The notes beneath the pieces are model-generated. The model did no database searches. It saw only the letters and a program-made list of their open reading frames with translations, and was not told the DNA's origin. Shown here one piece after another: positions 1-64,000 of a stretch of 64,000 nt of DNA. This stretch comes from Eledone cirrhosa (taxonomy: Eukaryota). Position 1 is the stretch's first letter. Each line of letters starts with the position of its first letter. The position numbers and the translations under genes are program-made. Location: assembly GCA_964016885.1 (NCBI GenBank), contig OZ024740.1, forward strand, positions 385,826,001 to 385,890,000, read 5' to 3'.

Positions 1-110
1 AGGACCCTGATGGTTGAGCTCCGTCCATTTCGACAGTTAGGTCTGAACAATTTGAATCTAGCTGTCGAAACGGCCAACGGCCAGAGCTCAGCCCTCTTTT
101 CAGATGCAGT
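1..110. mobile_element. PLE pseudo-LTR fold-back fragment with two half-hammerheads
   Basis: Imperfect palindrome centred on gacagttag...ctagctgtc. Both strands read stem II-GAAA-stem III (gagctc loop)-UC, as in the pLTR at 29.1 kb. Confidence 0.55.
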
Positions 111-214
111 GCTGAAACAGCCCAAGATAAAACAAATGAGTGATTTAAACTTTCTTCTCTAACTGGTCCTATGTATTAGAAAAATATATATGCATGCGCG
201 GGGTTGCTATAGTA

Positions 215-720
215 ACCATTCTGCTACTTTCTTTTATGACCTATTATTTATTTCTGGCTTTAATCAGCTGATGAAAATGGTTTCCTTAATTCTCTCCCGT
301 ATTCCTTTCACCCGCCTCTATGATGACCTCAATATTTCGGTTGTGGCATCTGTCAATATGTTTTTTGATGGAAGAGGCTCTCATTGTCATGTGCTCTTTG
401 ATCTCTATGTGTAGCAGCCTTCTTATGGTACTTCCAATGTATGAGGAGCTGAATTTTTTGCACATGATCTTATAGACCACATATGCTCTCATGCACACTT
501 CTGCATTGTTGATGGGACTATTAGGAAGTGTGAATATATTGCTATATATGGATTGCTGTCTGTGGAGCAGTCTCCTCAAAGAAGCTCTTGAATGTGCCAG
601 TCATATATTCAGCCTCTCCCTGTGGATGGTTTGTCTACTGGCAGCTGTCATCTTCTCATTGAAATGTAGCAGCTTTAGGTAGCAAATGTTATCCTTAGGG
701 GCAAATGTCCTTGTTCTTTT
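215..720 (-). mobile_element. Degenerate Penelope-like GIY-YIG endonuclease remnant
   Basis: ORF 286..579 contains VVYKIMC...YIGSTIRRL..EIKEH, a GIY-YIG-like motif. Confidence 0.7.
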
Positions 721-3614
721 ATGTGCTACTGCCTCGGCATGGTGTTGTATAAACACTTATAAACATGCACACATGCAATCACATAAACATGGTTTTTGTC
801 AACTAAATTTTCTTAACAGAATATTGGCCAGGTTATGATAAAATATGGCTGACCAAAAGGATAGAACCCAGCTACACAATGCCACAAAACTAACCTCTTA
901 ACCCAGTTGTTCTCAATCTTTTTATACTCAGGATACACTTTAGGTGAAATAGAAATATATTTGCCACACTTTGTACAGGAAGTCAAAAATGGTATTAAAA
1001 ATATATAGCCTGTAGATAGAAATAAATAATTTTAACTGCAGAAAATTAAGAACTGGCTTCTTTATCTATCATCACCATCCTTTAACATCTGTTTCCCTTG
1101 CTAACAAGGGTTTGATGGGTTGTCACAGATTAAGTCTGTTGGTAATCAGGGCCACTGATCTCTCAGATAGGCCAGGAGCTCATCTTGCTTACATATGTCC
1201 CTGCATTCTACAGAGTGTACTGTGCATTTTAGCATGGAGGTTGTCATGTTTTGACACAACTGAAATGTCTTCTCTATCTTTTGTTTGGTAAGTTTTCTAT
1301 GGCTTAATGTACTTACTATCACCAACCATTTTTGAGAGTATACTGGGTCCATTTTTATCATGTCATGAACACTAGAAAGGTCGTAGTGCCTTTGACAGAC
1401 TGAAGAGTCTTTTCAACCCTTTTTGGCATGTTTTTTACTGCTTGATGCCCTTCCTATTACCAACCACCTTAAATGGTGTACTGGATGCATTTTATCAAAG
1501 CACCAGCACTAGGAAGGTTGTCAATCATTGACTCAACTGAAGAGCCATGTCTACCCTATTCAATAAACAAATAATCTTTAACTTGACTTTACTGTATAAT
1601 TAGAATTTCAGTTTGCATTTTTTCACATTTTTTAATATATTTTATGAAATTCATAACACATATGACTATGTCTCATAGCACACAACATCTCGTGTCCTAT
1701 GATGCTCCATTCCTGAACCTCTATCATTGTCAGATAGACATGCTTGCTGTATCCATAATATTTAAAAGTTTTGAGCAAATACCAGTCTGCTCAATATCTA
1801 AAACTAACATTTCATGTATTCTTTCTATCATTTAGACAGGTTGAAAGTAATTTTCTTTACTATTATTCTTACACTCTCGTGACCTGGTTAAAGATTGTTT
1901 TGTTCTTTTTTAATCTTTGACATTGCATAGATATTTTGGAATCTTTTTACCTTTTTCTAATATATTCAGCTTATGAGTTGTTAGAACACTTAAATCTGTC
2001 AGATTAGACTGAATATATAAGTTCTGCCATTTTATTTACTGTTTGTCTGTTTTTGTCATATTTTTGTTGATTTCTTCATGTTTTTTACATGACACAAATA
2101 GTAGTGTGGCAGTCTTATTTACCTTCTGGTATTTAATGTATTCAAATCCTACCACAACTTCCATCACTTCAGACTCAATAAAATAAGCACGATAGATGTA
2201 CAAGATTCAATTAAATAGAATATATTCTGCCACTCTCAATAAATAAATAAATAAATAAGGGCCAAAATAGTTTTGTTTCATTGTGTTTCTGTAAGATTAC
2301 CAAATTGCTATTATTTTGACTGTGCTTTACAGTCTTATATGATTATTCTTTTCTTCTATACTCTTTTCTTATGCATGAAGTATTGATTCCTTACATACAC
2401 ACTAAGCCACAAATTTAGGGAAAGGTATAGTCAGTGATATTGACCCTGGAAGAATGTATGGCAAATTTAACTTTGGTAGGATATGAACTCAGAATGTAAC
2501 AGGCCATAACTAAATACTACAAGACATTTTGTTTGATAATCTAATGGTTCAGACAATCTACTGAGACAAAACTGTTTGCTTTAAATTTTTTCTTATCATC
2601 ATGTCATCACCATTTTATGCCTATTTTCTATGCTTGCATGGGCTAGATGGATGCCACATACTGAGGCTAGACTGCCTGTATGATCCATTTTTGGCTTATT
2701 TTCTATGGCTGAGAGACCTTCCTAATGCCAACCATTTTACAACATAAACTTGGAGTATTTTATCGTGACTCCAGCACAAGATGGACTGAGTGATTTTAGG
2801 CATGGCACCAATATGACCACTTTACAAGGAAGAATGGGTGCTTTTTTATTATAGGACCAGCACTACCATTTTACAGAGTGGATCAGAGTTTTTTGTTATG
2901 GCACCAGAACTACCACTTTACAGAGTGGGCTCAGTGCATTTTTATCATGTCACCAGCACTATCTCATTACAATACTAAGGTGCTCATTGTCCTTGGCCAT
3001 GTTAGAAAGGCATTAATGGAAGTTGGAGAGTAAAATGAGAGTGGGGTTGCGGGCTGCATGTCTAAAAACCCTCCACCTTAATTTAATGTTAGAACTTTTC
3101 CTAAAGTTATGCTCAAAACACCAACTTAATAAAAATAAATATGTCACTAAACCCTTCCAAATTCTTGAATATTTTCAAAATCAGTTGGAAATTATCATCA
3201 GTGACTTCTATTATAAATATGGTAATGAAACAGTTAAGTCTGACATAAATGTAGATGCTAGATGGATTCTGCATCAGTTTCAACAAATCTATATATATAA
3301 AAACCAAAATGCAGGTGATGCATTTCCAGTTTCAATCTGATTTTGTTCAAATTTGATACATAGGTTATTTAGCTTCCAGAGTATATCAACATATAGTTTA
3401 AATCTTTCTCTCCCCTAAAATAACAGAGTTCTGGAGCTATTTAAAGACGGCCATGTTGAGGAGAGAGGGGGGGTCTTTATTTACAGTGGTGAAATGTGAG
3501 CCCAACAACGATGGGTTCTTTTGCTAGTTTATAATAAAATTGTTCATTAAATGGAACTATCTATTTGTTGAATTATAATGTAAGCGGTTGAGTATCCCAT
3601 ACACACTAGTATCA

Positions 3615-3932
3615 TTAACCATTTAGCATTTACATTATATTTCCTATTGTTCAAATCCCGCCGAGGTTAACTTTGCCTTTCATCCTTACGGGGTCAATAA
3701 AATAAAGTACCAGTAATACACTGGAATAATTGCTGGCTTTGTGCCAAAAGTAGAAACAATTATATTTCCTATTGTATTTTAGCAGTAAAGGCTTTATCTT
3801 ACATAATTATCTAACATAATATCGAATCTACAAGATTTTGATGATGTTGAGCAGCCAGTTACGGCCAGTTTAAACAGAAAGAGGTGAGAGAATTATGGCC
3901 AGATATGTCCAGTTTAAATGCTAAATAGTTAA
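3615..3932 (+). mobile_element. piggyBac-type MITE carrying a 5'-truncated SINE
   Basis: TTAA-CC(A/C)TTTAGCATTTA...TAAATGCTAAA..GTTAA ends. The SINE at 3651-3758 is flanked by a 17-bp duplication, attatatttcctattgt. Confidence 0.75.
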
Positions 3933-5309
3933 ATAATTAATCCTTGGGCCAAATCTACCTGACTCAGCATATGACAAGGTTGGCCCTTTGAATTACAGGT
4001 TGTGTCTATATAGTAGGCTTTTGCACAGGTTTATATCTACCCAATTTCACCCTCAAGCATATAACAGAAAACACTTTCTAAAAGTGCCATGCAGTGGAAT
4101 TAAACTAGATTACCAAGCAAACTTTTAAACTATGCAGCCATATTTGGCAACCACAATTTGTTGAACTTAGTATTTGTCAATAGTTTACAGTTTTGTATGA
4201 AAGCATTATTGCTATCATCATCATCATCTTCACCACCATCATCATCATCATCATCTTCACACCACCACCACCACCATCATCAACATCACTATCTGTCAGT
4301 TAAGCTATGTTTTACCTGATTTTTTTCCCCATTCTGACAAGAGTTTTTGTATTTATATTGCTATTAGTTTTTATTTATTCTTATTGTTTATCTGTAAATT
4401 GTTTGGGAAACATTTCAAATTTTAAAAAAAAAATTGTTTTTCCAATGAAGAACCACTTGATAAAAATAATTGATTAACACTACTCAGTGAAGTCTTCTCC
4501 ATCTCATCTGTTATCCATACTATATCTACAGAAGTGGAATATTTCACTGTTTAGTACTACGCCAGCTTTGTTCAAGATTATAGATAGAACTATGTTTAAA
4601 AGTATTCAAATCATGGCCATTTCAACTTTATTATTTTATTCAGGCAGTGTATATCTAGAACTACATTATTGAAGATGTCCTCCCACTTTTTTTTAAGGGT
4701 TGAATCAGATTTGAAGGAGATTTGGCTGCTACTTTTAGCAAGGTGAGCAATCACTTAGAGGCTCCCTTGTTGGTTCATCTGCAAGGAATTCATAGGATAT
4801 ATGATGTTTGCTAATCTGTACTTGATCAGCTTCTTCAGACATTTAGTCTCCGCTTTCATTTCTCAATTTCCAATAATACATTCCTATCAATGTAAAGTAT
4901 TGTTGCCTTCAGGTGTGCTATTTACATATATTCAAAATCACTCCTGTGGATCATTGAATGAGAGTGCTGAAACCCTGTATTAGATTTATAACTTAGTTTA
5001 AACCCAACTTTTACCTATTCATTGTTAGATATCGGTAGATATGTAAGAAAAGGGTAGTGGTAAATGACTGGAAATAGTACTTCTGAAAGTAAAAGGTATT
5101 ATAGATCATCATCATCACCACTATCAACATCATCATCATCATCATCATCATTTGCATGCTGGCATGAATTGGCTGAGTTGTGACAGTTTGAGACTAGACA
5201 AACTGGAAAATTGTGTCTCGCCCATATATGCAATTTTTTTTTTGGGGGGGGGGGGGGGATTATTGTTGTATGCCCTTCCTAACACCAACCTTGAGGATAT
5301 ATCTTAGTG

Positions 5310-5575
5310 TTAGTGCATGGTCTAGTGGTAAGGATGTTGGATTTACAATCATAATGTCATGGGTTTGATTCCTAGGCTGGGCTGTGTTGTGTTATTGAGC
5401 AAAACACTTCATTTCATGTTGCTCCAGTACATTCAGCTGAAAATGAGTACAGCAAGACTGGGGGTTTAACCTTGCAATAGAGTGGTGTCCTATCCAGGGG
5501 AAGTCTTGTACTCTCAGTCGCTTCATGCCATGAAACTGGGATAAGCACCAACCTAACGAGCCATCTGCCTTGAGA
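5310..5575 (+). mobile_element. tRNA-derived CORE-like SINE (old copy)
   Basis: tRNA-like head (tggtctagtggta...ggtttgattcc) followed by ttgagcaaaacacttcatttcatgttgctccagt, as in the copies at 34.5 and 60.5 kb. Confidence 0.6.
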
Positions 5576-6088
5576 CAGACTTTAGATTTTATATTAGATA
5601 ATGTTAATCTACCTCTCAAGTGTTAATAGAAATGAGAAATCTTAAACTACCATAAATGTGAATAGTGTATTCATCTTCAAGGTTTCTGTAGACTGATGAA
5701 TGTTGTTTCCAGTTATGTATGAGAAATGTTTGTTCACTGTAATATATATATATATATATCAGCAGAAAATACACACAGATGGACAGCTGCATCTTTACCT
5801 CATTGGCCACCTTGCTAGTGTACAATTTCACACATTAATGTGGTATTGCACTTGATGTCAGTTTGTGCAATAGATTAGAGAATCAATCTGTTGGTAAGAT
5901 GCATGTGAGACAATAACAAAACAGAGAATGCACAGGAAAATTGTGTATGTCTTTGACAAAATCAAAAACATTACTGCTAGAAATAAATAGACAATGGACT
6001 TTGTATGTAAAATATGCAATATGTTAATGGTGAAAAGAATGAAAAGTTGAAACATATATATGTATGTGTGTATGTATGTGTGTGTGTG

Positions 6089-6134
<46 letters not shown>

Positions 6135-6135
6135 G

Positions 6136-6295
6136 AACAAAGATTTAATATAGAAAAGGTTTCTACGGAACTAGAACTGTTTCAAGAGTGCTAGTCCTGT
6201 AGAAGCCTTTTCTATATTAAATCTTTGTTGTCCTCACTCTTCTAATGTATTGAGTACCTTGTTTACTGTAGTTACTCCTGATTCTACTCGGGATT

Positions 6296-6299
<4 letters not shown>
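6136..6299. mobile_element. PLE-derived mini fold-back element between (TA)n tracts
   Basis: Inverted arms at 6136-6229, then a tail (cactct..gtattgagtac) similar to the pLTR tail at 29175-29205. Confidence 0.6.
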
Positions 6300-6339
<40 letters not shown>

Positions 6340-6372
6340 TTAAGAATTATCAAAGTGCTAGGAGAGTTTGGA

Positions 6373-6586
6373 ATTTGAAAATATGAGAGACCAAAACACA
6401 GAAAAAGATTGTAACAATAGTCAATCACTATAAATATTTGAGAAAATTGGGTAAATTATCTTTAGGCATCTCTATCCACTTTTTCCATCGTAAAGGGCAA
6501 ATTACCCCATTTTCTCAACTATTATTTCTAGTGATTGACTGTTATTACAGTTATTTTCTGTATTTGGGACTCTCACATTTTCAAAT
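6373..6586. repeat. Inverted repeat with about 80-bp arms (fold-back or MITE-like)
   Basis: atttgaaaatatgagagacc...gagaaaattgggtaa is mirrored by ttaccccattttctc...ctctcacattttcaaat. Confidence 0.65.
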
Positions 6587-6975
6587 ATCTATATTTATTT
6601 GCAGTTTCAGTTTCAGTGGTCTTATTCGCGCCAGTCATCAATCTGGTACTTTGTCAATCCTTCGAAGACTAAACTTATTTAGAGGCAGCCTTTGCTCGCC
6701 TCATCGTAGATATATCACTGGCTTGTGAGAATTTTCTTAGGAGCCACAAGTGTCACCCATTGTTCCATCTCCCCTCATAGTTTATCTCTGTTTGTTTGGG
6801 GTTGCTTATTCATCTGGCAGTTGCCTGCTTATATCGCAACTAGCCATCATATCTGGTGGCCGTATCACTATCTGCCACCTGTGACCCATTCTCTAGCAGA
6901 ACAGCACTGCCAAGAAATATTCTATATTTATTTCCAATTATTTCATGATTAAAATATTTTTTTTTATTTTTGCAG

Positions 6976-7266
6976 TAAAAACTGAGATCAGTCTTCCCCC
7001 ACAGACCCAGTCTTTAGTTTTTGGTAGCACAGCAATTCTTCGATGTGGTGTCACGAGTGATCCATCAGTGATTGTGAGATGGCAGTGGATACATGAGAAA
7101 CCCCCAGATAATAAAAGAACTATTGTCAAACCTAGTGATCGACACAGCATTGAGAATGGGACACTGCGTATCAAAAGTGTCAATGGTATTGATGTTGGTA
7201 ATTACACTTGCTTTGTTACCTCCTCGGCAGGCAATGATAGCAGAATGGCTTCTATTACTGTTATGG
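6976..7266 (+). CDS. sdk: Sidekick-like exon: last Ig domain (phase 1-1)
   Basis: tttgcag acceptor and G|gtaagt donor. Encodes LPPQTQSLVFGSTAILRCGVTSDPSV..W..GTLRIKSV...DVGNYTCFVTSSAGNDSRMA; the C..W..DxGxYxC Ig pattern and GNDSRMA resemble Sdk Ig6. Confidence 0.9.
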
Positions 7267-10200
7267 GTAAGTGCAATTTTACTTATTTCCCTTAAACATC
7301 TGCACTACTTTTTAACCTATCGTTAAAATGTCTTCAGTCACATTTTTTACAATTTTTTTTTTCAATGAACATATTCTATATAACAACTTGTGGTGAATTG
7401 GCAGAGTCATTAGAACATCAGATAGAATGCTCTACAGTATTCATTCTGGTTCTCTGTGCTCTCTGAGTTCAAATTCACCAGTCACTTTTGTCTTTCCTCC
7501 TTTTTAGGTTGATAAAAAAAGTACCAATCCAGTACTGAAGTCGATTCTTCCTCTATCTCTCTATCTCACTACCTTCCTCTCTCATTTTTTGGAAGAAATT
7601 GGCTGTGTTTAGACCTGGACAGAGTATAGGCTGTGGCAGATTTAAAATACCACTACAACTCCAGCAACATTCGTACATTCTCAATAAAATCCCAATTTAA
7701 ATCACCTTTGGTTGTTTGTAGGTACTACAGCCAAAGATTGAACTGTCCAATAGCTGTTAATTTCTTTTCTTTTCTATTCTTTTCTTTCCTCTAGCCTTGC
7801 TGGAAATTTTTACTTTTATATAGTTATCTCATTATATGTTCTGTAGAAATTTCAAGTGGAAGTTATTGGATTTGATCTCAGCTTTAATCTATAATGATTT
7901 TGGCTTTATCCTCTTCACTGCCATGTCTCATGAAAATAATAACAACAAAAAATATATATAAATCAAAATAAAACTAAATAAAACTAAAAATACAAAAACG
8001 AAAAGGAAAGTTCTATGATCTTTTCTGGCTGCTTTGAAACCATTTTATGCCAAAAGTATTGCTTTACTTAACAGATTCCAACCATTTTCATTGCTCTTAG
8101 TATACTTTATTGATCTTACGCCAGAAGTGTTCAGCCTGGTCACAGCTATTAGTATTCTTTAAATAGTCTCTTTGCTACTTCTCTTGGACTAATACTCCAT
8201 CATACATCATTGCTATTCAGTTACCTAGATATAAACTAGATGTATCTTAGGAGATTAAGCATCATAAATAATCTACTTTGTGATTAAATTTAGAAGAAAA
8301 TACATGTTGCAATATTAAATTTGAGAAAATAAATTAATTGTTATAGTAATTATTGTTTCTCTCATGTTTTTCTTTTGTTTTTTCTATATATATTCTTTAC
8401 TCAACTTAGAAGAGCTACTCTCTAGATGTTTCGCTTCCAATAACTAATCTGAATAGTGATCTAAAATCAATTTTAACTGTATAAAACTTATCTAGTTTTC
8501 TCTCTCTCTCCTATCAATTTAGTAAAACCTAAAATGGTTATCAACTATCTGTTTCAACCTAGACTAAGATTTATTGGTCATCAATGCAATGCCAGTCTGG
8601 GGCAACAGATATCAAGCTACCAGCTGCAGGAATTGCCATTTGTATTCTCAAACTAATGTGAATGCCTCTATGTGATTGCTTAACCTACTAAAAATAGCAG
8701 CCACATCTCCCCCTTCCAAATTATACTGCAGTGTTTTAAATAAAGAATGAACACATTAGATAATATAGTCATATATCCCTAAAAAGAAAGCATGGTCATA
8801 GTTCAAGTGCCTCTCTTTGGCAATTTTATCAATAGAGAATGCTATTGTAAAAGATAGGATATAGAAAATGCTATCTATGAAAATCATTTTCAAATTTAAA
8901 ATCAAGAAAAAAATGTTTTTTTAGTTAGAATAATGCATAATTTTCATCAGCTATTGTTTTGTTCATATTCTATATTAGGAGAAAATCCCTTACATCTAGA
9001 GATCAGTGGCATACTTTTGATTTCTCACACCCACCCATCCTTCTCCACTCAGGATTTATAACAAAAATGCTTGGAGATCTTTGCCAGTAATATAATACTC
9101 TCTCTCTCACTTTCACTCTCCCTCTCTTTGTCTCACTATTCTCTCTCTCCCTCTCTCTCTCATTGTATGCTTAAAACATTTTACACATATATAGATGAAC
9201 TGTGTATATGCAGTTTAAATAACTATCCACCATACCCTTAAAAATTGTAAGAGATAACTAAATGGGTTAGTGCTAGGGGGTGAACATCAACTGTAAAGCA
9301 CTGCCTCAAAAAGAGAATTAGAGAGAGATATATAAATGAAAAATGAACCCCAGTGGTAGACTGGTACTTTTTTCAACCTTGAAAGGATGAAAGGTAATGT
9401 TTACCTCGGCAGGATTTGAACTCACAGCTGAAATGAATGTTGCTAAGCATTCTAGCTAATGTTCTGATAACTCTGCCAGTTCACCATCTTGCAGCTATGA
9501 AATGTATTTTTTTATAATCTTTCTTTTATCAAAGAAGGACATATTTGTTTTGTTTGTTTTTTTACTTTTTATTTACCTTTTATTCTACTCTAGTTGTGGA
9601 TGCAATATGGCCAAATGGTTAAAAAGTTTGCTTCACAATCATTAGGTCTAAGGTTCAATCCCACTGCAATTGTTAATTACCATAGCCTCTGGTTAATCCA
9701 AGCCTTGAGAGTAAGACTGGGTAGGTGGAAACTGTTTGGAGGCCTGTAGGCTGGACTGTATGTATAATTGAAAGAGCCAGCCTTGTCACACACTGTGTCA
9801 TGCTGAATCTCGGATTGGCAGTATCGTTGGAGTGTCAGACAACATACTTAGCAGCATAGAGTTATGGCCCTTTACATTATGAGTTCAAATCCTGCCGATG
9901 TTAGCTTTGCCTTTCATCCTTACTAGTAATTACACTGGGGTTGATTTAGTCGACTTTCACCTCCTCATCCTGGTTTTATGATACAAAGTTGTTTATTTTA
10001 AAGTGTTTATATTTATCTAAAAACCTTCCATCATAATTTTATGTAAGATCTTTTGTAAAGTTATGCTCCAAACACCAGCATAATAATGAGAAAGTTAGTT
10101 ATATTACTAAATCTCTGAAAATACTTGATTATTTTCAAAATTATTTGAAAATTCTAGGCAGTGTGTTTCATTAGAAATATGGTAATGAATGGGTTAACAG

Positions 10201-11492
10201 ACTATGAACTTCTTGAACAACTTACAAAAGCTACTCACTAGATTTATCAAGCTTTAGTTTGATTTGGAATCACTTTCAAGTTGCTGGGATGTTTAATGGG
10301 ACAGATTTACTTGCTATGTTCAAGCAAATCTATAGAAATGTCCTTATTAGCTTGATTTAAATTAATCATTAAAGTTGATGTATGTACATGTGACCTTACT
10401 AATGTCAGTTACTCAAACATAAACTGATCATCTGGTCTAGCATTCTTTTGTCACTGTCATTGTTGTTTAGCCCCAGGTCAGCTCTGGTTAAGCAGAACTA
10501 TTATCAAAGACACTTCGTGTCATGTTTATTCCATCTCTTTAGAGGAATATAAGACTACATTATCTAATATGTGCTTTCATTTCTCAGGGTGGTAGGATGT
10601 GATTTGAGGGAGATTTGGCTGCTGAAATAGATGTGATAAATTCAATATGGCATATCATTATTTATTTATTAGCACTTTTATAGTTTAGCTTTACCTTGCT
10701 GGAATTAGTTTGCTCTAACTTTTCAGCTCTGATTTCAAATCTTTTCATGATTCACTTAGGATTAACTGCAATCAATGGTAGATGGTCAACTGACTAGAAA
10801 ATAATCAAATCTTGTCAGCTATTGTAACTGATCTGATGAACGTGGAAGTCATTGTCAGCTTGTAACTAATTGTTTCTAACATAGGCACAAAGCCAGAAAT
10901 TGAAGAGCTGCTGGGTTAGTCGATTAAACTTACACATACACTTCACTGGTACTCTGTTAACCTCATTGGGATTTGAACACAGAAACGTAAGTCAGAACAA
11001 ATACCACAAGGTATTTTGTCTGATATTCTAAATATTCTGCTAATCTAAATGCAATGAAACATGTTTGAAAAAAAGCCCTTACACAAATGTATATAACATT
11101 ATATTCACTGCTATTGTCAGTGTACTTTAAAGTCTAAACATCTACTAAAAAGGAAGGGAGCCAATCATCAGGTCAGACCAAAGAAGCTTTTCCATTAGTC
11201 TTTCCATTGCTGATACCATTTACCAGCTGTAACTCTTAGGAGAAGGAGGCATGATTTCAATTCAGGTTGTAGAGAGCTGGAATAGATACGGAAAAGCATT
11301 CCATCTAGCTCTTTAACAAGTCTGCTATACAACTGCTCCTGGACTGGTACTTATTTATTAACCCCAGAAAAATGAAAGGCAAAGTTGACTTTGATGGGAT
11401 TTGAACTCAGAGTATAGAGATCCAAAATAAATACTGAAGCATTTAATCTAATAATTTAATGACTGCCAATTTGTCACTATTTATTAGGAAAT

Positions 11493-11680
11493 CGGTGGAT
11501 TAGCAGTATCGGTAGAGGGTCTGACGCCATGCTTTGCAGCAAAGAGTTACAGCCCTTTGTGGTCTGAGTTCAAATCCCACCGAGGTTAACTTTGCCTTTC
11601 ATCCTTATGGGGCTGATAAAATATAGTACCAGTAAAGTACTGGATAATTGCTGGCCTTGTGCCACAAGTAGAAACAACTA
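11493..11680 (+). mobile_element. tRNA-derived SINE with a Nin/Deu-like domain (full length); older or partial copies near 7.4, 9.4, 9.8, 11.4 and 12.7 kb
   Basis: Head with a gagttcaaatcc B box, core ctttgcctttcatccttacggggtcgataaaataaagtacc, tail ggccttgtgccaaaagtagaaacaa. Confidence 0.8.
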
Positions 11681-12501
11681 TTTATTAGGATATTCTTAAA
11701 CAGAATTATTTTGCTATGAGGAAAAGGAAAAGTGTCAGAAAAAGATGAAATATTTACTGAAAATATTCAGTAGTGGATTTACTATGAAACTTATGAAATT
11801 AGCAGATACAGTTAATGTTTCATGATCTCTAATCCTAAGGGGAATAACCCTGGCATAACTACAATTTTGTGTCCATTCAACCTCATCCTTTTCCTTGCCA
11901 CCGTTTGTTTCTTCATTTATAATGCATAATCTTAATGAAATTTCGTAGAAATACATTTTCAAAGGTGTAGATTACGATTGTGTACGTAAAATTTAAAAGA
12001 TAAGTTTGTTTTTTTATAACTTGGTTTATTTATTAATTCTTTTTTTCTTTTTTCTTTTTACAATTAGTAGAACATCTGTAACATTTTCTTGGTTAATATT
12101 ATTCATTATAAACATAAAATTGCTCATTATCAATATAAAATTTCTCAACATCAACATGAAATTGAAAGGCATGATGAACACAATTCAGATATTACATTTA
12201 TGAAAGCATTAACAAACGGAATTATACCATAATGAATGTATTTAGATAAATTAAATTAATTAAAATTCATCAACATATTCATTTGAAATGGAAAATGCAT
12301 GACCGCAAAATTCCATCTGTAGTTAAGTGGTTAAGGCGTTCGCTTGGCAACCATTTGTGACTGGTTTCAGTCCCGTTGCATGGTAATTTGGGCAAGTGTC
12401 TTTTGCTATGGCTTTGGGTTGACCAATGCCGTGTGGGTGGAATTTTGTAAGACGGAGACTCAGAAGCCTGTCGTGTGTGTATATATATATATATACATAT
12501 A

Positions 12502-12850
12502 CAGTTCACCCCCAGTATTCGCGGGGGTTACGTTCCTAGAGCATGGCGAAGAGTGACAAACCGCGAATATTGAACGTGGTCCATAAAAATGCTTATAAAC
12601 GTCAAAAATATCACGTAAAATATAAGACGGCAAATATATTGTTATTAATAAACTTTGCCTTTCATCCTTACGGGGTCGATAAAATAAAGTACCAGTAATG
12701 TACTGGGTAATTGTGGCCTTGTGCCAAAAGTAGAAACAATTAATAATTTATCGTTAAAAAAATATATATTGCTGAAAAAAACCATAAAAAAATTGCGGAA
12801 GATATTTACGATTCCGCGAATATGTGGTGGTTTCCACGAATAATTATTAG
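12502..12850. mobile_element. pogo/Tigger-like MITE remnant with a nested SINE fragment
   Basis: TA|CAGTTCACCCCCAGTATTCGCGG left end and an inverted ccgcgaata near 12815. The right end is degraded. Confidence 0.45.
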
Positions 12851-13632
12851 TTAGGTTCTGTATATATACATACATGCGTGTGTGTGTGCTTATGTCATGT
12901 AAAATAGCAGTTCGACAAAAGGAGATCAATAACATAAGTACCAGACTTGAAAAAATTGGTACTGGGTTGATATGATAGAATAAATCAAGGCAATGCCCCA
13001 GCATGACCGCAGTCTATTGACTGAAACAAGTAAAAATATAAAAAGACTATTAAAGAGGTTATGAGGAAAACAAAATCGGAGGCGGGGCAGTAAACTGTGT
13101 TTATGCTGGTGGTGTGGGGGACATAATAGTTCAGGCTTCAAACATTTCATTTTTCTTCGACAACAGTTCAACCTAAAAACGTTACACTCCTTTTCCTCAC
13201 TGCAAAATAATTAATTCCAGTTTACAAACTTCATGTACTTTGATATTTGCCGACATAGACTATCATTAGTTTCATTGGATTCTATTTGTTTTCCTTTGAT
13301 ATTTTTTAACTGGCTTTCAATGTCTGTTCAGGCTATTTTTATTTCTCTTTTACGCCTACCATAATCTATTTTATTGATGAACACAATTTATATAACGACG
13401 CTATTCTACAATTTTACCTCTCTTTTTTACATGTGGTTGCAGAAATTAATTTCATATCAATATAACAACCAAGAAATATAAAATATAATGTTTGTAATTT
13501 AAAAAAACAAAAATGAATAATTGTTTCTACTTTAGGCACAAGGCCAGCATGAATAATGAACATTTATATAAATGTGATTTGTGTATTGAACCTCTGTCAC
13601 TTCCAACAAGTGTTCCAGTTAATGTTCTAGCC

Positions 13633-13969
13633 CAGAGGTTCTCAAACTTTTTGGGACAATGCCCCTTCGTGGTCGCGTAATACCCTCACCCCACTTCCAC
13701 CAGAGATACCTACCTACACGCAAATTGTAAATAATATATACCAGAAAAAAAATCGTTAATTTGTATATAATAAATAATATAATATATACTATGTATAAAT
13801 AAATATTATATATATTTTTTTCTTTTACTATATTATATAAAATATATATCATTTGATATTTAATATACTATTATATCATCTCAAACCCCCCACCCCCTTT
13901 AGGCTCCAGTGCCCCCTGGACCATCTCAGCGCTTGCCGGGGGTAATAGGTCCCACTTTGAGAACCTCTG
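13633..13969. mobile_element. hAT (Charlie-type) MITE
   Basis: Perfect 14-bp TIRs (CAGAGGTTCTCAAA / TTTGAGAACCTCTG) and an 8-bp TSD, TTCTAGCC, on both sides. Confidence 0.85.
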
Positions 13970-14143
13970 TTCTAGCCTATGACATTCGAGAAATTTCGAG
14001 AAGCTGGACTGCTGACAACGAAACTCTTGTCGTTGGCAGCTAGCCTTACTGAGGTGTATGGTGATGCCTGTGAGACTCGGGCGTCGGTTGTTCCAGTGCC
14101 TTAGTCTCGCTATCATCCGTAGAAATGCTGCGAGTGCGTTGGC

Positions 14144-14339
14144 CAGCGTCGGATTTACCATTGTGCTTCGGTGTGCTTAAGCACAGGGAATCGTTGGCTA
14201 GGGGAGCACATTTTCTTACATTTTCGTGTGTGTGTGTGTCGCATTTTTTTTTATACCGGGCCTACCTTCTTCAGGGCCCAAGTAAGGGACCTCATAACTT
14301 AACTAGCGCAGGGCCTCATTTGTCCTAAATCTGGCACTG
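14144..14339. mobile_element. hAT-type MITE
   Basis: TIRs CAGCGTCGGATTTA / TAAATCTGGCACTG; 8-bp TSD gcgttggc / gagttggc with one mismatch. Confidence 0.7.
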
Positions 14340-15215
14340 GAGTTGGCTTACCTCAAAAGGTATTAGAAAGATGCTCCAGTGCTCCTTGTGGTGGCAGTCT
14401 AGTCCTACATTTTACATATTGCTCATAACATTACTATTATAACTAATAGTTGATGCAATCAATGGGTCTGTCTGCTTGTGAAATTAACGTGCAAGTAACT
14501 CAACATTCCACAGATACGTATGCCCTTAATAGTGAGATTCGTTTTGAAACAGTGTGTCACTCAACTGAGTAGATAGGAACAACAAGAAATAAAGTGTCTT
14601 GCTCAAAGACACAACGTGCTGCCAGCAATCAAAGCCATAACCTTATGATCATGCGCCTTCAAAAGAAACAAATCAATGAAAATTATACAGAAAGAAAAAA
14701 ATGGAGAAGACATCCCTCTCATTTGGTTTACACACTAGAATCGGACATACAGGTGTTGCCTTCTAAAAAATATTTGAGGCAACGTCAGTAAGACAAGACA
14801 CCAATGATGATAACAGCTTCAATGGTCAGCAACCTGATTCTCTCATAGACATGAAGTGAGAAGTTCGGATGCTTATGTTTTTTTTCTTCAATACTATAAA
14901 CAAATTGAGTAAAATAAAAAAAAATAAAAATTGCAATTGAAATCAAGTGCCGTTCTCGGATTTGGCTCGCCACCAATCCGACAGTATTCCAATCACATTC
15001 AAACAGACGATAAAGAAAAAAAAAATGAAAACAAAAACAAAGGAAAAAGATTTACTGTTTCAAGGGAAGTAACTATAAAACACGTAATAAATTCATGTAT
15101 TATGAAATGTTCCGAAATGATTAGTTTCCCTTGCCTCTACAGATTTTTTTGTTGTTTTTTTTTCAATTTTGATTTTTCTATTTTACTGTATATTTTATTT
15201 TATTTTATTTAACAG

Positions 15216-15356
15216 AGGTGCCTTATCCCCCGATCATCTTAAAAGTGATGGCACACAGCAACTCTCCTGGCAGCGTAACTATTACATGGCAAGCTGGTGA
15301 TGATGGTAACACTCCTATCACAAGTTACATTATACAGTACAAACTAATTGTTCAAG
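15216..15356 (+). CDS. sdk: Sidekick-like exon: FN3 #1, N-terminal half
   Basis: aacag acceptor and gtaaat donor; 141 nt, phase 1-1. Reads EVPYPPIILKV..SVTITWQAGDDGNTPITSYIIQYK. Not in the ORF track. Confidence 0.9.
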
Positions 15357-15902
15357 GTAAATTCAGCATGCAAATTACACAGTAAAATAAGGCTTTATTA
15401 TGCCTAATAAATCTTAATATACACCCCATTTTTTTAATACTATAGTATCTTTATTTAAATGGTAATCTATCATGTCATATTATGTGAATTTATGTAAAAT
15501 ATCTCATGCTCTCTTTAATGTTTATTTCTAGTAAAATCCTCACAATATTCTAGAAGTTCCCTATTATATTTCTGTTGAATTTTAATAGATTTTCTCTCAA
15601 ATTTGTTAAAGGGAAAAAGTGTATCAGTTTATTTTAAAATACCAATATATATATATATATTTATATCTTAAAATACCAATATATATATATATATATCCCA
15701 GATGAGCCCCATTGATAAAGGGTGGTGTCCCAGCATGGCTTCAGCCAGATGGCTGGAACAGGTAAAAGAGTATATATATATATATAAACTGTTGTACTGG
15801 TGAAAGCTAATTATTAATCCATTTAGTACAGATAATTTAGAAGACTTTTCAACATAAAACATAATAAGTATGTGTGTGTATGTACGTATGTGTATATACA
15901 TA

Positions 15903-15941
<39 letters not shown>

Positions 15942-16149
15942 CAAAAGAGATCGATATATGATATATAGCAATCGTGCAGCTCTATGATCGCTCAATGAGA
16001 GAATTGAAGCTAAAAATCCAAGACCTCAGAGCAGCTGCACACTGCTACTATCATAGGAAACCACATACCTAATATTTTGCAGAGAACAATATATTTAGGT
16101 GAACAAAACAGGAAGACAAAATAAGTATTATGTATTTGTACATGCAATA

Positions 16150-16560
16150 TCTATGTATTGTGTTGTGAATGCATGAGTGTGTATGTAATGGCCAATGCTA
16201 ACAGCACAAACCAGTCAATGAAATGTTGTCATGCCCATCCTGTTTGTCTGCTCTGCCTCTGATGTGCTAACTCATGTGGACAGAATAAGGAAAGTGTTAC
16301 TCCAGAGGATAGTAAGGATGACACACTGAAAGATGTAGTTCAACTCATGAGGCTTACTCTTGTGAGTGGCAAACTCTGTCACGATAACAGTAAGTAGGGA
16401 GATGGTTCAGGAACCCAAAATACCAAAAGTCTCTGCTGCTATAGATTCAATCACAAACCTATTGGAAAGCAGCTGGTACTTCAACGATATGTGCACAGTA
16501 AATCCGTGTTTCCTTTTGACAAATCCTAATTATCAACAACCACAGATTGTAAAGACATAA
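16150..16560 (-). mobile_element. Old CRE-like RLE retrotransposon, 3' remnant
   Basis: Minus-strand translation KYQLLSNRFVIESIAAETFGILG..KPHELNYIFQCVILTIL.SNTF aligns with the C-terminus of the element at 44.5-46.4 kb. Confidence 0.7.
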
Positions 16561-17344
16561 TAAAGTTTTCTTCTTTTGAGAACTCAGTTTATGTTGCATC
16601 ATTTTCTGTCAGGGTAGTAGTGGTTAGCCTGGGCTTAGTTGTCACTATCATTTATCAATATTATCACCATTCTATGTTTACTATATTCAACGTTAATGTG
16701 GTTTACATATTGATGTAGAAAAATCTGTTTTTATTTGTCTCTGAATGTGTGTCTGTTGGGAAATTTTAAAGTATTACTTCTTCAGTCTACCTGTCTCAAC
16801 TCACTTTAATTCTTAATGTCTTGTGTCACATGAAACCACATTAAGTTTTTAAATTACAGTATACTGGAAATTTTCTCAACAATCTCTTCACCAGTAAAGA
16901 TACTACAAGCATTTGAATTAAACATATTTTTAGATATTTTCTGCTTAATCATTACAGGTTAAGAGTTAAATACCAGGTTGTAGGGGTTTTCTTTAACATA
17001 TTCATCTACATTCTCTCTTCTCACTATAGAAAGACTAGTTATCTCCCTTACACACATTGATTTTTCAACATTGTTTTTCACACAACATTACAATTAGTAT
17101 TTTCATTGAGCCATATCTTGTTAGTTATTACAGGCTATCAGCTTGCTCATGGTTCGTAATCAATATATTTTGCACATTTATTGTTGAATTTGCTTTCCCA
17201 CAAAGAACAATTCTTGATTGACATAGAAAGATGGCTAAAAGAAGTATTAACTACAAAATTTCCAAAAATATTCTACATTTCCCAATCTTGTGTGAATGTG
17301 TTAATTGTAATAAGAATAATTTAAAAAATGATATTGAAGCATTA

Positions 17345-17656
17345 TTTCGACCATCTTTTAAACCTTTTGTATTAAATCTTCTCTTTCATATTACAAAGCA
17401 TTTTGGGGTGAAAATGTACTTTTTTATTTTTAATACCAAACCACCCTTGACTATACAACAGAAAACTGCTTGTTTTTAAAGTGTTTATATTTATTAAAAA
17501 CCTGTCATAAGTTTTTGTAAAAACCCTTATTAACCAGGTAAATAATGATAAAATTACTTATATTACTAAATCCCTACAAATTCTTGATTCTTTTCAAAAT
17601 GATTTGAAAATAGTGGGCAATGTCTTTCAATAGAATTATGGTAATGAAAGGGTTAA
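17345..17656. mobile_element. Second piggyBac-like MITE family fragment (related pieces at about 3060-3237 and 9990-10197)
   Basis: All three share ttcttga..attttcaaaa..ttgaaaat and end in atggtaatgaa..ggTTAA. Confidence 0.55.
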
Positions 17657-17817
17657 GTTTATTTCTTCTTCTAAACCAGTTTATGTGGATGGAATTAAGT
17701 TGTGATTGAGAAATATTCTCCATTTATTTTACACTATACATTATAAATATTGTATAATCTCTTACAATTTGTTGTTAAAAACTTCATAATTTAATATTTT
17801 TGCCTGTCTCATTTTAG

Positions 17818-18009
17818 GCTCTCCTAACATGATGGCTCCTTCTTGGGATACATACCCAAATAAAATTGATGCTTATATTCGTAACTACACGATAACAGGT
17901 CTGCTGCCTGCCAGTTATTATCAGTTCCAGATTATGGCAGTCAATCAGGTAGGCGAAGGTCGACCAAGCGAGCCAGCTCCCAATCCACCTCTACTTATAC
18001 CCCAGCAGC
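17818..18009 (+). CDS. sdk: Sidekick-like exon: FN3 #1, C-terminal half
   Basis: ttttag acceptor and gtaagt donor; 192 nt. Encodes YTITGLLPASYYQFQIMAVNQVGEGRPSEP. Confidence 0.9.
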
Positions 18010-19602
18010 GTAAGTTTCTCTTTCTTTTATTAATATTTCAGTTTATAATTTTGTCTATATTTTCACACAATTACCTTTGCATTATCAGTAGAAAACCTGC
18101 CATGCCATATGTAATTTATTAGTACTTGCAAGTCGTGATTTCTTTTAAACTTTCTGATTAAATAATTTTTTTTTTTTAAATACATAACATAACATTTCTC
18201 CTTTTCCTCATTACATTGTGCTTAAGCAATAGTTGAACATCAGAATTTTATCAAACAAAAATATGTGTCTGGAAATTCTTATAACCAGAAGATTGTCAAA
18301 TAGACTTTTCACAATAATAGACTTTTCATATAAATAAAAATGAGAAAGTCTCTATGTGGTTGGTTGACCTGCTAGAAATAGCATCTAAATATCCCTCAAA
18401 TTATATGCTACTGTTTTATAAAAAGAAAAAAGTAATAAGAAGGATATTGTAGTTATAGATATACTATGTCTGAATATAAGATGAGATAGTCAAGACAGGA
18501 ATGTCTTTGATCATCGGTCTGCTGGTTCAAGGAGATTAACATCAACAACAAAGAAATAGAGAAAAAGAGGGCTCTGAAGAGCAAATTATTTCATAAAGTG
18601 TGCACTAACATATGTAAAATGGTGAGCCAATGTATTTCATTTATTGAAATTAAACCTGAAATTAGAAAAAAAACTATCAGTAGCTGATTGATTCATTTTG
18701 AGCAAAAGGAAAGGCAGAACTGACAACCCAGAAATAGAAATTGATTAAAAGTAAATTTCAGTAGAAAGTAAGCCTAATTTTTAGCAGTATGGTGATAATT
18801 CTGACCATGTTGCAGTCATATTAGACCACAACAGCAATGCATAATCACACTGTAGATGCCAGATCCTAGATTGACTAAAGAGGAATATTAGATTTTAAGG
18901 AATGAACAATGAGTGGCATGATAACTTAAAGGAATGACAAGGGAAAATTCCCAGGAACACATGCTGCATGAAAAACAAATAGTAAAGTGAGTGTAAATAT
19001 ACTTGATAAAGTGAGCCTATGGATTTTGATTAATCATGATTTCATAACAAGTGCTTATTTTAGAATTATTATTTTGTTATTCCAAATATTTATTCTTTGA
19101 ATATAGTTAAAATTTCAAATCCTTTGCTATAAAAATGTCAAAATTAACAAAATAAACACATAGATGTTAAATATTGAATATATAACTCAATATTTTAAGT
19201 TTAACACATTTGTCTCCCTCCTTAAAGAAAATGTATTGGCTTTAATCCTCATTTTGGAAGAATAGTATTATAGCATTCTTATCATGTAAGCGATGCAGTT
19301 TCTCTGACTATGCGAAACAATTCATGAAATGCTTATCTATTATTCCATTATTGTCACATCTATTAGACATTTTCTTTATGTAGGTGATATATGTATATGT
19401 GTATATGTATGTATATGTGTGTGTGTGTGTATACATGTATGCATATATCTATGTATATATGTGTATATATATATGTATATATGTATGCATATATATATGT
19501 ATGTTTATATGTATATATATATATATATGTATATATATATACATGTATATATGTATGTATATATGTATATATATGTGTGTATATATATGTATATATATAC
19601 AC

Positions 19603-19638
<36 letters not shown>

Positions 19639-19725
19639 GCATATATATACATATATATATATGTATATATATACATATATATACATATATATATGTATAT
19701 ATATATATATACATATATGTATGTA

Positions 19726-19778
<53 letters not shown>

Positions 19779-19932
19779 ATGTATGTATGTATGTATATAT
19801 GTATGTATATATTTATATATATGTATGTATATATGTATATATATGTATGTATATATGTATATATATGTATGTATGTATATATGTATATATATATATGTAT
19901 ATATGTATGTATGTATATATGTATATATGTAT

Positions 19933-20537
19933 GTCAGGTCACCAGTTGGTGCTACTGGTAACATGTATCCCAGTACAACCTGACCCATGGTCGGGTCATT
20001 GGCGACTAAACTGGCAACCCCACCAAGGTTTCTTGGTGAGGAGGGTGACTTTGGACATCCTGCAGGACTAAAAACAAGACCTGTCAAAGGGCAAAGGAGC
20101 TCTTAAGAGTCAATGGCCATCCAAAATCACCGGGAGAGATGACCCCTTAGCCTTTGTCAAGGCAGAATTCTAGGAGAAGGAAAACTCTGATATAAGACCT
20201 GCAACCCTGATGGTATCCAATGTTGACTTGTTCTTCTTTTTGGTAAATATCATCTTGGTTAAGAGAGTGGGACTGGCTTCGTGTAGTGCCTTTGCTCACT
20301 ATAAAAGCTTCACGGCACAGGCATTGCTTTGTATCTGGAGATCTCTCTGCACTTGTCATCACATGGTACCATGGGCCCAGCGCTATGTGTCAATATTTGT
20401 CACAAGTGTAGTGTTTGTACCAGAGTTTTCAAGTCGCTGGCTGGACTAAAAGGTCACACTCGTTCAGTGCATCGGTAGGGGTTCTCCTATATGGATATAA
20501 AGTAGTGGCCGTACTCGAAAACGAGTTGGCAGCCACC
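19933..20537 (+). mobile_element. Non-autonomous bipartite RTE element, copy 1
   Basis: About 605 bp. RTE 5'UTR-like motifs (ggcgactaaac; ctaggagaaggaaaactctga) joined to an RTE 3' end (C2H2 remnant and a ctcg-aaaa-cgag terminal hairpin). Confidence 0.85.
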
Positions 20538-20953
20538 ATATATGTATGTATGTATATATGTATATATATATATGTATGTATGTATATATATATATGTATG
20601 TATGTATATATATATATATGTATGTATGTATATATATATATATGTATGTATATATATATGTATGTATATATGTATGTATATATATATATATGTATGTATA
20701 TATGTATGTATGTATATATATATGTGTATGTATGTATATAAGTATATATATATATATATGTATGTATATATGTATATATATATATGTAAGTATGTATATA
20801 TATATATGTATGTATATATGTATATATATATATGTATATATATATATGTATGTATGTATATATGTATATATATATATGTATGTATGTATATATGTATATG
20901 TATGTATGTATGTATGTATATATGTATGTATGTATGTATGTATATATATGTAT

Positions 20954-21560
20954 GTCAGGTCACCAGTTGGTGCTACTGGTAACCTGTGTCCCAGTACAAC
21001 CTGTCGCATGGTCGGGTCGTTGGCGACTAAACTGGCAACCCCACCAAGGTTTCTTGGTGAGGAGGGTGACTTTGGACATCCTGCAGGACTAAAAACAAAA
21101 CCTGTCAAAGGGCAAAGGAGCTCTTAAGAGTCAATGGCCATCCAAAATCACTGGGAGAGATGACCCCTTAGCCTTTGTCAAGGCAGAATTCTAGGAGAAG
21201 GAAAACTCTGATATAACACCTGCAACTCTGATGGTATCCAATGATGTTGACTTGTTCTTCTTTTTGGTAAATATCATCTTGGTTAAGAGAGTGGGACTGG
21301 CTTTGTGCAGTGCCTTTGCTCACTATAAAAGCTTCACGGCACAGGCATTGCTTTATATCTGGAGATCTCTCTGCACTTGTCATCACATGGTACCATGGCC
21401 CAGCACTATGTGTCAATAATTGTCACAGGTGTAGTGTTTGTACCAGAGTTTTCAAGTCGCTGGCTGGACTAAAAAGTCACACTCGTTCAGTGCATCGGTA
21501 GGGGTTCTCCTACATGGATATAAAGTAGTGGCCGTACTCGAAAACGAGTTGGCAGCCACC
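20954..21560 (+). mobile_element. Non-autonomous bipartite RTE element, copy 2
   Basis: Near-identical to copy 1. Encodes the remnant [23 protein letters not shown]. Confidence 0.85.
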
Positions 21561-21600
21561 ATATATATGTATGTATGTATGTATGTATATATATATAGAT

Positions 21601-22205
21601 GTCAGGTCACCAGTTGGTGCTACTGGTAACATGTATCCCAGTACAACCTGACCCATGGTCGGGTCATTGGCGACTAAACTGGCAACCCCACCAAGGTTTC
21701 TTGGTAAGGAGGGTGGCTTTGGACATCCTGCAGGACTAAAAACAAAACCTGTCAAAGGGCAAAGGAGCTCTTAAGAGTCAATGGCCATCCAAAATCACTG
21801 AGAGAGATGACCCTTTAGCCTTTGTCAAGGCAGAATTCTAGGAGAAGGAAAACTCTGATATAACACCTGCAACTCTGATGGTATCCAATGATGTTGACTT
21901 GTTCTTCTTTTTGGTAAATATCATCTTGGTTAAGAGAGTGGGACTGGCTTCGTGCAGTGCCTTTGCTCACTATAAAAGCTTCACGGCACAGGCATTGCTT
22001 TATATCTGGAGATCTCTCTGCACTTGTCGTCACATGGTACCATGGGCCCAGCACTATGTGACAATAATTGTCACAAGTGTAGTGTTTGTACCAGAGTTTT
22101 CAAGTCGCTGGCTGGACTAAAAAGTCACACTCGTTCAGCGCATCGGTAGTTCTCCTAAATGGATATAAAGTAGTGGCCGTACACGAAAACGAGTTGGCAG
22201 CCACC
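21601..22205 (+). mobile_element. Non-autonomous bipartite RTE element, copy 3
   Basis: Near-identical to copies 1 and 2. Confidence 0.85.
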
Positions 22206-22226
22206 ATGTATATATGTATATATGTA

Positions 22227-22293
<67 letters not shown>

Positions 22294-22339
22294 ATCTATA
22301 TATATATATGTATGTATATATATATATATGTATGTATAT

Positions 22340-22380
<41 letters not shown>

Positions 22381-22461
22381 TATGTATGTATATATATATA
22401 CATATGTATATATATATACATATGTATATATATATGTATGTATATATATATATATATGATG

Positions 22462-22497
<36 letters not shown>

Positions 22498-22535
22498 AAT
22501 ATATGTATATATATATATGTGCATGTATATATATG

Positions 22536-22636
<101 letters not shown>

Positions 22637-25238
22637 GTCGGTTTATGATGTAGGCAGACGTGTTCTGGGATTGGTGCAGAGAAAACATCAGGACTGGTTT
22701 AATGAGAAAGATGTGCATATAGATGACTTGTTGGCTGATAAGAGGCGCGCTCTGTCACGCTACTTGACGGCAAGACCACAGGAGAGGAATACGTTGCATG
22801 AGGCGCTCAGGGATGTAAAATCACGTGTTAGGCGGAGTCTTTCTCAGATGAAGGATCAGTGGTGGAGTGAGAAGGCTGGTGAGATACAAACTGCGTCTGA
22901 TTGCAATAACACAAAGCTGTTGTACAGTCTCTTGCGTGAGGTTTATGGACCGTCTTCTTCTCTGGTGACACCGATTCGCAGCAAGGATGGCAGAGAGCTT
23001 CTTCGTGACTCACAGGGAATTCTACGAAGGTGGCGGGAGCACTTTGATGATCTTTTGAATCAGCCGTCTGTCGTCAGTGAAGATTTCCTCAATCTCATTC
23101 CGGAAAGTCCTGTGAAAGTAGCTCTCGCAGAGCCTCCGACACTTGTGGAGGTTGCAGTGGCTATTTCGAAGCTGAACAGTGGAAGATCTCCAGGTATGGA
23201 TGGCATACATGCTGAGCTCCTACAATATGGTGGTGAGAGACTCCTGCAACATCTTCACTCTCTGTTTGGAAGGATATGGGCTAATGAATCCGTGCCTGAG
23301 GACTGGAGAGATGCAGTAATGGTGGTCTTGTACAAGGGAAAGGGTAACAGGAATGATTGTGGGAACTACAGAGGTATATCATTGCTTTCTGTCGTGGGGA
23401 AAGTTTTATGTAGGGTGCTTCTGGACCGTCTGCTGACACACATTGCAGATTGTGTCCTTCCTGAAAGTCAATCTGGTTTTCGTGTTGGACGCGGCACTAC
23501 TGATATGATCTTCTCAGCTAGACAGCTCCAGGAGAAGTGCATTGAACAGGGCTTGGATCTGTATCAGGTTTTTGTCGATCTGACAAAGGCTTTCGATACT
23601 GTCAACAGAGATGCATTATGGAAGGTTCTCCAGAAACTTGGTTGCCCTGATAAGTTCCTTGCTTTAGTTAGGTCTTTCCATGACGACATGAAGGCTTGGG
23701 TTAATGTCGGAGGTAACATGTCGGAGCCTATCTCAGTAAAAAATGGAGTGAAACAGGGGGATATTCCAGCACCGACCCTGTTTGCCATATACTTTGCAAT
23801 GGTTTTCTGTATTGCATTCAGGAATTGCGAGCATGGTGTTTACATCCGATATCGAACCTCAGGCAGCATATTTAACATCAGGCGCTTTGCTGCGAAGACA
23901 AAAGTATTTACATCAGTCATAAGAGACCTCTTGTATGCAGATGATTGCGATCTTGTAGCGCACACAGAGAGTGATATGCAGCACATTTTGAATGTATTTT
24001 CTGACGCTTGCACTGCCCTGGGTTTGACTGTCAGTCTCAAGAAAACCGTCGTCATGTACCAACCTGCACCTGGTAGGCAGTACACTGAACCAAACATCTA
24101 TGTGTATGGCAAACGACTTGGAGTGGTTGATCAGTTTGTCTACCTGGGAAGCACTGTCAATCGATACGGCAACCTTGACAGTGAAATCTCACTTAGGATT
24201 AGGAAAGCAAGTGATGCTTTCGGAAAGCTAGAAAGGCGACTCTGGGGTCGGCGAGACATATGCAGGAGGACAAAGGTAAAGGTGTACAGGGCATGTGTAC
24301 TCTCTTGTCTTCTTTATGCCTGCGAGACCTGGGTCACATATCGACGCCACCTTAAGCAATTGGAGCGTTTCCATCAGATGTGTCTCAGACGGATACATGG
24401 CGTTCGCTGGAGGGACCACATCAGTGATGTCGAGATTTTGGAAAGCTCTATGTGTGACAGTATAGAAGCTCTTGTGCTTAGGCAGCGACTCCGTTGGAGT
24501 GGTCACCTTGCCAGGATGAAGGATTCTAGAATACCAAAACAACTCTTCTATGGAGAGTTGGTTAAAGGAAAACGACCGCCACATAAACCAAAAAAGAGGT
24601 ATAAGGATTCCTTGAAGGCCTCTCTGAAAGACGCTAACATCTCTGCTGATACATGGGAAAATATTGCTGCTGATCGTAATAAATGGAGAAAGACTGTATA
24701 TGAGGGAAAAGTTGCCTTTGAGGCATCTCGAATCGCACACGAGAAAGTAAAGCGGGACGTGAGGAAGGGTATTGCTGTTGCACTTCCAGACGGCGAGGGT
24801 CCTCCTATGTTTCTGACATGCAGCGTCTGTGCGAGACTCTGCCTAAGCAAAGCTGGACTCGAAAGTCATCTTCGCAGTCATAAAGTAAGACCAGTGGTTG
24901 ACTACCAGGCTGCTGTTGGAGATGCTACTCATCATGCTTGCCAAACATGTGGTAGAGAATGTAAATCAGCAGGAGGACTCAAGCGACATGCAAAAGTACA
25001 CGAACTCCAACCACAGCCGACTATTCCCAGTAAATGTTTTGGTTGCCGACTCTGTGCAAGACATTTTGGATCATTGGCTGGGCTAAAAAGCCACATTCGA
25101 TCGCAGCACTGTTAGTTGCTATCGTGTGTTTGTGTGTGTGTGTGTGTGTGTGTAGATATGCTTATGTGCGTGCGTGTGTGTGTATATATATATGAATATG
25201 TATATTATTATTGTTGTTGTCGTTATTATTATTATTGC

Positions 25239-25320
<82 letters not shown>

Positions 25321-25364
25321 CTTATTGTGCAATGGCCATACTCGATAACGAGGGGGCAGCCATC
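22637..25364 (+). mobile_element. 5'-truncated RTE (BovB-like) LINE: RT plus three C-terminal C2H2 fingers
   Basis: Open frame from about 22650 to 25115 with [45 protein letters not shown] and LRWSGH, then three CxxC-x12-H-x3/4-H fingers. The endonuclease is missing; the 3' hairpin is ctcg-ataa-cgag. Confidence 0.92.
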
Positions 25365-25503
25365 ATATATGTATGTATATATATATGTATATATGTATAT
25401 ATATATATATGTATGTATATATATATGTATATATGTATGTATATATATATGTATATATGTATGTATATATATATATATGTATGTATATATATATATATGT
25501 ATG

Positions 25504-25561
<58 letters not shown>

Positions 25562-25687
25562 TATGTATGTGTATATATATATATATATATATGTATGTGT
25601 ATATATATATATATATGTATATGTATATATATATGTATGTATATATGTATGTATACATACATATATATACATTGTTATATATATATA

Positions 25688-25996
25688 TTGTTCTTTTTGG
25701 TAAATATCATCTTGGTTAAGAGAGTGGGACTGGCTTCGTGCAGTGCCTTTGCTCACTATAAAAGCTTCACGGCACAGGCATTGCTTTATATCTGGAGATC
25801 TCTCTGCACTTGTCGTCACATGGTACCATAGGCCCAGCGCTGTGTATCAATAATTGTCACAAGTGTAGTGTTTGTACCAGAGTTTTCAAGTCGTTGGCTG
25901 GACTAAAAAGTCACACTCATCAGCACATCGGTAGGGGTTCTCCTACATAGATATAAAGTAGTGGCCGTACTCGAAAACGAGTTGGCAGCCACCACC
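25688..25996 (+). mobile_element. Non-autonomous bipartite RTE element, copy 4 (5'-truncated)
   Basis: Matches the 3' about 310 bp of copies 1-3. Confidence 0.85.
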
Positions 25997-26037
25997 ATAT
26001 ATATATATATGTATATATATATATGTATGTATGTATG

Positions 26038-26083
<46 letters not shown>

Positions 26084-26099
26084 TATGTATATATATATG

Positions 26100-26177
<78 letters not shown>

Positions 26178-26187
26178 AACCAGTAAG

Positions 26188-26281
26188 ACCCCGAAAGCTG
26201 AGCTCAAGCCGTTTTGACGGCTAATTCTGGACTAAATGAAAATTTATCCTGGTATTTAAATAGCCGATCTTCTCAAGGGGT
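26188..26281 (-). ncRNA. Type I hammerhead motif, mutated copy in the 3' pLTR
   Basis: Reverse complement of the 29062-29155 motif, but GAAA is now AAAA and GUC is now UUC. Confidence 0.6.
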
Positions 26282-27406
26282 AATTCCATATATGGTCAAA
26301 GTGATTGTCAAAAATCAGTAGTAATTCTGTGGTTGCAAATTAGTAGGGGAGATGGTGGCTAAACCTGCCAGTAGGAGAAAGAGGGGAGGGGGTGGAGTAG
26401 CCCCAATCAAGCGTTTGTAGTGCCAGCTACAGCTGGGCATGAGGTCAAAGAAGATACAGGGGAGGGGGGGGGGGGAGTCGGAACGGTAGGTAGAACAATG
26501 GGGGGTAGAAATATATAGGAAAGAAAAAAAATACTGAGAGTGAAGAAAAGCAAATAAGTGTAAAGAAAAACAAATGAGTGTAAAGAAAAAAGTAAAGTAA
26601 ATTAAAATCTACGACCTAGGTCTCTAGCTATTGTTAGTCTGGAATAAATAAATAAAGAAAGAAAGAAAGAAGTAAAGAAAGAAATAAAGAAATAACGAAA
26701 TAAGTAAAAGAACTAGGTGGGACGGAATAGGCGAGGAACCTTTTAAGAGGTATAAGTACGTAAATGATACGGTGACGGGTGAACAAAAGGGGCCAAAATA
26801 CTAAAGAGACTACCACGAAATAAACAATAAAGGTTTCCATCCCGGGCACAATTCCAGCAACCACCCAGTGCAGCAAAGTGAACTAATACGAGATAATAAT
26901 TCTGAGTCCCGAGAAAAATATATACTAATGCTAACTCTAAAAGATCTAAAACAAGCTACATGAAAGTTCGTACGAAGTAAAGGTAGAATACAGAAGAATA
27001 AATTCAGAATCCACCCCGCCCAAAAGAAAAGCGAAGAAAGAAATACTGAAACGAAAAAATAAGGCATAAGTGCCACTAAGAAATATAGAGGGCACAGAGA
27101 ATAGTGGGAGCGGTCGGAAAAAGGGGACAAGTATCCGGGGTCTAAACCAACTGCTATAAAGGGCGGAGTCCGCCAAATCTATCCTAGACTAGGGGAGGGG
27201 GTGGGGGTACTAAGGCTACAAGGGGCCAAAGGGCAGCCTCAGGTGGGCGAGAAAAGACGCCGACAAAGGAGAAGAGCTGGGGTAGAAGGACTAAGGAGAG
27301 AGGGGGGAAGGAAGGAAATAAAGGAAGCGATAAAGGAATACAAAGAAGATCTTACGTCTCCCTTGGCAAGCAGGGGTTACCCATTGCAAAATCGGCAAGT
27401 GGGGTG

Positions 27407-28762
27407 TTATAGCCCTAGTCTACCCCCCGGGTCATTATGGGGTTTGAGGGCGAGGTAAGTCCTACGCAATCTATGTTTACATGCAGTAACCAGTTCATCT
27501 TTCTTGTTTAGGAGTTGGTCCGTCGAAAACAGCATTTGTAAAGTTTCCTCCGAGCATAAATTGCACGGACGGCGTCCTCCCGTGTAAGAATTGGCTCTGG
27601 ACAGTAATCTCCAAGTGAGATCATAGGTGATGTTGTTGTCCTTGAGGTCCCATATGTGGCCCGAAAGTGTAGTGGCGTGACGCCGGGCCGGGTTTCGGAA
27701 GGTATGTCTATGTTGGTATAGCCGGGTCTTGAAGTCACATGCGGTAAGTCCTATATAGGCTTTGTTGGAGGTATCCGTCCTCACGTTGCACTGGTAGATC
27801 ACATTACGGTCTCTGCATCTATTGTCGAGTGGGCAAATAGATCTATCCGGGAAGTTACACCTCCTGGTCGGTTCTCCACTGCTATTTAGGTTATTTCTGC
27901 CATCGGGGTTGAGTTTTTTGTTGTTAGAGGAGACGATGTTTTGTGCGAAGTTTGGTGTAGTGCTGTAAGAGAGTTTGATGGTATTTTTGTTAATTATGTT
28001 GTGGTAGCGGTGTTGTAATGGGAAGTGTTTTTCAATGAGCCTAAAGAATAGTTTCCCGATGGGAGTTGTCACCTCTGCGTTGTGGGGAGGATTGAACCAT
28101 GTTACATTGCGTGAGCGGCGGTGTCTCCTGCTGGTTCCGCTAATGGGAGCTGGACGGTAGGATATTTCCTCCCGGAAACCACTCCGCTTGAGGGCCTGGT
28201 TGTAATAAGGCGCATGTTCATCGAATATCCGCTCATTAGCTGACAAACGGGATATGCGGAGGGAGATGTTTTTGACCAGGTTGTTTGTGATGTTCCTAGG
28301 ATGGTTTGATCGGCGGTGGATGTAGTGCAGATTGTCATTAGGTTTCCTGTATGGGTAGTACAGGTCGTTTTCGAGGTCGAGGGTCACGTCCAGGAAGTTT
28401 ACTCGGGTCAGGGACGTTTGTAGGGTTATTTTAAATCCCCAGTCGCGGAAGAATCTGATTAATTGTTTCCGGACCCGATCTGTACTACTGGGGTTGTACC
28501 CTTTAAGGGTAAGGAGCCCATCATCACGGTACAATCCACCACCGAATGCAGGAAACATATCAGTGAGTTTGGCTATTAGGAATAATCCTATTAGATCTGT
28601 GACCTCCGCCGAATCCGTGGCGCCCATGCTGACGTCGAAGGGTGAGTCGGGAGCTCTTTTTATCCATTTAGAGTCGTCAAAGAGTAAGACTGTCTTCCTG
28701 GCGTGGAGGATGATTTTTCTTTCCTGGTCGGTGATGGGCACAAGTGTTTCGGCGAAGTCCAA
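27407..28762 (-). CDS. PLE reverse transcriptase (partial) plus GIY-YIG endonuclease
   Basis: FDVSMGATDSAE, GLYRDDGL, VNFLDVTL, YRKP, CN..CPL...C linker, VIY..YIGLT..FKTRL.QH, CNLC. The frame continues upstream to about 28806 (SYYASIT), where it is truncated. Confidence 0.9.
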   Translation of the reverse strand: MDFAETLVPITDQERKIILHARKTVLLFDDSKWIKRAPDSPFDVSMGATDSAEVTDLIGLFLIAKLTDMFPAFGGGLYRDDGLLTLKGYNPSSTDRVRKQLIRFFRDWGFKITLQTSLTRVNFLDVTLDLENDLYYPYRKPNDNLHYIHRRSNHPRNITNNLVKNISLRISRLSANERIFDEHAPYYNQALKRSGFREEISYRPAPISGTSRRHRRSRNVTWFNPPHNAEVTTPIGKLFFRLIEKHFPLQHRYHNIINKNTIKLSYSTTPNFAQNIVSSNNKKLNPDGRNNLNSSGEPTRRCNFPDRSICPLDNRCRDRNVIYQCNVRTDTSNKAYIGLTACDFKTRLYQHRHTFRNPARRHATTLSGHIWDLKDNNITYDLTWRLLSRANSYTGGRRPCNLCSEETLQMLFSTDQLLNKKDELVTACKHRLRRTYLALKPHNDPGGRLGL

Positions 28763-29061
28763 GGCGGCAGTAAGTAGCGGTAAGGTGATTGAAGCATAGT
28801 AGCTCTCTATATTTTTTTTCTTTCCTATATATTTCTACCCCCCATTGTTCTACCTACCGTTCCGACTCCCCCCTCCCCCTCCCCTGTATCTTCTTTGACC
28901 TCATGCCCAGCTGTAGCTGGCACTACAAACGCTTGATTGGGGCTACTCCACCCCCTCCCCTCTTTCTCCTACTGGCAGGTTTAGCCACCATCTCCCCTAC
29001 TAATTTGCAACCACAGAATTACTACTGATTTTTGACAATCACTTTGACCATATATGGAATT

Positions 29062-29155
29062 ACCCCTTGAGAAGATCGGCTATTTAAATACCAGGATAAA
29101 TTTTCATTTAGTCCAGAATTAGCCGTCGAAACGCCTTGAGCTCAGCTGTCGGGGT
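29062..29155 (+). ncRNA. Type I hammerhead ribozyme, U3:A8 core variant
   Basis: ACCCC-UUGAGAA-GA(U)CGGCUA..UAGCCGUC-GAAAC..ugagcuca..GUC|GGGGU. Predicted cleavage after 29150. Confidence 0.7.
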
Positions 29156-29246
29156 CTTACTGGTTCCTATTACCCACTCTACTACCTCAAGTATTGAGTA
29201 CTTTGGTGCGTTATGGTTCACCTGGTTCCTTACCACATTTCCTTCG

Positions 29247-29394
<148 letters not shown>

Positions 29395-29461
29395 GTATGT
29401 ATATATATATATATATATGTATACATATATATATATATATATGTATGTATGCATATATATG

Positions 29462-29526
<65 letters not shown>

Positions 29527-29535
29527 GTATATATG

Positions 29536-29566
<31 letters not shown>

Positions 29567-29579
29567 GTATATATATATG

Positions 29580-29610
<31 letters not shown>

Positions 29611-29623
29611 GTATATATATATG

Positions 29624-29708
<85 letters not shown>

Positions 29709-29715
29709 GTATATA

Positions 29716-29776
<61 letters not shown>

Positions 29777-29783
29777 GTATATA

Positions 29784-29832
<49 letters not shown>

Positions 29833-29833
29833 T

Positions 29834-29871
<38 letters not shown>

Positions 29872-29872
29872 G

Positions 29873-29939
<67 letters not shown>

Positions 29940-29940
29940 T

Positions 29941-30243
<303 letters not shown>

Positions 30244-30274
30244 ATATATATATATTGTATATATATATATATTG

Positions 30275-30356
<82 letters not shown>

Positions 30357-30387
30357 ATATATATATATTGTATATATATATATATTG

Positions 30388-30418
<31 letters not shown>

Positions 30419-30420
30419 TG

Positions 30421-30497
<77 letters not shown>

Positions 30498-30501
<4 letters not shown>

Positions 30502-31981
30502 AAACAGTCAGCAAGGTTAGAATTAACAACGAATATAGTGAAGAGTTTAGCGTAAAAGTTGGCGTCCATCAGGGCTCTGTTCTCAGTCCCCTACTATTTA
30601 TTATTGCCCTTCAGGCTATAACAGAGGAGTTCAAGACAGGCTGCCCATGGGAACTCCTATACGCAGACGACCTGACACTCATAGCGGAATCAATGGCCGA
30701 GCTAGAGAAGAAATTCCAAACATGGAAGCACGGCCTAGAGTCAAAAGGACTTAAAATTAACCTGGCTAAGACCAAAGTTCTAGTTTGTAGGAAAGAAAAC
30801 AAGGCGGCGGTCCCTTCTGGGAAATGGTCGTGCTCGGTGTGTAGGAAAGGCGTAGGTAGAAACTCCATTTTATGTCCTAAATGCAAAGTATGGGTGCATA
30901 AAAGATGTAGTGGGATCACAGGTAACTAACTAAGAACATAGATTTTACATGTGGCTGGTGTTCTGGTGCAATAAGTAGCAGCAAGTGCCCACAAAATACT
31001 AGCTCTTTCAATTGCGCAGAGGGTTCTATAGAAATAGTGGACAGCTTCCGTTACCTGGGCGATAAAATCAGCAGTGGGGGAGGGTGCTCTGAAAGTACTG
31101 TAGCTAGAGTCAGAACTGGTTGAAAAAGTTCAGAGAGCTTATACCACTATTAGCTGCTAAAGGGTTCTCACTAAAAATGAAAGGCAGGTTGTACGATGCC
31201 TGCATACGAACAGCAATGTTGCATGGTAGTGAGACCTGGGCATTGTGTGCAGAGGATATACGCAGACTAGAGAGGAACGAAGCTTGCATGCTCCGCTGGA
31301 TGTGTAACAGTAATATACGTGAACGGCAAAGCATAAACGAACTAAGGAAAAAATTAGAGATAAGAGGGATCAGATGTTGTTTACTCGAGAGAAGGCTGCG
31401 TTGGTATGGACATGTGATGCGCATGAAAGTCGATAGCTGTATAACAAAGTGCAGGGCAATAAAGATAGACGGTAGCCACGGAATAGGCAGACCTAGAAAG
31501 ACATGGGATGAGCTGATAAACTCCGGCCTCACACACTTACACCTCTCCAAGACAATGTCACTGGACCGAGACCTTTGGCGGTACTCAGTAACAGAGAAGA
31601 CCCGCCTTGCCAGTAGGCATCTCTAACAAAATACACCCCGTCCCGCCACCACCCCCACCCCATCCACACCACCCCGTTCTATGTAAAGTTATGTTGGTGC
31701 CGCGCCATCCAGGCCGAAACAAATGAGATCGTGTAGGTGTCACAACAAAAAAACACACAGTCCACGCTGTAATGTGGCCGTGTAGGCAACACGGTAAAAA
31801 CCTCCCAGACCCACACTGTAAATGTGGTTGGTGTTAGGAAGGGCATCCAACTGTAGAAAACCTGCCAGACAGTCCTATGCGAGCAAGACAATCACTCTTG
31901 CCTCAAGTGGGACTACCCCCGTCCAAACCCATGCAAGCGTGGAACACGGACGTTAAACGTTGATGATGATGATGATGATGA
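30498..31981 (+). mobile_element. 5'-truncated RTE-type LINE with a PHD-like finger inside the RT (disrupted)
   Basis: [58 protein letters not shown]. Frameshift/stops near 30.9-31.1 kb; (GAT)n tail. Confidence 0.9.
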
Positions 31982-32007
31982 TATGTATATATATGTATAT
32001 ATATATG

Positions 32008-32056
<49 letters not shown>

Positions 32057-32066
32057 GTATATATGT

Positions 32067-32176
<110 letters not shown>

Positions 32177-32403
32177 GTATATATATATGTATATATATAT
32201 ATGTATATATATGTATATATATGTATATATGTATATATATGTATATATATATATGTATATATATATGTATATATGTATGTATATGTATATATATGTATAT
32301 ATATGTATATATGTATATATATGTATATATATATGTATATATATATGTATATATATATATATATGTATATATATATGTATATATATATATGTATATATAT
32401 ATG

Positions 32404-32434
<31 letters not shown>

Positions 32435-32497
32435 GTATATATATATGTATATATATATGTATATATATATGTATATATATATATGTATATATATATG

Positions 32498-32528
<31 letters not shown>

Positions 32529-32553
32529 GTATATATATATGTATATATATATG

Positions 32554-32650
<97 letters not shown>

Positions 32651-32660
32651 GTATATATAT

Positions 32661-32733
<73 letters not shown>

Positions 32734-32739
32734 TATACA

Positions 32740-32852
<113 letters not shown>

Positions 32853-32921
32853 GTATATATATATATGTATATATATGTATATATATATGTATATATATAT
32901 ATATATGTATATATATGTATA

Positions 32922-32968
<47 letters not shown>

Positions 32969-32989
32969 GTATATATATGTATATGTATA

Positions 32990-33036
<47 letters not shown>

Positions 33037-33185
33037 GTATATATATGTATATATATATATATATGTATATATATGTATATATATGTATATATATGTATAT
33101 ATATGTATATATATATATATATGTATATATATGTATATATATGTATATATATGTATATATATGTATATATATATATATATGTATA

Positions 33186-33234
<49 letters not shown>

Positions 33235-33393
33235 TTTACGTATCGAGAAAGAGAGAAAAAGGAGGGATAGGTGATACATATAGTTACTTGCCAAGTAGCG
33301 TATGCCAAAGGTGCTCGATACTAGTGCCGGCAGTATTAAATATTCGAAGTGTTAATATTTAGTGGGCTAGAGAGTTAGCAGAGCGTAAGCACG

Positions 33394-33556
<163 letters not shown>

Positions 33557-33570
33557 GTATATATATGTAT

Positions 33571-33758
33571 ATCATCATCATCGTTTAACGTCCATGTTCC
33601 ACGCTTGCATGGGTTTGGATGGGAGTTTTCCCACTTGAGGCAAGACTGGTTGTCTTGCTCGCATAGGACTGTCTGGCGGGTTTTCTACAGTTGGATGCCC
33701 TTCCTAACACCAACCACATTTACAGACGTTAAACGTTGATGATGATGATGATGATGAT
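33571..33758. mobile_element. Two outward-facing 3' ends of the same LINE family
   Basis: (CAT)n plus a minus-strand 3'UTR (33571-33724) joined to a plus-strand tip, gacgttaaacgtt(GAT)n. Confidence 0.75.
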
Positions 33759-33761
33759 ATG

Positions 33762-33792
<31 letters not shown>

Positions 33793-33813
33793 CTATATAT
33801 GTAAATATATATG

Positions 33814-33858
<45 letters not shown>

Positions 33859-33901
33859 GTATATATATATATGTATATATATATATCTATATATATATAT
33901 G

Positions 33902-33946
<45 letters not shown>

Positions 33947-33965
33947 GTATATATATATATAAATG

Positions 33966-34059
<94 letters not shown>

Positions 34060-34071
34060 TGTATGTATATA

Positions 34072-34154
<83 letters not shown>

Positions 34155-34193
34155 GTATATATATATATGTATATATATGTATATATATATACG

Positions 34194-34234
<41 letters not shown>

Positions 34235-34325
34235 GTATATATATATGTATATATATATATGTATATATATATGTATATATATATATGTATATATATATGT
34301 ATATATATATGTATATATATATATG

Positions 34326-34404
<79 letters not shown>

Positions 34405-34410
34405 ATATAT

Positions 34411-34752
34411 ATCATTTCATCATTTCATTTTACGTCCGCTTTTTCCCTGCTTGCAAGGGTGGGACGGGAACTGATTCTGGCTTGATTTCTACAGCTGGAT
34501 GCCCTTCCGACCACCAACCTCATTTACAGTGAGTGCTGGGTGCTTTTTTGCCGTGGCACCCTACACGTCCACTTTACAGTGGTATGATATGGACCCCATT
34601 CCCTATCATCTCATTTCTACAGCTGAGTAAACTGGAGCAATGTGAAATAAAGTGTCTTGCTCAAGGAAACAACACATCACCCGATCTGAGAATTGAACTC
34701 ACAATATTTCGATTGCAAGGCCAATGCTTTAACCACTAAGCCATGTGCCTCC
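34411..34752 (-). mobile_element. tRNA-CORE-like SINE with an RTE-derived 3' tail
   Basis: Reverse complement of the copy at 60486-60821. Confidence 0.8.
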
Positions 34753-35056
34753 ATATTGTCATATATATATGTATATATGAGCTTGCCATTCACGTAAGTC
34801 TGATATCTGATTTCGGATTCAAAGAAACATTTTAAACGATTGTTCGTTTGATTTGTCCAGGTGTACTTTTCTCAACCTGATTAGTTCTATCGTTACTTTG
34901 GTATGTATTGTGTGTTCGATTTGTCAAGCTATTTAAACGTATGTTAATACTCTGAGGTCCTATCTTATCGAGTGCTTTGCTAACTCATCATTTCATATAA
35001 GTAGGCAGAATTTATTTGCAAACCGCCAGAGATTCGATTTTACTGATTTCCAATTA

Positions 35057-35099
<43 letters not shown>

Positions 35100-35222
35100 G
35101 TATATATATACATATATGTATGTATGTATATATATATATATATATATATATGGTTAATTTTTTTTTATTTATTTTGAAACTTTTTCTTATTTGCTAAGCC
35201 TTGATTATATATGTATGTATAT

Positions 35223-35286
<64 letters not shown>

Positions 35287-35309
35287 ATGTATATATATAT
35301 ATATATATA

Positions 35310-35465
35310 ATGAAGGAATTGTGGTAAGGAACCAGATGGACCATAGCGCACCAAAGTACTCAATACTTAGGGTAGTAGAGTGGGTAATAGGAACAAGTAT
35401 GACCCCGACGGCAGAGCTCAAGCCGTTGAAATGGCTTGAGCTCTGCCGTTGGGGTCATACTTGTT

Positions 35466-35470
<5 letters not shown>
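35310..35470. mobile_element. PLE-derived mini fold-back element
   Basis: Homologous to the pLTR end at 29128-29248. 41-bp inverted arms at 35387-35470; flanked by (TA)n. Confidence 0.85.
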
Positions 35471-35506
<36 letters not shown>

Positions 35507-35631
35507 CCCAATCATATGACCATAACGGTAGTTGAGAAAATTAGGTAAAGTACCACCTGGAGATTGAAAGTAGGGGACAGATGCATCTCTTCCTCTCTCA
35601 CTCTCTCTCTCTCTCTATATATATACATATT

Positions 35632-35702
<71 letters not shown>

Positions 35703-35733
35703 CATATATATATACATACATATATATATATAC

Positions 35734-35804
<71 letters not shown>

Positions 35805-36828
35805 CATACATATAACTAAAAAGACAAGAATTCACATCTTTCTTATAAAATTTAAATGAAATAAATGATGATTTATTACATAGTTCTGAGGTGTCAGACG
35901 AATCTCTGTTGCTCCTTTCTACAAAATACTCAAAGTGGCTACTGTGTATATATTCTAATAAATGAAGAAAACATTAATGGAAGCTTAATAAAATGTGTTG
36001 CTCAATCATTTAAATACTTGTTTGTGTAAAGTTATACATATCTTTTCACTTCTGATTCATTGCATTCTTTTATCTCTAAAAACCATGTAATCATTTAGTA
36101 GAAAATATATAGAAATGGATTTGTTAATTCAAATGTTTAGAATATTTTCACTAGTGGACATATCGTTGTGAAGATTTGCAGTATTAGAGAGTGCTGCAAT
36201 CAATGTGTAATTATTTGGTGCAGTTATAGTGCTATTTTGTACTTTTCAAGAATGTCTTGCTAATGTAGTTTGTATGTGGTAGAAGATGTTAAGAGTTGAT
36301 TAGATCATTGTTAATATAATATCTATCTCTGCTGATTTAGAAAAGAAAGATTTATATCCTTGCCAATGCAATGAGGTCCTTCTTTTGTTAAGTGAAAGCC
36401 TATTTCACATTATTATGTTCAGCACCATCCATTGCTGTTTTATATGTTATACTCATAGCCAGTCCCTTTTCATCATCAAACTATGATATGCCTGTTCTCC
36501 CTTTGCATTGCTTAGCCACATCAGTACCTTATACTATATCATTGTTATCAACACCCTAAGGGATTATGTGGCCAAAATACTATATATCTTGGCTCTAACC
36601 TGTCATAGAAGTACAAGACTTGTTCATTGATTCTTTCTTCTAACTGTACATATCACTAATTGTATGCAGTAGTATGCATTGTTCTCGACGTGTCTCTCCC
36701 TGTGTCTCAGTTTGTGAAACCCCGCAGTAGTCTCACTTTCACTTTGAGATATATAACTCTACTTTTAGGATTACGTATTTTATTTTCTCCTTGTTCACAC
36801 CTATGTGTTTATATATATATATATATAT

Positions 36829-36912
36829 ATATTGAAAATAAGGGCGCACAGGACAAAGACAATGGAAAAAACTTCCATTGGTCCTTGTCTTGTGCACCCC
36901 TTATTTTGAATA
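36829..36912. repeat. Short palindrome with a tail, between (TA)n tracts
   Basis: aaaataagggcgcacaggacaaagacaatggaa / ttccattggtccttgtcttgtgcaccccttatttt. Confidence 0.7.
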
Positions 36913-36951
36913 TATATTCTAAAGTTTTAGTCATGCAGGCTTTTTTTTTAA

Positions 36952-37005
<54 letters not shown>

Positions 37006-39330
37006 GTGTGTGTGTTTCTGTGTGTATTATGATGTAATTGTAAATCTGAAATCTATTCTTAAACATTTTTTTATACATGTATTATTTATTTTTTTCTTTT
37101 AAATCCAATTCTTCTATTTCATCGTTGTTCTGTGGTTCTGACCTATAGAAGGTAGGTAATTTCCCTCTGGCAGAAAAAAAAATGACTTGCTTACCTCCCT
37201 TGCACGATATCAGCCTGTTCAGACACTCCTTGTTCATTGTACCCACACAAGAATTCTAATTCTAGTTTTTATATTTGTACATCTATCGCGTTATCGGTTT
37301 ATTTTATGTCAAATATTCATTGATTGCTAACATTTGCATGTCTTTATAGTCAAAGTTTTCCTTTTGCTGTGAATTTCATTTTTATTAAACAATGTTTTAA
37401 ATGCCATTCAACATAAACAGGGTTATATAAAAATCAATAACTATCTGATGTAGACACAAAATTTGTCTGTGTGTGTACATATAGCATGTTTTTATGTTTT
37501 AATTTTAAAAAAAAATATCTTGAGTTTGATAGGAATTTCTGTGTAGTAAAGCAATTATTGTGATGATAGATCAGATATGTATATCAGCAATACCTTTTGA
37601 AATTTAAATATAAATACTTGTAATAGATTGATATGATTAATGTTGCACGGAGTAAGAAGGAAGTTATTTATTTAAACATTGAAATGATAACACACACAAA
37701 CTACTACATATAAAATGTATATTGTCTGGTAACGAAAAGACTTTCGCATATTTGAGGAGCCATCTCATACTAGATGATACTTGTAGTATTGTGATTTGTG
37801 GATATTTTGAACTTATTTTCAGAATAGTGGTTGGGAGGGGAAAACTCTAGCCATCTTGGAAGGCAGTAAACTCCAAATGTGAACTAGCTTGGACCATGAC
37901 AACTTGTTCAGCCCATGCCAATATGGAAAGCAGACAAAATATTTATGTCGTTGATAGATATTTTAAACATCTCTGTGACTATCCCTGATGGTCAAGCTAC
38001 TTTCTTTGCCCTCATATCTATAATCACATTTCCAGAAGAAAAAGCGATACTTTATAGAATATTCAAAAGATTCAAACAATTTCTAGAATGTACATATGGT
38101 AGAATCAGTAGAACAACAGACAATATACCTTGTGAAATTTGATTATGTCTCTGTATGTTCTATGTTCAAATCTCACCCAGATCTCCTTTGTCTTTCATTG
38201 AGTGGAGTAGGCAATGTAATGTTGGTGCCTCAGAATGAAACCAGTCAATGAATTGCCATAAGACAATCTCCACTGAGAATAAAGAGTATATGGAAAGATA
38301 GTCATTGAATAGGTTGTGATTGGAATGGTATATATATATATATATATAGTCAGAAATTTTTAGGTAGAATCATTTACAGAAGAGCAAGCAGAAGTGGGGT
38401 TTATAGAAAGATTAGATTGGTGCATATATGTGTGTGTGAGCTCAAATATGTAATGTTCAATTGCAGCAAGTAGCATACAGGCCTGTGGTATTGGAGTGAT
38501 GTGGTGGACTTCAGAACACTCAAAACGTTGCCCATAAACAGGCCTATCATCAGACATTAATGTTTGAGTGGAGCTTTGGAACATTTTATGTGAACACTCT
38601 AATTCACAATAATTCAAAAATGGCACTGTAAACTTTTCTATATCTGAGGGTAGATTATTGAAATGTAGGAGAACAATACCATCCTGCGCCTCCTATATAT
38701 TGATGTGCCCAGGAGCATAATATGAGAAGATAAAATGAGCTAAGGGAAATAACTCAAATACATTTTATAACTTGTCTTGGCTAAAGAAAATTGCATGGTC
38801 TCTGTCTAGTTATCTGTTCAGTTATTTGGCTAGCTAACTAGCTAGAAGTCTTGTTTATTTGTGAATCTGTGTGCATGCATGTGTGTGTGCATGTGCTTTT
38901 GTGTCTGTATAATTATGTGCATCCTTCTATTAAAGTTGTATATGGTTTTTTGCATATTTTCCTTCTTATCTATGTTCATATGACTATATTAGAGTGTTTT
39001 CTTATATTTCATCTGTAGTAATTGTCTTCTTATTTTCCCTACATATTTTCTTTTTCTCAATTAATAGAAAGAACTTCTCTGGCCATTGATATTACATCTA
39101 AAAAATTGTCTTTTGGCAGATAATAAATCATGTCAGATTTTAATAACATATATATATAATATAAGCAAAAGGGATATGAGTCTAACGTTTTTTTCAGCCC
39201 TATACCTCAACCTCATTTGCATATTCATCTTAATAATTTGAAATATTTGACTTTTCCCCTCTTTCCCTTCTTTCCTTTTACTATCCAGGAAAAACTTGAA
39301 CCGTTAAGATCTCCTTCCTGGATATGTCAA

Positions 39331-39429
39331 TATTTATAAAACAAACTTTGTATTTTATCTGATGAGAGCGTACCAAAGTTTTGGTACCCTTGAAATATAT
39401 ATAATAGAATAAATATGGTTTTATAAATA
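39331..39429 (+). ncRNA. Minimal type I hammerhead ribozyme
   Basis: tattttat-CUGAUGA-gagcgtacca/tggtaccctt-GAAA-uauaua-UA|atagaata, with distal stem I tatttataaaac/gttttataaata. Predicted cleavage after 39403. Confidence 0.85.
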
Positions 39430-39452
39430 TAGTTTCTATTTATTAATATCAT

Positions 39453-39489
<37 letters not shown>

Positions 39490-39651
39490 CACTGTGTCTA
39501 TGTTCACTTCTCAATGCTGGCATGGGTTGGATGAGATGTTTCAAGATAATTTGTTTTACAAAATTGACATTAAATAATAATTGATAGCAGTCTAGAAAGA
39601 GCCACAAGAGCTAAGAAACAGATCTAGAAAGACTCGATGATACAGATTTTA

Positions 39652-39683
<32 letters not shown>

Positions 39684-39770
39684 GTTATATGGTTGCAAGA
39701 AAAATGGCGTCCGTAGACGGTATACTGGTTCAGCACTCACACATAGAATCGGAGACGAGATCACATAGAA

Positions 39771-39869
39771 AATACATATCTGATGATCTTTCGATTGCAG
39801 AGACAAGTTCAATCTATAATAGGTCTTTCCTCGAGCTGATTGATAGTGAAACATATGTAATATGTTATT
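39771..39869 (+). ncRNA. Minimal type I hammerhead ribozyme with a long, partly degenerate stem II
   Basis: acatat-CUGAUGA-...-GAAA-cauaug-UA|atatgt. Predicted cleavage after 39859. Confidence 0.75.
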
Positions 39870-41289
39870 AAATATGTCATGATGCAACACTGAATCCTTG
39901 TTCCTATACTCTTACAGCATATATATATATAACCTCCTATTTTGTCATCTTCATTCTTAATGTTAGTTTGGTTTTCAGAAAAATTCCATATTGTTCTATT
40001 TATATCTTTTCCTTTTTTTTTTCTTTTCTACCTTCATTATATATCCTTCAAAGAAATTTCACTTAAAATTAAGTGTTGCTGATGCTGTTGTTGTTTTTGT
40101 AGTTACTCTTCTGGCAATGTTATGTGCTATATATTTACCATAATGATATTTTTTCCAAAATCCTAATCAACTTCGAAGCAGTACTCTTTCTATTGTGTTA
40201 CGTTGCTTCTGTCTTGTGTGTGAGAAAGTAAGAGAGATACAATATCAGAGACATTTAAAAGGAACCATTTTATAGAATGTACTGGGTGCATTTTATCATA
40301 GCACCAACACTAGTAAGCTACCTTGTCTAATAAGACTGCAAGGTTAAAGAGTTCAGTCCGTTCAAAGCACATGTGATACAGAGAGTGATTAGAAGTAGAG
40401 TGCATGCCAGGGAAACCAAATGATACAGTTGCAAAGGAGTGAGAAGAGCTGTGTTAGCTACTACATATTGGTTATTGGTAGTGGGGGAAAGGTTGAATAG
40501 AAAACAGCATGAGCAATGTGAATGGATATCAATAGAAAAAAAAATGACACAGAAAAATGAGAATGGTAGATGTCAGCTAAGAATCTCATGAGGAAGGGTG
40601 ATGATCAGTACACACACACATGCATAAATGTACAGACACAGACACATGCGTGCATGTAGCATTTATTCAAAGCTTTATCTGTACAAACTTAATTCATCAC
40701 TCAGTTTAACACTCTTACCTAGCCCTTTACCAGGGTCCTCTCTGTTGCAAACATCTGGACCAGGTTTCAAGATACACTCCTCCCTCTCATTGACCAGTAT
40801 TGGAGACCCTGAAAAGGGTCCTTGCTAAATAGTAAAAAAATAATGCAAAAGTATGTACACATGTTTACAAATATTATGGAAGTTAATCCTGGGTCACCCA
40901 ACCACTTTTCCACTTGCTGCAACTTGAACGGATTTAACTACCCATAAGAATGATCCCCATAACTTGGACTTGCTCTTTCAGCATATCTCCCTTGCTATCT
41001 TCTGGAGTAATTCCTTTGCAATTCTATCCATTGGGACTATGGGACAACATCCAGCTATGGTTTTACACTTCAGAGTGACAAAATGAAGGAAAGAATTGGA
41101 TACTCTCTCATTGATAGATTCATGCTGTTACTGGTTGTCATTACATACATAGAGGGAGGTGGATTGGAAGCTCTTTATATTCTGAATTTAAATTCCACTG
41201 TGGTCAACTTTGCTTTTTATTCTTCCAGTATCAATAAAATAAAGTAGCAATTGAGTATTGAGGTTGATTTTATCAACTTATCCCCTCCC

Positions 41290-41715
41290 TTAACCCTTTA
41301 GCATTTAAACCGGCCATATCCAGCCAGAATTTTCTCACCTATTTCTGATCAAACTGGCTGTAAACAGTCACTCATACTCATGTTTACAGTCACTCATACT
41401 CATGTTTACAGTCACTCATACTCATGTTTACAGTCACTCATACTCATGTTTACAGTCACTCACACTCATGTTTACAGTCACTCACACTCATGTTTACAGT
41501 CACTCACACTCATGTTTACAGTCACTCATACTCATGTTTACAGTCACTCATACTCATGTTTACAGTCACTCATACTCATGGTAATACTTATTCTCAAAAT
41601 AAACAGTATCAAAATCTCGTAGATTCGATATTATGTGAGATAATTATGTGAAATAAAGTGTTTACTGTGAAAATACAATAGTATATATAGAGTAATGTAA
41701 ATACTAAAGGGTTAA
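41290..41715 (-). mobile_element. piggyBac-type MITE inserted into an older SINE
   Basis: TTAACCCTTTAGCATTTA ... TAAATACTAAAGGGTTAA ends. SINE head and core lie to the left (about 41160-41289) and the SINE tail to the right (41716-41750). Confidence 0.8.
41364..41580. repeat. 22-bp minisatellite, about 10 copies (acagtcactcatactcatgttt)
   Basis: Directly visible tandem array; some units have cac in place of cat. Confidence 0.95.
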
Positions 41716-42427
41716 ATTGCTGTCCTTGTGCCTAAATAAGAAATTACTAAACACATATAACACACACCTTATTCTCCCACTCACACACACTATATATTTG
41801 CTGAAGTGTTAAAAAAAGTTTCAATTATTCTAATCTTTCTTTCAACTAAATACTGAATCTTGTTTACAGTGTGACTGCTTCCCTCTGTGTTTTGCTTCCA
41901 TGATAAGTTTTCCTTCCTTTATTTCTCTTTTCTTATATTATTTTTCTTTTTCTTCTCCCTTTTCTTCCTATTCTACTCAAACTTCATTTTCCTTTTTCCT
42001 TTGTTTTTGTTTTTATTTGGTTGTTTTTTACTTTGATATAGTTTTCTATATCGTTTATTTTCTTTTGAATTATTTAATTCTCTGCTATACTTAAGGTGAA
42101 TGCCCTCGTTTTTCTTCATCTCAATGCTTTGTAGTTAGAGAAGGGCACCATCCGATGGTGTTCTTGACAACTAGGGTGGTTCCATATCTGTGGGGTTCCA
42201 AAACTACTCCTAGGTGCTGCTCCTCCTATTGTTATTTATTATATCGTTACCTGTTTTCCTTCTGTTTACACACATTTGTGTAAATTCCCACTGTCCCTAT
42301 ATTTTGTTCTCTCTGTTTCAGCCTTAGTGACTAATAAAGAAATTATCATCACCAGTAACGCACTGGGGTCAATTTAATCCCCTCCCAAAAAATTGCTGGT
42401 CTTGTGCCTAAATCAGAAATCATTATT

Positions 42428-42606
42428 GATTGGCAGTATCGGTAGAGGGTCGGACGCCATGCATTGACGCAAAGAGTTACGCCCCTCTCCATTCTGAGTT
42501 CAAATCCTGCCGAGGTTAACTTTGCCTTTCATCCTTCCAGAGTCGATAAAATAAAGTACCAGTAATGCACTGGGTAATTGCTGGCCTTGTGCCAAAAGTA
42601 GAAACA

Positions 42607-42640
<34 letters not shown>

Positions 42641-42870
42641 GTAACACTTTTGTTCTGGCAGATGTTATACCAGATATTATTTTGTAGTATCGGTAGAGAT
42701 TCGGATGCCATGCTTTCCAGCATAGTTACGTCCCTTTACGGTCTGAGTTCAAATCCTGTCAAGGTTAACTTTGCCTTTCATCCTTACGGGGTCGATAAAA
42801 TAAAGTACCAGCAATGTACTGGGTAATTGCTGGCCTTGTGCCTAAAGTAGAAACAATTATTATTATTTAT
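42428..42870 (+). mobile_element. Two tandem Nin/Deu-like SINEs with (TTA)n tails
   Basis: Same consensus as 11493-11680. Confidence 0.85.
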
Positions 42871-44073
42871 TTATTCATTTATTTATTTATTTTAGCAATT
42901 GTCTTTTATCTTAGTAAATGCTTGTCTCAACAATGAAAAGCTTGAATGACTTTCTTCCTTCTCCACAGATTATCTTCTCCCTTTCAATTTTCTGCCTTGT
43001 CATTTCTAAGATAAATAAAAGCAACTGAAAGAAACAGTTTTTCAACAAAATATTATAGTTTCTGTGGTTTCTGTATTCTAAATAAACAAGTGTATTCATG
43101 TTATAAATCTTTTTTTTTTTTTTTACAATGAATTTTTATTATAGTTATACCAACAGTTTTATTTGAAATCAGTGGCAGATTAAATATGGTGTTGTAGATT
43201 GGGCTGTAGCCAAGGTCCTCAAATTATTATTTTTTTTTTTTTATTATACCATAAATCATAAAGTGCCTTGATGAAATGTTCAGCCAGGCTTCGCTGCAAG
43301 CTTAATTTACCTCTGCTGGTGATGTAAGCAAACTGTTTGATAAGAAATGACAGAATGTAATTAATTTATAGCATTTTGAGTGCCAAGGTTGTTTTCTGGG
43401 TTTTTTTGTTGTTTTTTTGGTGGGTATTTTACTGTCCCTCATTGAGGTTATATGTTAATTTTTTTTTTAAGTTAAATATAAAATTGTTAAAAATATATAT
43501 ATATATAATGCTCAAATTTGTTTTATCTACATTGTCTGGACTAAATCAACTCAACTCAAAGAGAGGGGTGTAAAGATTCACTAGTATGTTATTGGCACTC
43601 AGAGTTAATGTAGACCAGGTTATTGCACAACAAAATATGTTGAGAGTTTATAAGGATGGACATAATGGTATGTGTGTTTTAAATGATTATTTCGATTTCC
43701 CATGATGCAATTGTTTCAATTACAATGCATGATTTCATATCAAGTCACTTACAAAACTTGGAAATTTTAATGTTTTGTTGTTGTTATTGTTGTTGTTGCA
43801 AGAATTATAAAATCCCACCAATGTTATCATAAGAAAATAGAAGTATTACAGCTAAAAAAAAAGAATCAAAGTTATACTTTATTTATTTATTCATTTATTG
43901 AACTGATAAAAGCTCACATATATTGAAGAAGGTTGACAAAAGAATGCCCTCAAAGAAATCAATGACTATATCAGTCTGCCCTATATACACAACAAATACA
44001 AAGCCATAAAACTCTGGTGCTTTAAAAATATGACATGTTACTAAACAATCTTTGGTCGGTATTATTATTATCC

Positions 44074-44470
44074 AGGGCGGTGAATTGGCAGTATCGGTAG
44101 AGGGTTGGATTATGCTTTCCAGCATAGTTACGTCCCTTTACGATCTGAGTTCAATTCCCACCGAGGTTAACTTTGCCTTTCATCCTTACGGGGTCGATAA
44201 AATAAAGTACCAGTAATGTACTGGTATAATTGCTGGCCTTGTGCCAAAAAGTAGAAACAATTATTATTATCCATAGCAATAGGGAGGTGAATTGGCAGTA
44301 TCGGTAGAGGGTCAGACATGCTTTCCAACATAGTTACGTCCCTTTATGATCTGAGTTCAAATCCCTCTAAGGTTAACTTTGCCTTTCATCCTTACGGGGT
44401 CGATAAAATAAAGTACCAGTAATGTACTGGGTAATTGCTGGCCTTGTGCCAAAAGTAGAAACAATTATTA
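44074..44470 (+). mobile_element. Two tandem Nin/Deu-like SINEs
   Basis: Full-length copies at about 44074-44270 and 44282-44470, each bounded by ttattatcca. Confidence 0.85.
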
Positions 44471-44476
44471 TCCATA

Positions 44477-46404
44477 GCAACAGCGAAGGTGCTGATGGTC
44501 TCCGACTAGGCCACCTCAAGGAGTTGCTATCCCCCCTCTCCACTGAGGCCGGGTATCGCCTTCTGGGTGCAGTTGTGGCACTCACCAATAGGTTTCTCCA
44601 TGGCACCCTGGATCCTCATGCCTGAGGCCTCTTTTTTTCAGCTAGCCTGACTCGCTGTGAGCAATGTCTTCCGGAGGCTGGCTGCTAAGGTGGTCTGCAG
44701 GTCCATAACACATGAACTGGGTGAGGAGTTCAGTCCGGTGCAACTGGGTGTCGGCGTGTCCAGTGGCTGTGAGGGGGTCCGCACATGCAACCAGGCAGCT
44801 AGATGATGCTACGCTGGGCGAGCCCGTGGAGACTGTCTGCCATGACCTTCAATCGATGGTTCCTGCCCTGGCGGGAAGCGACCTCCACGTCGGAGGTGGT
44901 GAATGTCAGCTATGATGCTGAGAGCTTTGCAACCACTGTCTCGGACGTGCGGTCCATTCTCCACCAGATACAGGTGACCCGCAAAGAAGATGTCCTCATC
45001 CTCAGATAACCGATCCACCCGCTGGCCATCCGCTCCACCATCAGGTCTAGGCTCCAACAACTCCAGACCCTCATGAGCCGACTGGGCTTGATCGATGGCC
45101 ACCCAGCTCTCTTCCTGTTGAGGAACTGCTTCGCCATGCCAAAGCTCCTCCATACACTCCACAGCGCTCCGTACTACACCCAGACATCTCTCCTCGCTGA
45201 CCTCGATACTTGTATCCGAGCGGCAGCTGAGGAGATATGCAACGTCAGGTTTGACGACATTGGATGGCAACAGGCCACTTTACCTGTCAGATTTGGCGGC
45301 TGTGGCCTCCGGTCCCCAATCTTACTGGCTTTGCCTGCATTTCTTTCATCGGTAACCTCATGCCACGTCCTTGTCAGCAGGGTTCTCCAAAACACAATAG
45401 AACCCTCTGTGTTCAGGGAACGTGAGGTTGCCTGTGAGACGTGGAACAGGCTGGGACTTAGCCAAGTAGACGTCCCTCCTCCCCCTGTTGAAGTCAAGTC
45501 CCCCCAATGCATATGGGATGCCATCCAGTGCATCCTGGCCTCAGACAGGCTAATGCACCAGCTCGACCAGCACCGCCTTGCCTGTTTTCGCGCGGCCTCC
45601 AAACACCACAGTGGTGCCTAGCTCCATGCCTTGCCCTCCTTCTCCACTGGCACGCAGCTGGATAATGATAGCCTGCGCATCGGGTTTCCTTGAGGCTTGG
45701 ACTCCGGATCTGCAAGCCACATAAATGTAGCTGTGGATACACCATGGACTCTTTCGGCCTCCACCTGCTTTCCTGTCACCACAGTACCAGCCGCCTTCCA
45801 TGCCATGCTGCCCTCAACGAGGTCATTAAGCATGGCTTGGATGCTGCAGGCTTCCCTCCCAGCTCGAGCCAGTGGGGCTGGACCGAGGGGATGGCAAAAG
45901 GCCAGACGGTATGACCATCTTCCCGTGCCGCGGTGGCAAACCCTTGTCTGGGATCCCACTTGCAGCGACACTTTCTCCAGCGGCAACCTGGTGCAGTCTG
46001 CAACTAACCCAGGTACTGCTGCACGTTGGGCTGAAGATGCCAAACTCTCCAAGTACCGGTCGCTCTCCGACAGGTTCGCGTTCGTGCCCTTGGCACTGGA
46101 GACTTCTGGTGTCCTTGGCCCTAGGGCTACCTCCCTATTCACCACCATAGGCACTGAGCTAGCCAGCCGCAGGTGTGAGCCTCACGAGTTGGAATGGCTC
46201 TTCCAGTGCATCTCCCTTACCATCCTCCTGGGAAACGCCTTCTCCATCCTGTCCGCTGGGGCTGTGGGGAGGCCAGCACGTAGGACCCCATTTGCTCACC
46301 ATACGGATTAATATGAAAAGTTATAAACTATTGTATGTATTCATTGTGGTCAGTAAATAATAATTTTACTTTAAAAAAAAAATAAATAAATAAATAAATA
46401 AATA
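44477..46404 (+). mobile_element. CRE-like non-LTR retrotransposon (RT, CCHC knuckle, restriction-like endonuclease), degenerate
   Basis: GC-rich island. Across frames: RRLAAK, PVQLGVG..GCE, LDD, ATLPVRFGG.G, CSCG..HLLSC, DGKRPDG, LVWD.T, AE..K..KY, FVPLALETSG, GNA. An A/(TAAA)n tail and a 10-bp TSD, attatccata (44467-44476 and 46405-46414). Confidence 0.85.
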
Positions 46405-46689
46405 ATTATCCATACTATGTTTTATATTTTGATAGCCTTTTTTCTGAAGGTTTGTTTGTTCAGTAGCAAAAGAAAAATAGATTACACACACACACATTTC
46501 TTTTCTAACAACTAAAGGAAATATGTCTTTGGGGGAGTTATAATTTGTCTTGAAAAATATTATTTTTAAATGTATGTTTTTTGTTGTTGTTTTCTTTTTC
46601 TTTTTCTTATGACTGAAATATATACATAAAATAACAAATTACTATATTTAAAAGATTGAATAGTGTTAGGCATGAAAATGATATGAAAA

Positions 46690-47845
46690 TAATTGTTTCT
46701 ACTTTTGGCACAAGGCCAGCAATTATTCCAGTGTATTGCCGGTACTTTATTTTATCGACCCCGTAAGGATGAAAGGCAAAGTTAACTTCGGCAGGATTTG
46801 AACTCGGATCATAATGGGCCATAACTCTTTGCTGCAAAGCATGGCATCAGACCCTCTACCGATACTGCCAATTCACTGCCTGATAAAAATGATATGAAAA
46901 TAATGTTAACTTCATGTTCATTTAATATTTTTAGTTTCAGAATTAAAAGTTATGTTAATAATCAAAATAATGTAATAATATTTATTCTACTAATAATTGT
47001 TTCTAATTTTGGCACAAGGCCAACAATTACCCAGTGCATTACTGGTACTTTATTTTATCGATCCCGTAAGGATGAAAGGCAAAGTTAACTTTGGCAGCAT
47101 TTGAACTCAGAATGGCAATGGCCGTAACTCTATGTGTCAAAGCATGGAGTCCAACCCTCTACCAATACTGCCAATCCACCACCTTATTCTTATAATAATA
47201 ATTGTTTCTACTTTTGGCACAAGGCCAGCAATAACCCAGTCCATTACTGGTACTTTATTTTATCGACCCCGTAAGGATGAAAGGCAAAGTTAACCTTGGC
47301 AGGATTTGAACTCAGATCATAAAGGGACGTAACTCTTTGCGTCAATGCATGGCGTCCGACCCTCTACCGATACTGCCAATCCAGAATAATGGTTTCTAAG
47401 TTAGTCACAAGGCCAACAATTTGAGAGGAAGGAAATATTGATTAAATCGACCCCAGTACTTGCCTGGTACTTTATTTTATTGCCTCCAGAAAGATGAGAA
47501 GCAAAGTTGACCTCAGTGGGATTTGAATTCAGAATGTTAAGAGCGGAAACAAATGTTGCAAAGCATCTTGTCCAATCTTCTAATGATTATGCTAATCCAT
47601 TACTCTACTACTAATAATAATAATAATAACAATAGTTTCTGATTTAGGCACAAGGCCAACGATTTTTTGGGTGGGTTGAGTCAATTAAATTGATCCCAGA
47701 GCATTACTGGTACTTTATTTTATCGGTCCCATAGGATGAAAATCAAAGCTAACCTCGGCAAGATTTTGAACTCAGAACATAAAGGGCCATAACTATATGC
47801 CACAAAGCATGTTATCCAACACTCTACCAGAACTGGCAATCCACA
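46690..47845 (-). mobile_element. Array of about five Nin/Deu-like SINEs on the minus strand
   Basis: Repeated ttgtttcta.ttttggcacaaggcc...ggatgaaaggcaaagttaac...gatactgccaat units separated by (TAA)n. Confidence 0.85.
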
Positions 47846-49110
47846 GCCCTAATACTACTAATAATAATATAATAATAATATAATGTAGCAAAAACCATTG
47901 CTGTTCAATTTTCCTGCACTTTAATGACCAAGAACACATGAGGAATGAATTTCCATATGGCATGATACCTGTGTCTATTCACAAGCATGAACTAGAGAGC
48001 AAATCTATATGCACTATCACACTTGCCTTCACTACAGTGGCCTTAACTGCAAAATCGCAAATACTATGTGGTCATTATTGCATTAGAACAATATGTACCC
48101 AGAAAACTTTGTACTCCTTGAATACATTTTCAGTTTAAGACCAGCCTGGGAGTGCTCTCATAGCTTACTATTCATTTGTGAAAGGAGTCAAACTATAGAA
48201 TAATATGTACCTCGAAGATGGGAATAGAATAACATAAGAAAATTAAAAGATAAATACATCATGCTAGTGTGGAAGATAGACGTTAAACGATGATGATGAT
48301 GATGATCACATAGAAGATAGCTAAGGTATTTTGGATAAGGTTTCCATTATAGTCAAAGAATAACAGGGAAAAAAGAAATACCAGTGATATATGTTACTGA
48401 TTGAAAGCCTATAACCTAATTAAAAGTCATTTATGTGGTGATACAACCTCCTAAAAATAGCAGCTGTCTTAAAAATATAATGGCATCTCAGATTAAGTAA
48501 TCCTTGTTACAATATGCCTGGGGGTGAATGAGATGGCTATATAAGGAAATACTGCAAAGTTTATTTGTTAACACACTGATTCTTCCATCCTATGCCCACA
48601 TATGGTGCTTCCGTATGGTCTCAATTGTGATGGCTAAATCAAACTTAAGATCACAGACATGATGGGCTTCTACAAAATTTTCATTTAACAAATTTCACTC
48701 ACATGGCTTTAATACTATAGCGTATGACACGTCTATGAAACAAAGACATTCAGTTTCTCATGCTGCTTAGTTTAAGAAACTGAGCATTTTCCTTATAAGG
48801 TTTTAATTTATAGTCAAGTATAACATTGTCAGAGATGCTATAGTTGGTCTTTATAATTTAGTCTTATTCTCTTATGAAGTTGCAAGGCCTAAATAGAAGT
48901 TGTACTGGATACATTGGTTATCATTTGTTTAGTATCTTCACCGAATAAATAAAAAACAACCACTTAAAACCTAACAGAGGCTATATTGATCTTTGGAAAA
49001 TATTTTATTTGTAACGTTTCTGTGCTGTAATTCTATGAATTCATTTGTGCTGTGTTTGTTATTGTTATTTATTGTTCTGCATTCTTATTTATATTTCTTT
49101 TATTCACTAG

Positions 49111-49521
49111 CACCAAATGGTCCGCCTAGAAGTCTTGTCGGGCGTCCTCTAAGCAATTCCTCTATTTTAATCAACTGGTTGCCCCCAGCACAAGATCACT
49201 GGAATGGCCCATTGACTGGTTATATAATTCGTTACAAACCAGAAAGTTACAATGACAAATCTGCCCAAGAAGAGGAAGTCGGTGTAAAAAACCAAATGAA
49301 AGTCATAGTTGGTCTGATAACATTTACACACTATGAAATCAAGATAGCTGCTCGCAATGCCAAAGGAATTGGTGTCTACAGCAAACCTATAACAGTCTTG
49401 ACAGAAGAAGGTCGCCCCACAGCACCACCAACTAATATCTCTGCTCTAGCTATTAATTCTACTGTTATTGAAGTAAAATGGAAGCCACCTCTTTCATCTC
49501 AGATTTTTGGATTACTCTTGG
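49111..49521 (+). CDS. sdk: Sidekick-like exon: FN3 #2 and start of #3
   Basis: cactag acceptor and gtatta donor; 411 nt, phase 1-1. Encodes PPNGPPRSLVGRPLSNSSILINWLPPAQDHWNGPLTGYIIRY...TEEGRPTAPP. Confidence 0.88.
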
Positions 49522-50655
49522 GTATTACTTTTATCTTACATCTTACTTTATTTTTTTTTATGTGTGACTTCTAACAAGAATGTTTCAAAAATTATTTTTA
49601 AATTGTTTTTCTTTGTTCATTTTAGTTTATTTTTTAGTTTATCATATTTTAAAACATTTTTGTTACTTTAGTCATTTGTCAGAATTATGAAACCCACCAC
49701 CTGAGTGCCAGTCCTTTATTAAGATAATTAAATTATCATCATCATCATTTAATGTCCATTTTCCCTGCCATCAAGGTTTACTTTATAGCTGAAAAGTCTT
49801 AGTTTGTTTAGAAAGCCATGCAAGTGGGTTAGAAAGCAATGCAAGTGGGTTATTTGTGTCAAGGTAATAAGTCAGAAGGGAATTGAGAGAGAAAGTAAAA
49901 GTGGGAGAAAGAAAATAAAAGAAAGGAAGAATGACTGAAAGTTTCCTTAGCAATTTAATATTCCCAAATTTTTTCTGATTAACCAGTCATTATCAAGACC
50001 TCATACTTGGCTTGTTATATATACCACCATCATAATGTTGTAATCAAACTAATATCGTTTTTTTTTTTTGTCATTTGTAAATGTTCCAAAATAGTGTAGC
50101 AAGTTTGGCAGTTGAAAAGACTAACCACAATATCTACCTCATATATTAAAACAGAATGCAATAAAAAGGAATAAATTGCTTTCATTGAGATTTATGGATA
50201 TAATTGAATCAGAAAAACATGAGATATAACACATTACAATGAATGAATTACTCAGAGACACTATCTGCATTAAAAATAGCTGTTGAGTGTTAACATAATT
50301 AATATAAGGAGCATTAAAAAGTTAATTAGAAATAATTATGCAGTGATGAAAAGAGAGTATTATTCAATGACTAATATAATATTAATTAGTCTAACAAATA
50401 TTTGGGACAACATATTTCAATTTTATTAGATCTTCTCAAGGAAACATGAGCTCTACCATAGTTGCTGAAATAATGATGTGACAATCGCTAAATAAATATA
50501 TCATACACTAGTTAGCATAGAATACTAGCTTATTTTATATCAAGTCATATGTGAAACACCATACTTATATAATTATACATCCCGCTGATGTAATTGTTCA
50601 TATTCATAGACATATAGATATTCACACCTAAAGACTGAAAGGTAAGATACCACTG

Positions 50656-50885
50656 TATTTTTTACTAAAGAAATTTTAGCCTGATAGTGGGGTTTAAAAC
50701 CCTCTAAAAATGGAAAAGGGTGATTATTAACGTACATATATGTCAATACGCATCCTTTTCCAGTTTTTAGAGGGTTTTAAACCCCACTCTAAAGCTAAAA
50801 TTTCTTTAGTAAAAAATATGGCAAAAGCTTCTATTTCTACTAAATTTCAATCTTTGCTCGCTGTTCCCAAACAAACTTACTTGTC
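50656..50885. mobile_element. Fold-back element (about 65-bp arms plus a tail); a related arm and tail occur at about 61095-61220
   Basis: tattttttactaaagaaattttagc..ggggtttaaaaccctctaaaaa.tggaaaagg is mirrored at 50752-50818. Confidence 0.7.
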
Positions 50886-51423
50886 TTAACTAATAGTTAT
50901 TTGTTCTACTATGTAGGGTCAAATTAACTCCATTAAATTTAAATGTTATCTAGTATTCCAATTAACTTATTGATTTTCATATTATTACTGGAAACAGTGA
51001 GGTCTACTAGATTGGAATAGTAGAAAATGACAAGGAAAGTTATTTTCTGATATATTAAAAAATAGTTGTCGTATATTAGATGCAATGTGTTTATTAAAAG
51101 GTAGATTAAACCAAGTAGCTAGTCTTCTGCAGTTTCCTTTACCTGTTATGTTTAGAGTGTTGAAGCTTTCAGATGGAAGGACAGGTTTAGAGGGTATTGC
51201 AAAGGAGTAACTTTTAGTCCCTTCATAATAATTATAATTTTTAAATTTAATGGTACAAGACGAATTATTATTATCATACTTAGAATGATGTAGAGCCTTG
51301 AAAAGGGCAGAATCCTATTGAATTGGATAATTAGGATAATTAGTCTAACCCATGCTAGCGTGGAAGATAGACGTTAAACGATGATGATGAATTAGGCTTA
51401 TTAGGTTCTAAGGATTTATAATT

Positions 51424-52068
51424 AGAGGGATCAGATGTTGTTTACTCGAGAGAAGGCTACATTGGTATGGACACATGATGCGCATGAAAGTCGATAGCTA
51501 TATAACAAAGTGCAGGGCAATAAAGATAGACGGTAGTCACGGAATAGGCAGACCTAGAAAAACCTGGGACGAGCTGATAAACTCCGACCTCACACACTTA
51601 CACCTCTCCAAGACAATGTCACTGGACCGAGACCTTTGGCGGTACTCAGTAACAGAGACCCGCCTTACCTAAATATATAGTAAAACCTACTCTAGCCAGT
51701 AGGCATCTCTAACAAAATACACCCCGTCCCACCACCACCACCACCACCCCCACCCCATCCACACCACCCCGTTCTATGTAAAGTTATGTTGGTGCCGCGC
51801 CATCCAGGCCGAAACAAATGAGATCGTGTAGGTGTCACGACAAAAAAACACACAGTCCACGCTGTAATGTGGCCGTGTAGGCAACACGGTAAAAACCTCC
51901 CAGACCCACACTGTAAATGTGGTTGGTGTTAGGAAGGGCATCCAACTGTAGAAAACCTGCCAGACAGTCCTATGCGAGCAAGACAATCACTCTTGCCTCA
52001 AGTGGGACTACCCCCGTCCAAACCCATGCAAGCGTGGAACACGGACGTTAAACGTTGATGATGATGAT
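51424..52068 (+). mobile_element. 3' fragment of the same RTE-type LINE as 30498-31981
   Basis: Near-identical to about 31362-31981, with a short AT-rich insertion near 51670; (GAT)n tail. Confidence 0.9.
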
Positions 52069-52911
52069 CCTTGTTACTATTATAGTAACTTTATGGCACA
52101 TATTTTTATTAGTATTAAATAGTACCTATTATTCATATTATTGTTACTTATAAGTCATTTGAACTTCATTTATTTATTTTTATGGTATGAGTCATGTTAT
52201 TATTAGAATTATTGGATTATGTTCTACAGCTTTATAGTGAGTGATAATATTGGAAGTATTATTATTACTAGGGTTAAATTGGATCTTATCACCATAATCA
52301 AATCTATACAATGCTTCATTATAGTATTGTGCATTCTGGTCAAATATCACACCATTAGAGGAAAGTTTAGAGATTCTATTAGATACATTATTGATGGTAG
52401 ATTTAATAATGGGCTTTGAGTGATTAGAGAGGTTACTAACATAGAGAAGTTGTTAACCAGACTTATGAAAAATGTTTATATAATCCTATGTTAAAATCAA
52501 ATTTTACATCTAGAAAATTTACAATTTTAGTATTAACATCTATAGTTAGGTTATAATTTAAACAAAAAACTATTTAGTTTTAAATCCACAGAAGTATAAA
52601 AGGTAACATTTTGCTGAGAAATGTAAACAGTCAGAACAAATACTGCAAAGTATTTTGTCCAATGCTCTAACAATTCTGGCAAATAGTGTATAGTAGACAA
52701 TGATCTCATCATACAAACATTGTTTCTTTTATATTTATTTTGCCCTATTATCTCTTCTCACTTCATACCACCTTTTTCTGTTCCATAAATTCTTGAAACC
52801 ACAAATTGTGTCAATCTTAGTCTTAACTTCTGAGAGTTAAGAATGACATTTTCTCACCAATGTTTTTCAATAAATCTGACATTTTGTTTTACTTTTTTCT
52901 CCACTCTTCAG

Positions 52912-53127
52912 GTTACCATATCATTGCCCGTCCTCTCAACAAAACTTCAGGTGCTATTACAGTATCAGTGCAAATAACCGTAGATTCTGAGAAACGATAT
53001 GGATGGCAACAAGGCTATATTGGAAAACTAGAGAAATATACTAAATACAAACTCTCAGTTGACAGCTACACTTTGAAAGGTTCAGGCCCAGAAAGTGTGC
53101 CTGTGACTGTGAGAACTTTGGAAGACT
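52912..53127 (+). CDS. sdk: Sidekick-like exon: FN3 #3, C-terminal half
   Basis: cttcag acceptor and gtaagt donor; 216 nt. Encodes GYHIIA...LEKYTKYKLSVDSYTLKGSGPESVPVTVRTLED. Confidence 0.9.
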
Positions 53128-53209
53128 GTAAGTAATATGTTTGTTACAAAGCATTAATAATTATTAAAAATATTATTATTTATATATTTAAATATGTGTA
53201 CGTTTGTGA

Positions 53210-54330
53210 TTGTGACAGTCTTTCAGCAATGGAATGACGAATGGAAACATTGTTTTCTTCATCCAATCTGATAATCAACTGCTTTTTATATAAACTTAGG
53301 GCAGATCCCTTATTGCTTGGTCCAAGGCTTCAACTGCTTGTTTATGGTTTATTGTGGCTTCATCCAAAATTATCATCTTACATGTCTGCAGGAGCTTGCT
53401 CTTGAGTGAGTTTGTCTTGATGTTGCAAAAAGATTATTCATGCCATGTGGGGTCTATGGGCAACTTAAACATGGACTGTACAGTTCTCCATCTATCCAGA
53501 AGTTTTCCTGTAATGCAACTAGACGCCACAGCAAGGGCAATATGTTGATTTATGAGGAATGTCTTACGTGTGACAGCAGGAGCATCTATGAAAAAGAGTC
53601 CTGTCATTTTCAATGTTTACCTTGATGTTGTAGTAGGCATATTTCTTGTCATCTACCATTCAAGGTTCATTTTCATCCACAATCTTTCCTAAGACTTGAA
53701 TATTGTAGTTTGTTTCCTGAAACATTTCTTGTGCTACCTCCATTTCTTCATCTGTCTCTGGCATCCCACAGTTAGCTACCTAATGTGCTATTCATTGCCT
53801 GAACTTGATGGGATAGGTTGCAGACAGCTTGATTGTAATTCCTGGGGGAATATTCCATATACATATTGCTGTGATGTCTTCAGGCTAGGTGTAGATAGTC
53901 TTCCAACATAGTTTTTGTACTCCTGCCAGAGTAGATGAGCTTTGTCAATTCTACATGTAGTAAGCATAATAGCAAATAACTGTCTTATTTGACTAACAAC
54001 TCGAGTGACTGCTGCTTCTTCTAGGGTCTTCTTCCAATGTCCATTGGCATGTAGGAGTCCATGCTATTTACATGCTTCTTGGTAAGTTGTGCTCACACTT
54101 CATCCAATGCATCTGAGATCCTCAAATGTTGTTGGTCCTTGAACAGTATGCAGAAGTACTGTTGATAAAAACACTATCTGTTATTGGGGTAGACATTATA
54201 AACATGCTCAATATCATCACTTACTTGATTTCATGACCATCATTGTTAGTTTGAGTTTCCTGAATAAAAGCTCTTGGATGATTTTTGCTGCATTTCCTAC
54301 CCACATCTTTTCTGCACACTGAACAAGGCT
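53210..54330 (-). mobile_element. Helitron Rep/PIF1-helicase remnant (pseudogenised)
   Basis: Minus-strand translation gives LLHTVQGPTTFEDLR..TYQEAC..GLL..W..TLEEA..QIRQLFAIML, GLFFIDAP...KTFL, IALAVASS and IILDEA..AVEALDQAIRDL, with stops and deletions. Confidence 0.8.
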
Positions 54331-54460
54331 ATTTCCCTGAAGGGATCAGGGTCTTGTTTTCCTTTCTACTTACTAGGACTTTAAATCTTTAGATTCCAAG
54401 TAATGCTTCTAGGTCGAACATTTTTTTTTTTTTAATGTCATTTTATTCATGTAACTTTCT

Positions 54461-54540
54461 GTTGACATAATAGCTACCTGATGAGGTCATAACTTATATA
54501 ACAGTTGCCATCGAAATACATATAACAGTGATTGTGTAAC
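54461..54540 (+). ncRNA. Degenerate minimal hammerhead motif
   Basis: CUGAUGA at 54478, GAAA at 54513, then tacata-UA. Distal stem I acataat/attgtgt pairs; the proximal stems are mismatched. Confidence 0.5.
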
Positions 54541-54577
54541 AAATAAAGGAGTTAAATTCTGATCTACTGGCATATAT

Positions 54578-55836
54578 ATCATCATCATCATCATCACCGT
54601 TTTACGTCCGTTCTTCCATGCTAGCATGGGTTAGACGGGTTGTCCTGGTCGGCTGACCATGCCTTGCTCATACAGGAACTGATTTGGGCTTGATTTCTAC
54701 AGCTGGATGCCCTTCCTAACACCAACCTCATTTACAGTGAGTGCTGGGTGCTTTTTTTCCGTGGCGCCTACACGTCCACTTTACAGTGTGGGCTGGGTGC
54801 TTTTTTGCCGTGGCACCTCCACAACCACTTTGCAGTGGGAGGGTGTGTGGGGGGGGGGCATATTGTCTATATGCTTCAGCTTGTACCCATGGGAGGTTGG
54901 GTACTCTGTATTACTGTCTGACGCCAGAGCTCACGGTCGTGTGTCATTGCCTTTGAGAGGTGCAACTGGGTAAGGTCAGCCCCTATCACCTCATCCCAGG
55001 TCTTCTTGGGTCTCCCCACTCCGCGGCTTCCATTGACTTCTAGTGCTCTGCACCTTTTTATGCAGCTGTCATCCTTCATACGCATCACATGTCCATACCA
55101 ACGCATCCGCCTCTCCTGCACACAGCATTTGATTCCTCTGATGCTCAGTCTCTCTCTCAATTCATTTATGCTTTGCCGTTCGCGTATATTACTATTACGC
55201 ATCCATCGGAGCATGCAGGCTTCGTTTCTTTCTAATCTACGTAAGTCTACCACCTTCAGCGCCCAGGTCTCACTACCATGTAACATTACTGTTCGGATAC
55301 ACGCATCATACAGTCTGCCTTTCATTTTGAGGGAGAAGCCTTTTGCAGCTAGCAGTGGCAGTAGTTCCCTGAACTTCTTCCATCGCGTTCTTACCCTAGT
55401 TATTGTACTTTCTGAACACCCACCTCCACTACTAATTCGGTCACCTAGGTAGCAGAAGCTGTCTACTGTTTCTACAGAGCCCTCCCAGAGATTGGTGGTA
55501 CTTGTTTCCTGTGGCTGTTTGCTGCTTGCTGTCCCAGCACAGCTGCTACATGTGAAGCCTACATTCTTAATTAAGCTTCCTGAGATCCTGCTACATCTCT
55601 TGTATACCCATTGTTTGCATTTGGGGCAGAGAATGGAGTTCCTACCTACACCTTTCCTACATACTGAGCAAGGCCATTTCCCTGAGGGGATCTGGGTTCT
55701 GTTTTCTTGTCTACTCACAAGGACCTTAGTCTTTGTCATGTTGACTTTGAGACCCTTTCTTTCTAGTCCCTGCTTCCAAGTTTGGAATTTCTTCTCTAGT
55801 TCTACCATAGGTTCAGCTATAAGTGTGAGGTCATCA
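54578..55836 (-). mobile_element. 5'-truncated RTE-type LINE with a PHD-like finger (second subfamily)
   Basis: ORF 54876..55907 has DDL, KTK, CSVC..CPKC..WVYKRC..CSSC, FCYLG, LHGSETW, RWYGH and GRPKKTW. (CAT)n tail on the + strand. Confidence 0.9.
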
Positions 55837-56301
55837 AATATATATATATTTATGTCTACATGCATATAGATATATATGCATATATACACACACATGAATA
55901 CACTCACTCACACACATGTATACATATAATTATTTATTCATTTAATCAATTTAAATTCCATATCATCATCATCATAGCTAGTAAGCCATTAAGCCATGAT
56001 AGGCTAGGTGGGTATCTAGGAACCCCTTACAATCAAGAAACAAAAACAAGATAGAGAGGTAAAAAGAAAAAAAAGGCCAACAGGGAGCAAAAGAAGCATA
56101 AAAAAAGAAGACAAAAAAATGGAAAACCAGGGAGGTTGAAAAGCAGCTAAAAGTTTCTGCTGTTGAATATTTTCATACCCTCCATATATATGCATATACA
56201 TGTGTGAATCTAACTATTCACTTTAAAAAATATTTGTTCAATTTTTAGTTGTTTTTTATTCCATCAACATTAAATTATTGAATTTTGTTGATATTTTGCA
56301 G

Positions 56302-56400
56302 TTCCTGATAAAGTTGCTCATATTGGCTTCAAGAATGTTACAGACCGTTCCGTCATAGTGATATGGAAGCCTCCACTTAAAGAAAATGGTATTCTTACAG
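56302..56400 (+). CDS. sdk: Sidekick-like exon: FN3 #4, N-terminal half
   Basis: ttgcag acceptor and gtaaat donor; 99 nt. Encodes PDKVAHIGFKNVTDRSVIVIWKPPLKENGILT. Confidence 0.9.
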
Positions 56401-57910
56401 GTAAATTGAGAGAATCACAGGCAGTTTTACAAACCATTACTATTACTCCCTGAGTTCAGAGCCTTTTTCTACATATTTGAAAACTACATTGGGCTATGTG
56501 TAATCTAAGGCTTTTTTAAAGAAAATGATATTAAATATATAGTAATATGTAATTAGATATATTTATTTTATTTTCTACTCCAAATCACCCCAAGCGAGGC
56601 ATTTATTATGAAAAATTATCATCAACATAATTATATATATTAAAGTAAAAGACCAAAATATAAAATTATCTTTTTAATAACTTTTAAACACCACGTGAAT
56701 TGGTGGGTGGGACAGCAAAACCATCCTTTTTTTAGCAGAGATGTCGATTGAGTTATCTGTTGATAGTAATATGTTGTATGTGTCTTCGTCTGTTGAAGCA
56801 TGATTGCAGTGGGAAAACTGATAAGGAGCCCACAACATTTTGAAAGACCAACAAGGATACAAAACTGCTAATATTGATGTTTTATTTCTGCCATGAAATG
56901 CAATGAATCCATATGGCAAACAATAATGCAAGAACATGAATGAGAGTATTTTGTTGTGGTGTGTTTAGATGTGGTGGAATTTGTGAAGTAGATTGAATGC
57001 ATGTGTGCAGATCATGTGTTCCTGTTAGGTGAAGAATTATAAAAAAGAATGAATGGGGAGATTTGGCTTCAGAAACGATATCACCTTGATGCCTGTAAGA
57101 TTTACTAACATGGATGCCATGATCTGGCTGTAACAGCAGCAACTACTCTGGTGATTATCACAACCAAAAGTCCTGTGTCCACTGTCTGAGAGAGAACAGT
57201 GAGGCTACTGAAGATTGGAGCTTAGTTTAAATACTCCTAGTTTTCATCATAGCTATTTCCAGCAATAACATCATGGCTATTGTAGTTTGTTTCATACCTA
57301 ACTGATAATTTTCATACACTTTTGTTTGCAGAACTATACATTTTTTTATGCTGCATATCAAATTCTATATGTAAAATGGAATTTTGTTTTTATAGATGAA
57401 AAAAATATTTTTCCTGACAATTTAAGACCATTTTTTGGTAACCATATGTCTCTTGAGATGATGGATCTGTATCTGTGTTGATAGATCATGATAACGTAGC
57501 CTTAGAGTGTCCTCACTAAGGTACAGGCCTAAGAAAGTTATATGGAAAACCAGCAGCAAGCCTCCCATGTCCACACCACTGATGTACAAGGAAAGGGAAA
57601 GAGTTAAGAAAAGAATAGATATTTTATGGCCCAATTCACAAAGACATGTGCTGCAATAATCTGGATATGTTACCTGAATCACTAAAGCTTATTTCAGAGT
57701 TTGTGGTAGATGTTAGTATTTTGCGCATAATTTTGACTAGATCTTTCAACAAAATCTGTGTAACAATTCCATTTTTATAAGCCTGTTTAACCCAGACCAG
57801 GGTAAAAATCTATAATATTGTTTCAATTGTATTTTATCAAATAGTATGTTAAAAATCTTTTCTGAACACTACAATACAGATTAAATTACAATTCTCTGTT
57901 TCTCTTACAG

Positions 57911-58099
57911 GTTATAAGTTAACTCACTTTAAAAAGAATTCTACAGATGTGATTTCTATGGAATTTAAGGCTAGTCAGCTACATTACAAGATCACATCAT
58001 TGAAACCAATAACAGTGTACACAATTTCTGTATCAGCTCAGACAAAAGTTGGTTTTGGACCAGTCTATTCTGCAGATGTCCGTTCAGGATTTACACCAG
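57911..58099 (+). CDS. sdk: Sidekick-like exon: FN3 #4, C-terminal half
   Basis: ttacag acceptor and gtaaga donor; 189 nt. Encodes GYKLTH...YKITSLKPITVYTISVSAQTKVGFGP..SGFTP. Confidence 0.9.
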
Positions 58100-58426
58100 G
58101 TAAGATGATTTTATAAATATATATATATACATGAGCATTTTAAGGCCATTTCCAGCTAAAACAGAGGTTTGCCTTGTGAACCCCATGATAAGCTTCATAC
58201 TCAACATGGGATCCTTTTTGATTCAATGTTTTACAGCTGGATGCCCTTCCTGGTGCCAACCTGTTTACTTGCCTATTACAACACAAAGCAATACAGTGTA
58301 CTTATTTTAAACTAGATACACACCGGGACTTATGTATATATATAAACATGGAAAAGTGAATTTAAAAACAATAGTGATAATGATGATTACTCTTAATTTT
58401 TTTTACTTTTTATTTTTATTATTTAG

Positions 58427-58797
58427 TACCTCCTGGTGCACCAAGTGGATTAGGAATCAGCAACATTCATCCCACATTTTGCCAACTAAAATTCACCCCA
58501 GGTTTTGATGGTAAAACTTCAATTACACAGTGGATTATTGAAGCTCAGATTAATTTCAATAAACAATGGAAAGAAATCTACAGTGTATTTGCTCCAGATG
58601 CTACAACACTGAAAATTTCAAATCTTCATCCTTACACACATTATCGACTTCGTATTATAGCTGAAAATACTGCTGGTCGTAGTAACCACAGTGAACCATC
58701 TCGACTGTTTCAAACAAGCCCTGCTCCACCCAGTAGACCTCCTGGCAACGTTACAGTTCAAGCCATCAATGAAACAGCCTTTCGTATCAGCTGGATG
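58427..58797 (+). CDS. sdk: Sidekick-like exon: FN3 #5 and start of #6
   Basis: atttag acceptor and gtgaga donor; phase 1-0. Encodes PGAPSGLGISNI...FTPGFDGKTSITQWIIEAQ, close to the Sdk GxDGKTSI.W..EAQ motif. Confidence 0.92.
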
Positions 58798-59757
58798 GTG
58801 AGAAATTTTTTGTATAAAGATCTAAAAGAAAGTATATCATTTGTAACACATCCATTCTATGTTTTATATGATTATTTTTTTTCTCAAATACCAGCTTCGT
58901 TTCACATGCAAAATGCATTTTTCTTTTTACTGTTAAGTCAAGGAGAGAAAGGCTGTGCTTATGTCCCTTTTCAGGGCCTACAAGTCTGTAGGGAGAGAGG
59001 AAGGTACTTTTAAACTGGGAACCTTGCAATAGAATGGACTTCACTCAAGGCACACGAGGGCAAGGTGGAGGAATTAAGTAAGGTAACAGTTTAAGTATAT
59101 CTCCCAAGTAGAGGAAAGTAAGATTTGAACTCAGAACACAAAGAGCCAGAAAAAATAAAGCAAGCCATTGTGCTCTGATCTAATGATTCTGAGTCAATCA
59201 TATTAAATTAAAAATATTAATGTTTGAACTATATAATGCTGGTATTTAACTCTAGTTTTTCTGTTATAGTAAGTGCCTCTTAGATCTATGCTAGATCTAT
59301 GGAGTTACATGTCCATAAGAATATTATTGCTTGTGTGTATGTTTGTAGTATGTGTGTGTGTGAATAATTAGATATAGTAGACTATATTATGCATATACAC
59401 ATACATGCACACATATACACATTCATATTGTAGGATAAGTGACATAATTGACTGTCTTTTGGAGGGAAAACCTTCCATTTTTTTTTGGGGGGGGGGGGGG
59501 CTTTTATGACTTTGCTACAATATTGCAAATATTCACTATTAATTACATTCATTTAAATTTTGCAGTAATACAGGACTAACGTAGTGTGTATCTAGATTTC
59601 AAAATTCTGTCCAAAGTTAATACTTTGTTTTGTTTTTTGTTTTATTTTTGACAACTAAAATGTTCAATTTTATATAGAATGTTTAAAAAAATATAAATGT
59701 TATTAATGTGTACCAATTCTAAAATATATATTCTAGCTAACAGTTCCCTAACCACTG

Positions 59758-60005
59758 TTAACCCTTTAGCATTTACATTATATATACTATTATAGAAACA
59801 ATTATATATACTATTATATTTTCATGGTAAAGGCTTTACCTCACATAATTATCTCACATAATATCGAATCTATGAGATTTTGATATTATTTATTTTGAGA
59901 ACAATATCTTAACATTAATATGAGTGGCTGGTTACAGCCAGTTTGAACAGAAAGAGGCGAGATAATTCTGGCCAGATACGGCCAGTTTAAATGCTAAAGG
60001 GTTAA
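59758..60005 (+). mobile_element. piggyBac-type MITE, third copy
   Basis: TTAACCCTTTAGCATTTA ... TAAATGCTAAAGGGTTAA perfect ends; it finishes about 60 nt before an sdk exon. Confidence 0.85.
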
Positions 60006-60066
60006 ACCTGAAAAATTGTTTTGTCTGTCTATTCACTGATGTATATATTATTTGAATGGTTTTTAG

Positions 60067-60301
60067 TTATTAACAAAACAAGACTGGAATGGAGAACCTC
60101 GTGGTTATGAGATATGGTACAGAATAGTTAACAGAAGCAACAACTGGACAGTAGTTACTTTGGAGAATGCTTTCAATAATTACAGCTACATATTGAATGG
60201 TCTCAATGAGTGGGTACAGTACAAAGTGAAAATGAATTCCTATAACTTTGTTGGCAAAAGTCCTTTCAGTCCAGTAATTAACCAAAAAACCATGGAGTCA
60301 G
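60067..60301 (+). CDS. sdk: Sidekick-like exon: FN3 #6, C-terminal part
   Basis: ttttag acceptor and gtaaag donor; phase 0-1. Encodes DWNGEPRGYEIWY...LNGLNEWVQYKVKMNSYNFVGKSPFS..TMES. Confidence 0.9.
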
Positions 60302-60485
60302 GTAAAGTATTATTTTAGATACTTTTTATTTTTTTGGTAAATATTGGAGCACAATCAATTGGCAAAATGATTTGAAAAAAAATTAAAGTCTTATTGAATA
60401 ATCAAATTGCCTTTGTAGAGATTGTTAGATTATTAAAACCTGAATTATATTGTTTTAAAGTATTTTAATATATACATATATATAT

Positions 60486-60821
60486 GGAGGCACACGGCTT
60501 AGTGGTTAGAGCATTGGCCTTGCAATCGAAAGGTTGTGAGTTCAATTCTCAGACCAGGTGATGTGATGTTTCCTTGAGCAAGACACTTTATTTCACATTG
60601 CTCCAGTTTACTCAGCTGTAGAAATGAGATGATAGGGACTGGGGTCCATATCATTCCACTGCAAAGTGGTCGTGGAGGTGCCATGGCAAAAAAGCACCCA
60701 GCCCACACTGTAAATGAGGTTGGTGTTAGGAAGGGCATGCAGCTGTAGAAATCAAGCCAGTATCAGTTCCCGTCCCACCCTTGCAAGCAGGGAAAAGCGG
60801 ACATAAAATGATGATGATGAT
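60486..60821 (+). mobile_element. tRNA-CORE-like SINE with an RTE-derived 3' tail
   Basis: A/B-box head (ggcttagtggttaga..gagttcaattct) and CORE-like ccttgagcaagacac..cagtttactcagctgtagaaatg. The tail ggttggtgttaggaagggcat..(GAT)n is shared with the LINEs at 31.8 and 54.7 kb. Confidence 0.8.
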
Positions 60822-61654
60822 ATAATTATCATCATCATCATTTAACGTCTACTTTCCACGCTCATATAGGACTGTTTCTGGCTGGGTGCCTTTCCTAATG
60901 CCAACCACATTTACAGTGTGGGCTGGATGTTTTGTGGTACCAATATATATATATATATATATAAAGAGAAGCTTTTGCCATGTTTTTGATTAGACCTAAT
61001 TTGAATGGAAAGAGATGGGTGATGTGTTGGTGTAATGGTAGCACAGTGGTCTGGATAACTAAAGATGTGTGTTTGACTCCCATGTACATCAACACTCATC
61101 TTTTTCCATTTCTTAGAAGGTTCTAAACCCCATTATCAGGCTAAAATTTCTTTAGTAAAAAATATGGCTTCTATTTCTATTTTCAAACTCGCTTGCTGTT
61201 TCAAAACAAACTTGCTTGATATATAAATATATATATGTGTGTAGAGAGAGAGAAAAAGAGAGAGAGAGAGAGTGGGGAGATATGAGATCTTACTACTTAA
61301 GACCAGCAAGACCATTATTCTACTTAGTACTCTATACTTAAGAAAATCTGTATTATACTTATATATTATATTATTTATTTATGTTCATACACTGAACAAA
61401 ATCACTACCTAAGGTTCCAAGGCCCAATAATGACCATATCTCCAGATTGTATGAGAGATCAAAATTGTGACCTAATCTTCAGGTGCTTAACAAGTTTGAA
61501 GATACCGTTAAAAGTGTAGCATGCTCAAATGCTAGAGCACTGTTTTCCTTTTTCATTTTTCACACCAGCGGATATTTTCTACACACACACACACACACAT
61601 ATATAGATTTTAAAAAGTCGAAGTGAATGTTGCAACATACATACAAACTTTATT

Positions 61655-61745
61655 TATATATTAGTGTTTCAATATCGATCAGCTCAGGGTACAATCAAGG
61701 TGACAGGGCCCGACTCGTTTTTGATATCTCATCAGATATGCAATC
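61655..61745 (-). ncRNA. Degenerate hammerhead, same family as 39771-39869
   Basis: Minus strand reads gcatat-CUGAUGA-gatatc...gagctgatcgatatt-GAAA-cac-UA-atat. Confidence 0.55.
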
Positions 61746-62026
61746 TTATATATGCAAAGACTCATCGAAACTGGATACAACCCAAATGAAATAGACCTCA
61801 TAACAGCATCGAGTGCTTTGAATGGCATGCGACCTGTAACTGTTGTTATACACTTAACTAACACACACACACATATATATATATATGAGGTGGTATCAAA
61901 AAGTGTTTCAGAGTAGTTGTATAGCACACCAACAGATGACAATGCATGGCAGCAAATGTTTAAATTGTATTTAAGTTAGTGTAATATATATAGTTAACAT
62001 TTTTTGGAAAATCAATTGACAACAAA

Positions 62027-62088
62027 AATGTCTACATGCGTTTCAACTTCAATATTAGTACATAATACTAAAGCATCATCAGGGCATT
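62027..62088 (-). ncRNA. Minimal type I hammerhead ribozyme
   Basis: Minus strand reads aatgcc-CUGAUGA-t-gctttagtatta/taatattgaagt-t-GAAA-cgcaug-UA|gacatt. Confidence 0.75.
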
Positions 62089-62704
62089 AATTCAGGATTT
62101 GGATGATGCAAGTCCCAAAGAAATACAAGAATCATAGTCAATACAGTAAAAAGATATTTTATATAATAATTCACAGTTGTGTAGAAATTAAAGAGGTTTT
62201 GAAGATGTTTTTAAAGAAATAAAGAGAAAGTTATTTCATCTCCGAGGATGCACAAACAAAACAGTTATACTTTTTTTTTTAGCAACAAGAAATGAAGAGG
62301 ATTTGTGAAGAGATTTTTTTTAAAAAGGAAAAAAAAACTTATGTAGAAATGTTAGTGAATTACGCTATAAAAGTGTATTGTTTTAAGTACAAATTATTAT
62401 AAAGTATTAGATAAATTAGAAGAAAAACCATATACAGATCTATATGATATGAATTGCATTAAAAAGACTTAGTTACATGTTAATGTTATGTAGCAGGTGT
62501 CATGGATACAGGTTGGCATTTGTTGAGGGTTAGTAGACTGATTGGAGCAATAACGGTCTTATATATATGTATAATAAGAAAAACGATGAAGTTTCATTTA
62601 TCTGTATCTATTGTGTATCAATCTTTTACATGCGTTTTGCAGAGGATTGACTCAAGGTTGCCCATAGAAGTTATGGACCCAAGATGCTAGGTATATATAT
62701 ATAT

Positions 62705-63397
62705 ACCCAATATCTCATTTATCATGACAAACACTGTGTTATGCCAGTGTGGATGTGTGCAATAAATGTTGGGAAATAGTCTTATCCTTCTGGATCGTGT
62801 GGAGATCTGAGGTCTTGTAGGTCTTGTAAGTCTGATGTTTGCACGAAGTCACATGTTCATCCCTTTTGTTTAGTAGTTGTTCCTTAATAAACAAAATTTG
62901 AATGGTTTCTTCGGAGCATAAATTGCATGGCAGCAGCTCCCATATAAGGTTTGGCCTTAGATAAAGTACTCCATTTCAGGTCGTAGGGGGTGTTATTATT
63001 GTGGAGGTCCCATATGTGGCTGTATAGTATTTAGCATTTTTCTAGGCCCAGTTTCTAAAGCTGTGTTGGTGCTGGTAGAACCTTGTCTTAAATTTGCAGG
63101 CAGTTAATCCTGTGCAGGTTCTGTTGCTGGCATTTGATGTTTAGAGAAAAGTTGTTTTGATCTGTGCAGTTCCATGGCCTGGTTTTGTCATTGCTGAAGT
63201 CTGAGTGAGATCTTACAGAGTTTAGTTTAGGAGTGTTGGAGGAAGCAATGATTTGTGTGAAGTTAAGTATGATGCTATAAGAAAGTTTGACAGCCATCAG
63301 GCCCCAACTCTCTCTAATATAGTCAAACTCTACTATCGCAAGTATTGAGTACTCTGTTGAATAATGGTCTTACTAGTTTAATATTGGTTAAATCCTG
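62705..63397 (-). mobile_element. Degenerate PLE (GIY-YIG region) with an inverted pLTR tail at about 63297-63397
   Basis: VKLSYSIILNFTQIIASSN matches IKLSYSTTPNFAQNIVSSN of the 27-kb PLE. It also shares gagcataaattgca and gaggtcccatatgtggc, and the tail ctctactatcgcaagtattgagtac. Confidence 0.75.
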
Positions 63398-63416
63398 ATA
63401 TATATATATATATATA

Positions 63417-63521
63417 GGAAAAGAGTCAGGACACCAACGGCTGAGCTCCTGCTGTTGCGACAGCTACTTTGTACTCTGGTGCGTTATGGTCCACCTGGTA
63501 TCTTACCACACCTTCTTTGTT
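63417..63521. mobile_element. PLE-derived mini inversion element in (TA)n
   Basis: The minus-strand 3' half of the hammerhead (63417-63466) is joined to a plus-strand pLTR tail (gtactctggtgcgttatggtccacctggt..taccaca..gtt). Confidence 0.75.
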
Positions 63522-63625
63522 ATATATATATATATAAAGAGAGAGTTAATCACATACACTGTGGTTATCTTTTGATTTAAATTAATTAGGAGAATTACCA
63601 GGTTTTAATTGCTTCTAATTTTCAG

Positions 63626-63741
63626 TGCCATCATCTGGACCAAGCAATGTAACTGGAAAAGTAGTCTCTTCATCTTCTATTATCGTTCAATGGAGTGATG
63701 TGCCTCGCATTGAACAAAATGGTCAGATCCTTGGATATAAG
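63626..63741 (+). CDS. sdk: Sidekick-like exon: FN3 #7, N-terminal half (gene continues beyond the window)
   Basis: tttcag acceptor and gtattg donor. Encodes VPSSGPSNVTGKVVSSSSIIVQWSDVPRIEQNGQILGYK. Confidence 0.9.
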
Positions 63742-64000
63742 GTATTGTACTCATTTGGTTTATTCTTTTATTATTTTAATGATTACAGATATTGGACTGT
63801 GATAATGTTGAAACAGCTTTTAACTCTTTTGATAACATACCACAGGAAACTGCCTTGGTTTTATGTTACAAAACTCCCCATTTTTAAATACTCATATTTA
63901 TATTAAAACTTTCCATCAACATTTTTTAAAAGAAATTTTTATTAAGCAATGTTCAAAACATCAGCTTTATAAGGAAATGGTTAATTATTTTATTAAGCTC

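What the first reader, a model, noticed from the sequence alone, without database searches (positions are those of the whole stretch)
35310..35470. Tiny Penelope-derived hairpin elements that invert at the hammerhead core
Seen: this 160-bp island in (TA)n consists only of the pLTR end of the 26-29 kb PLE, read backwards and then forwards. The 41-bp arms (2 mismatches) turn at the hammerhead GAAA. It has the same asymmetric ends as the full element: one stops at ttcc(TA)n, the other has an extra ~80-nt tail. The islands at 1-110, 6136-6299 and 63417-63521 also turn at stem II or GAAA. Known: PLEs carry hammerheads in pLTRs and often have inverted 5' pLTRs. Inferred: the folded ribozyme acts as a recurrent RT arrest or template-switch site and produces a class of non-coding mini fold-backs, which may themselves be mobile.
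Basis: partly seen in the sequence, partly recalled or inferred. Interest (0 to 1): 0.75.

Follow-up and report, generated by a model that had tools for sequence, protein, structure and literature searches.

The report
Run-off stubs of Hydra-clade Penelope element
This 160-base mirror-image insert is one of tens of thousands of short back-to-back stubs of a Penelope-like jumping gene; most stubs stop about 29 bases after a TATA-like box rather than at the ribozyme core, so they likely record two copying events running off the start of the element's RNA, not a ribozyme roadblock or a separate mobile element.

Summary
The island is real: 41-bp arms, 2 mismatches, one-sided tail. It is a stub of the neighbouring Hydra-clade Penelope-like element. 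Such stubs are its main product: 77 of 97 sampled exact-tail copies, among 37,732 tails genome-wide. The GAAA turn is a minority class: 567 exact loci, formed in several subfamilies at a natural 6-bp inverted repeat. In the unbiased sample 122 of 166 arm ends lie at 29104-29118, peaking at A29110/G29111, and 2 at GAAA. That edge is predicted unstructured and lies 29 nt after a TATA-like box. A second family stops 30 nt after TATAAATA, upstream of its hammerhead. Arms of one insertion are both short or both long (90 of 91); junctions are mostly unique (79 in 83). Best reading: two cDNAs primed at two internal sites run off one RNA 5' end and are end-joined; no RNA data confirm the start. The scan already reported this model in at least 14 genomes, and Hydra stubs in this one. 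Not seen in those listings: here the inferred start lies inside hammerhead loop II, separating start-site from ribozyme explanations.

The parts
35310..35470 (.). Fold-back stub (GAAA-turn class) of a Hydra-clade Penelope-like family, inserted in (TA)n
   Evidence: 40 scored genome matches, 39 of them spanning nearly the whole query; 567 exact loci with this type of turn
35310..35386 (-). Tail (~78 nt) between inferred RT start site 1 (TTCC|TAT) and site 2 (TTCGT|TAT); equals 29171-29248
   Evidence: blastn 90%; in L087 the tail continues into the 5' part of the next monomer
35387..35427 (-). Tail-bearing arm, equals 29130-29170 (stem III, scissile bond, 3' strand of stem I)
35421..35470 (+). 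Short arm, equals 29121-29170; it supplies the central loop. The junction lies in the natural 6-bp inverted repeat around GAAA
26175..29248 (-). 5'-truncated Hydra-clade PLE: 2.6-kb arm ending at site 1 plus a 446-bp inverted arm with tail, 98% identical over 368 bp
27407..28834 (-). C-terminal 475 aa of the RT / GIY-YIG ORF (YRDDG, GIY-YIG-like core, CxxC...CxH)
   Evidence: motifs scored on the complete natural frame in L087; no Pfam hit
29057..29167 (+). Type I hammerhead motif, U3-A8 core at 29067-29073, long loop II, GAAA 29128-29131, predicted cut after C29150. This arm has a stem III mismatch at 29134; the mirror copy (about 26176-26286, - strand) has G12 changed
   Evidence: U3-A8 variant described in PMC4209133 (passages)
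29081..29088 (+). TATA-like box (TATTTAAA) inside stem II / loop II, 29 nt before the run-off edge; promoter function inferred
   Evidence: sequence; variants across 12 copies; homologous position in family B
29110..29111 (+). Run-off edge (inferred transcription start, initiator-like TTAGT/TCAGT)
   Evidence: furthest arm ends here in 31 of 83 copies and at 29106-29114 in 63 of 83; direct restarts; read joints
1..110 (.). Decayed fold-back of a diverged subfamily of the same family, turning in loop II; begins upstream of the window
   Evidence: L181
6134..6299 (+). Fold-back stub of a second PLE family (family B, canonical CUGAUGA hammerhead), turning at GAAA
63417..63521 (+). Inverted stub without overlap: short arm (to about 29120) joined to mid-tail (about 29198); not a hairpin

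Best explanation
The island is a head-to-head stub of a Hydra-clade Penelope-like retrotransposon, likely built at insertion from two cDNAs that were primed from opposite strands of a cut (TA)n target at two internal start sites on one RNA and then end-joined. Steps: (1) shown: one arm ends at TTCC|TAT (site 1) and the other 78 nt further 3' at the tail end (site 2), both abutting (TA)n. (2) Inferred: transcripts start at about A29110, 29 nt after a TATA-like box; priming on the 5'-most copy of the two sites gives run-off cDNAs of about 60 and 140 nt, while priming on the downstream copy of a read-through transcript gives long insertions like the 26-29 kb one. (3) Inferred: the two cDNA 3' ends are trimmed and joined blunt, with short inserts, or through microhomology. 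(4) Inferred for this island: joining (or a later central deletion) used the 6-bp inverted repeat flanking GAAA, a recurrent 1-2% class. (5) Inferred: a minor class ends at the hammerhead scissile bond and was copied from 3' cleavage fragments. Stubs are likely dead: they lack the TATA box and the ribozyme core.
For: Edge: 122 of 166 arm ends at 29104-29118 (118 without six hand corrections), 3 upstream of it, 2 at GAAA. Family B: 11 of 15 short fold-backs have their furthest arm at 0..+7 from the A that lies 30 nt after TATAAATA, and none between -1 and -37. The edge follows TATA spacing in both families but lies inside the hammerhead in one and before it in the other. No structural barrier at the edge. 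Direct (non-inverted) restarts in 5'-region-bearing loci: 9 of 29 distinct loci, 6 at 29107-29113, 2 at 29151 (one read by eye), 1 unresolved. Shared template end: 83 short/short, 7 long/long, 1 mixed, against about 14 mixed expected if each arm stopped independently (Fisher p 1e-9); arms that pass +1 do so together (p 1e-4). Two primings: the short arm reaches at least 4 nt further 5' than the tail arm in 30 of 83 copies, and in the 26-29 kb element each arm holds sequence missing from the other. In-copy arms share subfamily letters (44 of 62 against 8.3 by chance). Raw reads of 3 other samples show opposite-strand joints, 8 of 11 with one side at 29106-29113. Two internal RT start sites bounding the tail were shown in vitro for the anole PLE (PMC11167929, first two of four parts read); Penelope transcription starts within the pLTR (PMC2377424, passages).
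Against: No RNA run was available, so the 5' end at 29110 is not observed. The TATA-like box is degenerate in several subfamilies, and D. virilis Penelope has a TATA-less internal promoter (PMC2377424, passages). The edge is soft: furthest arms spread over 29104-29114, and 34 of 100 listed arms that reach 29110 continue in template (tallied by eye; 3 more ambiguous). A cap-templated extra C is not established: C 16 vs T 3 after the edge, but many of the Cs can be the partner arm's first base. A bound protein or a tertiary loop II contact as roadblock is not modelled. L036 is a mixed copy. One same-subfamily pair (L067, L102) shares a junction, and 2-4 of 62 copies have arms with different subfamily letters. 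Microhomology is rare overall (55 of 83 have none). The sample comes from the first 18 Mb of one chromosome.
Confidence: 0.72

Rival explanations
1. One reading: the folded hammerhead arrests RT or makes it switch template, so cDNAs turn at the core or stems.
For: Ends fall inside the hammerhead footprint in family A. The GAAA junction recurs at 567 loci. A secondary cluster lies at the scissile bond. A weak hairpin is predicted in loop II next to the edge.
Against: Only 2 of 166 ends at GAAA. The peak lies past all three stems' 3' strands, in a predicted open region. The family B edge lies before its hammerhead. Independent arrest predicts about 14 mixed copies and 1 was seen.
Confidence: 0.08
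2. Self-priming (snap-back): one cDNA or an antisense template folds on itself and is copied back, as proposed for head-to-head Penelope palindromes in Adineta.
For: Published explanation (PMC3846280, Discussion passage). In 38 of 83 copies the two ends lie within 3 nt. Arms share subfamily letters. The GAAA class has a ready 6-bp stem.
Against: In 30 of 83 copies, and in this island, the short arm holds 5' sequence missing from the tail arm, while only the tail arm holds the tail; one strand cannot template both without a later deletion. In the 26-29 kb element the arms are 2.6 kb and 446 bp, each with unique sequence. Ends match landmarks of the sense transcript.
Confidence: 0.12
3. The minis are a non-autonomous mobile class (MITE-like or retrozyme-like) amplified from master copies.
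For: Very high number. One identical junction recurs hundreds of times. Each stub retains both inferred start sites, so a read-through transcript of a stub could be copied again. 257-bp tandem units starting at the edge exist (L153).
Against: 79 distinct junctions in 83 copies. The recurrent junction occurs with at least 6 subfamily keys and with the loop in both orientations. The most common stub keys (CCAGTAAG, AAAGTATG, CGAGTAGG, CAAGTAAG) also occur in long copies. Stubs lack the TATA box and the ribozyme core.
Confidence: 0.06
4. Assembly or library artefact.
For: Palindromes within (TA)n are hard to assemble.
Against: The arms differ at 2 CpG positions. Copies have distinct flanks on many chromosomes. 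Opposite-strand joints at the same positions occur in raw reads of three other samples and in short-read contigs.
Confidence: 0.02

Closest known systems
Hydra clade of C-terminal EN+ Penelope-like elements (Craig et al. 2021, PMC8557442; section 11 and passages read)
   Same: RW[R], DKT, CxCx5C linker, CxxC...CxH, C-terminal GIY-YIG, hammerhead in the pLTR, (TA)n insertion, partial tandems, inverted 5'-truncated copy and one-sided tail
   Different: Monomer about 3.54 kb (described: generally under 3 kb); RWR instead of RWK; tail about 78 nt instead of 30-40; U3-A8 hammerhead with a ~37-nt loop II; about 80% of tailed copies are ~190-bp fold-backs with a fixed edge, which the passages read do not describe
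PAc, Poseidon element of Anolis (Frangieh et al. 2024, PMC11167929; abstract and main text, parts 1-2 of 4)
   Same: Two internal RT start sites that bound the tail; both target strands cut and extended; AT-rich target; hammerhead not needed for insertion in vitro
   Different: Different clade; the parts read do not describe head-to-head stubs or run-off at a transcription start; the paper saw no RNA ends at the cleavage site, whereas here a minor class of genomic copies ends there
Inverted-pLTR Penelope insertions with junction palindromes in Adineta vaga (Arkhipova et al. 2013, PMC3846280; passages)
   Same: Head-to-head inverted pLTR, optional tail, TATA and Inr-like motif in the pLTR, solo pLTRs
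   Different: Explained there by self-priming on an antisense template; low copy number. Here tens of thousands of copies, with ends tied to sense-strand landmarks and asymmetric arms
LINE-1 twin priming and retroviral minus-strand strong-stop DNA (recalled from own knowledge; not from a call)
   Same: Two target-primed cDNAs joined head to head; a short cDNA running off the RNA 5' end
   Different: L1 twin-primed halves copy adjacent RNA segments and give an inversion; here both copy the same segment and give a palindrome
Non-LTR retrozymes (bioRxiv 10.64898/2026.07.22.740005; part 1 of 5 read)
   Same: Short, non-coding, PLE pLTR-derived
   Different: Retrozymes are direct tandem units, each with a whole type I hammerhead; these stubs are inverted and lack the core

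Membership tests
Hydra-clade PLE (parent element) | Single ORF, RT then C-terminal GIY-YIG endonuclease | tested here: met
   786-aa open frame in L087 with YRDDG at 415 and VIY...YIG at 658; by motif only, Pfam gave no hit
Hydra-clade PLE (parent element) | DKT instead of DKG; RWK motif; no GxKF/Y | tested here: met
   DKT at 184, RWR at 104 (conservative variant), no GxK[FY] match
Hydra-clade PLE (parent element) | CxCx5C linker; CxxC and CxH around the conserved E and N | tested here: met
   motifs at 639 and 737
Hydra-clade PLE (parent element) | Insertion into (TA)n; hammerhead in the pLTR | tested here: met
   flanks; structure
Hydra-clade PLE (parent element) | Generally short (<3 kb) | tested here: not met
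   tandem period about 3.54 kb; a tendency in the paper, not a strict criterion
Hydra-clade PLE (parent element) | Placement in the Hydra clade in an RT phylogeny | not tested
   no reference sequences fetched, no tree built
Type I hammerhead ribozyme | Conserved core with free position 7, GAAA, NUH triplet, three stems | tested here: met
   12 natural copies: position 7 takes all four bases; 3-8 pair U-A in 8, U-G in 1, unpaired in 3; 96.4% of stem cells paired against 26-55% when slid
Type I hammerhead ribozyme | Covariation in stems | tested here: inconclusive
   no two-sided change; pairs mostly invariant; not above shuffles; MFE folds recover only part of the structure
Type I hammerhead ribozyme | Self-cleavage | not testable with these tools
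   indirect only: copies beginning at 29150-29152
Non-LTR retrozyme | Tandem direct units each with a complete type I hammerhead | tested here: not met
   the island is inverted and lacks the core and the 5' strand of stem I
MITE-like element amplified as a unit | Copies share one fixed internal structure | tested here: not met
   79 distinct junctions in 83 copies
MITE-like element amplified as a unit | Target-site duplication | tested here: inconclusive
   cannot be read in (TA)n flanks

The most novel reading that the evidence does not exclude
This family has wrapped its hammerhead around its own promoter: the TATA box and transcription start sit in stem II / loop II. Transcripts from the pLTR would then carry no cuttable ribozyme at their 5' end, and only read-through or tandem RNA could fold and cleave. 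The ~30,000 stubs would be a genome-wide, single-base record of capped starts, cleaved ends and double priming on one RNA, overturning the antisense self-priming model for PLE inverted ends.
Probability: 0.45. Interest if true: 0.65.

Novelty: new variant of a known kind. Interest (0 to 1): 0.42.

Why it matters
How PLEs make their inverted ends and one-sided tails is stated as open in PMC8557442 (Discussion passage). These stubs give thousands of independent insertion junctions with sharp predictions: where the RNA starts, where it is cut, and that both cDNAs use one template end. Family A is a useful natural control, because the inferred start lies inside the ribozyme and not at its front edge. 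In practice, such palindromes could be mis-annotated as MITEs, miRNA hairpins or ribozyme families. The single island is ordinary, and the general model has already surfaced many times in this scan.

Tried and rejected
Rfam on 26000-29400 found no hammerhead, only repeat-driven noise. Pfam found nothing on the partial or complete PLE protein. The repeat finder on the window was swamped by (TA)n. No RNA holder was listed. RAD-seq depth and read-end tables were not used as breakpoint evidence: the ends at 29058, 29106 and 29117 coincide with AATT sites and likely reflect the restriction enzyme. Contig word depth (X1, X4) shows the same step but is no copy number. Cross-organism contigs gave only 1-37 records each and no joints, so they were uninformative. 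A genome-wide count of all loop II fold-backs was not obtained; the share comes from the sample. The first genome search is biased to GAAA-type turns and was not used for the histogram. Cap-derived C: inconclusive. Stem covariation: none. The last line (restart binomial) used an ad hoc null and is not relied on. Rows dropped before counts: L055 (double-tail palindrome), 1 unparsed copy (L076), L154 (same locus as L153); restarts at 29120, 29131 and 29170 belong to neighbouring elements. Six arm ends were corrected by hand for internal deletions. Paper searches found no paper describing run-off stubs or a start site inside a PLE hammerhead; the library lacks most subscription papers and no supplements were read, including the hammerhead file S2 of PMC8557442, which may bear on the U3-A8 / long loop II form.

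Full report
Observation. The island is as described: arms 35387-35427 and 35430-35470, 41 bp with two mismatches, and a tail on one side. Both mismatches are G/A changes at CpG sites, consistent with decay after insertion. All of it maps to 29121-29250 of the 26-29 kb element, which I use as coordinate reference. Of the three other islands, 1-110 turns in loop II, 63417-63521 is an inversion without overlap, and 6136-6299 turns at GAAA but belongs to another family.

Parent element. A natural complete monomer lies in L087: pLTR, tail, a 786-aa open frame, then pLTR ending at TTCC(TA)n. Tandem arrays have a period of about 3.54 kb. [quoted passage not shown] No tree was built. The pLTR holds a type I hammerhead: stem I at 29057-29066 with 29151-29167, core UUGANAA, stem II with a ~37-nt loop, GAAA, stem III and GUC. 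Across 12 natural copies position 7 takes all four bases and 96% of stem cells pair, without covariation. The U3-A8 core is a described PLE variant (PMC4209133 passages). Cleavage was not tested.

How common. A 29-nt tail motif has 37,732 exact matches. I parsed 108 tail copies from the first 18 Mb of C1, chosen without regard to junction: 97 exact (of the first 100 listed) and 11 near matches. Result: 84 inverted stubs, 13 without inversion, 10 long, 1 unparsed. After dropping one double-tail copy, 83 stubs have a median length of 189 bp. Scaling 77 of 97 gives roughly 30,000 stubs, an extrapolation from one region.

Where they turn. Of 166 arm ends, 122 lie at 29104-29118, 13 in the 3' strand of stem II, 2 at GAAA, 13 in stem III, 7 at 29149-29153, 6 further downstream and 3 upstream of 29104 (118 without six hand corrections). 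The furthest arm ends at 29106-29114 in 63 of 83 copies and at 29110-29111 in 31. The island's own class, turning in the 6-bp inverted repeat around GAAA, has 567 exact loci, about 1.5% of the tail count (different patterns, so approximate). It appears with at least six subfamily keys shared by both arms, and with the loop taken from either arm, so it arises repeatedly.

Why there. Arrest by the fold is unlikely. At 29106-29113 the RNA still ahead of RT costs 0.01-0.14 kcal/mol to open, against about 4 at 29137-29139 and 29154-29157, and ends correlate negatively with the barrier (secondary structure only). The edge lies 29 nt after TATTTAAA (29081) at an initiator-like TTAGT/TCAGT (the initiator label is recalled). 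Family B (13,120 tails) has TATAAATA 30 nt before an A at which its stubs end: 11 of 15 short fold-backs have their furthest arm at 0..+7, but there the canonical hammerhead lies wholly downstream. The constant is distance from the TATA box, not position in the ribozyme. Direct restarts, which involve no hairpin, fall at the same place: of 29 distinct loci with the 5' region, 9 restart, 6 at 29107-29113, 2 at 29151 and 1 unresolved. This is what template jumps onto or off RNA 5' ends would leave. The excess at 29150-29152 (7 of 24 ends in 29132-29167, p=0.003) fits templates cut by the ribozyme.

One template, two primers. Among 91 copies with two arms, 83 are short/short, 7 long/long and 1 mixed; independent stopping predicts about 14 mixed. 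Three further long copies have no inverted arm within about 8 kb. Arms that overrun +1 tend to do so together. The short arm reaches at least 4 nt further than the tail arm in 30 copies, the reverse holds in 15, and they are within 3 nt in 38. Only the tail arm has the tail, so a single strand folding back cannot explain the first group without later deletion. This fits the in vitro finding of two internal start sites bounding the tail and extension of both strands (PMC11167929), and it conflicts with the antisense self-priming proposal (PMC3846280). Junctions look like end-joining: 55 of 83 have no microhomology and 35 have inserted bases.

Are they mobile? There are 79 distinct junctions in 83 copies; the repeated ones are blunt or microhomology joins, plus one same-subfamily pair seen by eye (L067, L102). 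The most common stub keys also occur in long copies. Stubs lack the TATA box and the ribozyme core. Low-level re-copying is not excluded.

Artefact check. Raw RAD reads of three other samples show 11 opposite-strand joints in the pLTR end, 8 with one side at 29106-29113. This locus itself was not covered by a read test. No RNA holder was listed.

What is known. Inverted 5'-truncated copies and tails are standard for PLEs (PMC8557442, PMC3846280). My six paper searches found no account of run-off stubs or of a start site inside a PLE hammerhead. Earlier scan notes reached the twin-priming model in at least 14 genomes (read after I had recorded that reading and the start-site idea). Others reached the TATA+30 run-off reading and the Hydra assignment in this genome (read after my own tests). 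They are unchecked AI notes and are not counted as support. The element that I did not see in those listings is a family whose inferred start lies inside loop II.

Verdict. It is a new variant of a known kind, with interest 0.42. Confidence in run-off plus double priming is 0.72, limited by the absence of RNA data.

Noticed in passing
window 48990-49574 and 58387-59013 (+): Exons with fibronectin type III domains (Pfam fn3, weak DSCAM C-terminal FN3); the repeats likely lie in introns of a large Sidekick/DSCAM-like gene (name inferred).
   Followed up: partly
window 22083-25115 (+): Open 1010-aa frame with RVT_1 and C-terminal C2H2 zinc fingers, an RTE-like LINE truncated within (TA)n; related 3' ends recur at 19.9-21.1, 22.1 and 25.8 kb.
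   Followed up: partly
L153/L154 (G000:C1:27008140-27011421): Three head-to-tail 257-bp units, each starting at 29107 and running into the 5' region, behind a short inverted arm: a retrozyme-like array without a complete hammerhead.
   Followed up: partly
L157, L175, L177, L179, L180, L087: Mirror layout: the inverted arm carries the tail and the sense arm ends at site 1 or continues, so either start site can be used on either target strand.
   Followed up: no
L094 (+, 5154), L069, L096, L031: The two arms of one stub carry different subfamily letters, possibly two templates or gene conversion.
   Followed up: no
window 29157-29177 and 29219-29238: The two inferred start sites lie near a similar motif (CTGGTTCCT...TACC), seen by eye; it may be a recognition element.
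   Followed up: no
window 63310-63395: A further tail-like segment of another subfamily directly upstream of the 63417 stub (83% over 42 nt to the tail); stubs cluster in each other's (TA)n flanks (also L029, L065, L068).
   Followed up: no
window 45010-46311 (-): Two open frames resembling the RT thumb and restriction-like endonuclease end of a non-LTR element (label recalled).
   Followed up: no
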